Shown: positions 1 through 53,144, counted from the first letter of the stretch. The stretch: 53,144 nt of DNA from Promethearchaeota archaeon (GCA_019894975.1 JAGXNO010000024.1:1-53144), one strand, 5' to 3'. Made by a program: numbers and translations. Notes: generated by a model not told the origin, from the letters alone.

Positions 1-544
1 AGGTATAACTTATCCAGATAATAACGGAGGATTCCTAAAAATATTTGGTTCAAATATCAAGAAGTACAACATGAAAAAGTTATGTAATCATCGTAAGCAC
101 AAAATTGGTTTTGTATTTCAGTTTTACAACTTATTTCCCGCACTCACTGCAATTGAAAATGTGGCGATTTCAATTGAACTATTAAATAAGAAGAAAAAGC
201 TGCACCTTTATAACATCGCCACAGAATATCTAGAAATGGTAGGGTTAGGTGATAGATTGCATCACTATCCTTATCAGCTTAGCGGTGGAGAGCAACAAAG
301 GGTTGCTATCGCAAGAGCTTTAGCTAAAATTCCCTTTATAGGTAAGGAATTTATCCTTTTATGTGACGAGCCAACAGGTAATTTAGATACCGGTACAGGA
401 GAAAAAATAGTTGATTTGATAATGAAACTTAATGAAGAGGAAGATATAACGTGTGTTATAGTTTCTCATAATCCACAGATAGCAGAAAAGTTTGCATCTA
501 AAATTGTTAGAATTGAGAATGGTATGATAGACCAGAACAGTTAA
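1..544 (+). CDS. ABC transporter ATP-binding protein (LolD/MacB family), 5'-truncated by the window edge
   Basis: [11 protein letters not shown]-loop, [15 protein letters not shown] signature, [11 protein letters not shown] Walker B, VSH H-loop. The frame stays open upstream of the ATG at 71 and Walker A is missing, so the true start lies before base 1. Confidence 0.93.
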
Positions 545-548
545 ATCG

Positions 549-3047
549 TTGACACAGATGAGGATTTTTCATAAAAAAGCGTTAAAAGATTTCAAAAAAT
601 TCGGTTGGAGAAGCTACTTAATAATTTTTATTTTAGTTTTGTCCATTGGGGGAAGTTTAGGATTCATTTATGTTTTATTAGCTGCCGATCCTTGGATGGA
701 TTCCTATTTTGATAATGTTAACCATGCTGATTATGTCTATCAGTTAGAAGAAAATGCTTGGATAAACCAAACTGAGTTAGATGGGTTAAATGATCTAGAT
801 GAAGTAGAATATTATACGGGGAGACTTTTTTGGAGATGTTCATTAAAATTGGAGGATCATAATGAAATGAAGTATATACTTCTTGTAGGGTTAGATCCTT
901 CAATAGAATTACCAAAAGTGTTTAATTATACAATTGAATCTGGATATAACTTCAATAATAATGGTAATAATTTGAGTTTAGTAATAGATAGTGATTTTGC
1001 AGCAAGAAATTCCTTAGATAGGGGAGATATCTTGACTCTCAGCGGTTTGAATGAGGCAAAATTGAATGTATCCGGTTTTTGTAATGCACCTGAGTTTTTA
1101 ACGTTAACTTCAAATCCTGAATATTCAATCCCAATTCAGGGATCAATTGCGATAGGATATCTCTCAAAAGACACCTTAAAAAACTACTTAGTTCAATATT
1201 TTGAAGGATTAAACGCTACTTCACCGGATGATTTAACTCCATCTATAGAATATTATCAAAAAACAGATTACAATAATATTGCTGTTACATTTGAAGATTT
1301 GATTGAAATTAGTGATGGAAATAATGCTGTAAAGGCTTACTTAGAAGGTAATTTAAGCATTAATATTGAAACTGCAGAAAAATTTGAAGAAATGAGAGTT
1401 TATGATAGATTTCATGGGAGTATACAAGACGCGAAGAAGTTCACAACGATTATTTTAATATTTATGCTACTTATGGGTTTGTTTATCACTTATGTTATTT
1501 TTAATAGATATGTTTATAACCAAAAACAACAAATAGGTACGCTTATGACTTTCGGTTATAAGAAGTCTGATATTACGAAGTATTTTCTCAACATTTTTAT
1601 ATTAATATCCGTAATAACAATACCTCTTTCATTATTAATTGGATACACCATGGGGTGGGCTATTCTGGGAGTTATAGTCTCAAATTTAGCGAATCTTCCT
1701 GTGAATAACCTTGATTTTATGTTTTTACCTGAAATTGTTTATATTGGACTGAGTTTAGGATTTTTTATAACATTCGCAAGTCTTTTTATTCCTGTAATTA
1801 GCATCAAAAAGATGAACACCGCAGATTTGGTTTATGGTCAATCTAAAGCTAAAGTTTCGATATTAAGACTAAAAAAATCATTAAAACCTAAAAAAAGAGT
1901 ATTTTATAATCTAATTTACAGAAATCTTCTCCGAAACAAAAAGAGATTACTTTTTACAACAGTAGCGATGACATTTTCTTTATTGATAATCTCAGCAACT
2001 CAAACTATAGTTGATAGTATGAATTATAATGTCGGGAGAGTGTTTAAGTCAGATAATGACGATACTCAAGCAAACGAAATTTGGGATTTGAATGTTGACT
2101 TTCAAAATAGTGTAAATATGAGTTATTTTAATAATACAGTCGACCAATTATCGGAAATTAATGGTATTAATGAGTCTCAGATCTATGTAAAGGGATTGAT
2201 CACTGCTAAAGGAGAAGAAGATCAAATGTTTTTATTAAATGGTTTTAATGCTGAGAATACTAGAATGCATTCTTTTACCTGGGCAGGAGATCAAAATTCA
2301 ATTCCCATACATGAAGATGAAATAGTTATTTCACGCCAACACTCATTAAGGCTAAATAAAAAAGTAGGAGATAACTTAACAATTACTAGCTCTACTAATG
2401 ATAATTACACGATGAAAATTGTAGGAATCCATTTTGAATTAATAAGTTCAGGATATGTTTCCCTGGGTGGTGGTCGAGAAATTCTTCATAATGGCGAAGA
2501 AATGGTAGATGGGGTATATATTCTACTTGAAAGTAGTGTAGATAAGGAATATTGTATTAACTCTATTTACAATTTAGATAATATTGAAATTGTTCTCGAT
2601 TGTGAGGTAATGGCAAATAAATTGGCAGAATTTTACGAGGATTTTGTACCTCTCATGCTAATTGTTGTGGTATATGGTCTGATTGTCTCTTTCTTCATTA
2701 TTTTTTATAACTCTGTTATGAATATCTATGATAAAAACTATGAATATGGGATATTGAGATCATTGGGTTTTGAGAGAAGAAGAAATTTTAGTCTAATACT
2801 AGGTGAGAATATGATACAAGGGCTTATTGCGATAATTTTGGCATTAATATTCACGTATCCCTTAAGTCTTCCTCTTGCCGCTATTTTTCAGGGAGATGGA
2901 CCATTTAAAGTAATAATAGGTCAAAATGCTATTATATATATAATCATTCCACCACTGATCCTAATATTTTTGGGCTCATTTATTAGTTTAAAGACTATTT
3001 ATAAAACTAATCTTTATGAACAAGTCCAGACAAGATTTATAGGATGA
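549..3047 (+). CDS. ABC transporter permease, duplicated FtsX/MacB-type
   Basis: Two repeats of TM + large extracellular domain + 3 TM, with QIGTLMTFGY and EYGILRSLGF motifs; 4 bp downstream of the ATPase; TTG start. Confidence 0.9.
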   Translation: MTQMRIFHKKALKDFKKFGWRSYLIIFILVLSIGGSLGFIYVLLAADPWMDSYFDNVNHADYVYQLEENAWINQTELDGLNDLDEVEYYTGRLFWRCSLKLEDHNEMKYILLVGLDPSIELPKVFNYTIESGYNFNNNGNNLSLVIDSDFAARNSLDRGDILTLSGLNEAKLNVSGFCNAPEFLTLTSNPEYSIPIQGSIAIGYLSKDTLKNYLVQYFEGLNATSPDDLTPSIEYYQKTDYNNIAVTFEDLIEISDGNNAVKAYLEGNLSINIETAEKFEEMRVYDRFHGSIQDAKKFTTIILIFMLLMGLFITYVIFNRYVYNQKQQIGTLMTFGYKKSDITKYFLNIFILISVITIPLSLLIGYTMGWAILGVIVSNLANLPVNNLDFMFLPEIVYIGLSLGFFITFASLFIPVISIKKMNTADLVYGQSKAKVSILRLKKSLKPKKRVFYNLIYRNLLRNKKRLLFTTVAMTFSLLIISATQTIVDSMNYNVGRVFKSDNDDTQANEIWDLNVDFQNSVNMSYFNNTVDQLSEINGINESQIYVKGLITAKGEEDQMFLLNGFNAENTRMHSFTWAGDQNSIPIHEDEIVISRQHSLRLNKKVGDNLTITSSTNDNYTMKIVGIHFELISSGYVSLGGGREILHNGEEMVDGVYILLESSVDKEYCINSIYNLDNIEIVLDCEVMANKLAEFYEDFVPLMLIVVVYGLIVSFFIIFYNSVMNIYDKNYEYGILRSLGFERRRNFSLILGENMIQGLIAIILALIFTYPLSLPLAAIFQGDGPFKVIIGQNAIIYIIIPPLILIFLGSFISLKTIYKTNLYEQVQTRFIG

Positions 3048-3059
3048 AAAAAAGAGCTT

Positions 3060-4118
3060 TTATTCCTCTTCGAGTTTTAAAATTACCTTCATGGATTCTT
3101 TTGCTTCATAGACAACTTTGAATGCTTCCTGAGCTTTAGATAATGGGAATCTATGAGTGATTAAGTCTATAACTTTGATTCTTTTTGAGAGAATCCAATT
3201 ATATGCCTCATCAAGATCTTGAGGTGCGGCACCATAAGAGGTCATGATGGTGATTTCATTCCTCCAATATTTATTAATAGGAACCTCAAGATTAACACCG
3301 GGTTCGGGAACAGCAAAAAAGATGATTCTACCACCCGAAGCTGCACAGTCTAAGGCTTGTTGTGCTGCTGATATAGCACCAGTACATACAATTACAATAT
3401 CAGCTAACCTATACTTATTTAACTCTTTAATCTCTTTTTGAAGATCCTCTTTAGCATGAAATACGGCGTCTGCTCCGAATTCTTTTGCTTTCTGCAATCT
3501 ATATTCATTAATATCTGTTGCAAAAACATTTTTTGCCCCCCTAAGCTTCGCTAATTTTATATGTAATAAACCTGATGTGCCACAACCTAGCACCAAAACA
3601 GTTGATCCTTTCTTAACACTTGCCAATCTTTGAGCACGACAAACGCAGCCAAGAGGTTCTATAAAAACTGCTTCTTCATATGATACACTTTTATCTAAAA
3701 CATATACTCCTTTTTTTTCAATATTAATTTTTGGGATTCGTACAAATTCAGCAAAACCACCAGGATCAAAATTAGTATTATGGAGTAAATCACAAGCAGT
3801 TTGATGTCCTTGCTTACAATAATGGCAATCAAAACAAGGAACATGATGAGAAACAAATACTCGGTCTCCAACTTTTAAATGTTTAACTGTTTCATTTTTC
3901 TCAACTATATCTCCTGCTATTTCGTGGCCTAAAATTAAAGAATCCACACCTAATTTCTTCATTTTGGCAAATCTATAATATTCTAGTACGTCAGAACCAC
4001 AAATGCCTGACTCTTTTACTTTTACTAAAATTTCTCCTTCTCCAATTATAGGTTTTGGAATTTCATCTTCTTTAATGTCTTTATTACTATAATATCGTGC
4101 GACTTTCAACAATTTCAC
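3060..4118 (-). CDS. Zn-dependent medium-chain alcohol/polyol dehydrogenase
   Basis: GICGSD, GHEIAG, structural Zn CxxCxxC(x7)C, GCGTSG Rossmann motif. Confidence 0.93.
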   Translation of the reverse strand: MKLLKVARYYSNKDIKEDEIPKPIIGEGEILVKVKESGICGSDVLEYYRFAKMKKLGVDSLILGHEIAGDIVEKNETVKHLKVGDRVFVSHHVPCFDCHYCKQGHQTACDLLHNTNFDPGGFAEFVRIPKINIEKKGVYVLDKSVSYEEAVFIEPLGCVCRAQRLASVKKGSTVLVLGCGTSGLLHIKLAKLRGAKNVFATDINEYRLQKAKEFGADAVFHAKEDLQKEIKELNKYRLADIVIVCTGAISAAQQALDCAASGGRIIFFAVPEPGVNLEVPINKYWRNEITIMTSYGAAPQDLDEAYNWILSKRIKVIDLITHRFPLSKAQEAFKVVYEAKESMKVILKLEEE

Positions 4119-5056
4119 TTCAATTTTAATATTTTATTTAACTCTTCTTCTGTAACATTTAATAACGCCACATCAGGGAGTCTTTCTGTTAGTGTACGCC
4201 AATTGTAATCTTTTTTGAAGATTTCTTTAAATAAAGGTAATGCAGTCTCAAGTTTTTTATTGTTAGCTAAAGAGATAGCTGTCCAATATTTCATTTCAAG
4301 ATTGTCAGGGACCATTTCACTTGCTTTGTTGTATACATCCAAAGCGTTTTCCATATCACCTTTTTCCATAGCAACGTCTCCCTTATCCATATTCTCGTAA
4401 GCCCTCCAGAGTTTCAATAATCTAGCTAGTTCTTCTAGGGGTTCATTATGATCCTCAACTCTAATATCAATAAAGGGATCATCCCATTTATTTTCAACTT
4501 GTTCACCTTTCACGATTAAGATGGCTGCTGATTGTTTACCTCTGATATCTCCTCCTTCTGCTTCAGCGGCTTCTAAAGTTTTTACTATCCTTTCAGGTAA
4601 AGGTAAAATTTTATTTTTTTCAAATGCTTTTGCCATAGCAGACCAAACCTTATCAGTTAGCATCATATTTGCTTGGACTGAAAAATTATCCCCTTTTACG
4701 TGACCTGCATCTTTTATACACTTTGATCCCGTATGAACAGCGACTCTACCATTACAATCTAATAATGCTACTTGTCTTACATCCTTTCCTTCATCATCAG
4801 AAAGTAATATATTTAATGCTTCTTCTGGAGATTTACCTTGTTCCATTAAATCAAGCCCTCTCAATCCAAAAGACTTATTTACAAATGATTGTGTGGCTAC
4901 TACACCCACTCCGGAACGCCCCCAATCCACAACAGAGCCTACTGAAAAATAATGACTTTGGACTCCTACACCCATCTCTCCAGTTTTTGAATCTCTGGCA
5001 ACAATAGAATAAGTATTAACTAGTGGAAAACTTCTGCAATATTTTGAAATTTTCAT
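4115..5056 (-). CDS. DUF1028 (Ntn-hydrolase-like) protein with C-terminal TPR
   Basis: TYSIVARD...GVGVQS, VATQS, GGDIRGKQSAA, DIRVEDH motifs; helical TPR-like tail. Confidence 0.88.
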   Translation of the reverse strand: MKISKYCRSFPLVNTYSIVARDSKTGEMGVGVQSHYFSVGSVVDWGRSGVGVVATQSFVNKSFGLRGLDLMEQGKSPEEALNILLSDDEGKDVRQVALLDCNGRVAVHTGSKCIKDAGHVKGDNFSVQANMMLTDKVWSAMAKAFEKNKILPLPERIVKTLEAAEAEGGDIRGKQSAAILIVKGEQVENKWDDPFIDIRVEDHNEPLEELARLLKLWRAYENMDKGDVAMEKGDMENALDVYNKASEMVPDNLEMKYWTAISLANNKKLETALPLFKEIFKKDYNWRTLTERLPDVALLNVTEEELNKILKLK

Positions 5057-5170
5057 AATTTTATACTTACCCCATTCTTATTAAAGTATTCTTAAGGATG
5101 ATTTTATTGATTCTAAATTAAGAATGAGAATTATATAAAAAATAAATATGAGTCAAATTAATATTAAATC

Positions 5171-5809
5171 TTATTTCGATTTACGCCGAGTTAACAATTT
5201 AAATGCTATATCCGTACCCATTCCTTGATTGTATGCTAATTCAATCCAAAGCATGGCAAGAGGTTCGGTTAACCTAGCATTTTTAAGTGTGCCCACATCA
5301 ATAACATCAAAGCCGAGATCAATCCCTAATTGTTTTACTATCGATTTTGCTTCTAGATCATCTCCGCAGATAAATGTAGATGCTTTCTGTGTTCCAAACT
5401 CTAGTTTACTCAAACTTTCAGAACCAAGGGTATGAAAAGCCTTAATCACTTTTGCTCCTTCGGCCCAATTTGCGATTTCTTCTACTGCAGATGTTGTGTG
5501 TCCGACCAATAATCCTCCTAAATGAGGTGCTACAGCATTGGTACAATCAATTAAGATCTTTCCATTCAGATCACCTGCAGCTTCGATAGACTCCTTTGCT
5601 GATGACCATGGAACTGCAAGAACTACAACATCACCAAATTCAGCTGCTTCTGCATAAGTACCTCCTGATGCCTTTGGCCCAAAAGATTTAGCTAATTTTA
5701 ATACATTAACAGGATCTCGAGAACCGAACATTATTTCATGATTTATATTGAGCCATATCTGTCCTAAAGCTCTTCCCATATTACCTGTCCCAATTATTCC
5801 GATCTTCAA
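5171..5809 (-). CDS. NADPH-dependent F420 reductase-like oxidoreductase
   Basis: IGTGNMG, GSRD, VVLAVPW, IDCTN, VIKAFHT, ICGDD motifs of the F420_oxidored family; TTG start. Confidence 0.88.
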   Translation of the reverse strand: MKIGIIGTGNMGRALGQIWLNINHEIMFGSRDPVNVLKLAKSFGPKASGGTYAEAAEFGDVVVLAVPWSSAKESIEAAGDLNGKILIDCTNAVAPHLGGLLVGHTTSAVEEIANWAEGAKVIKAFHTLGSESLSKLEFGTQKASTFICGDDLEAKSIVKQLGIDLGFDVIDVGTLKNARLTEPLAMLWIELAYNQGMGTDIAFKLLTRRKSK

Positions 5810-5956
5810 TTTTAGTAATCATCCTCTCAATAGAGTTACTTCATTCTAAGTCTAATCTTAAACCTTAAAATTAATTTAAAAGAATAATTTTGAATGATTA
5901 GGTTTAATTGAAAATATAATAGTTGAGTATTTATATCTTGAGCTCTGATATTTAAA

Positions 5957-6547
5957 CTATTCATTAACTAAAACTGTAAGTATCTTAATAATTCGAGAGG
6001 GATTAACAATTCCACATACGCAAGGTCTTGTTAATTTTTGTGCCGCCTTTTCAATAGATATCTTTCCTTTTTTTATTAATTCCACGTAATTAGTAATTGA
6101 TTGAGGGGAGACCGTGTGATGACCACACATCGTTGTTATTTCGAGTATTTCTTTTTTTGGTAATAATTCTTTTCTGCCAAAATTTCCACCTAAAGAGAAG
6201 TGAACTGTATGAATATCTAATTTGAGATCTTTAAGAATATTTTCAATCTCAGAGATTAATCCACTAACTACAATTGAAATTCCAAGGTCTTCCTTTTTAA
6301 GCTCTTGAATTACCTCTTTCACTGTATCAATATTATTAAAAGCAGCAGTAATAGTAGAAGACGTTTTCCAGCCAAATTCGGGCATAATATTTGTTGGTTT
6401 ATGTTTGTTCATAATTTTTGCTATTTTTATTAGCTTTTGGCGCGAATCGTCATAATTATCATTGATTCCTCTTGCAAACATAGCTAATAAAACAAAATCT
6501 TCTTTTAAATCCTTCAAATTCCCTATTCTGTGTAATGTATGAGTCAA
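5957..6547 (-). CDS. Conserved hypothetical Cys/His-rich protein, partner of the adjacent ferredoxin-domain protein
   Basis: N-terminal THTLHR and C-terminal TTMCGH...PCVCGIVNP; co-oriented 21 bp after 6569-7270. Confidence 0.7.
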   Translation of the reverse strand: MTHTLHRIGNLKDLKEDFVLLAMFARGINDNYDDSRQKLIKIAKIMNKHKPTNIMPEFGWKTSSTITAAFNNIDTVKEVIQELKKEDLGISIVVSGLISEIENILKDLKLDIHTVHFSLGGNFGRKELLPKKEILEITTMCGHHTVSPQSITNYVELIKKGKISIEKAAQKLTRPCVCGIVNPSRIIKILTVLVNE

Positions 6548-6568
6548 AGTTTTTACACCTCTTTAATC

Positions 6569-7270
6569 TTATGGTCTGCCCAAACCAATATTTATTTTCG
6601 CATTCGGTCTTACCTCGAACCCTAAATCGGACAGGAGATTTATTACCTCATCAGTATTATTTTCTTTTATTCTTGAAACAATCCCAACAGAAAAGACAGT
6701 ATCGATTTCATCCTCTACCTCCCTTACTACTTCTAAAATGCGAGGTAATTTCTCAGTAGGGATTTTAAATTCTATAATCGCTGACAAAACTCTTTCATCC
6801 TTTATTTCTTCATTAATATGCCCTCTGTCATCAACAATTAGTGCTGTAACTGGACTTTTATCCTCATATATTACTCCAATTTCCGCAAATTTTGTCGTGA
6901 ATAATTCAATATTTCGAAGTTTGGTCCCTACTCCGGGACGTCCTAGCTCAATGGACACACCAAATTCTCCAGATTTATAGCGATTAGTTACATCATTAGT
7001 TTTCATCTCTTCAGTTCCTCTACCCGCTACACCTGTTATTTTGTGAGTAGTAGTTACGTTGCTGAAAGGAATTCGAAGTTTTCTTGGCCAGTTTAACTTT
7101 TTCATTCTAATCGCATTGACAGGGCAATTAGCGTTCCTATAACATACTGAACATTCTACGCAAAATTCTTCATCTATGACCGCTTTTTTTCCAACCATTT
7201 TAATTGCTTTAACAGGACAAATAATTATGCATTGTCCGCAACCATTACAAACATCAGCTTTAATTTCCAT
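6569..7270 (-). CDS. 2x[4Fe-4S] ferredoxin-domain protein with uncharacterised C-terminal domain
   Basis: CNGCGQCIIICP and CVECSVC(x5)CP motifs followed by GRGTEEMKTNDVT and ELGRPGVG. Confidence 0.85.
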   Translation of the reverse strand: MEIKADVCNGCGQCIIICPVKAIKMVGKKAVIDEEFCVECSVCYRNANCPVNAIRMKKLNWPRKLRIPFSNVTTTHKITGVAGRGTEEMKTNDVTNRYKSGEFGVSIELGRPGVGTKLRNIELFTTKFAEIGVIYEDKSPVTALIVDDRGHINEEIKDERVLSAIIEFKIPTEKLPRILEVVREVEDEIDTVFSVGIVSRIKENNTDEVINLLSDLGFEVRPNAKINIGLGRP

Positions 7271-7371
7271 ATAATCTTTACCTGTATATATTTAAATATT
7301 ATTGAGTAAAATTAGGTTGTTTTATTATTTAAAAGAATAAATTCAAAGATAATTAAAAAAAGAAATTAATT

Positions 7372-7587
7372 TTATTGGTTAAGTATGTTTTTTTTACTAC
7401 GGATAAGTATTTTGAAACTCTCATCTTCAAGATCGTTATACATTTTGAGCTCCTTCGAAAGGAAATCACCCAAAGCGATCCTTATCGCTTCACTTCGGGA
7501 AGCGTAAATTCCCATATCATTTAAAACCTGAATTGCTTGCAAATATTTTTCTGGTAAATTTATTGTTATAATCTTCATAATTTTCAA
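7372..7587 (-). CDS. Ribbon-helix-helix (CopG/Arc/MetJ) transcriptional regulator
   Basis: [11 protein letters not shown]...[17 protein letters not shown] pattern. Confidence 0.88.
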
Positions 7588-7729
7588 CCCTTTAGACCCG
7601 GAATTAGAATATATTATTTTGAATTGGTTTAATATTTTATATATTTTGTCGGATGGTTTATAAATTCGTTATATTAATCCTTTAATTGTATTAACCGTTT
7701 AAGATCTAACGAATATAGGATTTTCAAAT

Positions 7730-7749
7730 TTGTCATATATTTATGACAA
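7730..7749. promoter_or_regulatory. Perfect 8-bp inverted repeat TTGTCATA-N4-TATGACAA, possible operator
   Basis: Seen directly in the intergenic region about 145 bp upstream of the RHH gene. Confidence 0.4.
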
Positions 7750-7830
7750 TATTAACGCAATAATAAGACTAAATTATTATTTAGGGTTTAAAATCCAGAC
7801 GGGATAAACAAAAAGTTGAAAAATAATAAG

Positions 7831-8589
7831 TTATGGTTTATTAAAGGATTTAAGGTGTAATAGCGTTGAATACGCAGATTTGTAAATATCAGCATGACTG
7901 ACGCCTTTAATATCCTTAAGATATTTTATGATAAAATCCTCTTCCCGCTTAATGTAAGTAATCCCTTTTGTTTTATGTTCCTTATCAATGAATATATCAA
8001 TTTTTAATACTTTTTGATCAGTATTACTTGGCATCTCTGGCATCATATTAAAAGTAAATAGTAAATCGGGATCTTGGTCATTATTTGCATTAAGAACAAA
8101 CAGTAAATTAGGTTCTGCTACTGCCATAAAACTTTCCAATGAATGAAATAGATCATCGACTTTTATCGTTATTTTTGAATTATTTGCCCCATTGCACGTG
8201 GTGCAGTCACTAATCATTGGAAGTAAAAATTTCTCTTTTCCACGAAAAGCTAGACTCATTTCGTTTGAATTTAAAAATTGTTTGATTACAGGATCATCTT
8301 TTTCTATGATAAAATTCTCAGAAATCGGGTCACTTTTAACGTATATTATTAATGAGCCTGATGAAATAAGGTTTATTTTTTGATAATAGATTTTAAGAAT
8401 AGGATTATATGGTAAACTGATTACCTCCTTATTACCCCCCAAGCCCATTTGAGCTAATATATTCGTGGATACTTGACTGGTTAGTGTAAATAATAGAAAG
8501 GTTCTAAAATCAGGTAATTCGATAAAATTAGAAAAATCTTCAAATTGTTTCTGTACAAATTCAACTTTCTGTTTTAATTCTTCTGACAT
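7831..8589 (-). CDS. Hypothetical protein
   Basis: 252-aa ORF, ATG start, one CTTC motif, no family recognised. Confidence 0.75.
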   Translation of the reverse strand: MSEELKQKVEFVQKQFEDFSNFIELPDFRTFLLFTLTSQVSTNILAQMGLGGNKEVISLPYNPILKIYYQKINLISSGSLIIYVKSDPISENFIIEKDDPVIKQFLNSNEMSLAFRGKEKFLLPMISDCTTCNGANNSKITIKVDDLFHSLESFMAVAEPNLLFVLNANNDQDPDLLFTFNMMPEMPSNTDQKVLKIDIFIDKEHKTKGITYIKREEDFIIKYLKDIKGVSHADIYKSAYSTLLHLKSFNKP

Positions 8590-8654
8590 CTTAATTCATA
8601 ATGAAAGAATTTATTAAGTTAGTTGTTTCAAGGAATAATGGATACTAATTAAAT

Positions 8655-9077
8655 TTATCCATCTAAGTATTTTGAGAGGAATTCTTCCAATGAATTTTTA
8701 ACATCGTGTGTAATATGATGCTCTATCTCGCAAGACAAATTTTCTATAACATCTTTATCTTCGATTTTTAACACTTTAGCAAAAAATTGGTATAACAAAC
8801 CATGGGCTTCATCTAATTGTTTAGCAATTCTTTTCCCTTTATCAGTTAGTCTTATGGATTTTCTTGGTTCCCATCTAATTAAACCTTTTTTTTTCAATTT
8901 CTCTAACATTCCACTTACAGAAGGAGGTTCTATTTTCAAGCTTTCTGCGATCTCTTTGTTGGTGACCCATCCACCTTTCTTTTTTCTCGAAATATTGTAA
9001 ATTTCATCTAAATACCTCTGGTAACTCTCAGGTATTTCTGTTATTTCTGAATTTTCTTGACTACTTCTCTTGGCCAT
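8655..9077 (-). CDS. DtxR/MntR-family metal-dependent transcriptional regulator
   Basis: YLDEIY...EIAESLKIEPPSVSGMLEKL wHTH, LTDKG, CEIEHHI metal-site motif. Confidence 0.92.
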   Translation of the reverse strand: MAKRSSQENSEITEIPESYQRYLDEIYNISRKKKGGWVTNKEIAESLKIEPPSVSGMLEKLKKKGLIRWEPRKSIRLTDKGKRIAKQLDEAHGLLYQFFAKVLKIEDKDVIENLSCEIEHHITHDVKNSLEEFLSKYLDG

Positions 9078-9237
9078 TTTTAAATTAGAATTTTTTGATA
9101 ATCGATAAAAATATTCTTTTCTAGTAAGATTGATAACACCAATTATACTTTAATTTTTTTTGTTTTATGAATGAAAAATTATTATTAGAGACTATAAATT
9201 CAAACCTAGCTTTATAATAATAAGTAATTTCTTATGA

Positions 9238-9816
9238 ATGAGAGGATTAAAAGTGAAAGATTTCCAAGGGACATTGTTTTTAATTATAGGTAACTCTGGG
9301 TCTGGCAAGGATTCAATAATTTCTGGAGTAATTGATAAATATCCTTCAAACCTAAAAAAGATTCATGCACCTAAAAGGTATATTACTAGAAAACCTTCAG
9401 AATTTGAAAAAAATCTAACAATCTCATCAGAAAGTTTTAAAGAAATGGAAGAGCAAGGGAAATTTGCATTAAGTTGGCAAATCTACGGTTTGAACTATGG
9501 CATACCAATAGAAATAGAAGATTATCTTGAAAAAGGACATCCTGTAATTATTAATGTTAGCCGAACTATAATAAAACAAGCAAGAAATAGGTACAAGAAT
9601 ATCAAGGTTGTTTTCATAGAAGTTCCTCTTGAAATCACCCTGCAACGCATAAAAAATAGAAAAAGAGAAAGTGAAGAGCTGTTAAAAGAGAGAATAGAGC
9701 GGGCACGAAAAAATCAGAAGTTTCCTGAAGCCGATTTGACCATAGATAATTCAGGAAAATTAGAAGATGCAATTAACAAATTCTTCACATATCTTATTAA
9801 TTTTATAAAAAAATAA
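9238..9816 (+). CDS. phnN: Ribose 1,5-bisphosphate phosphokinase PhnN / guanylate-kinase-like
   Basis: GNSGSGKDS P-loop, RYITR, FALSWQIYGLNYGIP, INVSR, IDNSG. Confidence 0.8.
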   Translation: MRGLKVKDFQGTLFLIIGNSGSGKDSIISGVIDKYPSNLKKIHAPKRYITRKPSEFEKNLTISSESFKEMEEQGKFALSWQIYGLNYGIPIEIEDYLEKGHPVIINVSRTIIKQARNRYKNIKVVFIEVPLEITLQRIKNRKRESEELLKERIERARKNQKFPEADLTIDNSGKLEDAINKFFTYLINFIKK

Positions 9817-9907
9817 ATAAAAAATCTTGAAGTATTGAATAAAACTTTTTTAGCAATAATCATTATATTGGGGAAGAAACAAACAAAATTCTAGATGGCT
9901 TAGAAAA

Positions 9908-10042
9908 GGCTCTCGTAGTATAGAAAAAATTGATAACCGAACAATTTTTGTACAATGGTTAGTATTGGGGACTGTGAATATTTGCAGAATGTTCTGCTTT
10001 AATAGTCATCCCTAGGGGGGGGTTCGATTCCCCCCGAGAGCC
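9908..10042 (+). tRNA. tRNA-His(GTG) with encoded G-1 and two introns (9924-9955 at 15/16; 9978-10007 at 37/38)
   Basis: Acceptor G-GCTCTCG/CGAGAGC-C, anticodon stem GGGGA/TCCCT with CT-GTG-A, T arm GGGGG-TTCGATT-CCCCC. Removing the two BHB-flanked inserts gives a normal cloverleaf. Confidence 0.9.
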
Positions 10043-10083
10043 CTCCACCTTTAAAACCAACTGGTATAAGACTATGTAAAACA

Positions 10084-10539
10084 ATGCTAAATATAGACAA
10101 AGATAAACTTCGTGATTTACCTGGTTGGGAAAGAAACGCTCCCGTTCCAATTTGTATGGGAGGAGATTATAGAGCCCTAACTTTTTGTTGTAAACCTGGA
10201 TTTTCTCTAACTTTTGGGTTCAAATGTAGGAGAGATGAGAAGCTCTTAGAATTAGGTATTACCCCCGAAGAATTTATAAGAATTAAGGAAGAGTTCTCAA
10301 AAGAGAATGATTGGGATTCCGAATTTACATGTTTTGGTTCAATATCCTATTGTTGTATGAGATCGGGAGGTTGTCCTCGAAGAGATGTTGCATTAGTAGA
10401 ACGTTATTCAGGGATGACTCTTAAAGAGATAATGAAAACATATTTCGAAAAGAAAAAAAAATTATCAAGGAAAATCTTAGAAAGCGTAAGAGATCCTGAA
10501 AAAAGGGAGAAGATCAAACCTTACTTAGACCTATTATAG
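10084..10539 (+). CDS. Methanogenesis marker 9-like Cys-rich domain protein (stand-alone)
   Basis: W..APVPICMGGDYRALTFCCKP and TCFGSISYCC...CPRRD motifs. Confidence 0.8.
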   Translation: MLNIDKDKLRDLPGWERNAPVPICMGGDYRALTFCCKPGFSLTFGFKCRRDEKLLELGITPEEFIRIKEEFSKENDWDSEFTCFGSISYCCMRSGGCPRRDVALVERYSGMTLKEIMKTYFEKKKKLSRKILESVRDPEKREKIKPYLDLL

Positions 10540-10549
10540 TGGAAATGAA

Positions 10550-10621
10550 GTTTTTATAAACCTGAGCAAGGTCGTCCTCAAGTATCTCATTTTTATATAC
10601 TTGAATCATCCTTATAAAAAC
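10550..10621 (-). promoter_or_regulatory. Eukaryote-type SECIS element in the 3' UTR of the Prx-like selenoprotein
   Basis: Minus strand reads GUUUUUAUAAGG-AUGA-UUCAAGUAU-AUAAAAAUGAG-AUACUUGAG-GA-CGACCUUGCUCAGGUUUAUAAAAAC: AUGA/GA core, 9-bp upper stem, A-run in the apical loop, lower stem; starts 12 nt after the stop codon. Confidence 0.85.
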
Positions 10622-10633
10622 ATAAATAATTCT

Positions 10634-11143
10634 TTATATTTCTTTGTCTATCGCTTCTATAATTGCCTCAATTAGGGGTCTATCTGTTTTGTTCCCGACA
10701 TATCTCCATACGATTTTACCATTTGAATCAATTAAATAAGATGATGGAATAGCTAGTTCAAATTTTATCATGTCATAATCAATTGGTTTTCCGAATACGT
10801 TGTATTCCTTAGAGATTTTTGCATCAGCATCAGAAATAACTCTAAACTTATAGTCTTCTTTTTCAGCAAGCTTCTTCAGTGGTCCTACCCTATCAGTAGA
10901 TATGGCAATCACGATTATATCTCTTTTTTCAAATTCAGTAATATTTTGATTCAATTTAGAAAGCTGTTTCTTTCAGTAAATTCACCAAGCGCCTCTAGAA
11001 AAATCCAAGAAAATTCCTCGATATTCTTTGAATAATAAGGAAAAATCGATTTTTTTTTCAAAAACATCAGAAGTGTTAATGAAGGGGGCTTTAGTTCCTA
11101 TAAGTAAGCCCTTCTCTGAGTCTAAATGACGCTCTGTTGTCAT
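10634..11143 (-). CDS. Peroxiredoxin-like (AhpC/TSA, thioredoxin fold) selenoprotein, UxxU motif (Sec54, Sec57), 169 aa
   Basis: ATG at 11143 gives MTTERHLDSEKGLLIGTKAPFINT...FLDFSRGAW*IY*KKQLSKL, continuing in frame into the 10634-10954 ORF (IAISTD, VISDAD, AIPSSYLID.NGKIVWRY). The TGA codons at 10982-10984 and 10973-10975 occupy both Cys positions of the CxxC motif. Confidence 0.9.
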
Positions 11144-11266
11144 AATTTTATTAAAAAATAAAAGAAATTTAAAGGAAATGGTTATTTTATATTAGGAAAA
11201 GATTTCCTTTTTGTCGGCTGAACAATAGGAAATTTTATATACCAGAAATCGCTTTTTTTAGTTAAG

Positions 11267-11425
11267 ATGATATTAGAGGAAGTTCTTCCACATCCGTTGC
11301 GTGATGAGATTTATATAAATCAAATTGTGACCCCTTATAATGAAGTTACAGAAAGCGACAAAATTATTATAAACCGAATTCTTTTGAAAGAAGTCGCAAG
11401 GGAACATATTGAATTAGCTCAATAA
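11267..11425 (+). CDS. Small hypothetical protein (52 aa)
   Basis: MILEEVLPHPLRDEIYINQIVTPYNEVTESDKIIINRILLKEVAREHIELAQ*; fills the intergenic gap; below the ORF-track cutoff. Confidence 0.55.
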   Translation: MILEEVLPHPLRDEIYINQIVTPYNEVTESDKIIINRILLKEVAREHIELAQ

Positions 11426-11469
11426 ATTCTACTCTTTCTATTTAGGAAAAATTAAAAAAAAATAAGAAT

Positions 11470-12489
11470 TTATTTATTAATTTTTACACATATTAAGGGA
11501 ACTACATAGCTTATTATGAATGACACTAGTGCATATCTGAAAAATCTATAAAAAACACTGTCAATTTCCAGGAGATATTCTAAAGGAATAAAGATAACTA
11601 ATGCAATTACTAAACCTAATAATAAATTAATAAGCTTCTTCTTATTAGTTAATTGAGAAGGAACATATCCTACATATTCCTGTTCTAAAATGTATCCCAC
11701 CCCAAATCCTAATATTACACCCCCTACCAGTCCGAAAGCACCTGCGTCTGCATAAGGAGGAGGTGTTGGGGTAGTAGCTAATCCCATACCTGTTTTTGGA
11801 TATAATAGAGTACCCACTAGAAATAAGGTAAGTGAAATGATGATCGTCAATATGATCTTTTTAATAAAATTGTGTTTGCTAAACTGTTTTGTGCAAATTG
11901 GTTCTAAATAGATGAATGCTAACAATACTCCTATACCAATGAGTAGTCCGCCAATAATATCCTGTAAATCATGTACCCCTATTACTACTCTTGAGATGGC
12001 CACAAGAAAAATTATGCCTGAAAGGATTACGGGAATTATGGGAATTTGCTTAAATTTATAATTATCTTTAAATTGATAACCTAAATATCCCCAAAAAGCA
12101 GTTCCATTTTGAGTATGACCTGAGGGAAACCCATAAGAAGTTTCTTTTAATCCATAATCCTCCGAAAGGTCGATGTTACCATCGGGCCTAGTGTCTCCAA
12201 ATGCATTTTTAACCCAAGCATTAATATAGTAGGTGACTAATATACTCAGAAGTAAATTCTTAGCTACTTTTTTATTATAAGTCAGATATAAAATAATGAT
12301 GATTACCAGAAATACTACGGGTTCGCCAAGATAAGTGATTATTTTAAAGATCGATTCAGCTGATTCGCTATAGAATTCCTCGTTTAAGCCAGAAAAGCAC
12401 AATATTATCCCTAAGAGTAAAATGACTAATGATACAATTCCTATTACCATTAATCCTCGCTTAGATAAAATTTCGTTTTTCTCAGACAT
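11470..12489 (-). CDS. PAP2-family membrane phosphatase
   Basis: K(x6)RP, FPSGH, SRVVIGVH..QD catalytic motifs; multiple TM helices. Confidence 0.93.
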   Translation of the reverse strand: MSEKNEILSKRGLMVIGIVSLVILLLGIILCFSGLNEEFYSESAESIFKIITYLGEPVVFLVIIIILYLTYNKKVAKNLLLSILVTYYINAWVKNAFGDTRPDGNIDLSEDYGLKETSYGFPSGHTQNGTAFWGYLGYQFKDNYKFKQIPIIPVILSGIIFLVAISRVVIGVHDLQDIIGGLLIGIGVLLAFIYLEPICTKQFSKHNFIKKIILTIIISLTLFLVGTLLYPKTGMGLATTPTPPPYADAGAFGLVGGVILGFGVGYILEQEYVGYVPSQLTNKKKLINLLLGLVIALVIFIPLEYLLEIDSVFYRFFRYALVSFIISYVVPLICVKINK

Positions 12490-12625
12490 TTTTTTTTACC
12501 TATTATAAAGTTGATTAAATTCTCTATTTGTTAGATTTACTAATAAATCTTTTTATTTTAGGAAGAATAAGAGTTTGATGTTATTTGAATATCTTTAAAG
12601 GTATAATCCATACTTTTTTTAATTT

Positions 12626-13306
12626 TTAATCAATCTGGATGTTTGTACGCTTTTCATCTGTTTTATTCAATCGAACTTCAAGAATTCCATTAGTATAGCG
12701 TGCTTTAGCAACATCTAAATTCACAGCTGAAGTTAATTTGACATTTTTATAATAATCTCGACCTGCATTCTCTTTAGTGGAAATAATTAAGCTATCACTC
12801 GTAGCTTCAATTTCAATATCGTTACGATCAACTCCCGGCATCTCTGCTATTACAACTATTTGGTCTTTTTCTTCACTCACTTCAACGAGTGGCTCTCTTT
12901 TTGATTTAACTACCGGTTTACCAGAATATGGTTTGGGTTTGATATTACCAAAGGAATCTATTTTTGGTTTTCCGTCTTTATCAATGTTTACATTGAAACC
13001 ATACATTATTGGAGAATTTAATCCGAATTTAGATTTATTCTTTCTAAATTCCCTCATTAGGTCTTCCGGGGAGAGATTTTGGAACTCGGGAGGTAAATTC
13101 TTAGAAATCTTATCAAATATATCTGTAAAAAGTTGTCTGAATTGTTTGGAGCTAAATAATTTATTTGGATCCATGAAAAATTTGCTAGGATCTGAAGGAA
13201 ATTTACTCGGATCACCTATAAATTTAAAGAAATCAAAAGGATTTTCTTCTTCCTCATCTTCTTCCTCATCTTCTTCCTCATCATCATATTCATCTCTTTT
13301 AGGCAT
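12626..13306 (-). CDS. hsp20: Archaeal small heat-shock protein (Hsp20) with acidic N-terminus
   Basis: YGF...DGKPKIDSFGN, REPLVEV, IAEMPGV, ARYTNGILEV alpha-crystallin motifs. Confidence 0.93.
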   Translation of the reverse strand: MPKRDEYDDEEEDEEEDEEEENPFDFFKFIGDPSKFPSDPSKFFMDPNKLFSSKQFRQLFTDIFDKISKNLPPEFQNLSPEDLMREFRKNKSKFGLNSPIMYGFNVNIDKDGKPKIDSFGNIKPKPYSGKPVVKSKREPLVEVSEEKDQIVVIAEMPGVDRNDIEIEATSDSLIISTKENAGRDYYKNVKLTSAVNLDVAKARYTNGILEVRLNKTDEKRTNIQID

Positions 13307-13496
13307 GAAAAATCATCTCTATAATGGAATTGAATTTCTTACTATCAATTAAATTTAATAAGCTATATTTTTAATTTTATATTATAAAAGCTAAAAACTA
13401 ATTAGCTTATATATTAGAGAAAATTGTCGATACTAATAAATTTAATCCAATTAAAAATTTAGTTATCAAAAATTAATATTAGAAGAGGAGATTAAA

Positions 13497-15320
13497 ATGT
13501 ACTCTGAACTCTCAGATGACGATAAAGCTATGTATTTAGATGTGTTGCGAGAAGCTCCAATATTGCCTTTTTCGAATTTTGTGTCTCGTGGAGATCTACC
13601 AGACAAAATTGATGTAGCTAGACCAAGAGCTTATATAGACCGAGAAGTCTTTAGACTCGTACAACAAACTTCTAGAGATAGAAGTAGCAGATTAATTCCT
13701 GTATTGGGAAGTGCTGGTTCAGGTAAAACCCACGCATACCACTCATTTAAAGATAAAGAAAGGGAGAATAAAAAGAAATTAGAACAAACACAAGATGTCC
13801 AAGAAATAGAAGTAGGTGTATTGCCTGTAGATTGGACAATTGTTTATGTTCCTAGCCCTCCTGCAAGTATACGTGTATTACTTCATGTGTACACTTGTAT
13901 GGTTGAAGAACTTGGTGCAGGATTGTTAGATATAGTTTCTGAGAAATTAGTTAAAAAATGGGGTGGAGAAAAAAAAGGAATATTTCAAAAACCTAAAATT
14001 GATGAGGTAATTCAAGTAGGTATTAGAGAATTTCCTGGTGTTTTTGCAGATTGCGTGAAAGCACTAGTTACCTATCAACTAGATAAATCGAAGAAAGCTT
14101 TGGCAGAAAGGTGGCTCCTTGGTGAAGACTTAGAAGATGAGGATTTAAGTGAGTTAGGAATAAATTCTGTTGTTGAAGAGGATGATGTGTGTCTTGCATT
14201 AATTAAGATAATCACTGAAAATTTAGATAAAGTGCTTATTTTATATTTTGACGAACTTGAGTCACCCTACCGTATGTTAGGCGAAGTTGCTGAGAGAAAA
14301 CTTTTAGAAATATTAAAAAGATTATACAATGAAGTGAAAGGGTTAGTTATTACAATTGCGGTATTAAAAGAAATCTGGCCAAGAATTATTGAAATTGCAG
14401 ACGCCCCATTACGTTCAAGAATGGAACCCGAACAAGAATTAAAACCTTTTAGTTTAAATGATCTTAAAATATTTTTCTCTAGGTCAATGGAGAGCTTTTG
14501 GGAAGATAATAATTTGAATCCTCCACTTTATCCCTTATTTCCCCTGAATGAAAAATTAATTGAACTGATATATGAAAAGACTAAAGGCAATCCAAGAAAT
14601 TCTATTAAACTTTGTAGAAGGTTTATTGATAAAGTAGTTATGGAAGAAATGACTGTAGAGGAGCTTTTAGAAGTAGGGGTCGATATTGTTGTAACAGCTA
14701 GACCCCCATCAGAAATGGAAGAAGAAGTAGTTGATTTTTCAAAACCTAGAGAAGTAATTAAGAAGACTATTGAAGATATATTAGCAGAAGAAGAATACTC
14801 AATTGATGTCAATCCTCAATCTGTTGCTGGAGCTACTTTAAAGTGCATTAATATGGTCGGTGATGATAAGGGGAAAAAATACAAAACACAAATGGAATTT
14901 AAGTTTAAAATGGGTAAAAGAGCACAAACTTTAGCTGCATTAATTGAGGCTGAAGGTAGAAAATGGGGTTTAGAAATTCCTTCTATTAAAACCTTCGATC
15001 GAAGCGCCGGGGTAGCAGGATATTACGCTGCTAAACGTTTGAAGGATGCAATTACGGAAAAAGTAATAGACTATGGGATTTTAGTTGTTCCAACAGGCAC
15101 GGGGGGTGCGAAATATGAATTGATTCTGAAGGATAATCCTAACATCCATAAAGTTGAGTTAGACAATGAAATTGGCAAAGAATTGATACAGAATGCCTTA
15201 AAGTATCCAACACAGAAAGGATGGGATATAGCAAAAATAATTTTTAAAGATATTGGTGAATATAAGCCACCTGTACCTGAAACCGAAGAACCTTCAATAG
15301 ATGAAGATTCCTCACAATAG
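13497..15320 (+). CDS. P-loop (AAA+/STAND-like) ATPase of unknown function
   Basis: Walker A GSAGSGKT, Walker B ILYFDELE, PLRSRM, GNPRNSIK; extra C-terminal domain. Confidence 0.8.
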   Translation: MYSELSDDDKAMYLDVLREAPILPFSNFVSRGDLPDKIDVARPRAYIDREVFRLVQQTSRDRSSRLIPVLGSAGSGKTHAYHSFKDKERENKKKLEQTQDVQEIEVGVLPVDWTIVYVPSPPASIRVLLHVYTCMVEELGAGLLDIVSEKLVKKWGGEKKGIFQKPKIDEVIQVGIREFPGVFADCVKALVTYQLDKSKKALAERWLLGEDLEDEDLSELGINSVVEEDDVCLALIKIITENLDKVLILYFDELESPYRMLGEVAERKLLEILKRLYNEVKGLVITIAVLKEIWPRIIEIADAPLRSRMEPEQELKPFSLNDLKIFFSRSMESFWEDNNLNPPLYPLFPLNEKLIELIYEKTKGNPRNSIKLCRRFIDKVVMEEMTVEELLEVGVDIVVTARPPSEMEEEVVDFSKPREVIKKTIEDILAEEEYSIDVNPQSVAGATLKCINMVGDDKGKKYKTQMEFKFKMGKRAQTLAALIEAEGRKWGLEIPSIKTFDRSAGVAGYYAAKRLKDAITEKVIDYGILVVPTGTGGAKYELILKDNPNIHKVELDNEIGKELIQNALKYPTQKGWDIAKIIFKDIGEYKPPVPETEEPSIDEDSSQ

Positions 15321-15321
15321 A

Positions 15322-16245
15322 TTAGATATTATTATAATTTTCTTTTATCTTATTTTTTATTTCATCTAACTCTTTTGCTAGACGAGATGCTCTTCTCACA
15401 TGATTTTTCATTTTTATCAAACTGCTAATTTTTTCTTCTTCTTCAAAATTGTTTGAAATCTCGATTAATCTATCTACCGGTTCATTTAACAATTCAAATA
15501 GATATAATTTATTTGCATCTAATTCAATTATCACTTTTTGTATTTCTCTATGAAGATTCTCACGTTCTTTTAGTAATTCAGGGAATAATCCAACTTTTTC
15601 ACCTTTATTTACTAAGAAAGAGGCTATTTCTTCTTCTTGGATAACTATTGCTAGCTCAGAAGCCTTCAGAAAACTTTTTTTAGCTTTTCTATAATCTTTA
15701 TCATCAAGGAATTGTTCTGCAACTTTAACTTCTTCAGCAAGCTTTTCAGGAATTTCTTCACCAATATCAATCAATTCTCTCGCTTCTTGGAGCAAACCAT
15801 CATCAAGCATTTTTTTAGTTCTTTCATTTAATATATCTTTTATTATTTTGGGTTCTTGTAGCTTTTCAATCAGGCTCATTATCGAGTTTAATCCTTCTTT
15901 TAGAAGTTCAATCATTTTCGTTTTATCACTTGAGAAATTTTGAATAACTTTTTCTTCGATATTTTCAAAGACACTTCGCAGCGAGAGAAGATCCTCTTCT
16001 TCCTGTAGGATAAATGCTAAAAAGAGATTTTCTTTTTCAATAGATTCAGTATTTACGATATTTGAATAATAACGATTATTTTCATCACGGAGAGTTACAT
16101 CTGGATAACCTTTTTTAACATGTTTTTCAGAAAATTCTTTTAGTATATTCGAAGGTATTTTATCACCTTGTTTTAAATAGAATTCTGCTAAAATATTTGG
16201 TCCAAATGATTGATCAATTTCATATAAAACAATAGCTTTTGGCAT
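15322..16245 (-). CDS. Longin/uDENN-like N-terminal domain + helical (TPR/MIT-like) repeats
   Basis: AIVLYEIDQSFGPNIL start resembles the uDENN/longin hhh.F/D...GP motif; C-terminal half is helical. Confidence 0.6.
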   Translation of the reverse strand: MPKAIVLYEIDQSFGPNILAEFYLKQGDKIPSNILKEFSEKHVKKGYPDVTLRDENNRYYSNIVNTESIEKENLFLAFILQEEEDLLSLRSVFENIEEKVIQNFSSDKTKMIELLKEGLNSIMSLIEKLQEPKIIKDILNERTKKMLDDGLLQEARELIDIGEEIPEKLAEEVKVAEQFLDDKDYRKAKKSFLKASELAIVIQEEEIASFLVNKGEKVGLFPELLKERENLHREIQKVIIELDANKLYLFELLNEPVDRLIEISNNFEEEEKISSLIKMKNHVRRASRLAKELDEIKNKIKENYNNI

Positions 16246-16357
16246 TTTAATTTAGGGCTGTTTTTGGAGTTAATAATGTAGAGTTAATAATAGGTTTTAA
16301 ATTTTTATTGAACCTTATAAGATCTTAAAAATAATAGAAGATTTTAATTTCAAATAT

Positions 16358-17281
16358 TTGAAAATGCCAATAATTGAAGATACATACTGTGAAGCATTTG
16401 AAGGTCTTTGTGTTCAATTACAAGTGACTGCTCAAGATGCCGAATTTTTAACAAGGGCCGTAAACGCGTTTACCGCGCTCCCCTCGACTGTTTTTGGGGA
16501 TGCTGAAGGTGGCATCGTAAGGTGGCTTAGTGAGAATGAAACTATCGATGGCAGATTAGGTGCTATTGTTCAATTATGGGTAACGGGTACAGATAAAAAA
16601 GCTACTGCAAAATTTTATGATCAGATTGGAAGAAGGATGCGACAAGGTATTCTTGTGGTACCTACTACTGCTGTGTTTGATTTTTATCCAAAGGGTGTTG
16701 AAAATAAATTTGATATAATGAACAATGTTGGTCATTGTGGGGACGGATATGAATGGGTTATAGAAAAGTATCAACGTAGACTAATTGATGTCCCTATTAT
16801 GATGGGTTATGATTTTTTAATAGAAGAAAAAATATCCTATGCTCCAGGAGTTATGGGAGGAAATTTGTGGTTGTTTTGTGATTCTATTGAATCAGGAATA
16901 AAAGTTGGAAGAGAAGTTGTAAAGATAATTGCTGAAATAGATAATACATGCACAACATTTGACGTTTGTTCGGCTGGTTCTAAAACTGAAACAAATTTTC
17001 CGGAAATAGGTCCTTCTACTAATCATCCTTACTGTCCTACATTGAAGGATAAAATATCCCCAGAAGAATTTAGAGTACCGGAGGGAGTCAAGTCAATCCC
17101 TGAGATTGTATTTAATGCATTAGACATTAAGACCATCGAAGAAACAATGTTAAAATCAATAGAAGGGATTATTAATATGGAAGGATTAATAAAGATTTCT
17201 GCAGGCAATTATGGAGGAAAATTAGGTAAGTACAAAATATTTTTACGAGAATTAGGATTAAAACAAAGTTATTTTAGTTAA
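16358..17281 (+). CDS. ftr: Formylmethanofuran--tetrahydromethanopterin N-formyltransferase
   Basis: IEDTYCEAF, T.DGR.G, R.RQ.IL..PTTAVF, GDGYE, GVMGGN, SAGSK, STNHPYCPTL, EIVFN, ISAGNYGGKLG. Start possibly the ATG at 16364. Confidence 0.95.
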   Translation: MKMPIIEDTYCEAFEGLCVQLQVTAQDAEFLTRAVNAFTALPSTVFGDAEGGIVRWLSENETIDGRLGAIVQLWVTGTDKKATAKFYDQIGRRMRQGILVVPTTAVFDFYPKGVENKFDIMNNVGHCGDGYEWVIEKYQRRLIDVPIMMGYDFLIEEKISYAPGVMGGNLWLFCDSIESGIKVGREVVKIIAEIDNTCTTFDVCSAGSKTETNFPEIGPSTNHPYCPTLKDKISPEEFRVPEGVKSIPEIVFNALDIKTIEETMLKSIEGIINMEGLIKISAGNYGGKLGKYKIFLRELGLKQSYFS

Positions 17282-17286
17282 AATTT

Positions 17287-17964
17287 TTACTTTTTATACG
17301 TCATTGTTTTATCTTTTATTTGCTTTGGAAGTGTACCTTCTTTAAATTGACGAAGAGCAGGATATTTCTCTTCAAAGACTTTAGCAATCTCCTCCAGAGG
17401 TAAATCGGCATGTATACCCCTATCCAACACATATTCACCGAATCTGTTTCCATTGCTATCAAATTCAGGGAAAACGGCATCACATTCCCCATCAAATTCG
17501 CACATGGGATGGAATCCTCCTTTATCTGCAGTACCTATGTCAAATGAAGGAGTTAGTTTTACCCATCTATCTTTTAAATATAATTCACTATATCCATGAT
17601 AATGCATAGTCCAAGTTCCCATAAAATCCGCGATTTTCTGTGAAATTTTATGATTTATTAAATCAACCAAATGTATTCTTGCAGGAATTCCAATAGCTCG
17701 AGCAAAAGATGATAATAAGATAGATTTTGAAACACAAAATCCATTACCTCTCCGTAAAGTAACGCTAGCTTTAAAATTTGCCTTAACGGAAGGAATATAG
17801 GTTAACATGTTATATTTGATCTCATCTCTAACCCAATAAAATAAAGCAATTGCTTTTTCTCTTTCAGATTTTAAGCCTTCTGTGATTTCTAACGCTTTTT
17901 GTTTTACTGAGGTTTTATCAAAATCAAAAAATTCTGTGGGTTGTAAATATTCTTCCATAGCCAT
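17287..17964 (-). CDS. Transglutaminase-like cysteine protease domain protein
   Basis: FYWVRDEIKY, GFCVSKS..L...ARAIGIPAR, HGYSELYL..RWVK.TPSF. Confidence 0.9.
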   Translation of the reverse strand: MAMEEYLQPTEFFDFDKTSVKQKALEITEGLKSEREKAIALFYWVRDEIKYNMLTYIPSVKANFKASVTLRRGNGFCVSKSILLSSFARAIGIPARIHLVDLINHKISQKIADFMGTWTMHYHGYSELYLKDRWVKLTPSFDIGTADKGGFHPMCEFDGECDAVFPEFDSNGNRFGEYVLDRGIHADLPLEEIAKVFEEKYPALRQFKEGTLPKQIKDKTMTYKK

Positions 17965-18117
17965 ATCTAGGTAAAAAATTGATCGTTTTATAAGATTTCC
18001 CTTAAATTTAAATCTTTCATTATAGCATACTTTAAAAAATATTGGTTAAAAATAAATTTAAATAATTCAATTTTTACTTAGGATTCGAGATTATTTACTT
18101 TTAATTCGTGAAATATT

Positions 18118-19779
18118 TTGGAAGCTGCTCTAATTTTAAGCCGATTTGATCCTCTCTACGGTCCGAAAATAGTTTTAAAGGCCCCTCAATCGTTAGAGGA
18201 AGAAATTGTAACTAAGATTCCTTCACTAATGGAGCTTCCAACAAAAGGAGTATTCATTCATATATTCGGAAAATTAAAAACGGCAAATCTATTTTTTAAA
18301 TTACTCAGCCCATTCGCCAGGGGAGGATATGAGAGTTTTCTATTGTCATTGGTTACAGATTCAAGCACAAATATTACACTAATGCTTGCGAATGAGCTTT
18401 TAGCCGGATGTGCACAATTCATTATAAAACTACATGAAGCATATAAAGCCTTCGACCACGAACCTAAAGATTTTAAAGCTGATGCCAACAAATTACATGA
18501 AATCAAAACCTTCTTTTTTTCCTATTTTGAATCAATTAGGCCAGTAATTAAGACGTTAGTGATGGCTGAGCAGAGATATCAAGCATTATTTAAAGCGGCT
18601 AAAGACGCTATTTTTATAATGAATAGAGACTCCAAAGTAATTGTAGATGTTAATTTAGAAGGAGAAAAATTAGTAGAAAAAACAAAAGAAGAAATAGTTG
18701 GGATGGGGGCACTAAATCTTGATGTATTTGACAATGGATTAGTGGATCCGAATATGGTAAAGCAGTTAATAAATCAACCACCTCCTATTATTTCTATAAT
18801 AAAACAATCGACTAATAAACAAATGTATATAGAGGTCAATGTCAATGAAATTAAACTGGGAGATGAATATTTCATCCAGTATATGTTTCATGATCTTACT
18901 GATATACACGTGATTGAGGAAAAACTTAAGGAACAAGTTAAAAAAACTGAAATTTTAAACAAAATCATCAGTGTTGCAAATCAGGCTAGTAATCTAGCAG
19001 ATTTATTACTTAAAATAAGAGATAGCTTTATTGACTTATTTGAACTTAAGGGATGCAGCATTTATTTGGTAGATAAATCCCATAATTACGCAATGATAAA
19101 AGTTCATAAAGGCTTTCCATCTTATTTTATTTTAGAAAATAATGAACTAGATATTAATGCAGAACCTTATGATGTTGTTTTTACTAAGGGAGTCGCTCTT
19201 ATTAATAATAATTTCCCCGAGGTTATAGAAAGATTTTTCAGGGGAATGGAAGCTCATTCCACAGCAATTATTCCTTTATTTTCAAAATTCGAAATTTTAG
19301 GATCGTTAAATATGATATTTAAAGACACAAAAGTCTTAAAGCCAGAAGAGATGGATTTGATAATTACAGTCGGTTTAGAATTAGGAACTGCTATTGAAAG
19401 AATGCAAAATAAAGAAGAATTAAAACAAAGTGAAATACAAAACAACGTTCTCTTTGAACATATACCTTTCTCGATTTTCAAAATCTCTGAAAAGGGAATA
19501 TTTTTAGACATTAAATTGGATAAAAAAATTGAAAAAATTATAGAACAAATAATTAACCCTAAAGAGATTATCGGAAATCATATAAGTACATTACTACCAC
19601 TTGAAACTGTAGAAGAAGCCCAAGATAAGATTAAGCAAGCTCTTAAAAATAATGAATCTCAAGAAATGAAATTTATTTTGTCAATAGGTGAGAACAAAAT
19701 TCTTTTTCACTCAAATTTTATTCCTCTTGGGGAAAAAGAAGTACTTGTATTTTTGCAAAATATAACTAGATCCTGGTAG
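18118..19779 (+). CDS. Longin/uDENN-like domain fused to PAS-GAF-PAS sensor domains; no kinase or HTH output
   Basis: LILSRFDPLYGPKIV start and PFARGG loop; AEQRYQALFKAAKDAIF...VDVN PAS ending HDLT; GAF (IIPLFSKFEILGSLN...LELGTAIER); second PAS ending QNITR. Confidence 0.8.
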   Translation: MEAALILSRFDPLYGPKIVLKAPQSLEEEIVTKIPSLMELPTKGVFIHIFGKLKTANLFFKLLSPFARGGYESFLLSLVTDSSTNITLMLANELLAGCAQFIIKLHEAYKAFDHEPKDFKADANKLHEIKTFFFSYFESIRPVIKTLVMAEQRYQALFKAAKDAIFIMNRDSKVIVDVNLEGEKLVEKTKEEIVGMGALNLDVFDNGLVDPNMVKQLINQPPPIISIIKQSTNKQMYIEVNVNEIKLGDEYFIQYMFHDLTDIHVIEEKLKEQVKKTEILNKIISVANQASNLADLLLKIRDSFIDLFELKGCSIYLVDKSHNYAMIKVHKGFPSYFILENNELDINAEPYDVVFTKGVALINNNFPEVIERFFRGMEAHSTAIIPLFSKFEILGSLNMIFKDTKVLKPEEMDLIITVGLELGTAIERMQNKEELKQSEIQNNVLFEHIPFSIFKISEKGIFLDIKLDKKIEKIIEQIINPKEIIGNHISTLLPLETVEEAQDKIKQALKNNESQEMKFILSIGENKILFHSNFIPLGEKEVLVFLQNITRSW

Positions 19780-19812
19780 ATTTATCGTAAAAAGAAAACA
19801 GGAATGTAAATT

Positions 19813-20862
19813 CTAAGTCGTAAGACTTTTTAACATACTATTTATTTTCTCACTTTTGTTTTGAAAATCAATAGCAAGAGAATCATCTCCCAATTCAAGA
19901 CAAAGATTGCTAATTTTTTCAAAGATACCTACCGCAGACTCGAACTCTCCATTTTCTAAAGCTTTCTGTACATCATCTAATAGGTTTTCTCTTTCAAGTA
20001 AAGGTTTCAATAGTGGTGATACCTTAGTATCCATATCTAGCAAGTCTGCTATTATTCGGATCATTTTAGGGCGATTTTCAGTCTCTATCGCTACGAACCC
20101 ATATGTCTTATTGCCCATTAGTCTTTCTATCTCCCCAGTCTTCATCGCATTAGGTAAATCTTGTTTATTAGCAATTATCGCAAATCGAGCATAAGGTACT
20201 GCCTTATTAACTAACTCCAGGAAGAATCGACTTTTTTCGAGGTTTTCTAAAGTTGAGTCGGTCATCAAGAGAACAGCATCACTTCCCCTTATGAATTTTT
20301 CCCATAGAAAATTAAATTCATCTTGCCCGGCAAAATCCCATAAGAAAAATGAGAGTTTTCCTATTTTAATGGTTGCTACCTCCCCGGTTATTGTAGGTAT
20401 ATGTTGCATTGGAATTTCCTCCGATTTTATTAACCGGGTTGTTGTAGTTTTCCCCACACCAGAAAATCCAACAATTGAAATTTTAGGTTTTAGATTTCTA
20501 TGAACACTATCTACAATTGGATCCAACACTTCACCTATTATCTCAAAATTATCCTCATTAAGGCTATCACCGTAAAAATTTAAGAATTCTTTCTGGAACT
20601 TTTTCAATTGGGGTTCAATATCCTTAAAATCGTCACCTAAACCGGACACAAAAATAAAAACCAAACTTGAATCTTCACTTACGATATACGATAGTTTATA
20701 CTCAAAAAATTCGTAAATACCCGTGTCGGTTCCGAACTTTGAGAATGCTACCTTTTTAACTTTTTGATAAACGTTAGTAAAAAGAGATAATTCTAAACCT
20801 TTGGCATAGCTCCTCGAATATACCAACTTATCGTTTAAAATTATAAAAACTTGACGTAGCAT
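19813..20862 (-). CDS. Arf-like small GTPase with N-terminal longin-like domain and C-terminal helical domain
   Basis: G1 GFSGVGKT, G2 PTI, G3 WDFAGQ, G4 ANKQD; ~120-aa longin-like N-terminus. Confidence 0.88.
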   Translation of the reverse strand: MLRQVFIILNDKLVYSRSYAKGLELSLFTNVYQKVKKVAFSKFGTDTGIYEFFEYKLSYIVSEDSSLVFIFVSGLGDDFKDIEPQLKKFQKEFLNFYGDSLNEDNFEIIGEVLDPIVDSVHRNLKPKISIVGFSGVGKTTTTRLIKSEEIPMQHIPTITGEVATIKIGKLSFFLWDFAGQDEFNFLWEKFIRGSDAVLLMTDSTLENLEKSRFFLELVNKAVPYARFAIIANKQDLPNAMKTGEIERLMGNKTYGFVAIETENRPKMIRIIADLLDMDTKVSPLLKPLLERENLLDDVQKALENGEFESAVGIFEKISNLCLELGDDSLAIDFQNKSEKINSMLKSLTT

Positions 20863-20902
20863 GGTGTGATTTGTATTTTCCTATTAAATTCGTATAAAAT
20901 TA

Positions 20903-21805
20903 TTAATTTAAATCCTTCTTTAATTCATCTAATATCTTAATCATATCCTCTTTTTCTAAAGTCTCAGAAAAAATTATAATATACTTGAAATTAGGATTAT
21001 GGTTATTAACACTTGTTATTATCTTATTAAATAATTTGGGACCTAAACTAACTACATTACTTTTCAATGTTATTGTCTCTGGAGATTTGCTAAGATTATA
21101 AACTTCTTCATATAAATAATACAAAATATTAGTATCAAAATCCTCTGATATTTCTTGGATTAATATATAATTATCTTGATTTGTTACAAAACAAATTGTT
21201 TTTGATGAATTTTTTAATTTATTTTTGATATTTTCCTTTAAAGTTGATGTATTTTCTGAGAAATTACTAATTGTATTTGAAATTGCATTATAGGTAGTGT
21301 ATATTAAATTTGGATGTAAACTTGTAAAATAAAGAGGTAGCTCTTCTGGAAGATCTAGTTGTTTTATTATTTGCTTTCGTATAAACGAGAGTAATGTACC
21401 TATCTTTTTCTTTATTATAAGGTCTATTTTGTGCAGAAATAGTATAATTTTCGCTCCGAATTCATGTTTTTTATTTATCTCATAAATTTTTTTAATATCA
21501 TCAATAATATCTTGAGAATCTGATATCCATGTGGGATAATCGAATACGTATATTATAGCTCCAGCATCTCCAAATGCTAATATCTGTTTTTGTTCATCTT
21601 GTAAAATGATGGGTAATGACTGACCTGGAGCATCAATCAAACTAACTTTTGAATCCATGAACTGGTGTACCGAATATTTAATTCCAATGGTCGCTTCAAG
21701 AGGAAACAATATTAAGTCGCTCGGATCCTCACCCTCAAAGATTACTTTCTTGATTGTTGTCTTTCCCATCTCAGGAGGGCCAATAATGGTTATTTTATTT
21801 GCCAT
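20903..21805 (-). CDS. Rag/Gtr1-family GTPase with C-terminal roadblock-like domain
   Basis: G1 GPPEMGKT, LEATI, DAPGQ, IYVFD, Rag-diagnostic G4 HKID, G5 TSL. Confidence 0.85.
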   Translation of the reverse strand: MANKITIIGPPEMGKTTIKKVIFEGEDPSDLILFPLEATIGIKYSVHQFMDSKVSLIDAPGQSLPIILQDEQKQILAFGDAGAIIYVFDYPTWISDSQDIIDDIKKIYEINKKHEFGAKIILFLHKIDLIIKKKIGTLLSFIRKQIIKQLDLPEELPLYFTSLHPNLIYTTYNAISNTISNFSENTSTLKENIKNKLKNSSKTICFVTNQDNYILIQEISEDFDTNILYYLYEEVYNLSKSPETITLKSNVVSLGPKLFNKIITSVNNHNPNFKYIIIFSETLEKEDMIKILDELKKDLN

Positions 21806-21935
21806 GTTGATACTTCAACTTGTTCTTTTAATTTATTTACAAGGAGCTTTTTTATTATCAAATAAAAGAAGAAATATTTAAACTTGAGGATATAAAAAGA
21901 AAAAAGCTTTACTTTCAGATAGGTATAAACTTAAT

Positions 21936-23177
21936 TTATATTTTAGAAGCAATTAAGTCAATGATATCGATTAGAAATATTTTTTCCTTGACTTCTTGAC
22001 CCATTTCGTCATAGGCATCTTTCAAATTACCTATACAAAAGGGACAGCTTGTGGTTAATATATCAGCTCCAGACTCTATTGCTTCTTTAATTCTCTCTTT
22101 TGAGATATCTTTAGCCATATCGGGATATTGGCTTTTTACACCACCGCCAGCACCACAACACCAAGCATGATTACGATTTCTTTTCATTTCAATCAATTTT
22201 ACGCTAGGAATTTTCTCAATAACATTTCTAGGAATTTCATAAAAATCCATATGACGCCCGAGGTGACAAGGATCATGATAGGTGACTTTCAATTCCTCGT
22301 CTTCAGGCGGCTTAAATGGGATCTTATCATTGTTGAGAAGGTCAATTAAAATTTCTGTAATATGTTTTACTTCGAATGGTAATTCCTCTCCTAATATTTC
22401 AGGATAGTCCTTCTTTAAGGTTCTATAACAACCTGCGCAAGCAGTAAATACAGTCTTAGCCCCCATTTTGTTTAGAAGATCAACGTTACGTTTTATTATC
22501 TCTTCTCCACTTTTGCCTATTCGTAATCCAATTGATCCACAACACCATTCGTCTCTTGATACAGCAACCTCAATTCCAGCAACCTGTAAGATTTTCATCA
22601 TATTTTTTAAGGTATTCTCCTGTCGTAAAGGCATTGTGCACCCTCCAAAGAATATTAATTCACCCTTTTCCTTAATATTTGGGAAAGCGGAGATCCACTC
22701 ATACTTTTTCACTTGTTGTTCTCCATAGGGATTTTTCATATTTTCATTATTCATCCACTCAATTAAGGATTCATGCCTTTCAAGTGGAGCGAATCCTGCA
22801 TCAACTAGATCTTTTCTTAAAGCATTCCATACTTTACAATGATCAATCCATTTAGAGATGTTTAGAACCACATTTTCATCTGATTGATGGCAGGTTTCAG
22901 TGCAATTTCCACATTCAGTGCATTGATATACAAATTCAGCTAATTCCTTGCTTAACGGGATTGAGCCTTCTAAGATACTTTTCAATACACTCATTCTTCC
23001 CCGGGAGAAATGTATTTCAAATGCTTCTTCTCCTAAGGCTTCTTTCACCGGACAAGTTAAATCTATCCCTACCATAGGATTAATAGCAAATCCACACTCT
23101 CCGCACCCCATGCACGAAAAAATTGATTCCCATTCTTTTTTTAAATTTTCCAATTCAGTCATGATTTCAATCACCAT
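21936..23177 (-). CDS. Fe-S/CCG-domain oxidoreductase subunit (HdrD/GlcF-like)
   Basis: CMGCGEC, CTECGNC...C, WCCG, YHDPCHLGR, CCGAGGG, SCPFC. Confidence 0.92.
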   Translation of the reverse strand: MVIEIMTELENLKKEWESIFSCMGCGECGFAINPMVGIDLTCPVKEALGEEAFEIHFSRGRMSVLKSILEGSIPLSKELAEFVYQCTECGNCTETCHQSDENVVLNISKWIDHCKVWNALRKDLVDAGFAPLERHESLIEWMNNENMKNPYGEQQVKKYEWISAFPNIKEKGELIFFGGCTMPLRQENTLKNMMKILQVAGIEVAVSRDEWCCGSIGLRIGKSGEEIIKRNVDLLNKMGAKTVFTACAGCYRTLKKDYPEILGEELPFEVKHITEILIDLLNNDKIPFKPPEDEELKVTYHDPCHLGRHMDFYEIPRNVIEKIPSVKLIEMKRNRNHAWCCGAGGGVKSQYPDMAKDISKERIKEAIESGADILTTSCPFCIGNLKDAYDEMGQEVKEKIFLIDIIDLIASKI

Positions 23178-24678
23178 TTAAATTAAATTTACCTCTACTT
23201 AAGATAAACTTGGGGTCGAGAATTTTCTTAATTGATTTCAATAAATTGTAATATTCTTGAGTGTAGGCACCAATTTCGACCATAAGACTTGATGGGAGAG
23301 TACCGAACATATAATATTGTACTCCGTGTTTGAATATCCTTATTAAAAGTGATTTCCATAACATAAGGTTAAGTTCGTCAATAATCTCATACTTTTTACC
23401 ATCATGATAACTGTTTGACGTATTAAATCCTACCGTATATTCTACATTGTTTCCATCAATCATTGCAATAGGTCCAGAACCGCTTAAAATTGTAAGATTT
23501 CCGGTGATTTCTGAGATTTGATTCATATCTTCTTTATTTTCATTTTCCCATGCTTGTGTATCTATAAATAATTCGGGAAGCGTGTTAATAGGAGTAAAAC
23601 ATTCTGCTGTAAACGGTTCACTCGCGGGGACCATCCCCCATAGATTGTGATACAAATGCCACGGATTTTCATATTGCCACTTAGCAAAATTACCATCTGA
23701 GAGTTCGGGGCCTAATTCTTCTGCTTTTTTGTTCAAAAATATATTGTCTAACTGTTTAACTCTTTCAGTCAGTTCTATTTCTGAGTTTGCTTCTATAGTA
23801 TAGAAAAGAATCCCCCGTTTCCTTTTTAATTGCTCCCACATCGGAAATAAACCCATGGGAGTACCAGTTCCAACTATTACCTGGGGCATATAGATTGTAT
23901 CATATACATCTATTCCCTTTCGTCTTATTTCCGTCATAATTTGAGATGCTGCTTCTACATCTTTACGGGGTAATAAAAAAGTTTTATATGCAGCAAAAGA
24001 AGGTCTTGGAAATACTTGTAAGGACACCTTCGTTTTAACACCATAAATTCCATTATCACCACAAAAAAGCCCAGCTAAATCAGGACCATTCCCAAACCTA
24101 TTGAAGGGAAATTTTGAAAATATATTAGCCTGAGAACCCGTTTCAATAATTTCACCTGTAGGTAGAACTACTTCTAATGAGACTAACTGATTTGTACAAG
24201 CACCATATTTGGCACAACCCCCGGCTCCAACTGAATGATGTGAAATTCCACCACCTATTGATGCAGTTAATCCTGATCCAGGACCTAAACTTCCGGTATA
24301 AAGTCCAAACTGGGATAAATAATCATTAAGTGTTCCCCAAGAAATTCCAGCTTCAGCAGTAACTATTAAGTTATCTTGATCTAAATTTATAATATTATTC
24401 ATTCTTTTCATGTCTAAGAGAATACCAGTATTACCATCAGCAATACTACCCCCCCATTCACAACATCCTCCACCACGGGGTATTACAGGAAAATTTTCTT
24501 TATTTGCAATTTTTAGAATTTCTGATATCTCTTCTGCATCACTTGGGCGAATAACAATATCTGGAACCCCTTGTAAGACAGGATTAACATTTCGGGAATA
24601 AGCATGACGTACATAAAGATCATTAGAAATAAATTCTTTTGACACAATTTTTTCTAATTTTTGAAATAGGGTTGACAT
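23167..24678 (-). CDS. FAD-linked oxidase (GlcD/VAO-PCMH superfamily)
   Basis: PDIVIRP, IPRGGG, LDMKRMN, EAGISW, LEVVLPTG, GPDL.GLF.G..G.YGV.TK, LDPKFIL; overlaps the CCG gene. Confidence 0.9.
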   Translation of the reverse strand: MSTLFQKLEKIVSKEFISNDLYVRHAYSRNVNPVLQGVPDIVIRPSDAEEISEILKIANKENFPVIPRGGGCCEWGGSIADGNTGILLDMKRMNNIINLDQDNLIVTAEAGISWGTLNDYLSQFGLYTGSLGPGSGLTASIGGGISHHSVGAGGCAKYGACTNQLVSLEVVLPTGEIIETGSQANIFSKFPFNRFGNGPDLAGLFCGDNGIYGVKTKVSLQVFPRPSFAAYKTFLLPRKDVEAASQIMTEIRRKGIDVYDTIYMPQVIVGTGTPMGLFPMWEQLKRKRGILFYTIEANSEIELTERVKQLDNIFLNKKAEELGPELSDGNFAKWQYENPWHLYHNLWGMVPASEPFTAECFTPINTLPELFIDTQAWENENKEDMNQISEITGNLTILSGSGPIAMIDGNNVEYTVGFNTSNSYHDGKKYEIIDELNLMLWKSLLIRIFKHGVQYYMFGTLPSSLMVEIGAYTQEYYNLLKSIKKILDPKFILSRGKFNLNGD

Positions 24679-24807
24679 CTTTTTAATTTCCTAATTAGTG
24701 CTTATAAAATAATTTATAATAGAAACGATAAACTACTTAAAGTTAATCAATTTTAAAAAATCGTTAGAGATTTATACTATTGTAAATTAAAAAGATAGAA
24801 ATAGACG

Positions 24808-25092
24808 ATGTATTATAGGGGATACATTTTAATAAGGTTGCGGGCAATGGGGACTGAATGGGAGGTCGTCAAAAAGCTTACTGGACTTAAATCAATAAAG
24901 TCAGATGAAGACTGGAAGATCACATATGTTACTCCAATATATGGGGGATGGGATGTCATCGTTGAATGTTCCTTTTCTAAGCTTAAAGATCTAGATAAAA
25001 TTGTTACTTATTGTAGGGTTGATAAAGATTTATCACTTTGGATTGAAGAAACAACAACCTTAATGGGATCAAAGAAAGATTTTCTTGAATAG
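24808..25092 (+). CDS. Lrp/AsnC ligand-binding (RAM) domain protein
   Basis: GYILI...G.EWEVV..L...PIYGGWDVIV...EETTTL pattern; no HTH. Confidence 0.75.
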   Translation: MYYRGYILIRLRAMGTEWEVVKKLTGLKSIKSDEDWKITYVTPIYGGWDVIVECSFSKLKDLDKIVTYCRVDKDLSLWIEETTTLMGSKKDFLE

Positions 25093-25122
25093 ATATATTT
25101 GAATAATTAAATCGTTTAATTT

Positions 25123-25698
25123 ATGAAAAAATTTACAATTATTAGTAGCCTAACCGTATTATTAGTGATACCGATATTTTTTGGTATTTACACGGAATAT
25201 CTTTTAGTAGGTGAGTTAGAATTAAATGCAGTTCTAGTCTTAATACTGGGTTCTTTCCTACTTCTACTAATAGGTTGGGTTATTAACTCATTTGGTTTTA
25301 ATAAAAAGGATATTGAATTAATGAAAAATCATAATGTTGTCAGTGCACTAATTGGTGGTAATGAGATTATTTTGTGGGTTTTCTTTCCAATTACTATGAT
25401 AATGGAAGAATTAATCTTTAGGTATTACGTATTAAGCATTCTGGTCTTGACATTCCACGTTGAGAGAACAATAAGCATTTTTATATCAAGTTTAGTATTT
25501 TCTCTTTACCATATTCATACCTGGTTTACTTTTAAAAGCTCAAAAATTCTCCTAATTAATATTAGTTATACGTTTATTTTGGGATTATTTAATGGATATA
25601 TTTTTTTCATGTTTGGAATTATTCCCTGTATTATCATTCATTATTTAATAGCACTCTCCCTGTATTATAATCTTTATAGAAAGAACTTTAGGGTCTAA
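25123..25698 (+). CDS. CPBP (CAAX prenyl protease II/Abi) family intramembrane metalloprotease
   Basis: EELIFR, FSLYH and a C-terminal H motif within TM helices. Confidence 0.85.
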   Translation: MKKFTIISSLTVLLVIPIFFGIYTEYLLVGELELNAVLVLILGSFLLLLIGWVINSFGFNKKDIELMKNHNVVSALIGGNEIILWVFFPITMIMEELIFRYYVLSILVLTFHVERTISIFISSLVFSLYHIHTWFTFKSSKILLINISYTFILGLFNGYIFFMFGIIPCIIIHYLIALSLYYNLYRKNFRV

Positions 25699-25701
25699 CT
25701 T

Positions 25702-26583
25702 ATGATGATGTTATTTTTCCGTGAATTAAGAAGTGATGATATTCCGTCAATTAAAGAAATTAGCAAAGATATATGGGAGGGAGAAGATTATGTTCCTCAA
25801 GTCATAGATAACTGGCTTAACGACGGAAATTGTATGAATTATGGCGCATTCAGAGATGAGGGAAGAAAAGAAATGGTTGGTTTTGGACGTGTAAAACTAT
25901 TTAACCGAGATATAGCATGGTTGGAAGGAGGACGAGTAAAAAAGGATTACCAAAAGAAAGGTATTGGAAGAGAGATGATAAAATATGCTCTTGATTATGC
26001 TAAAAGTATAAAAGTAAGGAAGGCACAATTTGATACATCCTCAAAAAATCTAGGTTCTACCGCTCTAGCTAAATATTTTGGGTTTAAACAAAAGAAATCT
26101 ATGAATGTTTTGAATGCAAAACGTCCAGATATCAAATCATCTGGATTCCCCTCGATTGAAGTAAAGAAAGTATCAGCTAAAGAATCTAAGAAGCTGTATC
26201 CAACTTTCAATATCGGCCCTAGTGATGAAATATGTATGGGATGGTCCTACAAATCATTAAAATATCTATCTGACGATGATGGAGATTGGTATGTGGTTAA
26301 TTCTGATGCGATATTACAAAAAATTACATTCAAGAGTGTTTCAATTCAAGAGGGACCAGAAGAGAATGACATCTGGTTAATTGCCTATGGAAAGACAAAA
26401 CTATCCTTTGAGTTAATTCAATATATTCTTCAACAGGAACTTAAAAATAAAGAAAATAATAGTTTTGAAATCTTCTGTGCCCCAGAAGTAGCATCCCTAG
26501 TCGAAAATATAGGTTTTTCATATTATGATGGAGAACCATTTGGGGTTGTTTTATATGAGAAAATCCTGAATAAGAATGATTAA
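25702..26583 (+). CDS. GNAT-family N-acetyltransferase
   Basis: IWEGEDY, AWLEGGRV...YQKKGIG acetyl-CoA motif A, N..S..L...FGF. Confidence 0.88.
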   Translation: MMMLFFRELRSDDIPSIKEISKDIWEGEDYVPQVIDNWLNDGNCMNYGAFRDEGRKEMVGFGRVKLFNRDIAWLEGGRVKKDYQKKGIGREMIKYALDYAKSIKVRKAQFDTSSKNLGSTALAKYFGFKQKKSMNVLNAKRPDIKSSGFPSIEVKKVSAKESKKLYPTFNIGPSDEICMGWSYKSLKYLSDDDGDWYVVNSDAILQKITFKSVSIQEGPEENDIWLIAYGKTKLSFELIQYILQQELKNKENNSFEIFCAPEVASLVENIGFSYYDGEPFGVVLYEKILNKND

Positions 26584-26808
26584 ATTAGTATAAGAAGAAA
26601 AGGAGAAAAAAGCAAGAAAATTCCAAAATTGTGGTTGACGTAAGGAGATTGTTTTTAGTAAGAAATTTTCTGACCTTTTTCTATAATCTAGTAGATCGCA
26701 GAAGTGGTATTTAAATAATTTTAATTTAGATTATAAAGTATAATCTGTAGGTACTTTCAAATCATAAAATATGAATGAGTTTCAAAAATAAAAAAGAGAA
26801 AAAAATTA

Positions 26809-27318
26809 TTAGGATTCAATTTTTGTTGAATTGGCTTGATATCCATGACCACATCTAATACAAAATACAAATCCTTTATTAAATAAGGTTTGAACCATTG
26901 AATCTGAGAATGGACTTCCGCATTCACTGCAAAAGGCAACATCAGATTGCACGGTTTTATAAGTTCTTTGAACAGGGGTAATTGGTTCGGGTTCTTTTAC
27001 TACTATTACTTGAGGAGGAGCTTGTTGTTCTTCTACCGCTGTAGATTCAGGTTTTGGTTTTCCTGAAATTGCATAATATAAACCTTCAAATATTTTGTAG
27101 AAAAGTAATCCTATTCCTTTCAATAGATAAAATACTCCTTTCAGCACATAATAAACTAGATATGCAACTCCCTTTAAGACAAAATATACGATGACCACAG
27201 CCAGAGCCAATACCGCAAATACTCCAATTAAAACTAAGATCTGTCCGTATAAAGGTTGAGTTGCAAACCAATTCACAATTTCTTCCCATGCCACACCAAA
27301 AATAAATACTTCACTCAT
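26809..27318 (-). CDS. Membrane protein with C-terminal zinc ribbon
   Basis: Long hydrophobic/amphipathic segment with repeated LKG units; FCSECG...FCIRCG. Confidence 0.8.
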   Translation of the reverse strand: MSEVFIFGVAWEEIVNWFATQPLYGQILVLIGVFAVLALAVVIVYFVLKGVAYLVYYVLKGVFYLLKGIGLLFYKIFEGLYYAISGKPKPESTAVEEQQAPPQVIVVKEPEPITPVQRTYKTVQSDVAFCSECGSPFSDSMVQTLFNKGFVFCIRCGHGYQANSTKIES

Positions 27319-27425
27319 TTTTTAATCACTCCAAATTAATTTTTATTCTTAATTAAAAAGTGATTTTAGTTAAATTAAAAAAATTCGGAGTCCAATTTTT
27401 AGAATTTCTTTAAAAGAATTAGAAT

Positions 27426-28817
27426 TTAAAATATGTTTGATTTTCCAAACTCATACATCATTTTAAAGGCTTTTATCGCTTGATTTATTCTGGTCATAAT
27501 AGGAATTATTAATTTTGATTCAGGTTGTGTTGCTCCTTCACTTACAAAGTCAAAAACCCATCTAGAACCAAAACACACGATAATACAAGGTTTTTCATAT
27601 TTTTCAGCACTCTGTAATAGAGCAGTAAATTGTGCCTTAATTCCCGCTAATGCAAATGATGCCATTCTTTGGAGTGGTACTCTTGGAACTGAAAAGATGT
27701 AAAGTATGCAGTCGGTATTTTTATCTTGGAAAATTGCTTTAATAGATGGTATAAATGTTTCAAACATCGAAGGCCCTAAATCAATGGTTCCCCCTATTGA
27801 TACCCAATTAGGGATGACAGATTTTATTTTTTCGATTGTAGTTTTTTCTAAGTTGGTAAGATTTAGACCTTGTTTTTCAATTTCATCACAAGCTAAAGCT
27901 CCTAAACTTCCAGAGCCAGTAACAATTGTAACATTTTTTCCCCTTAATAAGGGCTGTGTGGCAAAAGCATGGGCGATGTTAAACATTTCATAGAAATTAT
28001 CAACTCTAAAGACATTTGGGTATTGGTTAAAAAGGGCATCATAAATTCGATCATTCCCCGCTATTGAACTTGTATGACTTTTAACTGCCCTTGATCCGAT
28101 GTCACTTCTCCCGTTCTTGAGTATTATTACAGGTTTTTTCACTTTTCCCAGTACATCTCTTAACTCTTTACCCCGTTTAGTTCCTTCTAAGTAAAGCGTT
28201 ATTACTTTCGTGTCAGGATCTTCATTTAAATAATCTAAGAGATCAACCTCATCGACATCAACTTTATTTCCTATTGTAGCTGATTTTGAAAACCCAATCC
28301 CTTGATTGTTTGCCCAATCAATGAAGATATTTCCTAATACTCCAGATTGTGCTACGATAGCAATACTACCTTTTAGAGCTTGTTCAAAATCCATATCTGA
28401 TGTGGTAAATTCATTATGAAAATTAGTTACTCCTATACAATTTGGCCCAATAATTCGGATTTTTGATCTTCTTGCAATTACTTCGATCTCATCTTGAATT
28501 TTAGCAAATTTTGCTGAACCTGTCTCAGCGAATCCGGCTGATTCTATAATTATTCCTTTTACCTCTTTTTCTATACAGTCTATAACGGATTGAAGTACAA
28601 ATTCATTGCTAACCATAATTATTGCTAAATCAATGCTATCTGGTATATCCTTAATGTTTTTATACGCTTTGTGACCAAAAATTACATCACTGTTTATATT
28701 AACAGGATACGTTTTAAACTTGGAATTTAGAAGATAAGCCGTTGTTCCTATTCCAAATTTTGGTTTCTCTGATGCTCCTATTATTGCTACTGTCTTAGGG
28801 TTAAAAAAAACATCCAT
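27426..28817 (-). CDS. acdA: ADP-forming acyl-CoA synthetase alpha subunit (CoA-binding)
   Basis: FFNPKTVAIIGAS, SAGFAE, IIGPNCIG, QSG, GNKVDV, LYLEG, SHTSSIAG phospho-His motif. Confidence 0.88.
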   Translation of the reverse strand: MDVFFNPKTVAIIGASEKPKFGIGTTAYLLNSKFKTYPVNINSDVIFGHKAYKNIKDIPDSIDLAIIMVSNEFVLQSVIDCIEKEVKGIIIESAGFAETGSAKFAKIQDEIEVIARRSKIRIIGPNCIGVTNFHNEFTTSDMDFEQALKGSIAIVAQSGVLGNIFIDWANNQGIGFSKSATIGNKVDVDEVDLLDYLNEDPDTKVITLYLEGTKRGKELRDVLGKVKKPVIILKNGRSDIGSRAVKSHTSSIAGNDRIYDALFNQYPNVFRVDNFYEMFNIAHAFATQPLLRGKNVTIVTGSGSLGALACDEIEKQGLNLTNLEKTTIEKIKSVIPNWVSIGGTIDLGPSMFETFIPSIKAIFQDKNTDCILYIFSVPRVPLQRMASFALAGIKAQFTALLQSAEKYEKPCIIVCFGSRWVFDFVSEGATQPESKLIIPIMTRINQAIKAFKMMYEFGKSNIF

Positions 28818-29021
28818 TTCTGAAATAATACTCCACCTTTATCAAGTTTTAATTGAATAAAAAATAACATTTAAAAAAATTGTAATTTAAACTTAAAGAT
28901 TGGGTTATACTCTCTGAAAATTAGACATTCTTGAATTCATTAATATGAAATTCTGGAGTTTAAATATCTAGATTCTAATAAATATCAAACATGTGAATAG
29001 TATCTATATTCTAATAATATA

Positions 29022-29555
29022 ATGCTAGTTCCCGCTACTACTCAAAAAATACAGATTGTTTGCCCCATTTGTAAGACAAGGGATCTTATTGGTGTACCAA
29101 AAAGAGAATTAAATAAGAGCACTCACTTAACAACAATCTCAATTCATAAAGGATTAATTTGCCCACATCATTTTCAGGTTTTCGTAGATAAAAATTTACA
29201 AATCCGGGGATATCAAAAAGTAGATTTTGAATTAAGTGATGAAAATTCAAAAAAGTTAAGGAATGGGGTAATAGCATTTAACCAAAATGAAAAAGAAGAG
29301 AAGTCTGTTTTTAAAACTATTGTAAATGAAACTGTTAAGTTACCTTCTAAAGAAAACAAGAAGTCGGTTCCAGAAGTTAGAATTGAGAAGAAGAAAACGA
29401 TGAAGGATATATATGATGAATTCTGGGAATTTATTGACGATGATAGTGAAACATTTCAGAATTTTATTATTAATGATAAAAGACGTCAAAATCATCTGAG
29501 TAGCTTCAGTTTTAATGAAAGTTACAATCATCTTGAGTTAGATCAAGAGATTTAA
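29022..29555 (+). CDS. Hypothetical protein with N-terminal Zn-finger
   Basis: CPIC...CPHHFQVFVDKNLQIRGYQ; charged C-terminus. Confidence 0.75.
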   Translation: MLVPATTQKIQIVCPICKTRDLIGVPKRELNKSTHLTTISIHKGLICPHHFQVFVDKNLQIRGYQKVDFELSDENSKKLRNGVIAFNQNEKEEKSVFKTIVNETVKLPSKENKKSVPEVRIEKKKTMKDIYDEFWEFIDDDSETFQNFIINDKRRQNHLSSFSFNESYNHLELDQEI

Positions 29556-29788
29556 TTATATTACTTATATAGAAGTTGACTTATCTAGCTTGTAATGAAA
29601 CAATAACAATATTTTCCAGAAAGTCATTTAATCACTATTAAAGAATGTACTAAAATCCTAAAAGCAGATTTCCTCTTTTATATGAAAAAGATATAAGAAA
29701 ATTTAAAATTCAGTACTTAATTCTCAAAAATATTAAATTATATTATAAAAAAAAAACAAATAGATGATAAATTAAAAGGTTAGAAAAT

Positions 29789-31270
29789 ATGAGCTATAAA
29801 CTTCCAAATGAGAAGGATTTACAAGCCATGATAGGAATTGTTGGTAAAGAATATGCTACAAATAACAAAGCAATTACTGCTTCTTACTTATCAAAATCGG
29901 TTATGGGTTTAGAGAGTCAAATTCCAGATATAGTTATTCGTCCAAAATATGTAGAAGAGATACGTAAAATCTTAATATATTGTTCTGCTGAAAAAATTGC
30001 GGTTAGCCCTGTTTCTGGTGGATTATCGGGTGGATTTGCATGTCCGACGATCAAACCTGGAGGGGTTCTGCTCGATTTAGGAAGAATGAATCGTATCATT
30101 GAAATTGATGAAGACAACCGTTATTGCATCGTAGAACCAGGGGTTACCAATGGTGAGCTTTGGGCTTATATGCATAAACACCATCCTGATTGGGCACCTC
30201 CTATCCCTGATGGTGCTCCACCTGCAGCGACTGTTATGGGTGATGCTATTGATAGAGGCTTTTCACTTTATACATCAAGTGTCGGTCCTCAAGGAGATAA
30301 CTTCATGTGCGGGGAGGTTGTCTTTCCTAATGGTGATGTTGTGCGAACTGGTTCTTGGGCGCTACCTTTTGCGAAACCTTTCTATAAATATGGTTTGGGT
30401 CCTGATATGTGGAGTTTTTTAATGGGATCTCAAGGTTCTTTTGGAGTTATTACAAAAGCCGCTGTTAAGATTTATCCACACCCTAAATTTAAAACAGTAG
30501 TCGTCTGGGGTATGGATAACCCTTATGATATGCAAGATCTAACTCTTGAGATTGGTAAACAAGAATTTGGTATTTCTCACAACACAGTAATGGTCCAAGG
30601 AGGAAATTATCCTCTTGTAATGGCTCGATGGCCCAAGGATAAGGTTCCACATGATTACGAATTCTATAAAGAAATGGGAATTTCGCAGTGGTGGATGAAT
30701 TGGGAGTGTTGGGCACAGACACAAGAAGAATTAGATTATGTAACTAATAGGATTGATAAAATGGCTGAAGATTTCAAGAAAAGAGCAAAAAGTCCTGATT
30801 CAATTATAAAACAGGAACTTCATCCTAAACAAATAGCAAGCCGAATGAAAAAACCAAATAAAATTGCTATTTCCTATAGTTTCTGGGAGGCTGGCTTCTT
30901 GTTTATTACATGGTACACACCCTGGAATGAGAGCGCACATTTCGCTGAAATGTATACAAAAAAGATGGAAGAATATGGATTCCCTCCAGTAATTTGGATC
31001 GCCAGCATTGAGCGTTGTAGGCAAGCAATCTGTATGCCCATCATTTGTTTTGATAGTACAAAGCAGAGCGATTTTGAGAGGGTTCAAGAATTAAATAGAG
31101 ATACAACTGAATATGCTCTGAAACAAGGATGGCTTAATTATAGACCAGATCCTTATATTCATGTGCAAGCTTATTACCAAGCAGGAATGTATTGGAAATA
31201 CTTACGGATGTTTAAGAAAATGGTTGATCCTAATTTCATTATGCATCCAGGGAGATTAGCATTGCCATGA
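29789..31270 (+). CDS. FAD-linked oxidase (VAO/PCMH-like)
   Basis: PDIVIRP, LDLGRMNRI, VEPGVT, PDGAPPAATVMGDAIDRG, YGLGPD, GSQGSFGVITK, VDPNFIMHPG. Confidence 0.9.
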   Translation: MSYKLPNEKDLQAMIGIVGKEYATNNKAITASYLSKSVMGLESQIPDIVIRPKYVEEIRKILIYCSAEKIAVSPVSGGLSGGFACPTIKPGGVLLDLGRMNRIIEIDEDNRYCIVEPGVTNGELWAYMHKHHPDWAPPIPDGAPPAATVMGDAIDRGFSLYTSSVGPQGDNFMCGEVVFPNGDVVRTGSWALPFAKPFYKYGLGPDMWSFLMGSQGSFGVITKAAVKIYPHPKFKTVVVWGMDNPYDMQDLTLEIGKQEFGISHNTVMVQGGNYPLVMARWPKDKVPHDYEFYKEMGISQWWMNWECWAQTQEELDYVTNRIDKMAEDFKKRAKSPDSIIKQELHPKQIASRMKKPNKIAISYSFWEAGFLFITWYTPWNESAHFAEMYTKKMEEYGFPPVIWIASIERCRQAICMPIICFDSTKQSDFERVQELNRDTTEYALKQGWLNYRPDPYIHVQAYYQAGMYWKYLRMFKKMVDPNFIMHPGRLALP

Positions 31271-31300
31271 GGCAATTTAAATTAAGGAGGTATAAAAAAA

Positions 31301-32689
31301 ATGTCAAAAACAGGAATGGAAAGGCTCAAAGAGCTAGAAAAAGATGTATACAAATGTATTCACTGTAAAGCTTGTAGATTTGCTTACTCAGGGGAACCTG
31401 ACAGAAAAGGTATAGGAGAATTTACAGGAAAACAAGGTACTGTGCTTTATGAAGGCATGGTTGACGCTTGCCCTGCAGGTATAGAACACGGATGGGAGGC
31501 ATTTTGGAACGCGGGAAAAATCTGGATTGCACGCTCAATTTTGAGTGGAGACTTAGAATTTACTGAAGAAGTTAGAGATGTTATAATGCCTTGTATTACA
31601 TGTGGTCAATGTGCTGCTCAGTGTGAAAATAAGATTCGAACTGTAGACATAATAGAAGCTCTACGCGCCGCATGTAAAGAAGCAGGAGTTCCGATGATAG
31701 AGCGACACCAATTAGTTGAGCGTTTAACTAAAGAATTAAACAACCCTTATGGTGGGAAAGCAGAAGAACGATTTAAGTGGGCAAAAGATGCAGGTTTAGA
31801 AAAATATATTGATAACAAAGGTGCTAAAATAGGATATTATGTCGGCTGTACTGCAAGTTATAGACAAATAGAGATTGCAATTGCGACTTGTAAGATTTTT
31901 GAGGACTTGGGAATTGATTTCACATTAATAAGAGATGAAGTATGTTGTGGAAGTCCCTTCTTTAGAGTGGGTGCTGTTGATACTGCTCAAGAATTAATGA
32001 ATAAGAATATTGAAGCTTTTAAAGGATTGGAATTCGCATTTTTCTCATGTGCGGGGTGTTATAAAACATTTACTAATGACTATCCTAAGTGGATGGAGGG
32101 AGGTAAGCTTCCATTTAAAACGATGCATGCTTTTGAATTAGTATCTCGATTAATTACCGCAGAAAAAATCAAATTTAAACCTAATAAAGAACTAAAAGGG
32201 AAAGTAGTGACTTACCATGATCCTTGCCACTTAGGACGTCACATGGCTTTAGAAATGGAACAGGAAATTATTGCGGAATCTAAAAACTTAATGATGGATA
32301 GTCGAAAGATTAGGCAAGTGATAAATGAATGGTATGAAGTACCTCGAATCGTGTTAAGACAATTAGAACAAGATGTAGGAATTAAATTTACAGAGATGTA
32401 CCGTATAAAACTTGATAGTTTCTGTTGCGGTGCTGGTGGTGGAGTACGAGCAGGTTATGCTGAATTCTCATTAAAAACATCTAGTCTACGATTGGATGAA
32501 GCGAATGCTATAGGGGCAGATATAATAACAACAGAGTGCCCATTTTGCTGGAGGAATTTATACGATGCAAATGAACAATTCGGACACGGTCTTACAGTTT
32601 ACGGTCTCCTTGAAATGATTGATACATTTAAGTTATTGGATATTAAGGAGAAACCTACCTTAGAAGAAATTCTAAAAATGAAAGAGTGA
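31301..32689 (+). CDS. Fe-S/CCG-domain oxidoreductase subunit (HdrD/GlcF-like)
   Basis: CIHCKAC, CITCGQC...C, VCCGSP, YHDPCHLGR, FCCGAGGG, ECPFC; Shine-Dalgarno AAGGAGGT upstream. Confidence 0.92.
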   Translation: MSKTGMERLKELEKDVYKCIHCKACRFAYSGEPDRKGIGEFTGKQGTVLYEGMVDACPAGIEHGWEAFWNAGKIWIARSILSGDLEFTEEVRDVIMPCITCGQCAAQCENKIRTVDIIEALRAACKEAGVPMIERHQLVERLTKELNNPYGGKAEERFKWAKDAGLEKYIDNKGAKIGYYVGCTASYRQIEIAIATCKIFEDLGIDFTLIRDEVCCGSPFFRVGAVDTAQELMNKNIEAFKGLEFAFFSCAGCYKTFTNDYPKWMEGGKLPFKTMHAFELVSRLITAEKIKFKPNKELKGKVVTYHDPCHLGRHMALEMEQEIIAESKNLMMDSRKIRQVINEWYEVPRIVLRQLEQDVGIKFTEMYRIKLDSFCCGAGGGVRAGYAEFSLKTSSLRLDEANAIGADIITTECPFCWRNLYDANEQFGHGLTVYGLLEMIDTFKLLDIKEKPTLEEILKMKE

Positions 32690-32899
32690 ACTCTCAAGCT
32701 CTAAAAACTATTTTATTTTTTTATTATTTTTTTTTCAATTATTATTTAATATTAGAGGAATTATTTCATAAGAATCTAAATTTTAATAAAAAAGAAAAGT
32801 AAGATTTAAATTAAAGACTCGCGTAATTCTACACTATAGGCACATATAATTTTATAAATTATATTTAAGTAAAATTACTTCAGAGTTTAGTGAAATTTT

Positions 32900-34387
32900 A
32901 TGGATTTAAAAAAAGATTTTAAAAAATACCTTGTTCTTGTTGTTTTTGTTTCATTGATTAGCTTGTCACTTATTCTATGGGTATTATATATCCCGATCTA
33001 TCGAAGAGTTCCACCTCCAGGAGAGAGAAAAGCAATTATTTTGTGTAGTGCCAACGATTTCTATAGAAAAGATGGATTTCCGGATTTTGAGGAAGGAGTT
33101 TTTAATAATGAGACAACAAATTGGGAGGGAGAGTTTAACCCAAATGGGTATGGTACAGTAGAAAGTTCTATTCCAGGTCATGATACTCCTGGAGTAATAC
33201 AATTAATCGCGAAAGCTAATTTCAGTAATGCTTATGTTGAAATGGAATTTGTATACAATTGGACCAAATATTTTGAGTTGTTCAAATACGCAGCTTATAA
33301 TCTTTCTGCGTGGGTTAATATTACAACTAACACGTGGACACCTGCTTCAATTGTACCTGCTACTGGAGATGGAGCAAAAGTAGGACTACGATGGTTAAAC
33401 TCTAGTAATGAAGAAGTAAGAACCGATTGGTCAAATGGATTACTTGATACAACCACAGGATGGACGATGCTCAATGCCACAGGGATTGCAGATAATTCTA
33501 CTATGAGTGAAATAACTCAATTACATCTAGTTTTAGCCGTTGAGGGAAACATGACGGGGACTGATATGGTACTCTTTGATGACGTGAAGGTAGAATACTG
33601 GTTTCCCCCTCCAATACCGACACCACCTCCCAGTAATACAGATACAGACGGTTTTCCTGCTCAAGCGCTCCAAGTGTATTGGGTTTTAAAAGATCATGGA
33701 TATACTGATGATAACCTCTTTTTAATGCTCTATCACACAAATGATGCTATTATCGACATAAATGCGGGTGATGGTATAGCCAATGATTTAACAGGTGCGA
33801 TTGTTGATGTAGAAAATGACAATGTTAACTCGAGTAGGTTTAAAGAAGAATTGAACGTGACTCATCCGGGATCCTTTGCTTCTAACATTAGTGGAAGAGA
33901 TCATTTAATAATTTATATGGTAGATCACGGTTCAAATACCCTTGTTGGTGATGGAAATGCGACTTTTCATTTCGAAGCAGATGATAGCTATATTACAGAA
34001 CAAGAATTTTTTAATTTGGTTAAAGTGATAAATTGCAGAAGAATGATGATTAATATAGACATTTGCTTTAGTGGTAATTTTCTACATGAAGATACCATTA
34101 ATTGGTATAATCTACCTAATTCTATTCTTATCACGTCAACAACAAATGTACTTTCATGGTATTGGCGAGATAATACTAATCCTGATGGTTTTGCCGGATC
34201 ATTGTTCTTTCATCAATTTTGGGAGCAATTAAATCAAAATTACACAGTAGGAGAAGCTTTTGATTATGCTACCGCATGGACTCCTTCAGGACAAGTATCA
34301 ACAATAAATGATATTCAAACTCCTTTACTTGAAGATAACTTAGGGATAAAAGATATTTGGAGTTTTAATAACACACTTCAATTATAA
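32900..34387 (+). CDS. Membrane-anchored clan CD peptidase (C13 legumain/GPI8-like) with inserted carbohydrate-binding-like beta-sandwich
   Basis: N-terminal TM; RKAIIL...; VYWVLKDHGY.DDN; LIIYMVDHG (His-Gly) and INIDICFSG (Cys) dyad; insert YNLSAWV...GWT...VLFDDV. Confidence 0.78.
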   Translation: MDLKKDFKKYLVLVVFVSLISLSLILWVLYIPIYRRVPPPGERKAIILCSANDFYRKDGFPDFEEGVFNNETTNWEGEFNPNGYGTVESSIPGHDTPGVIQLIAKANFSNAYVEMEFVYNWTKYFELFKYAAYNLSAWVNITTNTWTPASIVPATGDGAKVGLRWLNSSNEEVRTDWSNGLLDTTTGWTMLNATGIADNSTMSEITQLHLVLAVEGNMTGTDMVLFDDVKVEYWFPPPIPTPPPSNTDTDGFPAQALQVYWVLKDHGYTDDNLFLMLYHTNDAIIDINAGDGIANDLTGAIVDVENDNVNSSRFKEELNVTHPGSFASNISGRDHLIIYMVDHGSNTLVGDGNATFHFEADDSYITEQEFFNLVKVINCRRMMINIDICFSGNFLHEDTINWYNLPNSILITSTTNVLSWYWRDNTNPDGFAGSLFFHQFWEQLNQNYTVGEAFDYATAWTPSGQVSTINDIQTPLLEDNLGIKDIWSFNNTLQL

Positions 34388-34556
34388 CATTTTTTATTTT
34401 TAGTATTTTTTCATGTAAAACCTAATATTTTATTGTTTTGTTGGTTGATGCTTTTTAAAATACGGACATCGATTTTTTTTTTGACTTAACTTTATATTAA
34501 ACTCAGAATTTATTCTTACTTAGTATAATTATAGCTAAGAAATACGAAGAAACAAG

Positions 34557-35165
34557 ATGGTAACAAAGAGTAAAATCAAGATTGGTTTTCTAATCTTTAT
34601 TTGTTTTGCTGGATTTATAGTTATTATTATATCTAAACCACTTCTAAGTAGTTGCAATTATAATTGTATACCAGAAGAAGATAAGTCTTATTTTATGATT
34701 AAATCTGCTAATGGTGATAACAGTTCTCCTGTTATAGTATTTATTAAGCCAGATAATAATGATACAATTATTACTCGTAATTATTATGATATTATAGTGA
34801 ATGTTACAGATGATACTCCTCCTTTAATGGGGAATGTTTCAATTGAGATTTCTAATACTACTATTTCACTTTTTAATGCTTCGATGATAAAGGATGAAGG
34901 AGATCAATGGTTTTTCATATGGAGCAATATTACTTCCTATCCTAATGAGTTAACCTATACCTTTCAGGTCATTGCTAAAGATTCTTCATCAAATGAAAAT
35001 GTGGGAATGTCTGGATTGATAAGTGTTTACGTAGATATATATTCCTCAAGAAATCCAGGATTTATAAATGGGATAATATATGTTATCGTTGCTTCACTGT
35101 TAATCGCAGGTATTCTAGTATACTTTAATAGGAAAAAAGCTTTTTTGACACCCAGTAGAAATTAG
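34557..35165 (+). CDS. Cell-surface Ig-like domain protein with PGF-TM-basic C-terminus
   Basis: N-terminal hydrophobic signal; SPVIVFIKP...VNVTDD...YTFQVIAKDSS.N.N Ig-like; NPGF + TM + RKK. Confidence 0.75.
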   Translation: MVTKSKIKIGFLIFICFAGFIVIIISKPLLSSCNYNCIPEEDKSYFMIKSANGDNSSPVIVFIKPDNNDTIITRNYYDIIVNVTDDTPPLMGNVSIEISNTTISLFNASMIKDEGDQWFFIWSNITSYPNELTYTFQVIAKDSSSNENVGMSGLISVYVDIYSSRNPGFINGIIYVIVASLLIAGILVYFNRKKAFLTPSRN

Positions 35166-35385
35166 TGTTTTATATAACTTTAGTGTATAATTAATCGATT
35201 TTGTTTGTATTTCTTAGATCTCCTTTATTGATTTAAGCATTTTGAAACACTTATAAATGTTTTAAGCTTTTTACTTCTGTAAGATTAAACAAGACAATAC
35301 AAAATTTATTTCAAAAAAAATATATGTCAATATTTTCATTAATAATGAAATAACAAAATTTAGCTTATTCGGGGTTTAATTAAAT

Positions 35386-38300
35386 TTGTTTGATGTGGAA
35401 CAGAAGTCAGCTTATCCATATATTACTAAATTTAAAAAGGAGCCTTTTAAATCTTTTGTTATTATAAAAGAGAGAAATATTGGGAATTATTATTTAAAAG
35501 AGTTTAGTAAACTCGTCACCTTTTATAAATATTTTAAGGTTAATTTAATTAACCAATCTAATTTGACTCTTGTGGAAATCTTTTGGTTTTCCTTGTTAAA
35601 AAAATACATAAAAAATGAAAACAAAGAAAGTAGAGATAATATCTTTAAATTTATAAAAAAATGTGAGATTGTTCAATTTGAACAAATAGGATTTAAGCTT
35701 TCACATGACCCTGAAAAACAGCCAGATATCTATTCCACATATCTAGCATTAAGTAGCTTGAAAAGTATGGGAATTTTAAAAGAATACTTCTCAAGTGAAG
35801 GACAGAATCAGATTAAAGAAGAAATTAAAAGGTTTGTTTTATCACTAAGAAATGGAGATAAATTTTTACACTGTCATGATAAACAATGTGACATCTGTAA
35901 AGAAATATCTCCTGAAAGAACCTTATTTTACGTAATGGAAATTTTCACCCTTCTAGGTATTGACATTCGAAATAGTAAAGAGCAATTCCGTTCATATATA
36001 GGTGAGAGTAAAAAGAAAACAGAAGCTTTACTCTACAAATTCTTATGCTTAAAATATCTGGATTTAGATTCAGAAGTTAAAGATAAAGAAGTTCAATACC
36101 TACTTCAATTTCAAAAAGCAAGCGGTGGTTTTGGTTTTACTCAATTGGAGAATCTTAATGATACTTTTTGGATAGTCTATATCCTTAGTAATTTTTCATG
36201 GCTTTTAGATTACAATCCTTCGGGTGTATACTTTTATATTAATAGTAAATTAAGTGAAGTTTTAAGTAGTGAGGAAAATTGGAATACTTTGAAATTAGTC
36301 GAGACCTCAAAATTGATAATACTCTTATCTTTAATTTGGAAAAAATTTATTGATGAAATAGAAAGGACGCTGTTTAAAGAGTTAGAGAGAGAAAATTATA
36401 TTGATCTCTATCAATTAAAAACTACCTTTGGGTTATCTAATGATATTGAAGACATCATCTCCTATATTAATCTGAATTATAATTTTAACTTAAGAACTCT
36501 AGATAATAAAATTGAATATAAAAATTTCATGCGGAGCCTTAGTGAAGGAAAACAAATATTTTTTCAAAGGTTTTACGATGAAATTAGCACTAAGAGTATA
36601 ATTTCTCTTTCTGGAATGATAAAAAAATATAGGATTGCAAATGAGGAACATCTCAAACTAAAAGAAGACGTTTTTCCTATTATCAAAGAAATGATTTCAA
36701 GGCATTTTTTCAAGGGAGATATTAGAACTAAGAAGGGTTTCTTGGTTAAAACAAAATACAATTTTAATTTAAAACATTTATTAGAAAAAGTGATATTATC
36801 TGACACAGACATAAATACAGAGAGAATTCTGGAAGAAAAAGAGAAGTTGGAAGATATCAAGAATGATATCTTTAATATGACTCTAAAATTAAAAAACATT
36901 GGGTATCAAATAACTGAAGAAATAGATAGTTATCTTTTAATTGATGAAATTGATTATGGTAAAGAAAGATTGAAGTTTATAATTAGGGACTCTTTAATGG
37001 AAGCGGATTTCCTTAATGAGAACATTGAAAACTCATTTAATGAAATTTTATATTATATTAACATTAAAGCCATTTTAGGAACTGAAATAACTCAATGGAA
37101 TAAAGTCTATTCTACTTTACAAAAGAAATTAGTTGACGTAGACACCCACCTTAAAGGTAAGATCAAAGAAAAAGAAATGATAAGAGATCTACACAAATTA
37201 TTGGGAAACTTAAATGAAAAACTTGAATTAATAGAAGAAGATTTAGAAAAGAAATTAGATTCATTTAAAAAAACATTTAGTGAAACTTTCCAAAGAGAAT
37301 ATATCGAAAATAACTTTAATTTGATAATACCTCAGCTAAATCAAATTTCCGATGATATCAACAAGTATGATAAGATAATATTTAAAATATCACAACAAAT
37401 TACTGCTAAAGAGAATGATATTGCCAAGAAACATAGGGATATCATTGATAGATGGCTAAGGATTAAGGAGAAATACGAAAATGAATACAAATTTTATCAC
37501 GAAGGCTTTCAATTTTTTAAGGAGAATTTAAAAAAGATTATCGTTATCAATGAAAAATTAAGGAATGAAGTCTCAGAAATAGGAGAAGGGATAAGAAATA
37601 AAATTGCAGAAAGTCAATTTCAGGAAGCTTTTGAAATTATTAAGAAAGAGTCTGATGTTTTATTAAATGAGAAAATAACTGAAATTCAAAATCTTCAATC
37701 GGTTGTCAAGAAGGAGATTAAAGAAAAACAGAAGCTGTTTCTATTATTTAAACATTTGCAGGATAACCTTGAAAATTTAGAATCAACAATAATTGACTCT
37801 ATAGCTACTCAATCACAGGCTTTAAAGGATAAAGTCATAGTTGAGAGAAATAAAACGGAAATTAAAGATTTCGATGACTTTGTTTCCCAAGAAGTAATGA
37901 AATTAAGAAGTGAATTAGTAAATATCAAAAATAAGTTTAACCTTTCGAATAATCTGAAAATTGGAGAGGTAACGAAAACGTTCGATCTAATCGAATCTAA
38001 TTTTGATAAGTCAAGTAAATTATTTACTAAAAAACTAAGTAGTTGTATAAAAAATATTGAAGAATTTAATGAGAAATCAAATTTGACAATTCTTCAATGG
38101 GAGAAATTCACTCAGTTTTTTCATAATGAAGTTTCTGATCTAAAAGATGAAAATATAAACAGCATCATCTCTAAAAGAATAAACGTAATGGCAATAGAAA
38201 AAAAAACTAATAATCTAAAACTTGTTGATTTAAAGGATGATGTAAAACTCAACTGCAAGGTTTTAATAAAAAGATTGAAGGATATGATAGATATATCAAA

Positions 38301-39792
38301 AATAAATGCTGAATTGAATGAAGACGAAAAAACTATTTTGATCTATACAGATTATTATTATTTGAATAAAGAATTGAGAAATTTTATTGACAATCAACTC
38401 TTAAAATCAAGTAGAGAAAGAGTAGGGAAGATCTTGGCTCTCTATGATTCAAGCATTAGAAATTCAACCTTAAATATAAATATGTTAGAACTTCAAAATC
38501 GAATCAATGATTTAACTGCTTTTCAAGAGAATTTTCCAAAAAAATTTGATGATAAAGTTAATGAACTTCGGATAAATCAAGAAAGGGAGGAGTTTCTCAA
38601 CACTGAAAATTATTTTAATTCAGTAATAGAAAATGATGTCGCAGCCATGTATAATATAACTACTAACTTAAATATCTTTAATTCAACACTAAGTAGCATT
38701 GAACAGCAATTTAATTCACTTAAAACAGAATTACAAGCATATTATAATAGGTTTTTAAAAAAATCTGAAGAAAATGATTCTTATGCTGATATGCAAGAGG
38801 ATTTTAGAATAAAGAGACAAAAATTTACGGATGATTCAAGGAATACTCAATATAATATTGAAAGTGAATTAAAGAGTATTTTAAGCAAGACAGAAAGTTC
38901 GAACAAATTAATTCCGGAGATAAGAGAATTCTTTGTGAAAAAGAAGAACGAATTTATGGAAGAGTTTAATAATAAAATAGATAAGATTAATGATCAAATT
39001 GAAACAATGAAAAATGAGTCTTTTCGTGGTAAACTAATAGACTTTATAAACAATAGTAAAATTAAAATGAGCCAGCTACTTGGGAACCTTGAAAGAAAAG
39101 TAGAAGACAATATAGAATTAAAAGAATTTAAGAGAATTAATCTTATAATTCAAAAGAGAGCAAAAACCATCGAAACCGAGATAAAAGAAATTAAGAGAAC
39201 TGCAAATACCAAAATTAAAGAATATCATAGACAATCTAAAAATTTTAATCAAATTTCCAAATTTGTTTTAGAAGATTTTAATAAATTTATTAATGAATAC
39301 ACCGAAATCCTTAATGAAAAGGTGAAATCATTAGAAAGACTAATCTTAAAATCATATATTGAAATGACAATTAAAGCCGTTGCAAATGAGTACTTAACTA
39401 TAAGTTTCTTAAATAGTGAATTAAAACTTAAGAAGAAAAATATTCAAGACCACTTACTTTTCTTAATAAGTAATGGAGAATTACAAGGCAAGTTTGATCC
39501 TCGTTTTGCGATATATTTTGAGAATCCTGAAATCTTAGCGGACATAGATGAGTCTGAACTTGAAGTAATAAAAAACACTAATTTCAAAGTAAACATGGCT
39601 CTGCGTCATCTCAAGAATTTTGCAAGTCAGTACGGAAGTATAATTGCTTTCTTTGCTTCAATATTAACAATTTCATACTATTTTTTCCTTTTCAGCGGAG
39701 GAAATCCTGCAGCTATAGTTTTTCCTGTGCTAATTACCTTCCTCATTTTAGGGTTCTATTTTTTAAGAAAAAGAGATGAAAAGATAAAGTGA
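35386..39792 (+). CDS. 1468-aa protein: prenyltransferase/squalene-cyclase-like repeats + long coiled coils + PCI/winged-helix-like domains + 2 C-terminal TM
   Basis: PDIYSTYLALSSL and LLQFQKASGGFG...DTFW repeats; heptad-rich middle; LTISFLNSELKL....IQDHLLFLISNGELQGKFD PCI-like; terminal hydrophobic hairpin. Start uncertain (TTG). Confidence 0.75.
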   Translation: MFDVEQKSAYPYITKFKKEPFKSFVIIKERNIGNYYLKEFSKLVTFYKYFKVNLINQSNLTLVEIFWFSLLKKYIKNENKESRDNIFKFIKKCEIVQFEQIGFKLSHDPEKQPDIYSTYLALSSLKSMGILKEYFSSEGQNQIKEEIKRFVLSLRNGDKFLHCHDKQCDICKEISPERTLFYVMEIFTLLGIDIRNSKEQFRSYIGESKKKTEALLYKFLCLKYLDLDSEVKDKEVQYLLQFQKASGGFGFTQLENLNDTFWIVYILSNFSWLLDYNPSGVYFYINSKLSEVLSSEENWNTLKLVETSKLIILLSLIWKKFIDEIERTLFKELERENYIDLYQLKTTFGLSNDIEDIISYINLNYNFNLRTLDNKIEYKNFMRSLSEGKQIFFQRFYDEISTKSIISLSGMIKKYRIANEEHLKLKEDVFPIIKEMISRHFFKGDIRTKKGFLVKTKYNFNLKHLLEKVILSDTDINTERILEEKEKLEDIKNDIFNMTLKLKNIGYQITEEIDSYLLIDEIDYGKERLKFIIRDSLMEADFLNENIENSFNEILYYINIKAILGTEITQWNKVYSTLQKKLVDVDTHLKGKIKEKEMIRDLHKLLGNLNEKLELIEEDLEKKLDSFKKTFSETFQREYIENNFNLIIPQLNQISDDINKYDKIIFKISQQITAKENDIAKKHRDIIDRWLRIKEKYENEYKFYHEGFQFFKENLKKIIVINEKLRNEVSEIGEGIRNKIAESQFQEAFEIIKKESDVLLNEKITEIQNLQSVVKKEIKEKQKLFLLFKHLQDNLENLESTIIDSIATQSQALKDKVIVERNKTEIKDFDDFVSQEVMKLRSELVNIKNKFNLSNNLKIGEVTKTFDLIESNFDKSSKLFTKKLSSCIKNIEEFNEKSNLTILQWEKFTQFFHNEVSDLKDENINSIISKRINVMAIEKKTNNLKLVDLKDDVKLNCKVLIKRLKDMIDISKINAELNEDEKTILIYTDYYYLNKELRNFIDNQLLKSSRERVGKILALYDSSIRNSTLNINMLELQNRINDLTAFQENFPKKFDDKVNELRINQEREEFLNTENYFNSVIENDVAAMYNITTNLNIFNSTLSSIEQQFNSLKTELQAYYNRFLKKSEENDSYADMQEDFRIKRQKFTDDSRNTQYNIESELKSILSKTESSNKLIPEIREFFVKKKNEFMEEFNNKIDKINDQIETMKNESFRGKLIDFINNSKIKMSQLLGNLERKVEDNIELKEFKRINLIIQKRAKTIETEIKEIKRTANTKIKEYHRQSKNFNQISKFVLEDFNKFINEYTEILNEKVKSLERLILKSYIEMTIKAVANEYLTISFLNSELKLKKKNIQDHLLFLISNGELQGKFDPRFAIYFENPEILADIDESELEVIKNTNFKVNMALRHLKNFASQYGSIIAFFASILTISYYFFLFSGGNPAAIVFPVLITFLILGFYFLRKRDEKIK

Positions 39793-39856
39793 TGTTATCT
39801 CTCCTAAATTTTATTAATTCTTGTACAAAATTGAATCGAAATCAAAAAAAAAACAG

Positions 39857-42004
39857 TTAGTCATAATCCATTATAAATTGAACTGAACTCCCTTGCTTTC
39901 GAAGATATCCGTGATGACAAGCTTGATTAAAATGGATATAGAATTTCCTATCTATTATTTCTTCTTCTGTTGCTAGTTGTTTTAATTCCCCAAAATCTAG
40001 TAGATCCTCTTGGGAGTAAGTTTTAACTATATTGATTAGGGTTTTTACGTTTTTATTTAGATACATTTTTCTTTGTTTTTGGGGCATATTCTTTTTTCCT
40101 TTTTGTTTCATTATTTTATTTCTCATTTCCTGATGCTCAATTTTAACTATATCTGAAAAAAAAGTCACACCACATTCCTTTATTTTCTTATACTCCTCAC
40201 TATTACAAAAATCGTCTAATTGTGTCAATATTTCCTCGATTGAACGATTAGCTAGAAGTTCTTTTTCTTTATCTCTTCTATCTTTGAAATTTTTAATTAA
40301 TTCGAAATCTGAACTTTTGCTTTTATTTGGTTCTGAGAATATAATAGATTTGCGTTCCAATTTATTATTTAAATCTATTTGCTCGTAGCCAGTTAAAACC
40401 GATTTCATAATACCTTCCTTTCTTCTTGCAACAATATAGAAAGGGATATCAACAGTATCTTCAGTAACGAGGATATAACATCTTCCAGAGGCATATCTAC
40501 CAGTTCTTCCACGCCTTTGAATTAATCTTATTTCAGAAGGGACAGGTTCATAAAAAATTATTGCATCAACATTTGGTATATCTATTCCTTCTTCAGCAAC
40601 ACTGGTTGCAATTAAAACGTTAATTTCATCATTTCGAAATTTCTGGAGGATCTCTGATTGAAGTTTTTGAGAAAAACCAAAATCGTTCATTTTTGATGAT
40701 TGCCCTATAAATTTCTCAATTGATAAATGGTTTTTAAATTCATTTTGTAATCTATTCTTCAGGAATTCAGCCATTTCTCTAAACTGAGTAAATATTATTA
40801 TTTTCTTGTTGTTAAATTCCTCCATTTCTTCAGTGATGAGTGAAATAATCTTATCTATTTTTGGATGAGTTAAATCTGATAACTTTTCTTTTTCAATAGT
40901 CGATCTAACAAATTGAAAATGTTCTGAATTTACAATTCTTTTGGCAGAAAGGATTCCTTGTTCGGCTCTAAATTCTATTTTTTCTAAAAATGAGAGAAAA
41001 AGAGATATTTCTTGAGTTTCAATCAAATCCTTAGCATGCAACAATGAAATACAACTTGAACAGTAAGAATATACTGAATTAACATCAATTTCATTATCAT
41101 TGATTATATCAATTATCTTTGGATCTGTGTAATACAATGAATCTAAATACTCTTCTTCTGAAATATATTCTTTTTCATATTGAAACGATAGAGTTAAATC
41201 ATTGGTCATTCTCAGAAAATCTAATTTTGAGTAGTATTTCTTGTAGGGGTTAATCAGCTTCCGGTCAATAAAGAATCTCAAAAATCTTTTTAGTAATTCT
41301 TGCCAAACTTGACTCAATTCTAAAATCTTTATTGGTAAGTTAACTAAATTTATGTAAGTGTCTATATCATGTATATACTCCTTTACATCTTCATCCTCAT
41401 AATTTCTAAATACGATATTCTCAATATGTAAATTATCACAGATTAGTTGAATACGCTCAAAATCTTTCCCGGGGGAAGCAGTTAAGCCGAGAATTAGGGG
41501 ATCATTACAAGTAGTGATATATTCTTGTGAAATTAAGTTATATGAATAATTTCCTTTTGTTTTGTGAGCCTCATCAAAAACAACTAATGAAACTTGCCTT
41601 AAATCATATCTTCCTCTCATAATATCATTATTAATCACTTGAGGTGTAGAAATTATTATTTTTGAATTTTTAAATAAAAGAATCCTTTTTTCAGGGGATA
41701 TCTTACCTGTAAATGAAATGATTTCCTCAGGATTAATATCAAGAAATTTTATACAAGACGCTTTATGCTGTGCAACTAAGGGTCGGGTTGGAGCAAGGAT
41801 AACTATTTTTGCTCTTGGATATTTTTTTAGAGAATATGCAACCAATAAAATACCAATAATTGTCTTTCCTAAGCCTGTTGGTAATACAACCAGAGAATTC
41901 TTATTCTTACAACTATTTGCAATATTATTTTGATAATGTCGATAATGAACCGTGTCCTTTTTTATAAAGGGTCCATTAAAATACTTCATTGACTTATTTT
42001 GCAT
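39857..42004 (-). CDS. hef: Hef/FANCM-like (ERCC4-related) DEAH helicase, no recognisable nuclease domain
   Basis: LPTGLGKT, LAPTRPLVAQH, STPQ, FDEAH, GLTASPG, HPKI, IFTQFR, ATSVAEEGIDIP, YEPVPSEIR.IQRRGRTGR. Confidence 0.9.
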   Translation of the reverse strand: MQNKSMKYFNGPFIKKDTVHYRHYQNNIANSCKNKNSLVVLPTGLGKTIIGILLVAYSLKKYPRAKIVILAPTRPLVAQHKASCIKFLDINPEEIISFTGKISPEKRILLFKNSKIIISTPQVINNDIMRGRYDLRQVSLVVFDEAHKTKGNYSYNLISQEYITTCNDPLILGLTASPGKDFERIQLICDNLHIENIVFRNYEDEDVKEYIHDIDTYINLVNLPIKILELSQVWQELLKRFLRFFIDRKLINPYKKYYSKLDFLRMTNDLTLSFQYEKEYISEEEYLDSLYYTDPKIIDIINDNEIDVNSVYSYCSSCISLLHAKDLIETQEISLFLSFLEKIEFRAEQGILSAKRIVNSEHFQFVRSTIEKEKLSDLTHPKIDKIISLITEEMEEFNNKKIIIFTQFREMAEFLKNRLQNEFKNHLSIEKFIGQSSKMNDFGFSQKLQSEILQKFRNDEINVLIATSVAEEGIDIPNVDAIIFYEPVPSEIRLIQRRGRTGRYASGRCYILVTEDTVDIPFYIVARRKEGIMKSVLTGYEQIDLNNKLERKSIIFSEPNKSKSSDFELIKNFKDRRDKEKELLANRSIEEILTQLDDFCNSEEYKKIKECGVTFFSDIVKIEHQEMRNKIMKQKGKKNMPQKQRKMYLNKNVKTLINIVKTYSQEDLLDFGELKQLATEEEIIDRKFYIHFNQACHHGYLRKQGSSVQFIMDYD

Positions 42005-42088
42005 ATAATAGAAAGAAGTAAATCTTTACCTTTTAAAACCTATAACACTGAAAGATTTTTCATTTGAATTAAGATTAAGATTAAGTTT

Positions 42089-43093
42089 CTAATGTTTTTC
42101 AATAGGAAAAAACAATATTCTTTTTTTTTTAATTTGGCGCCTTATTATACCCTTGATCTCCATATTTTTTAGCATTAATACAACCCAATCTCTTGCAATT
42201 ATTGTAGTGATCCTTTTTTCTTTCGGGTATATTATTTTCATGAGATTTTCTGGAGATAATCCCTTATTTGAATGGTGGTTAATCGCATTTAATAATTGTT
42301 CTTCCCTTTCTTTCATTCGTTTTAAGATAGCTGAAAGAGTTTCTTTTGGGTTAATAATAATATCACCATGAGCGGGTAGGATCAATTCTAATTTAGGTAG
42401 ATTCTGATATTGCCGAATAGTGCCCAAATAGTCCTCAATATTGGATTCTGGGGGCCCTAACCAGGTGGAACGCATGTTAAGCACGTTATCTCCCGAGAAG
42501 ATTACTCCTTTTCTTTCATTATAAAGTGAGATATGTTCAGGAGAATGTCCAGGGGAAGATAAGATTCTCCATTTCTCCCCATTAATTATTATCTCCGAGT
42601 TTTCTCCAACGATCTTATCCGGTTTATTTATGTAAGAAAGACCAAAGATTCTTTTATAAAGAAACCCTTCACCCATATTTCTAATTAATTGCCAGATTCT
42701 ACGTAGTATATTTTTTTTTATTCTTAAATTATGCTCGTAATCGTCAGCTTGAAAACTTGTATTGAAACTTACCTCATCTTTAATTTTACTAGCAATTTCT
42801 TTTGTTAACACAATTTTTAATCCTAGTTTACTACTAATTGCATTAAGTCCGCTAAAATGGTCAGAATGGGCGTGAGATACAATAATACGTGTAATTTTGA
42901 ACTCTTTGTTTTGTTTTTTATAATGTTCCTCGATGTCTTGAAATTCGTCTAAGAATTGTTTAACCAATTTCTTATTTCCGTAACCTGAATCAAATATAAT
43001 ACCATTAATACCTGCTAGAACAAAGATATTGTCTGAAGGTCTGAATTTAGCCTTTTCAACAATCAAAAATATTCCAGAATAAACTTCTTTCAT
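42089..43093 (-). CDS. MBL-fold metallo-hydrolase with C-terminal winged helix (LACTB2/glyoxalase II-like)
   Basis: SHAHSDHFSG, SPGHSPEH, FSGDNV, LPAHG. Confidence 0.9.
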   Translation of the reverse strand: MKEVYSGIFLIVEKAKFRPSDNIFVLAGINGIIFDSGYGNKKLVKQFLDEFQDIEEHYKKQNKEFKITRIIVSHAHSDHFSGLNAISSKLGLKIVLTKEIASKIKDEVSFNTSFQADDYEHNLRIKKNILRRIWQLIRNMGEGFLYKRIFGLSYINKPDKIVGENSEIIINGEKWRILSSPGHSPEHISLYNERKGVIFSGDNVLNMRSTWLGPPESNIEDYLGTIRQYQNLPKLELILPAHGDIIINPKETLSAILKRMKEREEQLLNAINHHSNKGLSPENLMKIIYPKEKRITTIIARDWVVLMLKNMEIKGIIRRQIKKKRILFFPIEKH

Positions 43094-43231
43094 TCAATTT
43101 TGATAAAATTGGAGAAAAGAAAAATTTTTTGATAATGGAAATTTCTGCTGATGAATTTTTTATAAATCATAATCAATAATTCTAAAAATTTAGAAGTTTT
43201 GTGTCACTAAAGATCTATAAAGTATAATGGG

Positions 43232-44134
43232 TTGTTTGATATTTCTGAGGAAATAATTAATATTCTTTTACTTATCCCGTGTTTTAATGAAGAAGAAAAC
43301 ATAGAGCATATTTTAGAACATCTCCTGCATGTTAAACAAAATTTGCAAGATAGAAATGAATTGAATCTGGAAATCCTTATCATTAATGATGGTTCTACAG
43401 ATAAAACCATGCAAATTTTGGAGAAAAACAATCATGATTCTTTTTTTAATATAATTAACTTCAAAAAAAATAAAGGATATGGTTTTACACTTAGAAAAGG
43501 TTTTAATTACGCCAGAGAAATGAATTTCTCTTGGATAATTTCGTTCGATATGGATGGTCAGCATGAACCAAAGTGTTTATACAATTTTATTGACCAGATC
43601 CTTGAAAAACCAACAGAACAAATCATTTCTGGTTCCCGATATAGAAATTCAAATAACTTTTGGCAAAACCCGTGGAAAGATAGATTTCTAGTAAATGCGA
43701 TTATTACCGGAATTCTTAATACTATTGGATTTTCTATTACAGATGCGTTTTGTGGATTAAAGGCATACGAATGTGATGCAATTAATGATTTAGATTTAGA
43801 AATAAGCGGATATGAGATTCCCATAGAAATCTGGATTAAATCATTGAAAAAGGGATATAAAATTGTAGAAAAAGGTGTTCCAGTAATATATAAAGATAGG
43901 GAAGGGATTTTAAAAAATGCTAAAAGTAGCTTTTTATTTAAAAAAGGAGAAGAAAGAATTGAAAAATATATTGATTTACTTGAATCACTCTTGAATTCTC
44001 CATTAAAAACAGATGTTAAAGTTTTTAAGTCACTATTTTCAAAATATTTCAATAGTACTAAAGATATTAATAAACATAATTTCAAAAAAATACAGGATTC
44101 AATATTCGCACAAATTAGAAAATTAGAAACTTAG
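43232..44134 (+). CDS. GT2 glycosyltransferase (DPM1-like)
   Basis: IPCFNEE, INDGSTD, NKGYG, DMDGQH (DxD), SGSRY, ITDAFCGLKAY. Confidence 0.9.
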   Translation: MFDISEEIINILLLIPCFNEEENIEHILEHLLHVKQNLQDRNELNLEILIINDGSTDKTMQILEKNNHDSFFNIINFKKNKGYGFTLRKGFNYAREMNFSWIISFDMDGQHEPKCLYNFIDQILEKPTEQIISGSRYRNSNNFWQNPWKDRFLVNAIITGILNTIGFSITDAFCGLKAYECDAINDLDLEISGYEIPIEIWIKSLKKGYKIVEKGVPVIYKDREGILKNAKSSFLFKKGEERIEKYIDLLESLLNSPLKTDVKVFKSLFSKYFNSTKDINKHNFKKIQDSIFAQIRKLET

Positions 44135-44143
44135 AAGATTAAA

Positions 44144-44839
44144 ATGGACATTAATTTAGATATTTTGGTGATCGGAGCCCATCCGGATGATGCAGAAATC
44201 GGATGCGGAGGCACAATTGCCCATTATAAGAAAAGGGGTAAAAAAGTAGGGATTTTAGATTTATCGAATGGAGAACCGACCCCATTTGGCACTGTTGAAA
44301 AAAGATTGACGGAAGCGAAAGCAGCTTCTGAAGTTTTACATCTAGATATAAGGATCACCTTAGATATGACAAATAGATATATCGAAAATACTGTAGAGAA
44401 TAGAAAAAAAGTTTCTGAAGTAATTAGAAAATATAAACCAAATGTTCTTATTACTCATCCCTCCGACGATTGGCATCCAGACCATATAGCTTGTCATCAG
44501 ATTGTAAATGCGGCTAAATTTCAGTCAAAATTAACAAAAACTGAATCCAAATATTCAGAACATTACCCAAAATATGTCTTTTATTTTGATCATTCGCATT
44601 TAAAGGATAAGAATCGCAAATTGGACTTTTTAGTTGATATATCTGATTCCATCGAAGACAAAATTGCTGCTCTTAAAGCGTATAAATCACAGTTTGTAGA
44701 TAATAAAAAGCATTTAAGGATATTTGATTATATAAAAGAACGTGCAGGATTTCTAGGATATCAAATTGGTGTGAAGTACGCTGAAGGATTCATTAATCCT
44801 GAATATTTAATGCTGGATTTTGAAAATTTAAAATTTTAG
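44144..44839 (+). CDS. bshB1: PIG-L/LmbE family deacetylase, BshB1-like
   Basis: DILVIGAHPDDAEIGCGG, DLSNGE, R..EA, HPDH, VDIS...EDK..AL.AYKSQF, G..IGVKYAEGF. Confidence 0.85.
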   Translation: MDINLDILVIGAHPDDAEIGCGGTIAHYKKRGKKVGILDLSNGEPTPFGTVEKRLTEAKAASEVLHLDIRITLDMTNRYIENTVENRKKVSEVIRKYKPNVLITHPSDDWHPDHIACHQIVNAAKFQSKLTKTESKYSEHYPKYVFYFDHSHLKDKNRKLDFLVDISDSIEDKIAALKAYKSQFVDNKKHLRIFDYIKERAGFLGYQIGVKYAEGFINPEYLMLDFENLKF

Positions 44840-44850
44840 GTAAAATTGAG

Positions 44851-46551
44851 ATGTCCGCTGATAGATTCGAAGACCCATTAAAATACTACCTGCTATACGC
44901 TGTAGATGAACAGAAATCTTGGATTTCTGAAGGAATGAAAGATCTGATTCCTCAATCTATGAGCAATGCTATTCTTCTTGCCAAAAAAGTAAATAGAGAA
45001 ATGAAAAAAGACAACGAGATAAAAACAGCATTAGGAAAAATATTCGAAAACACAAATAGTAAATATAATCTCCTGACTGAAAAATCTAAGAGTCATTTAG
45101 AAAATTTTCTTACTGACAATAATAGTATGAGTTTAGAAGTTTCACATCAACCAAAATTTTTAGGCGGAGAAAGATTTCTTTTTAACAAAATGGCATGCGG
45201 GGCAGCTTTTTCGAATGTCGATAAAAATATAATTCCAATTTTTTATGTTGCTGATTATGATAAAGTTCATTCAGAATTAATAAAAACTAAATTTTCACAA
45301 AGCGATTCACCTAATGGATTTTCAATTTCAATAAAACCGGAAATAGAGAAAGAGTTTCAAGATATGAGAATTAGAAATCTTCCACTACCATCTCTATCTT
45401 ATCTTTTAGAACAATTTCAAGAAATTAGAAAAAAATATATCAATTCAATTAATTCCTGTTTGGAAGATAATTGGCATAAAAAATTATTAGAAGAACGGTT
45501 GGAAGAAGCACTTCGGTTAATCAAAGTCGCACATATTAATGCAGAAAACTATACAGATTGGTTTATCAATATAATTGGGACAATTTCCAATATTATATTT
45601 GACCAAGGATATCTATTCATTTCGGCATCTGATTTAGATTACAAACGATTATTAACGCCATTTTATGAAAAATTATTAGAGAATCAAAGTAAGTATGTAG
45701 ATTCATATAAAGATCTAAGAACTCAATTTCTAGATAATCATATTCAACCACCTTTGAGAGAGATAAGAGATGACTTTGTTCCTTTTTTCTATGAATGTAC
45801 AAATGAACATTGTAACTGTAAAAGATCGGAATTAACCTGTCAAGATTATACATCAATGATCCATGTTAAATGTACATGTAGCAATTGTGGGGATTTAATA
45901 GATTTTAGTCTCGAAAGGGATAATCCTGATCTTTCTGAGTTTTCCTCTTCCTTTACACCCAGAGTTGAATCCCGCCAATATTTAATTTCAAAAACGCTCC
46001 AACCAGCAATACATATTGCAGGTACAGGTGAAACCAGATATTATACGATGGGAATTCCTTTGATTAAGAATTTTGATAAAAATATCTCATTACCCGTTAT
46101 ATATTTTTATAATAAAGTAACAATGAACACGTTTATTACCCGGAAGCTGGAGCAGGATTTAGTTAAATTAAATGTACCATATTTTCTGGAAAATATTAAA
46201 GGTTTGATGAAAAATCTTGGAAAATTTAACTCTATAATCAATAAACCTAAGGATTACATGCCAGATAGGGTAAAAGTAATAGAAATTTTAGCAAATTTTA
46301 AATCATATATGAAGCAACTTGAAAATATCTTAACAAAAACCCATTTAACTGATATATCTTCAGAGGATAAAAATATTATTTCAAGTTATTTAAGTAATAT
46401 GTTCGGAAAAATCTCTAAGGAAAAACACGGACAAGAAGCAGTATTTCATTGGGTGGATTTATGTTTAAAAAATGGTTTATCAGATTTCTTTAACGATTAC
46501 TTTCGAATTTACAAACCGTGGCTCCCTCCAGGAACACAAATCTTTCTGTAA
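44851..46551 (+). CDS. bshC: BshC-like (putative cysteine-adding, Rossmann/class I ligase-like) protein with Zn-ribbon insert
   Basis: SHQPKFLGG....FNK, PIFYVADYD, IAGTGETRYY correspond to BshC GQQ..LFTGP.Y..K, P.FW...EDHD, Y.GG.GE.AY; CxxxxC...CxCxxC insert; directly follows the bshB1-like gene. Confidence 0.68.
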   Translation: MSADRFEDPLKYYLLYAVDEQKSWISEGMKDLIPQSMSNAILLAKKVNREMKKDNEIKTALGKIFENTNSKYNLLTEKSKSHLENFLTDNNSMSLEVSHQPKFLGGERFLFNKMACGAAFSNVDKNIIPIFYVADYDKVHSELIKTKFSQSDSPNGFSISIKPEIEKEFQDMRIRNLPLPSLSYLLEQFQEIRKKYINSINSCLEDNWHKKLLEERLEEALRLIKVAHINAENYTDWFINIIGTISNIIFDQGYLFISASDLDYKRLLTPFYEKLLENQSKYVDSYKDLRTQFLDNHIQPPLREIRDDFVPFFYECTNEHCNCKRSELTCQDYTSMIHVKCTCSNCGDLIDFSLERDNPDLSEFSSSFTPRVESRQYLISKTLQPAIHIAGTGETRYYTMGIPLIKNFDKNISLPVIYFYNKVTMNTFITRKLEQDLVKLNVPYFLENIKGLMKNLGKFNSIINKPKDYMPDRVKVIEILANFKSYMKQLENILTKTHLTDISSEDKNIISSYLSNMFGKISKEKHGQEAVFHWVDLCLKNGLSDFFNDYFRIYKPWLPPGTQIFL

Positions 46552-46559
46552 TGTGTAGG

Positions 46560-47543
46560 TCATTTCAGTTTGAAGAACTTATTTGCATTTTCCCAATAAA
46601 TCTTCTTCAATACATCAAGAGGAAGATCCAAGCCGTTTATTTTTGTATTATTATCATTTTCAGGATCTGGAAAGGGTAACGGTATATCCCGACAGGGGGT
46701 TTCTAAAATTGCTTGGAAGGTAAAATAACGAGTCCGATAATAATCTGAAATTGGTTTGTTTCTATCTTGTACAAGATCTGTCCCAAATAGAATTCTATCT
46801 GAAAATTTAATAAAGAACTTTCTGGCTTTTTCTGGATACCTCCCAAGTTCTCGTGCCATCCATCTTGCTGAAGATGTATCAATAAAATAATTTGGATATA
46901 ACTCAAACCACCTTGCAAGGTTTTCTAAATCTTCGGGTTGACCTCCAAAATGTGCTTGTTGTACCTTTAAATCAGGAAAACTTGATAATATCTCCTCAAA
47001 ATCCTCGATATGTTCTCTTTTAGTACCGTATCGACTAACAGGTTGATACACTTTCTCGTACCAAAGATCGGGATCACTAACATGGATTAATAATATAAGT
47101 CCTAATTCTTCTATCTTCGCAAATATTGACTTAAAAAAAGGATCTGATAATCGAATTATAGGTGGATCAATTTTAAACTGTTCTTTTACAAAATCTCTCA
47201 CTCTCGGGCCAAACCAAAATTTAACAATAGGATATCCTTGTTGACAAATTTCTTCAAGTGAGTCTAACGTTAGTTTAAGGTTTGGTTTTACTTTAAAAAG
47301 CTCTCTACTTCTAAAATACTTAGCTAACACAAACTTATCAGGGAATTGTGTTTCTAATTCGTCATAACCATTTCCCCACACGATACCAACTGATTTTTTG
47401 ATGTTAAACTCTTCTCTGAACTTAACCAAATTATGGATGCCGTTTATACTCCCTAAATGAACATGGGCATCAAATTTTGGACCAAAATATTTAGATTTAA
47501 CGGGGGTATCATCATCAACGTACTCTGAAATATATTTTTGCAC
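46560..47543 (-). CDS. Amidohydrolase family 2 (TIM-barrel metallohydrolase)
   Basis: FDAHVH, LIHVSDP, AHFGG, IDTSS, DRILFGTD, KIYWENA. Confidence 0.9.
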   Translation of the reverse strand: MQKYISEYVDDDTPVKSKYFGPKFDAHVHLGSINGIHNLVKFREEFNIKKSVGIVWGNGYDELETQFPDKFVLAKYFRSRELFKVKPNLKLTLDSLEEICQQGYPIVKFWFGPRVRDFVKEQFKIDPPIIRLSDPFFKSIFAKIEELGLILLIHVSDPDLWYEKVYQPVSRYGTKREHIEDFEEILSSFPDLKVQQAHFGGQPEDLENLARWFELYPNYFIDTSSARWMARELGRYPEKARKFFIKFSDRILFGTDLVQDRNKPISDYYRTRYFTFQAILETPCRDIPLPFPDPENDNNTKINGLDLPLDVLKKIYWENANKFFKLK

Positions 47544-47643
47544 TTATAATTCACACTTAGCAACAGTTTTCTTTTCAAAAAACATCTATTCTTTGAATAA
47601 TTGATGCTATGAATCATAACCTAATTATTTTTTGAAAAGTTTG

Positions 47644-48618
47644 TTAGAGATTTTGAATGGTTTTTACTGCAACTTCTATCATAGGATCACTTACAAACTG
47701 AGGAATAACACATCCGGGAGCAATTATTAATCCTGAACCTTTGAAGTTTGTGTATACGGAGGATATCATAGCTTCAAGTTCTGTAGGATCGGATATATCC
47801 TTCCAGGATTCTGCATTTAATCCTCCGAGAAGCCCTCCTTTAAAAATTTGCCTCGCTTCAGAAAGATTTGGCGTTGTTTGCTGATCATGCCAATTAATCG
47901 CATCTATAGGGAGTTTTGTTGCCAATTCGTAATCAGGATTGTCACCATGGAGATGAAGGACGATAAAATTATTCTTTTTTATGGTTTTTTTTATTAGGGA
48001 TTTCATAGGATTAAATGCTAATTCTAATCTTTCTTCATTGGTTAGTCTATTATTAAAATGCTGCGTGGCTAAGAATATGCCATTAGCACCCGCGTCTATT
48101 GAAGCTTTTGTAAAATCTGTCATAGCAGTTACAATTATCTTAAAATACTCCTTAATTAGTTGAGGATTCTCTCTGTAATGTAAAATTATATTGCGATCAA
48201 TTTGGGAGGCTACCATTAAAGGAGAAAAAACAGTCATCATTGTTGGTACTTTTCCATCAATTTCTTGGTGAACAAGTTCCATTGCTTTAATTTGATTACC
48301 ATATTCTCCACACTCTACATCAATGTTCTTAATATTCTCCCAACCCTCTATTTTCTCTATTGGATATTTCACGCAAATTCTAGAACCTGATGCGGGATCA
48401 TAGCCTCCCAATTCTGCTCCAAAATCAGAAGCAAAAGCACGACCGGAGATCGAGATTTTCATGATATCGGAATCATATTTTTTTTGAAAATCCATCTGTG
48501 CCTTTAGAAGTCCATCAGGAGTTTTATCGAATTCGGGGAAATGTTTCCAAATCGCATAGGGAACTCGCTCTGTAGGTTCTGCTTTAAATGCTTTTTTAAT
48601 TAGTTCGAATTTATCCAT
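47644..48618 (-). CDS. Uroporphyrinogen decarboxylase (URO-D/MtaA) family protein
   Basis: RVP..IW.HF, TVFSP, AGANGIFLA, LHLHG, INW, IIAPGCVI. Confidence 0.85.
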   Translation of the reverse strand: MDKFELIKKAFKAEPTERVPYAIWKHFPEFDKTPDGLLKAQMDFQKKYDSDIMKISISGRAFASDFGAELGGYDPASGSRICVKYPIEKIEGWENIKNIDVECGEYGNQIKAMELVHQEIDGKVPTMMTVFSPLMVASQIDRNIILHYRENPQLIKEYFKIIVTAMTDFTKASIDAGANGIFLATQHFNNRLTNEERLELAFNPMKSLIKKTIKKNNFIVLHLHGDNPDYELATKLPIDAINWHDQQTTPNLSEARQIFKGGLLGGLNAESWKDISDPTELEAMISSVYTNFKGSGLIIAPGCVIPQFVSDPMIEVAVKTIQNL

Positions 48619-48739
48619 TGTATTGTACTTTTTCCTACTATTTTTAAAACTCAGAGCTTTAATATTGTAAATGATCTCAATAGAATCTTTAAAAAACTTT
48701 TCTAAAAATTTTTAAACTTAACAACCTATATTAAAAATT

Positions 48740-49201
48740 ATGCCAGAAAGTATCAAATCATTAAAATTTGTATATGATTATGCTAAAAGTTTGTTTGAAA
48801 AACGAAAAGATAACCATTTTGAAGAATCCATGAAAAATTCATTATTTGAAAAAGAAGAAACAGCCATTAAGGTGTTTGTACATGCGGTCACCTTACTAAA
48901 TTGGGCTTCGAAAAAAACAATTAATCCGGATGCGGATAATAAGGAGATTGCAATAAACCTTGACCCTGAATCCACCGCACCTTTACATGAACAATTATTA
49001 GATTTGTTTAAAGTTGCTTTTGAAGCCTATGAAGAGGCAAGGAATAAATTTAAGGAAGAAGATCTTCAAACTACATTTAAATCCCCCTTTGGGAGAGAAA
49101 TGACATATGAAGATTGGTTTGGGTTCATCATCCATCACACAATAGGTCACATATATCAAACATTTAGACTACAAGCAATATACCTAAGACACAAGGTATA
49201 A
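48740..49201 (+). CDS. DinB/YfiT superfamily protein
   Basis: Four-helix pattern with His triad VFVH...IIHHTIGH. Confidence 0.78.
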   Translation: MPESIKSLKFVYDYAKSLFEKRKDNHFEESMKNSLFEKEETAIKVFVHAVTLLNWASKKTINPDADNKEIAINLDPESTAPLHEQLLDLFKVAFEAYEEARNKFKEEDLQTTFKSPFGREMTYEDWFGFIIHHTIGHIYQTFRLQAIYLRHKV

Positions 49202-49270
49202 TCTAATTATCATTTTTAATTCTTTATTTTCTTTTAGATATTAATAGAAAAGAGTATACAATCTGAAAAT

Positions 49271-49783
49271 ATGACATTTGAAATTATTAAAAAAGCATTA
49301 AATGAGCAGTATGGTGCTGCTATCGCTATGTTGGGCCATAATTTAAAAAGTTGTCCAAAAGAATTGTGGGATGATAGAACCAGTGGACCGCCATTTTGGC
49401 ATGTAGCTTATCACGCTATGTGGTTTTTGGATTGGTACCTTTCAGATTCATATAGCACCCGTGAAATATTCCAGTCGAAATTTGGTGACAAATCATCACA
49501 TTTTGAGCAATTAACAGTAGATAATATCAAAGATATAGTTTTAGCACCTAAACAACTAATTGAATACTTATCAGAAATTAAAGAAAAAGCCAAAAATAGG
49601 TTCGACAACATTACTTCAGATGCATTAATCCAACCTTCTGTCTTTGATTGGCATGGAAATAGTGTTTTAAGTTCATTACTTTATAACCTTCGTCACGTAA
49701 TGCTCCATATAGGGGCTCTTAATTTAAGACTCCATAGAAAAGGTGTGAAATTAGACAACTGGGTTACTCACCAAAGAATTTAG
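49271..49783 (+). CDS. DinB family protein
   Basis: CPKELW, FWHVAYH, YNLRHVMLHIGAL His triad. Confidence 0.88.
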   Translation: MTFEIIKKALNEQYGAAIAMLGHNLKSCPKELWDDRTSGPPFWHVAYHAMWFLDWYLSDSYSTREIFQSKFGDKSSHFEQLTVDNIKDIVLAPKQLIEYLSEIKEKAKNRFDNITSDALIQPSVFDWHGNSVLSSLLYNLRHVMLHIGALNLRLHRKGVKLDNWVTHQRI

Positions 49784-49860
49784 TTTCAAGTAATTTGGTT
49801 TAAATAAAATAAGATAAAAAAAAAAATTAAAAAGCTTCTCGTCCCTCTAGTTAAGATTGA

Positions 49861-50070
49861 CTAGAAATATTTAATTGCTAAAAGGATGTCGTCCCGAGTT
49901 ACTTTCTTGCGCTTTGAGTGCTTGGTTAAAGTTAATGCAGTTTTTGTAAGTTTTTCAGCTGATCGACTCATCCAATCAACTAATTCATTGACTGCATCAC
50001 GTGCTACGATTACGGCTCCATTGTGTTTCATTAATCTTCGAATAGGACTCCAACTAATATATTCTGACAT
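49861..50070 (-). CDS. Archaeal histone (HMf-like fold)
   Basis: PIRRLMK..GA..VARDAV...HSKRKKVTRDDI.LA; Shine-Dalgarno GGAGG upstream. Confidence 0.95.
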   Translation of the reverse strand: MSEYISWSPIRRLMKHNGAVIVARDAVNELVDWMSRSAEKLTKTALTLTKHSKRKKVTRDDILLAIKYF

Positions 50071-50664
50071 AATTTTTCCTCCACATTTTAATTAATTTGG
50101 TTAATCTCCTTAAAGATAAACCAATAGAATTCTTTTTATAAATTTTATTTTTAAAGAGTTTGTTATATATTGAAAGATCTTTTATCTATTTAAAGATTTA
50201 GATGCAATCTTAGTTTAATTCAGAAAAAAATAATAAAAGTTAAACGACAAAATTCAGAATTAGGAATATGATCAATCTCGTGTAAGTTTAGGATTTTTCA
50301 TGGAAAGTCAGCATTCGTTAAAAATTAATTGAGTTTTCCTAATTTAAAGATAATTTTTCTTCACATTAGATTATTACGATAATATATTTAAAGAAATAAA
50401 AAATTTGATTAAAAAGTGAGATGCTAGATATATAATTTTTATTACATATAAGAGTTGATGATTTTTTATAAATGGGGTATAACCATGTTAATTGGAAGAA
50501 AGTATCAATAGTTATGATCTAACTGGTTCATAAAATGGAAGATTTCACTACCTATTGACAGTGTTTTATCATATATCTGATTTTTTTTCTTTAAATTCAT
50601 AGAAATTTTTAAATAGTTCAAAGTAGATTATTAAATCACACAATTAAATTTCGAATCCAATAAT

Positions 50665-51402
50665 ATGAAATGCAAAAAAAAATTAGTAATTGTTTTTTTA
50701 ATACTAACGAGTTTGATCTTACCAATTACTCAATCGATTTTGACTAATGCCAAACTACAACCTGCTAATGGCGACGTAGAATGGGGTGTTAGAGAAGGTA
50801 GAACATATACTTGGATTGTTAAACAAACTAATGAAAGTTTAGGATTCCTCCCAGTGAGCTCTGAATTTGCAATTAATGTGACTTCTATAACAGCGTTAGG
50901 AGGAGGAACTGTTACCGAATTAAATGCTACAATTACGGTATATAACAGCTTAACTGAATTGACAACCACTCTTTTAGACAACGCAACATTTATTTATTTC
51001 GATTCTGCAACAAACACTACAACGCTTTATACTCAGGTTGATGATCACCCTTTATTTATACCTCCCGATTATAAATATCATTTTGCGGAAGGTTTAATGG
51101 GATTTTATGGGAGCTTCTTTTTTACTAAGGGATATTTATCTATAGAAAATATTTTTACTTTCTATGGTTATAAAACTTCCAATGATTTAGTATATATGTG
51201 GACATTTAATCAAAATGGTATTACAGATAATTTTATTTCTGTTGGCTTACATGATGATCCTGATGATCCTTCGGATTTTCAGTACTGGCTCGTTTTGAAA
51301 TCTGGATCTGATTCAATACCATTTGGGAATTTCTTCATGGTATTTATCGGATTTGCTATAATATCTCTCATCTTTATCAGTAAAAAGAAATTAAAGAACT
51401 AA
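50665..51402 (+). CDS. Secreted/surface protein with C-terminal IPFG-TM-basic sorting-like tail
   Basis: Signal peptide, WGV.EG.TYTW domain, SIPFGNFF + TM + KKKLK. Confidence 0.8.
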   Translation: MKCKKKLVIVFLILTSLILPITQSILTNAKLQPANGDVEWGVREGRTYTWIVKQTNESLGFLPVSSEFAINVTSITALGGGTVTELNATITVYNSLTELTTTLLDNATFIYFDSATNTTTLYTQVDDHPLFIPPDYKYHFAEGLMGFYGSFFFTKGYLSIENIFTFYGYKTSNDLVYMWTFNQNGITDNFISVGLHDDPDDPSDFQYWLVLKSGSDSIPFGNFFMVFIGFAIISLIFISKKKLKN

Positions 51403-51450
51403 GAATTATATTTTTTTTTATTTTTTGTATTTAGGTTTATGTTTCAGTAT

Positions 51451-52440
51451 TTACCATACAATTTGCTCATAATTACACTTTCTACATGTGACTTCTTCTC
51501 CTCTTTTAGGGAAAAAAGGAAGAACAGCTCCACAATATTTACATTCTAAATCATAAATCTGATCTAGAGATGTAACTAATTCACTTATTAAAATTTGCTC
51601 TTTAAACTCATTAGAAAACAAAGTTAAGAATGAGATGAGAACATGATGATTCTTAGAGGAACCGATTATTTCAACTTTATCTGATACTATTTGTCCAACG
51701 ACTAAGACGTCGTCTCTCGATTCTAAATCAGATCCGAAAAACCAGAGAATCTTTTTATCAGCATCCTTTGCGATTAATTGGAGATTGTTCCTTAAGAATA
51801 CTTGTTCTAAAATATTGAAATAGAATCCGGGGTCTCCCTTACTCAAAATTCCAACTCCAAGGCTAATAATTGCTCTTTTCATCCCAGGGATTTGAGAAAA
51901 CTCCCTGATATAGGAACTGGGGATTATTTTTGGATTAATGGTTATTTTGTCGAGAATAATACTTACAGGATCTGAATCTATAACTCTAACATAATCTTTA
52001 TTGTTCACATAAGAGACAATAGTTCTTATTTCTCCCTCATTACCTAATGATAGAGGAGCAAAATGGAGATTTATTTTTTTTGAACTTCTTTCATTCAATT
52101 CATCAAATTCAATATTAACTTTTGACATCCCCTCTTCCTCAAAAGATTCAGGGAGGTATAAAGTCGGAGGATAACTTCTTATTATAGTAAAAAACAGTGG
52201 AAAGCTAATTTTTACTTTTACCTCCGAAATTGGAGCTAAGCTTTCATTTGATAATTGAAGGGAAAGAACATAATGCCCCCCATAAGGTCTAAAATCGTTT
52301 AAAAGTTTTATTTTATCCTCTTGGTCGATTGTCTCAAATGTAAATTTATCAGACTTTTTAATTTTAGCTGCTTCTTTATTTTTAAAAAGAACAAGATCTT
52401 GGGGGGAATTCGATTCCGATTTTTGTTTTTTTCCAGGCAT
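51451..52440 (-). CDS. Adaptin-appendage-like (Ig/GAE + platform) protein with C-terminal zinc ribbon
   Basis: Beta-rich LSLQLSNESLAPISEVKVKI...INLHFAPL...IVSYVN, then an alpha/beta platform, then CKYCG...CRKCN. Start set at MPGKK (52440); the track's longer start (52515) runs through AT-rich sequence. Confidence 0.6.
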   Translation of the reverse strand: MPGKKQKSESNSPQDLVLFKNKEAAKIKKSDKFTFETIDQEDKIKLLNDFRPYGGHYVLSLQLSNESLAPISEVKVKISFPLFFTIIRSYPPTLYLPESFEEEGMSKVNIEFDELNERSSKKINLHFAPLSLGNEGEIRTIVSYVNNKDYVRVIDSDPVSIILDKITINPKIIPSSYIREFSQIPGMKRAIISLGVGILSKGDPGFYFNILEQVFLRNNLQLIAKDADKKILWFFGSDLESRDDVLVVGQIVSDKVEIIGSSKNHHVLISFLTLFSNEFKEQILISELVTSLDQIYDLECKYCGAVLPFFPKRGEEVTCRKCNYEQIVW

Positions 52441-52580
52441 TTTGATTGAAGAAAAATTATGTCTGTTACTTACGCAATTGAATTTCAATATTTTTGATAA
52501 ATAATAATACACCAAATTGATTTATATTTTTTAATATTAATTTTTTTACTACAAATACTTATTTATACTTGAATGTAGTG

Positions 52581-53144
52581 ATGTTTGAAGAATTAGATTC
52601 TTTGCTAGAATCACCTACTATAAGACCAACGTTTGAAAAAGTCCATGTTATTTTAGCTTTATTCATATTTGCTGAAAACCGTGAAGGTATTGGAAGGTAT
52701 CGCCTTCAAAAGGAACTATTGGTAGGGGAAGGAACGGCTAAATCTTTAATTAAAAAATTAAATAAAGATATCAGCTTCATTATGGTCATGACTGAAACGA
52801 AAAGAAAGGGGCATATCTTAACCCAAGAGGGGATAAATTATTTACAGAGAATTAAAAAAGTTATCCCAATTATTAAAGAATGTGAAACGTCATTACTTAA
52901 AGAGATAATCATTGAAGCCGAAGGAACATTCACGTATTTTTGTTTAGTTAAGAATGCTCTTAATAAAATTACTGATGGGGTTAGCCAAAGAGATGCTGCC
53001 ATTAAAGTAGATGGTTCTGGAGCAACTTGTTTAGTATATGATGGTGAGAAGTTAGTTTTTCCTTCTAAAAAACCGTTAGTAAATATCGAGGCAGATATGA
53101 TTGTGAACGACAGTCTTTACAGATTCTTTAAATCAGGATTATCT
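52581..53144 (+). CDS. wHTH + DUF4443-like archaeal protein, 3'-truncated
   Basis: MFEELDSLLESPTIRPTF...GIGRYRLQKELLVGEGTAKSLIKKL...GHILTQEG...DGVSQRDAAIKVDGSGAT; open to the window end and not in the ORF track. Confidence 0.8.
   Translation, partial: MFEELDSLLESPTIRPTFEKVHVILALFIFAENREGIGRYRLQKELLVGEGTAKSLIKKLNKDISFIMVMTETKRKGHILTQEGINYLQRIKKVIPIIKECETSLLKEIIIEAEGTFTYFCLVKNALNKITDGVSQRDAAIKVDGSGATCLVYDGEKLVFPSKKPLVNIEADMIVNDSLYRFFKSGLS

Follow-up and report, generated by a model that had tools for sequence, protein, structure and literature searches.

The window, that is the whole stretch of 53,144 nucleotides from a Promethearchaeota archaeon that was analysed, contains three genes between positions 18118 and 21805. 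A sensor gene (P0001) converges across 33 bp on the gene of a longin-Arf-like GTPase (P0002), and the gene of a Rag/Gtr-family GTPase (P0003) lies 40 bp upstream of the P0002 gene on the same strand. The ORF coordinates reproduce exactly the convergent gap and the same-strand gap that an earlier sequence-only reading had given. The features are as follows.

18118..19779, plus strand: sensor gene P0001, 553 aa, TTG start, with a predicted GAP-type longin followed by PAS, GAF and PAS domains (ORF, domain searches)
18118..18567, plus strand: longin domain of P0001, aa 1-150, FLCN/NPRL2 type by predicted structure (AF2, Foldseek, VIA)
18160..18165, plus strand: GP motif of the P0001 longin, G15-P16, at the start of strand beta2 (family alignment)
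18319..18324, plus strand: R68-G69 of the P0001 longin, beta4-beta5 loop, candidate arginine finger (family alignment)
18568..19767, plus strand: input region of P0001, with PAS at aa 151-270, GAF at 291-428 and PAS at 480-550 (profile matches)
19780..19812, no strand: 33-bp convergent spacer between the sensor and Arf-like genes, with the T-rich run TTTTCTTTTT on the minus strand
19813..20862, minus strand: P0002, 349 aa, longin, Arf-like GTPase and three-helix tail (Pfam, AF2 model)
20863..20902, no strand: 40-bp spacer within the Rag/Arf-like pair, without a run of five or more T
20903..21805, minus strand: P0003, 300 aa, Rag/Gtr-family GTPase with a putative Rag-type C-terminal domain (Pfam, PDB sequence matches)

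All three proteins (553, 349 and 300 residues) are small and soluble, with no predicted membrane parts. The 33-bp spacer probably acts as a terminator and the Rag/Arf-like pair is probably co-transcribed; these AT-rich spacers were judged by eye. Because the sensor is convergent with the pair at every locus that carries all three genes except one (L010, where it is co-directional), it is not co-transcribed with them. In one metatranscriptome run (X20), short contigs of 95-97% similarity cover parts of the Arf-like and Rag genes, and no contig falls on the sensor gene; they come at a low share from a mixed library and show neither transcription nor its absence.

P0003 matches Pfam PF04670 (Gtr1_RagA) with 78.1 bits (cut-off 22), and its residues 4-234 align to positions 1-227 of the 232 in the profile. 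Its matches among PDB sequences are Gtr1 and RagA only (best E 1.6e-7), and the alignment to Gtr1 extends to residue 241. The P-loop (GPPEMGKT, 9-16) and the DxxGQ motif (DAPGQ, 58-62) are intact, the G4 motif is HKxD rather than NKxD (HKID, 125-128), and TSL is found at 161-163. The protein had been called a Rag-type GTPase from its HKID and TSL motifs, and this is borne out. In residues 181-300 language-model features match eukaryotic Gtr1/RagA fragments at 0.85, which we treat as a lead only towards a roadblock-type tail.

P0002 scores 69 bits against Pfam Arf (PF00025, cut-off 22.3). Its AF2 model (pLDDT 84) consists of a longin domain (residues 1-123), a G domain (125-277) and a three-helix tail. 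The longin has the topology beta-beta-alpha-beta-beta-beta-alpha-alpha and resembles VAMP7 (Z 13.8) and synbindin (Z 13.6), while the G domain resembles Arf1 (Z 15.5) and ARL10B (Z 14.7), with Rabs within 1 Z unit. The P-loop is at aa 132, DFAGQ at 176 and NKQD at 232, and an SPLL motif after the G domain is invariant. This longin is of a generic kind, without the GP motif and without the conserved Arg-Gly, the beta4-beta5 loop being deleted; the non-catalytic partners FNIP2 and NPRL3 likewise have neither the GP motif nor the arginine (PMC12290439).

A true Arf was considered for P0002 and ruled out. Since residues 1-123 are the longin, and no N-terminal amphipathic helix precedes the G domain, the model places P0002 among the Arf-like proteins of ArfL type, outside the Arf/ArfR group of 10.1101/2024.02.28.582541. 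For this reason, the parallel with C9orf72-SMCR8 and ARF is an analogy only.

Residues 1-150 of P0001 are predicted to adopt a longin fold with high confidence (AF2, pLDDT 93.6, pTM 0.88, topology bbabbbaa). The top Foldseek matches of the model are NPRL2, Npr2, FLCN, Lst4 and the Loki longin 8yqg, with an E-value of 1e-6 to NPRL2. In the VIA comparison FLCN obtains a Z of 13.4 (rmsd 2.8, 135 aligned) and NPRL2 12.5, where generic longins reach 9-10.5. G15-P16, with which beta2 (15-22) begins, and R68-G69 are each conserved in 90% or more of the 68 family members, and R68-G69 also in all 13 aligned members of the GP-type longin family. The proline is substituted in two relatives that belong to complete trios (L059 and L060). 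The GP motif of P0001 has the same position as the one described in PMC12290439 (Traffic 2025), according to which a GP motif and an arginine are hallmarks of the GAP longins and of one Asgard longin class. The structural alignment lays NPRL2 6-144 on residues 1-145 of the P0001 model, as aligned ranges with no residue pairs. The catalytic arginines of the GAP longins are FLCN R164, NPRL2 R78 and SMCR8 R147, and R68 is possibly the equivalent of NPRL2 R78.

Pfam Folliculin (PF11704) has no match in P0001 and matches weakly in 2 of the 68 family N-domains (best E 0.0028). A profile search with the sensor longin family against PDB sequences gave chance helical matches and nothing from FLCN, NPRL2 or any longin chain, so the link between P0001 and the GAP longins is one of fold and motif only. 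Judged from the predicted structure, the P0001 longin, which carries the GP motif and the conserved arginine, belongs to the GAP type represented by FLCN and NPRL2, and the reading of the gene as a sensor-longin is supported.

The input region of P0001 is recognised by TIGR00229 (E 4.8e-10) and PAS_9 (29 bits), and GAF_3 and GAF_2 fall just below their cut-offs. A sequence search found no solved relative of the PAS-GAF-PAS region, and therefore no ligand can be proposed. Domain searches found no output domain besides the longin. Orthologues of 552-562 aa and 60-97% identity occur in Lokiarchaeia-type MAGs, including Lokiarchaeum GC14_75. P0001 belongs to a published class, in which an NPRL2-like longin and signalling domains are combined in one chain. 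Outside the sensor clade, the closest paralogues each combine in one protein a GP-longin, Arf, PAS, PAS, in some cases GAF, and HATPase_c, and other members of the GP-longin family are fused to small GTPases or adjoin them. The same longin precedes PAS and HATPase_c in histidine kinases among the relatives (P0132, P0138, L011-L013). In the longin-Arf-PAS-kinase fusions the G domain is not specially close to P0002 (the best match in the window's genome, G000, is another paralogue), so the argument from fusion is valid at the level of the family only. Sensors outside the clade that accompanies the pair have no GTPase neighbours at the loci examined.

A Rag gene followed by a longin-Arf gene, adjacent, on the same strand and with different neighbours, was found in at least seven genera (L006, L010, L028-L032, L034-L036). 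Together with the Pfam matches and the AF2 models this supports the three domain assignments and the Rag/longin-Arf operon proposed earlier. The sensor is a neighbour of the pair in two orientations and in five or more genomic contexts, whose flanks are unrelated. The complete trio is present in the window's genus, where its flanks are conserved as well, and in Lokiarchaeum GC14_75; in L028 it lies at a contig start, and in L059 and L060 it has unrelated flanks and different PAS contents. The trees of the sensor, Arf-like and Rag proteins are congruent, and the trio sensors form one clade (97% support) with an inner grouping that matches the Arf tree. In two 99% complete genomes of the same genus (G049 and G008) the flanking genes abut and all three trio genes are missing as a clean block.

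The large GTPase and longin families of Loki genomes might produce such an arrangement by chance. Of the roughly 3600 ORFs in the window's genome about 88 encode small GTPases, and there are 39 matches to PF04670; according to Tran et al. (PMC10933270), the GTPase genes of MK-D1 as a rule share no operon with genes for longin or roadblock proteins. Against this, the pair and the trio are found again, as orthologues, in several genera and contexts with different flanks, the trees are congruent and the genes are absent as a block. The adjacency is therefore far beyond chance, the three genes are inherited together, and a chance origin, which the sequence-only reading had named as what would speak against it, is contradicted by the synteny and is hardly credible. 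The linkage is conserved, but a distribution across Asgard genomes is not supported: among the 301 genomes of the phylum, the longin-Arf family was found only in the Lokiarchaeia-type families f1-f3, and the trio only in part of f1 and, besides, in some metagenome contigs.

It could also be that the functional unit is limited to the Rag/longin-Arf pair, the sensor being an inherited neighbour that acts elsewhere. The pair is far more widespread than the trio and is often alone or with a third small GTPase. No sensor stands beside the pair in the available sequence at L029, L030, L034, L035 and L036, and a six-frame search of the contig ends by the pairs L029, L031 and L032 gave no sensor longin, these ends being too short to establish absence. 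Genus g6 (G144 and G261) retains a sensor orthologue without the last PAS, in the same frame, and the pair is absent, no P0003-type Rag being found in these two genomes at E <= 1e-25. A 385-aa sensor of the L010 type was not found in the other genomes searched, and its nearest metagenome relative leads to L059. The convergent position of the sensor, outside the operon, and the conserved flanks in the window's genus also suit an inherited neighbour. An inherited neighbour fits poorly with a sensor beside the pair in at least five contexts, unrelated flanks and two orientations, with congruent trees, with the loss of all three genes where the flanks are retained, and with the repeated fusion of its domain family to Arf-like GTPases. 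We regard a bystander sensor as improbable. The suggestion of a self-contained switch holds for the conserved link between sensor and GTPases, and not for an obligate coupling, given the g6 sensor without the pair and several pair lineages without the sensor. A connection to nutrients or TOR, also suggested earlier, is unsupported. A defence-island reading of the region was dropped, as the PADLOC models gave no meaningful match.

With the domain make-up, motif conservation, gene linkage and joint inheritance described above, we lean towards the trio being one Lokiarchaeia signalling module, a sensor-gated GAP over paired GTPases. Binding, GAP activity, the target GTPase, a heterodimer, the signal and the downstream effect are its predicted components. 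The Rag/Gtr GTPase and the longin-Arf-like GTPase would be expressed from a single operon of two genes and act together, probably pairing through the putative C-terminal roadblock-type domain of P0003 and the N-terminal longin of P0002. P0001 would be a cytoplasmic sensor receiving its input through the PAS-GAF-PAS region, with the FLCN/NPRL2-type longin as its only possible output. The state of the sensor would decide whether this longin, by itself or together with the non-catalytic longin of P0002, binds to one of the GTPases or to both, and the docked longin would speed GTP hydrolysis through Arg68. A complex prediction of whole P0002 with the P0001 longin scored 0.02, where the mark is 0.32, and speaks neither for nor against binding.

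Several observations were counted against a sensor-gated GAP: the g6 sensor without the pair, the five sensorless pair loci, the sensors outside the clade without GTPase neighbours, the proline loss in L059 and L060, the weak Folliculin matches, the convergent sensor and the GEF or scaffold precedent of longin and roadblock proteins.

This precedent leads to another reading in which the genes cooperate and the P0001 longin is a nucleotide-state-dependent docking platform, not a GAP. It would be a GEF or scaffold, or the sensor would be an effector, the state of the GTPase altering PAS/GAF action or the location of the protein. Longin and roadblock platforms are more often GEFs or scaffolds than GAPs, as in TRAPP, Mon1-Ccz1 and Ragulator (PMC10933270), the longin before PAS and HATPase_c in the relatives might feed into the kinase instead of serving as its output, and the proline of the GP motif has been lost in two trio lineages. 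On the other hand, generic longins are without the loop in which the whole family keeps R68-G69, the P0001 longin comes closest in fold to FLCN and NPRL2, which are GAP longins, and not to TRAPP or Mon1, and P0001 has no enzymatic domain for a GTPase to control. We consider a docking platform unlikely, if a serious contender.

The sensor-gated GAP can be carried further. The trio might be a living archaeal counterpart of the GATOR1/FLCN-Rag axis, where PAS/GAF sensing of a ligand or redox state gates an arginine-finger longin GAP. The P0001 longin would pair with the P0002 longin as in FLCN-FNIP or NPRL2-NPRL3, and would switch off the Rag-family GTPase in a two-GTPase heterodimer on a roadblock-longin platform. 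In this full form we think the proposal doubtful.

Asgard genomes encode Ras-superfamily GTPases by the dozen, and likewise longin and roadblock proteins, in genes that are generally not clustered (PMC10933270), which hides who regulates whom. The conserved trio was not found in the published literature; its parts, the NPRL2-like longin fusions and the GP/Arg motifs, are published. The trio names, as predictions, likely partners for Asgard GTPases that are otherwise orphans. If the arginine-finger GAP reading is true, archaea had the regulatory principle found upstream of TORC1, in which a longin GAP acts on a Rag GTPase, wired to prokaryotic PAS/GAF input and not to amino-acid sensors. If the trio is a counterpart of the GATOR1/FLCN-Rag axis, longin GAPs that act on Rag-type GTPases under the control of a sensor are older than eukaryotes and TOR.

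In eukaryotes, the longin GAPs are GATOR1 (NPRL2-NPRL3-DEPDC5), acting on RagA/B, FLCN-FNIP, acting on RagC/D, and C9orf72-SMCR8, acting on ARF. Like these, the trio has a longin of predicted catalytic type, with the GP motif at beta2 and the conserved arginine, a second, non-catalytic longin encoded next door in P0002, and Rag-family and Arf-like GTPases as neighbours, which correspond to their client classes. Unlike them, P0001 contains neither a DENN nor an NPRL2-specific C-terminal domain, its longin being followed by PAS-GAF-PAS instead, and has no Pfam Folliculin match; the second longin of the trio is fused to a GTPase, and the trio is without a TOR or lysosome context.

The Rag/Gtr heterodimers (RagA-RagC, Gtr1-Gtr2) are matched by P0003 in the HKxD motif, a putative Rag-type C-terminal region and a second GTPase that is always co-encoded. 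The partner of P0003 differs in that it is not a Rag paralogue and has an N-terminal longin in place of the C-terminal roadblock, and the heterodimer is here a predicted one. MglA-MglB is likewise a prokaryotic small GTPase with an adjacent gene for a protein of the roadblock/longin superfamily, MglB regulating MglA. MglB, however, is a roadblock homodimer that stands alone and has neither an arginine finger nor sensor domains, and the trio has two GTPases.

Among the Asgard proteins, NPRL2-like longins fused to two-component signalling domains and longin-GTPase fusions have been published (Liu et al., bioRxiv 10.1101/2020.10.19.343400); P0001 belongs to the former and P0002 is one of the latter. 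In the same work most eukaryote-like genes lie outside conserved neighbourhoods, and the single FLCN-like operon has a non-Rag GTPase, whereas here a conserved neighbourhood ties one sensor clade to a Rag-family and an Arf-like GTPase. The GP-motif Asgard longins of PMC12290439 share with P0001 the GP motif and an arginine, probably at corresponding positions of the structure. That study, with mostly heimdallarchaeial examples and no gene context, raises the question whether these longins have ArfR or Rag/Gtr GTPases as their partners. In the Lokiarchaeia the candidate partners are named by synteny, the Arf-like one being of ArfL type and not ArfR, and the conserved set of three proteins makes the question testable at the bench.

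Between positions 18118 and 21805 the window holds three open reading frames and no further one of size:

18118-19779, + strand: P0001, the sensor-longin protein (553 aa, TTG start)
19813-20862, - strand: P0002, longin plus Arf-like GTPase (349 aa)
20903-21805, - strand: P0003, Rag/Gtr-family GTPase (300 aa)

The Rag gene is followed on the same strand by the Arf-like gene after a 40-bp spacer, and the sensor gene converges on the Arf-like gene across a 33-bp spacer; both gaps of the sequence-only reading match these coordinates. As the 40-bp spacer lacks any stretch of five T or longer, and a T-rich run lies 3' of the Arf-like gene, the Rag and Arf-like genes are probably co-transcribed. The genes around the trio are ordinary metabolic ones: on one side they encode FTR, a formyltransferase, and a transglutaminase-like protein, on the other a CCG/4Fe-4S protein and an FAD oxidase. 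The left flank also includes a gene (13497-15320, + strand), kept in nearly all related genomes looked at, for a 607-aa protein whose only match, to a BrxC/BrxD-like ATPase, is weak and falls below the cut-off (E 7e-4). The window is contig C92 of a Lokiarchaeia-type genome of 175 contigs and 3.9 Mb.

From residue 151, P0001 consists of PAS, GAF and PAS domains. Residues 1-150 have no Pfam match, and the protein has no output domain apart from the longin found there. An exhaustive HMMER search gave 178 clusters of relatives of this N-domain, which is almost always N-terminal, in proteins of many different lengths. With 68 relatives aligned, AF2 models residues 1-150 as a confident longin (pLDDT 93.6), and the top Foldseek hits are NPRL2, yeast Npr2, FLCN, Lst4 and the solved Lokiarchaeal longin 8yqg. 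In VIA-align, FLCN reaches Z 13.4 and NPRL2 Z 12.5, compared with Z 9-10.5 for generic longins, e.g. Ykt6, Sec22 and sigma-adaptins. The Pfam Folliculin model does not match P0001 and gives two weak matches among the 68 relatives. Across the family, G15-P16 (start of beta2) and R68-G69 (beta4-beta5 loop) are among the positions that hardly vary; the proline is replaced in two trio relatives (loci L059 and L060). The catalytic longins FLCN, NPRL2 and SMCR8, and one class of Asgard longins, carry a Gly-Pro (GP) motif and an arginine finger (PMC12290439). G15-P16 matches this GP motif in position, and R68-G69 is a candidate arginine finger that may be equivalent to the one of FLCN or NPRL2.

The AF2 model of P0002 was built from an alignment with 25 relatives (pLDDT 84, pTM 0.81). 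Residues 1-123 form a generic longin (VIA: VAMP7 Z 13.8, synbindin 13.6, Sec22 12.9), without the GP motif or an equivalent of R68-G69 and with the beta4-beta5 loop deleted. Residues 125-277 form a G domain, nearest in VIA to Arf1 (Z 15.5) and ARL10B, with Rabs at most one Z unit away, and the C-terminus is a three-helix tail. The Pfam Arf model matches at 69 bits. Because the longin domain stands in place of the amphipathic N-helix, P0002 is Arf-like (of the ArfL kind) and lies outside the Arf/ArfR group; the longin-fused Arf-like GTPase proposed earlier is borne out.

P0003 matches Pfam Gtr1_RagA with 78 bits (cut-off 22) over residues 4-234, and its motifs are a P-loop, DAPGQ, a Rag-type HKID and TSL, which bears out the Rag-type GTPase already suspected. 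Its PDB sequence matches are Gtr1 and RagA only, and the alignment reaches into the C-terminal domain. By sequence, P0003 is a Rag/Gtr-family GTPase. For the tail (residues 181-300), a language-model comparison suggests C-terminal fragments of eukaryotic Gtr1/RagA as relatives, which is a lead only.

Of about 3600 ORFs in the window's genome, about 88 encode small GTPases; PF04670 has 39 matches, about 14 of them strong. Since these families are expanded, chance or real clustering had to be decided by conservation. A Rag gene followed directly by a longin-Arf gene on the same strand is found at loci from at least seven genera within one taxonomic family (L006, L010, L028-L032, L034-L036), and the surrounding genes differ between these loci. 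Two copies of the pair are present in some genomes. The Rag and Arf trees are congruent, with L010 and L032 grouped and the window's clade monophyletic. The pair has thus been passed on and copied as one. In a set of 301 genomes from the phylum, the longin-Arf family was found only in three Lokiarchaeia-type families, f1 (68/68), f2 (5/7) and f3 (1/1).

A second Rag gene, with 54-59% identity to P0003, occurs in some genomes of the window's genus at a distance between a few hundred and about 1250 bp; extra longin-Arf genes also occur:

G195:C32:14002-16004: second Rag gene directly adjacent to the first
G207:C28:439464-442498; G219:C7:10472-13505: second Rag gene, with a second longin-Arf gene between both Rags
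G225:C123:454-2498: second Rag gene, the extra copy with an internal stop
G243:C188:9568-11781: tandem second longin-Arf gene

Another conserved GTPase pair, always neighbours on the same strand and present in several genera, consists of a ~436-aa Rag-like protein with an N-terminal extension and a ~500-560-aa GTPase-containing protein:

L039:8209-11062; L040:9267-12089; L041:7903-10761; L044:6786-9631; L035:4974-7863; L036:4873-7881: second conserved GTPase pair

Wherever contigs permit, the three genes lie together in Lokiarchaeum GC14_75, in G267 (genus g4) and within the window's genus. This proves little alone, because the left flank is conserved there too, and the loci of distant relatives are stronger evidence for the sensor link. 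At L059, a 528-aa sensor (P0126, longin plus PAS) converges on an Arf/Rag pair; one flank holds a response regulator and a toxin-antitoxin pair, the opposite flank an RsbR-like gene. At L060, a 647-aa sensor (P0128, longin plus four PAS) converges on a pair whose Rag gene runs off the contig, with a ferredoxin/nitroreductase gene alongside. The last 145 residues of a sensor, at a contig start, converge on the pair at L028 (G317), and at L010 Rag, Arf and sensor follow in that order on one strand. In the longin-domain tree, all pair-linked sensors and the form from genus g6 make one clade with 97% support, within which L059, L060 and L010 group together, as do their Arf partners. Sensors outside the clade (L014, L015, L061, L064, L065, L067) have no GTPase neighbour. 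In G049 and G008, 99% complete genomes of the window's genus, the CCG/FAD genes directly adjoin the transglutaminase and FTR genes; all three trio genes are absent at the locus, and no sensor or P0003-type Rag was found elsewhere in either genome. The recurrent pair and sensor, varied flanks, congruent trees and joint absence place the clustering beyond chance. The transglutaminase-like gene is in tandem duplicate in G049 and G171 (L054:11903-13346, L056:3212-4589), two of the four window-genus genomes without a detected sensor or P0003-type Rag.

The trio is narrow in range and lineage-restricted, with sensor orthologues found in part of f1 only. In genus g6 (G144, G261), a sensor orthologue without the last PAS lies in a conserved frame with no pair alongside, and no P0003-type Rag was found in either genome at E <= 1e-25. 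The frame (L008:2896-4647, L009:10049-12067) has a longin-PAS-GAF sensor, and the position of the GTPase pair is taken by an unannotated ORF of 171-214 aa. This sensor apparently starts at a codon other than ATG, GTG or TTG, as its longin already begins before the first start codon listed. At L029, L030, L034, L035 and L036, no sensor lies beside the pair in the available adjoining sequence, and three of these five loci have a third small GTPase instead. This GTPase (176-184 aa) is directly beyond longin-Arf (L030:7738-10316, L034:7578-10235, L035:13621-16186); at L030 and L034 the three genes share one strand in the order Rag, Arf, small GTPase. The g6 sensor and the sensor-less pairs count against a tight, obligate module. 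The signalling locus of the sequence-only reading stands as a real, conserved and lineage-restricted module, and its interpretation is supported in part; an obligate coupling is not supported.

Outside the sensor clade, the closest paralogues are fusions of 967-1140 aa, among them proteins of other Lokiarchaeia genomes, with GP-longin, Arf, PAS, PAS (plus GAF in some) and HATPase_c:

L011:7290-10193; L012:6698-10033; L013:6829-10188, - strand: GP-longin/Arf-like G/PAS/PAS/(GAF)/histidine-kinase ATPase proteins, 967-1119 aa

The L011 fusion gene is head-to-head with a Rag-like gene, and in further GP-longin family members a G domain is part of the chain or a small GTPase gene comes next. The fused G domain shows no special closeness to P0002, so as evidence for real clustering the fusions count at the family level only. 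The window's genome encodes a second GP-type longin protein (395 aa, the remainder without Pfam match); its gene is head-to-head with successive genes for a HAD hydrolase, a C-N hydrolase and a Rag-like GTPase of 318 aa (L046:5898-9861 = G000:C98:63897-67860).

Most likely, the trio is a two-GTPase unit with a sensor-gated regulator. The P-loop and catalytic glutamine are intact in both GTPases (DFAGQ in P0002, DAPGQ in P0003). Ras-like GTPases hydrolyse GTP slowly on their own, and an arginine finger in trans can serve them. On this precedent, rather than from the motifs, P0002 and P0003 should hydrolyse GTP slowly unaided and could use such a finger, for which the P0001 longin is a candidate donor. 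That this longin acts as an arginine-finger GAP on either P0002 or P0003 is possible, at somewhat less than even chances. On the main rival reading, the P0001 longin serves not as a GAP but as a platform that depends on nucleotide state (GEF, scaffold or effector link), a role that is commoner for the longin fold (PMC10933270) and fits the histidine-kinase relatives of the sensor longin. For the sensor-gated regulator, all contacts among the three proteins are proposed. In FLCN-FNIP2, NPRL2-NPRL3 and C9orf72-SMCR8, a catalytic and a non-catalytic longin pair, with the GTPase on both (PMC8213707), and by this analogy the P0001 longin may pair with that of P0002. That same P0002 longin may also bind the Rag tail, which would hold both GTPases together.

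It is probable that the three genes work together, and the biochemical logic of the module is plausible; the full 'proto GATOR1/FLCN-Rag' reading is unlikely. For Asgard archaea, longin-GTPase fusions and proteins that join an NPRL2-like longin to two-component-type domains are published; according to that work, most such genes lie outside conserved neighbourhoods, and its one FLCN-like operon has a non-Rag GTPase (Liu et al., 10.1101/2020.10.19.343400). In MK-D1, GTPase genes are reported as a rule not to share operons with genes for longin or roadblock proteins (PMC10933270). The GP motif and arginine of Asgard longins have been described, with their partner GTPases posed as a question (PMC12290439). 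No description of the conserved trio was found in the literature searched, which gives the parts; the conserved three-gene module, naming candidate partners for the GP-motif Asgard longins, therefore appears to be new in print.
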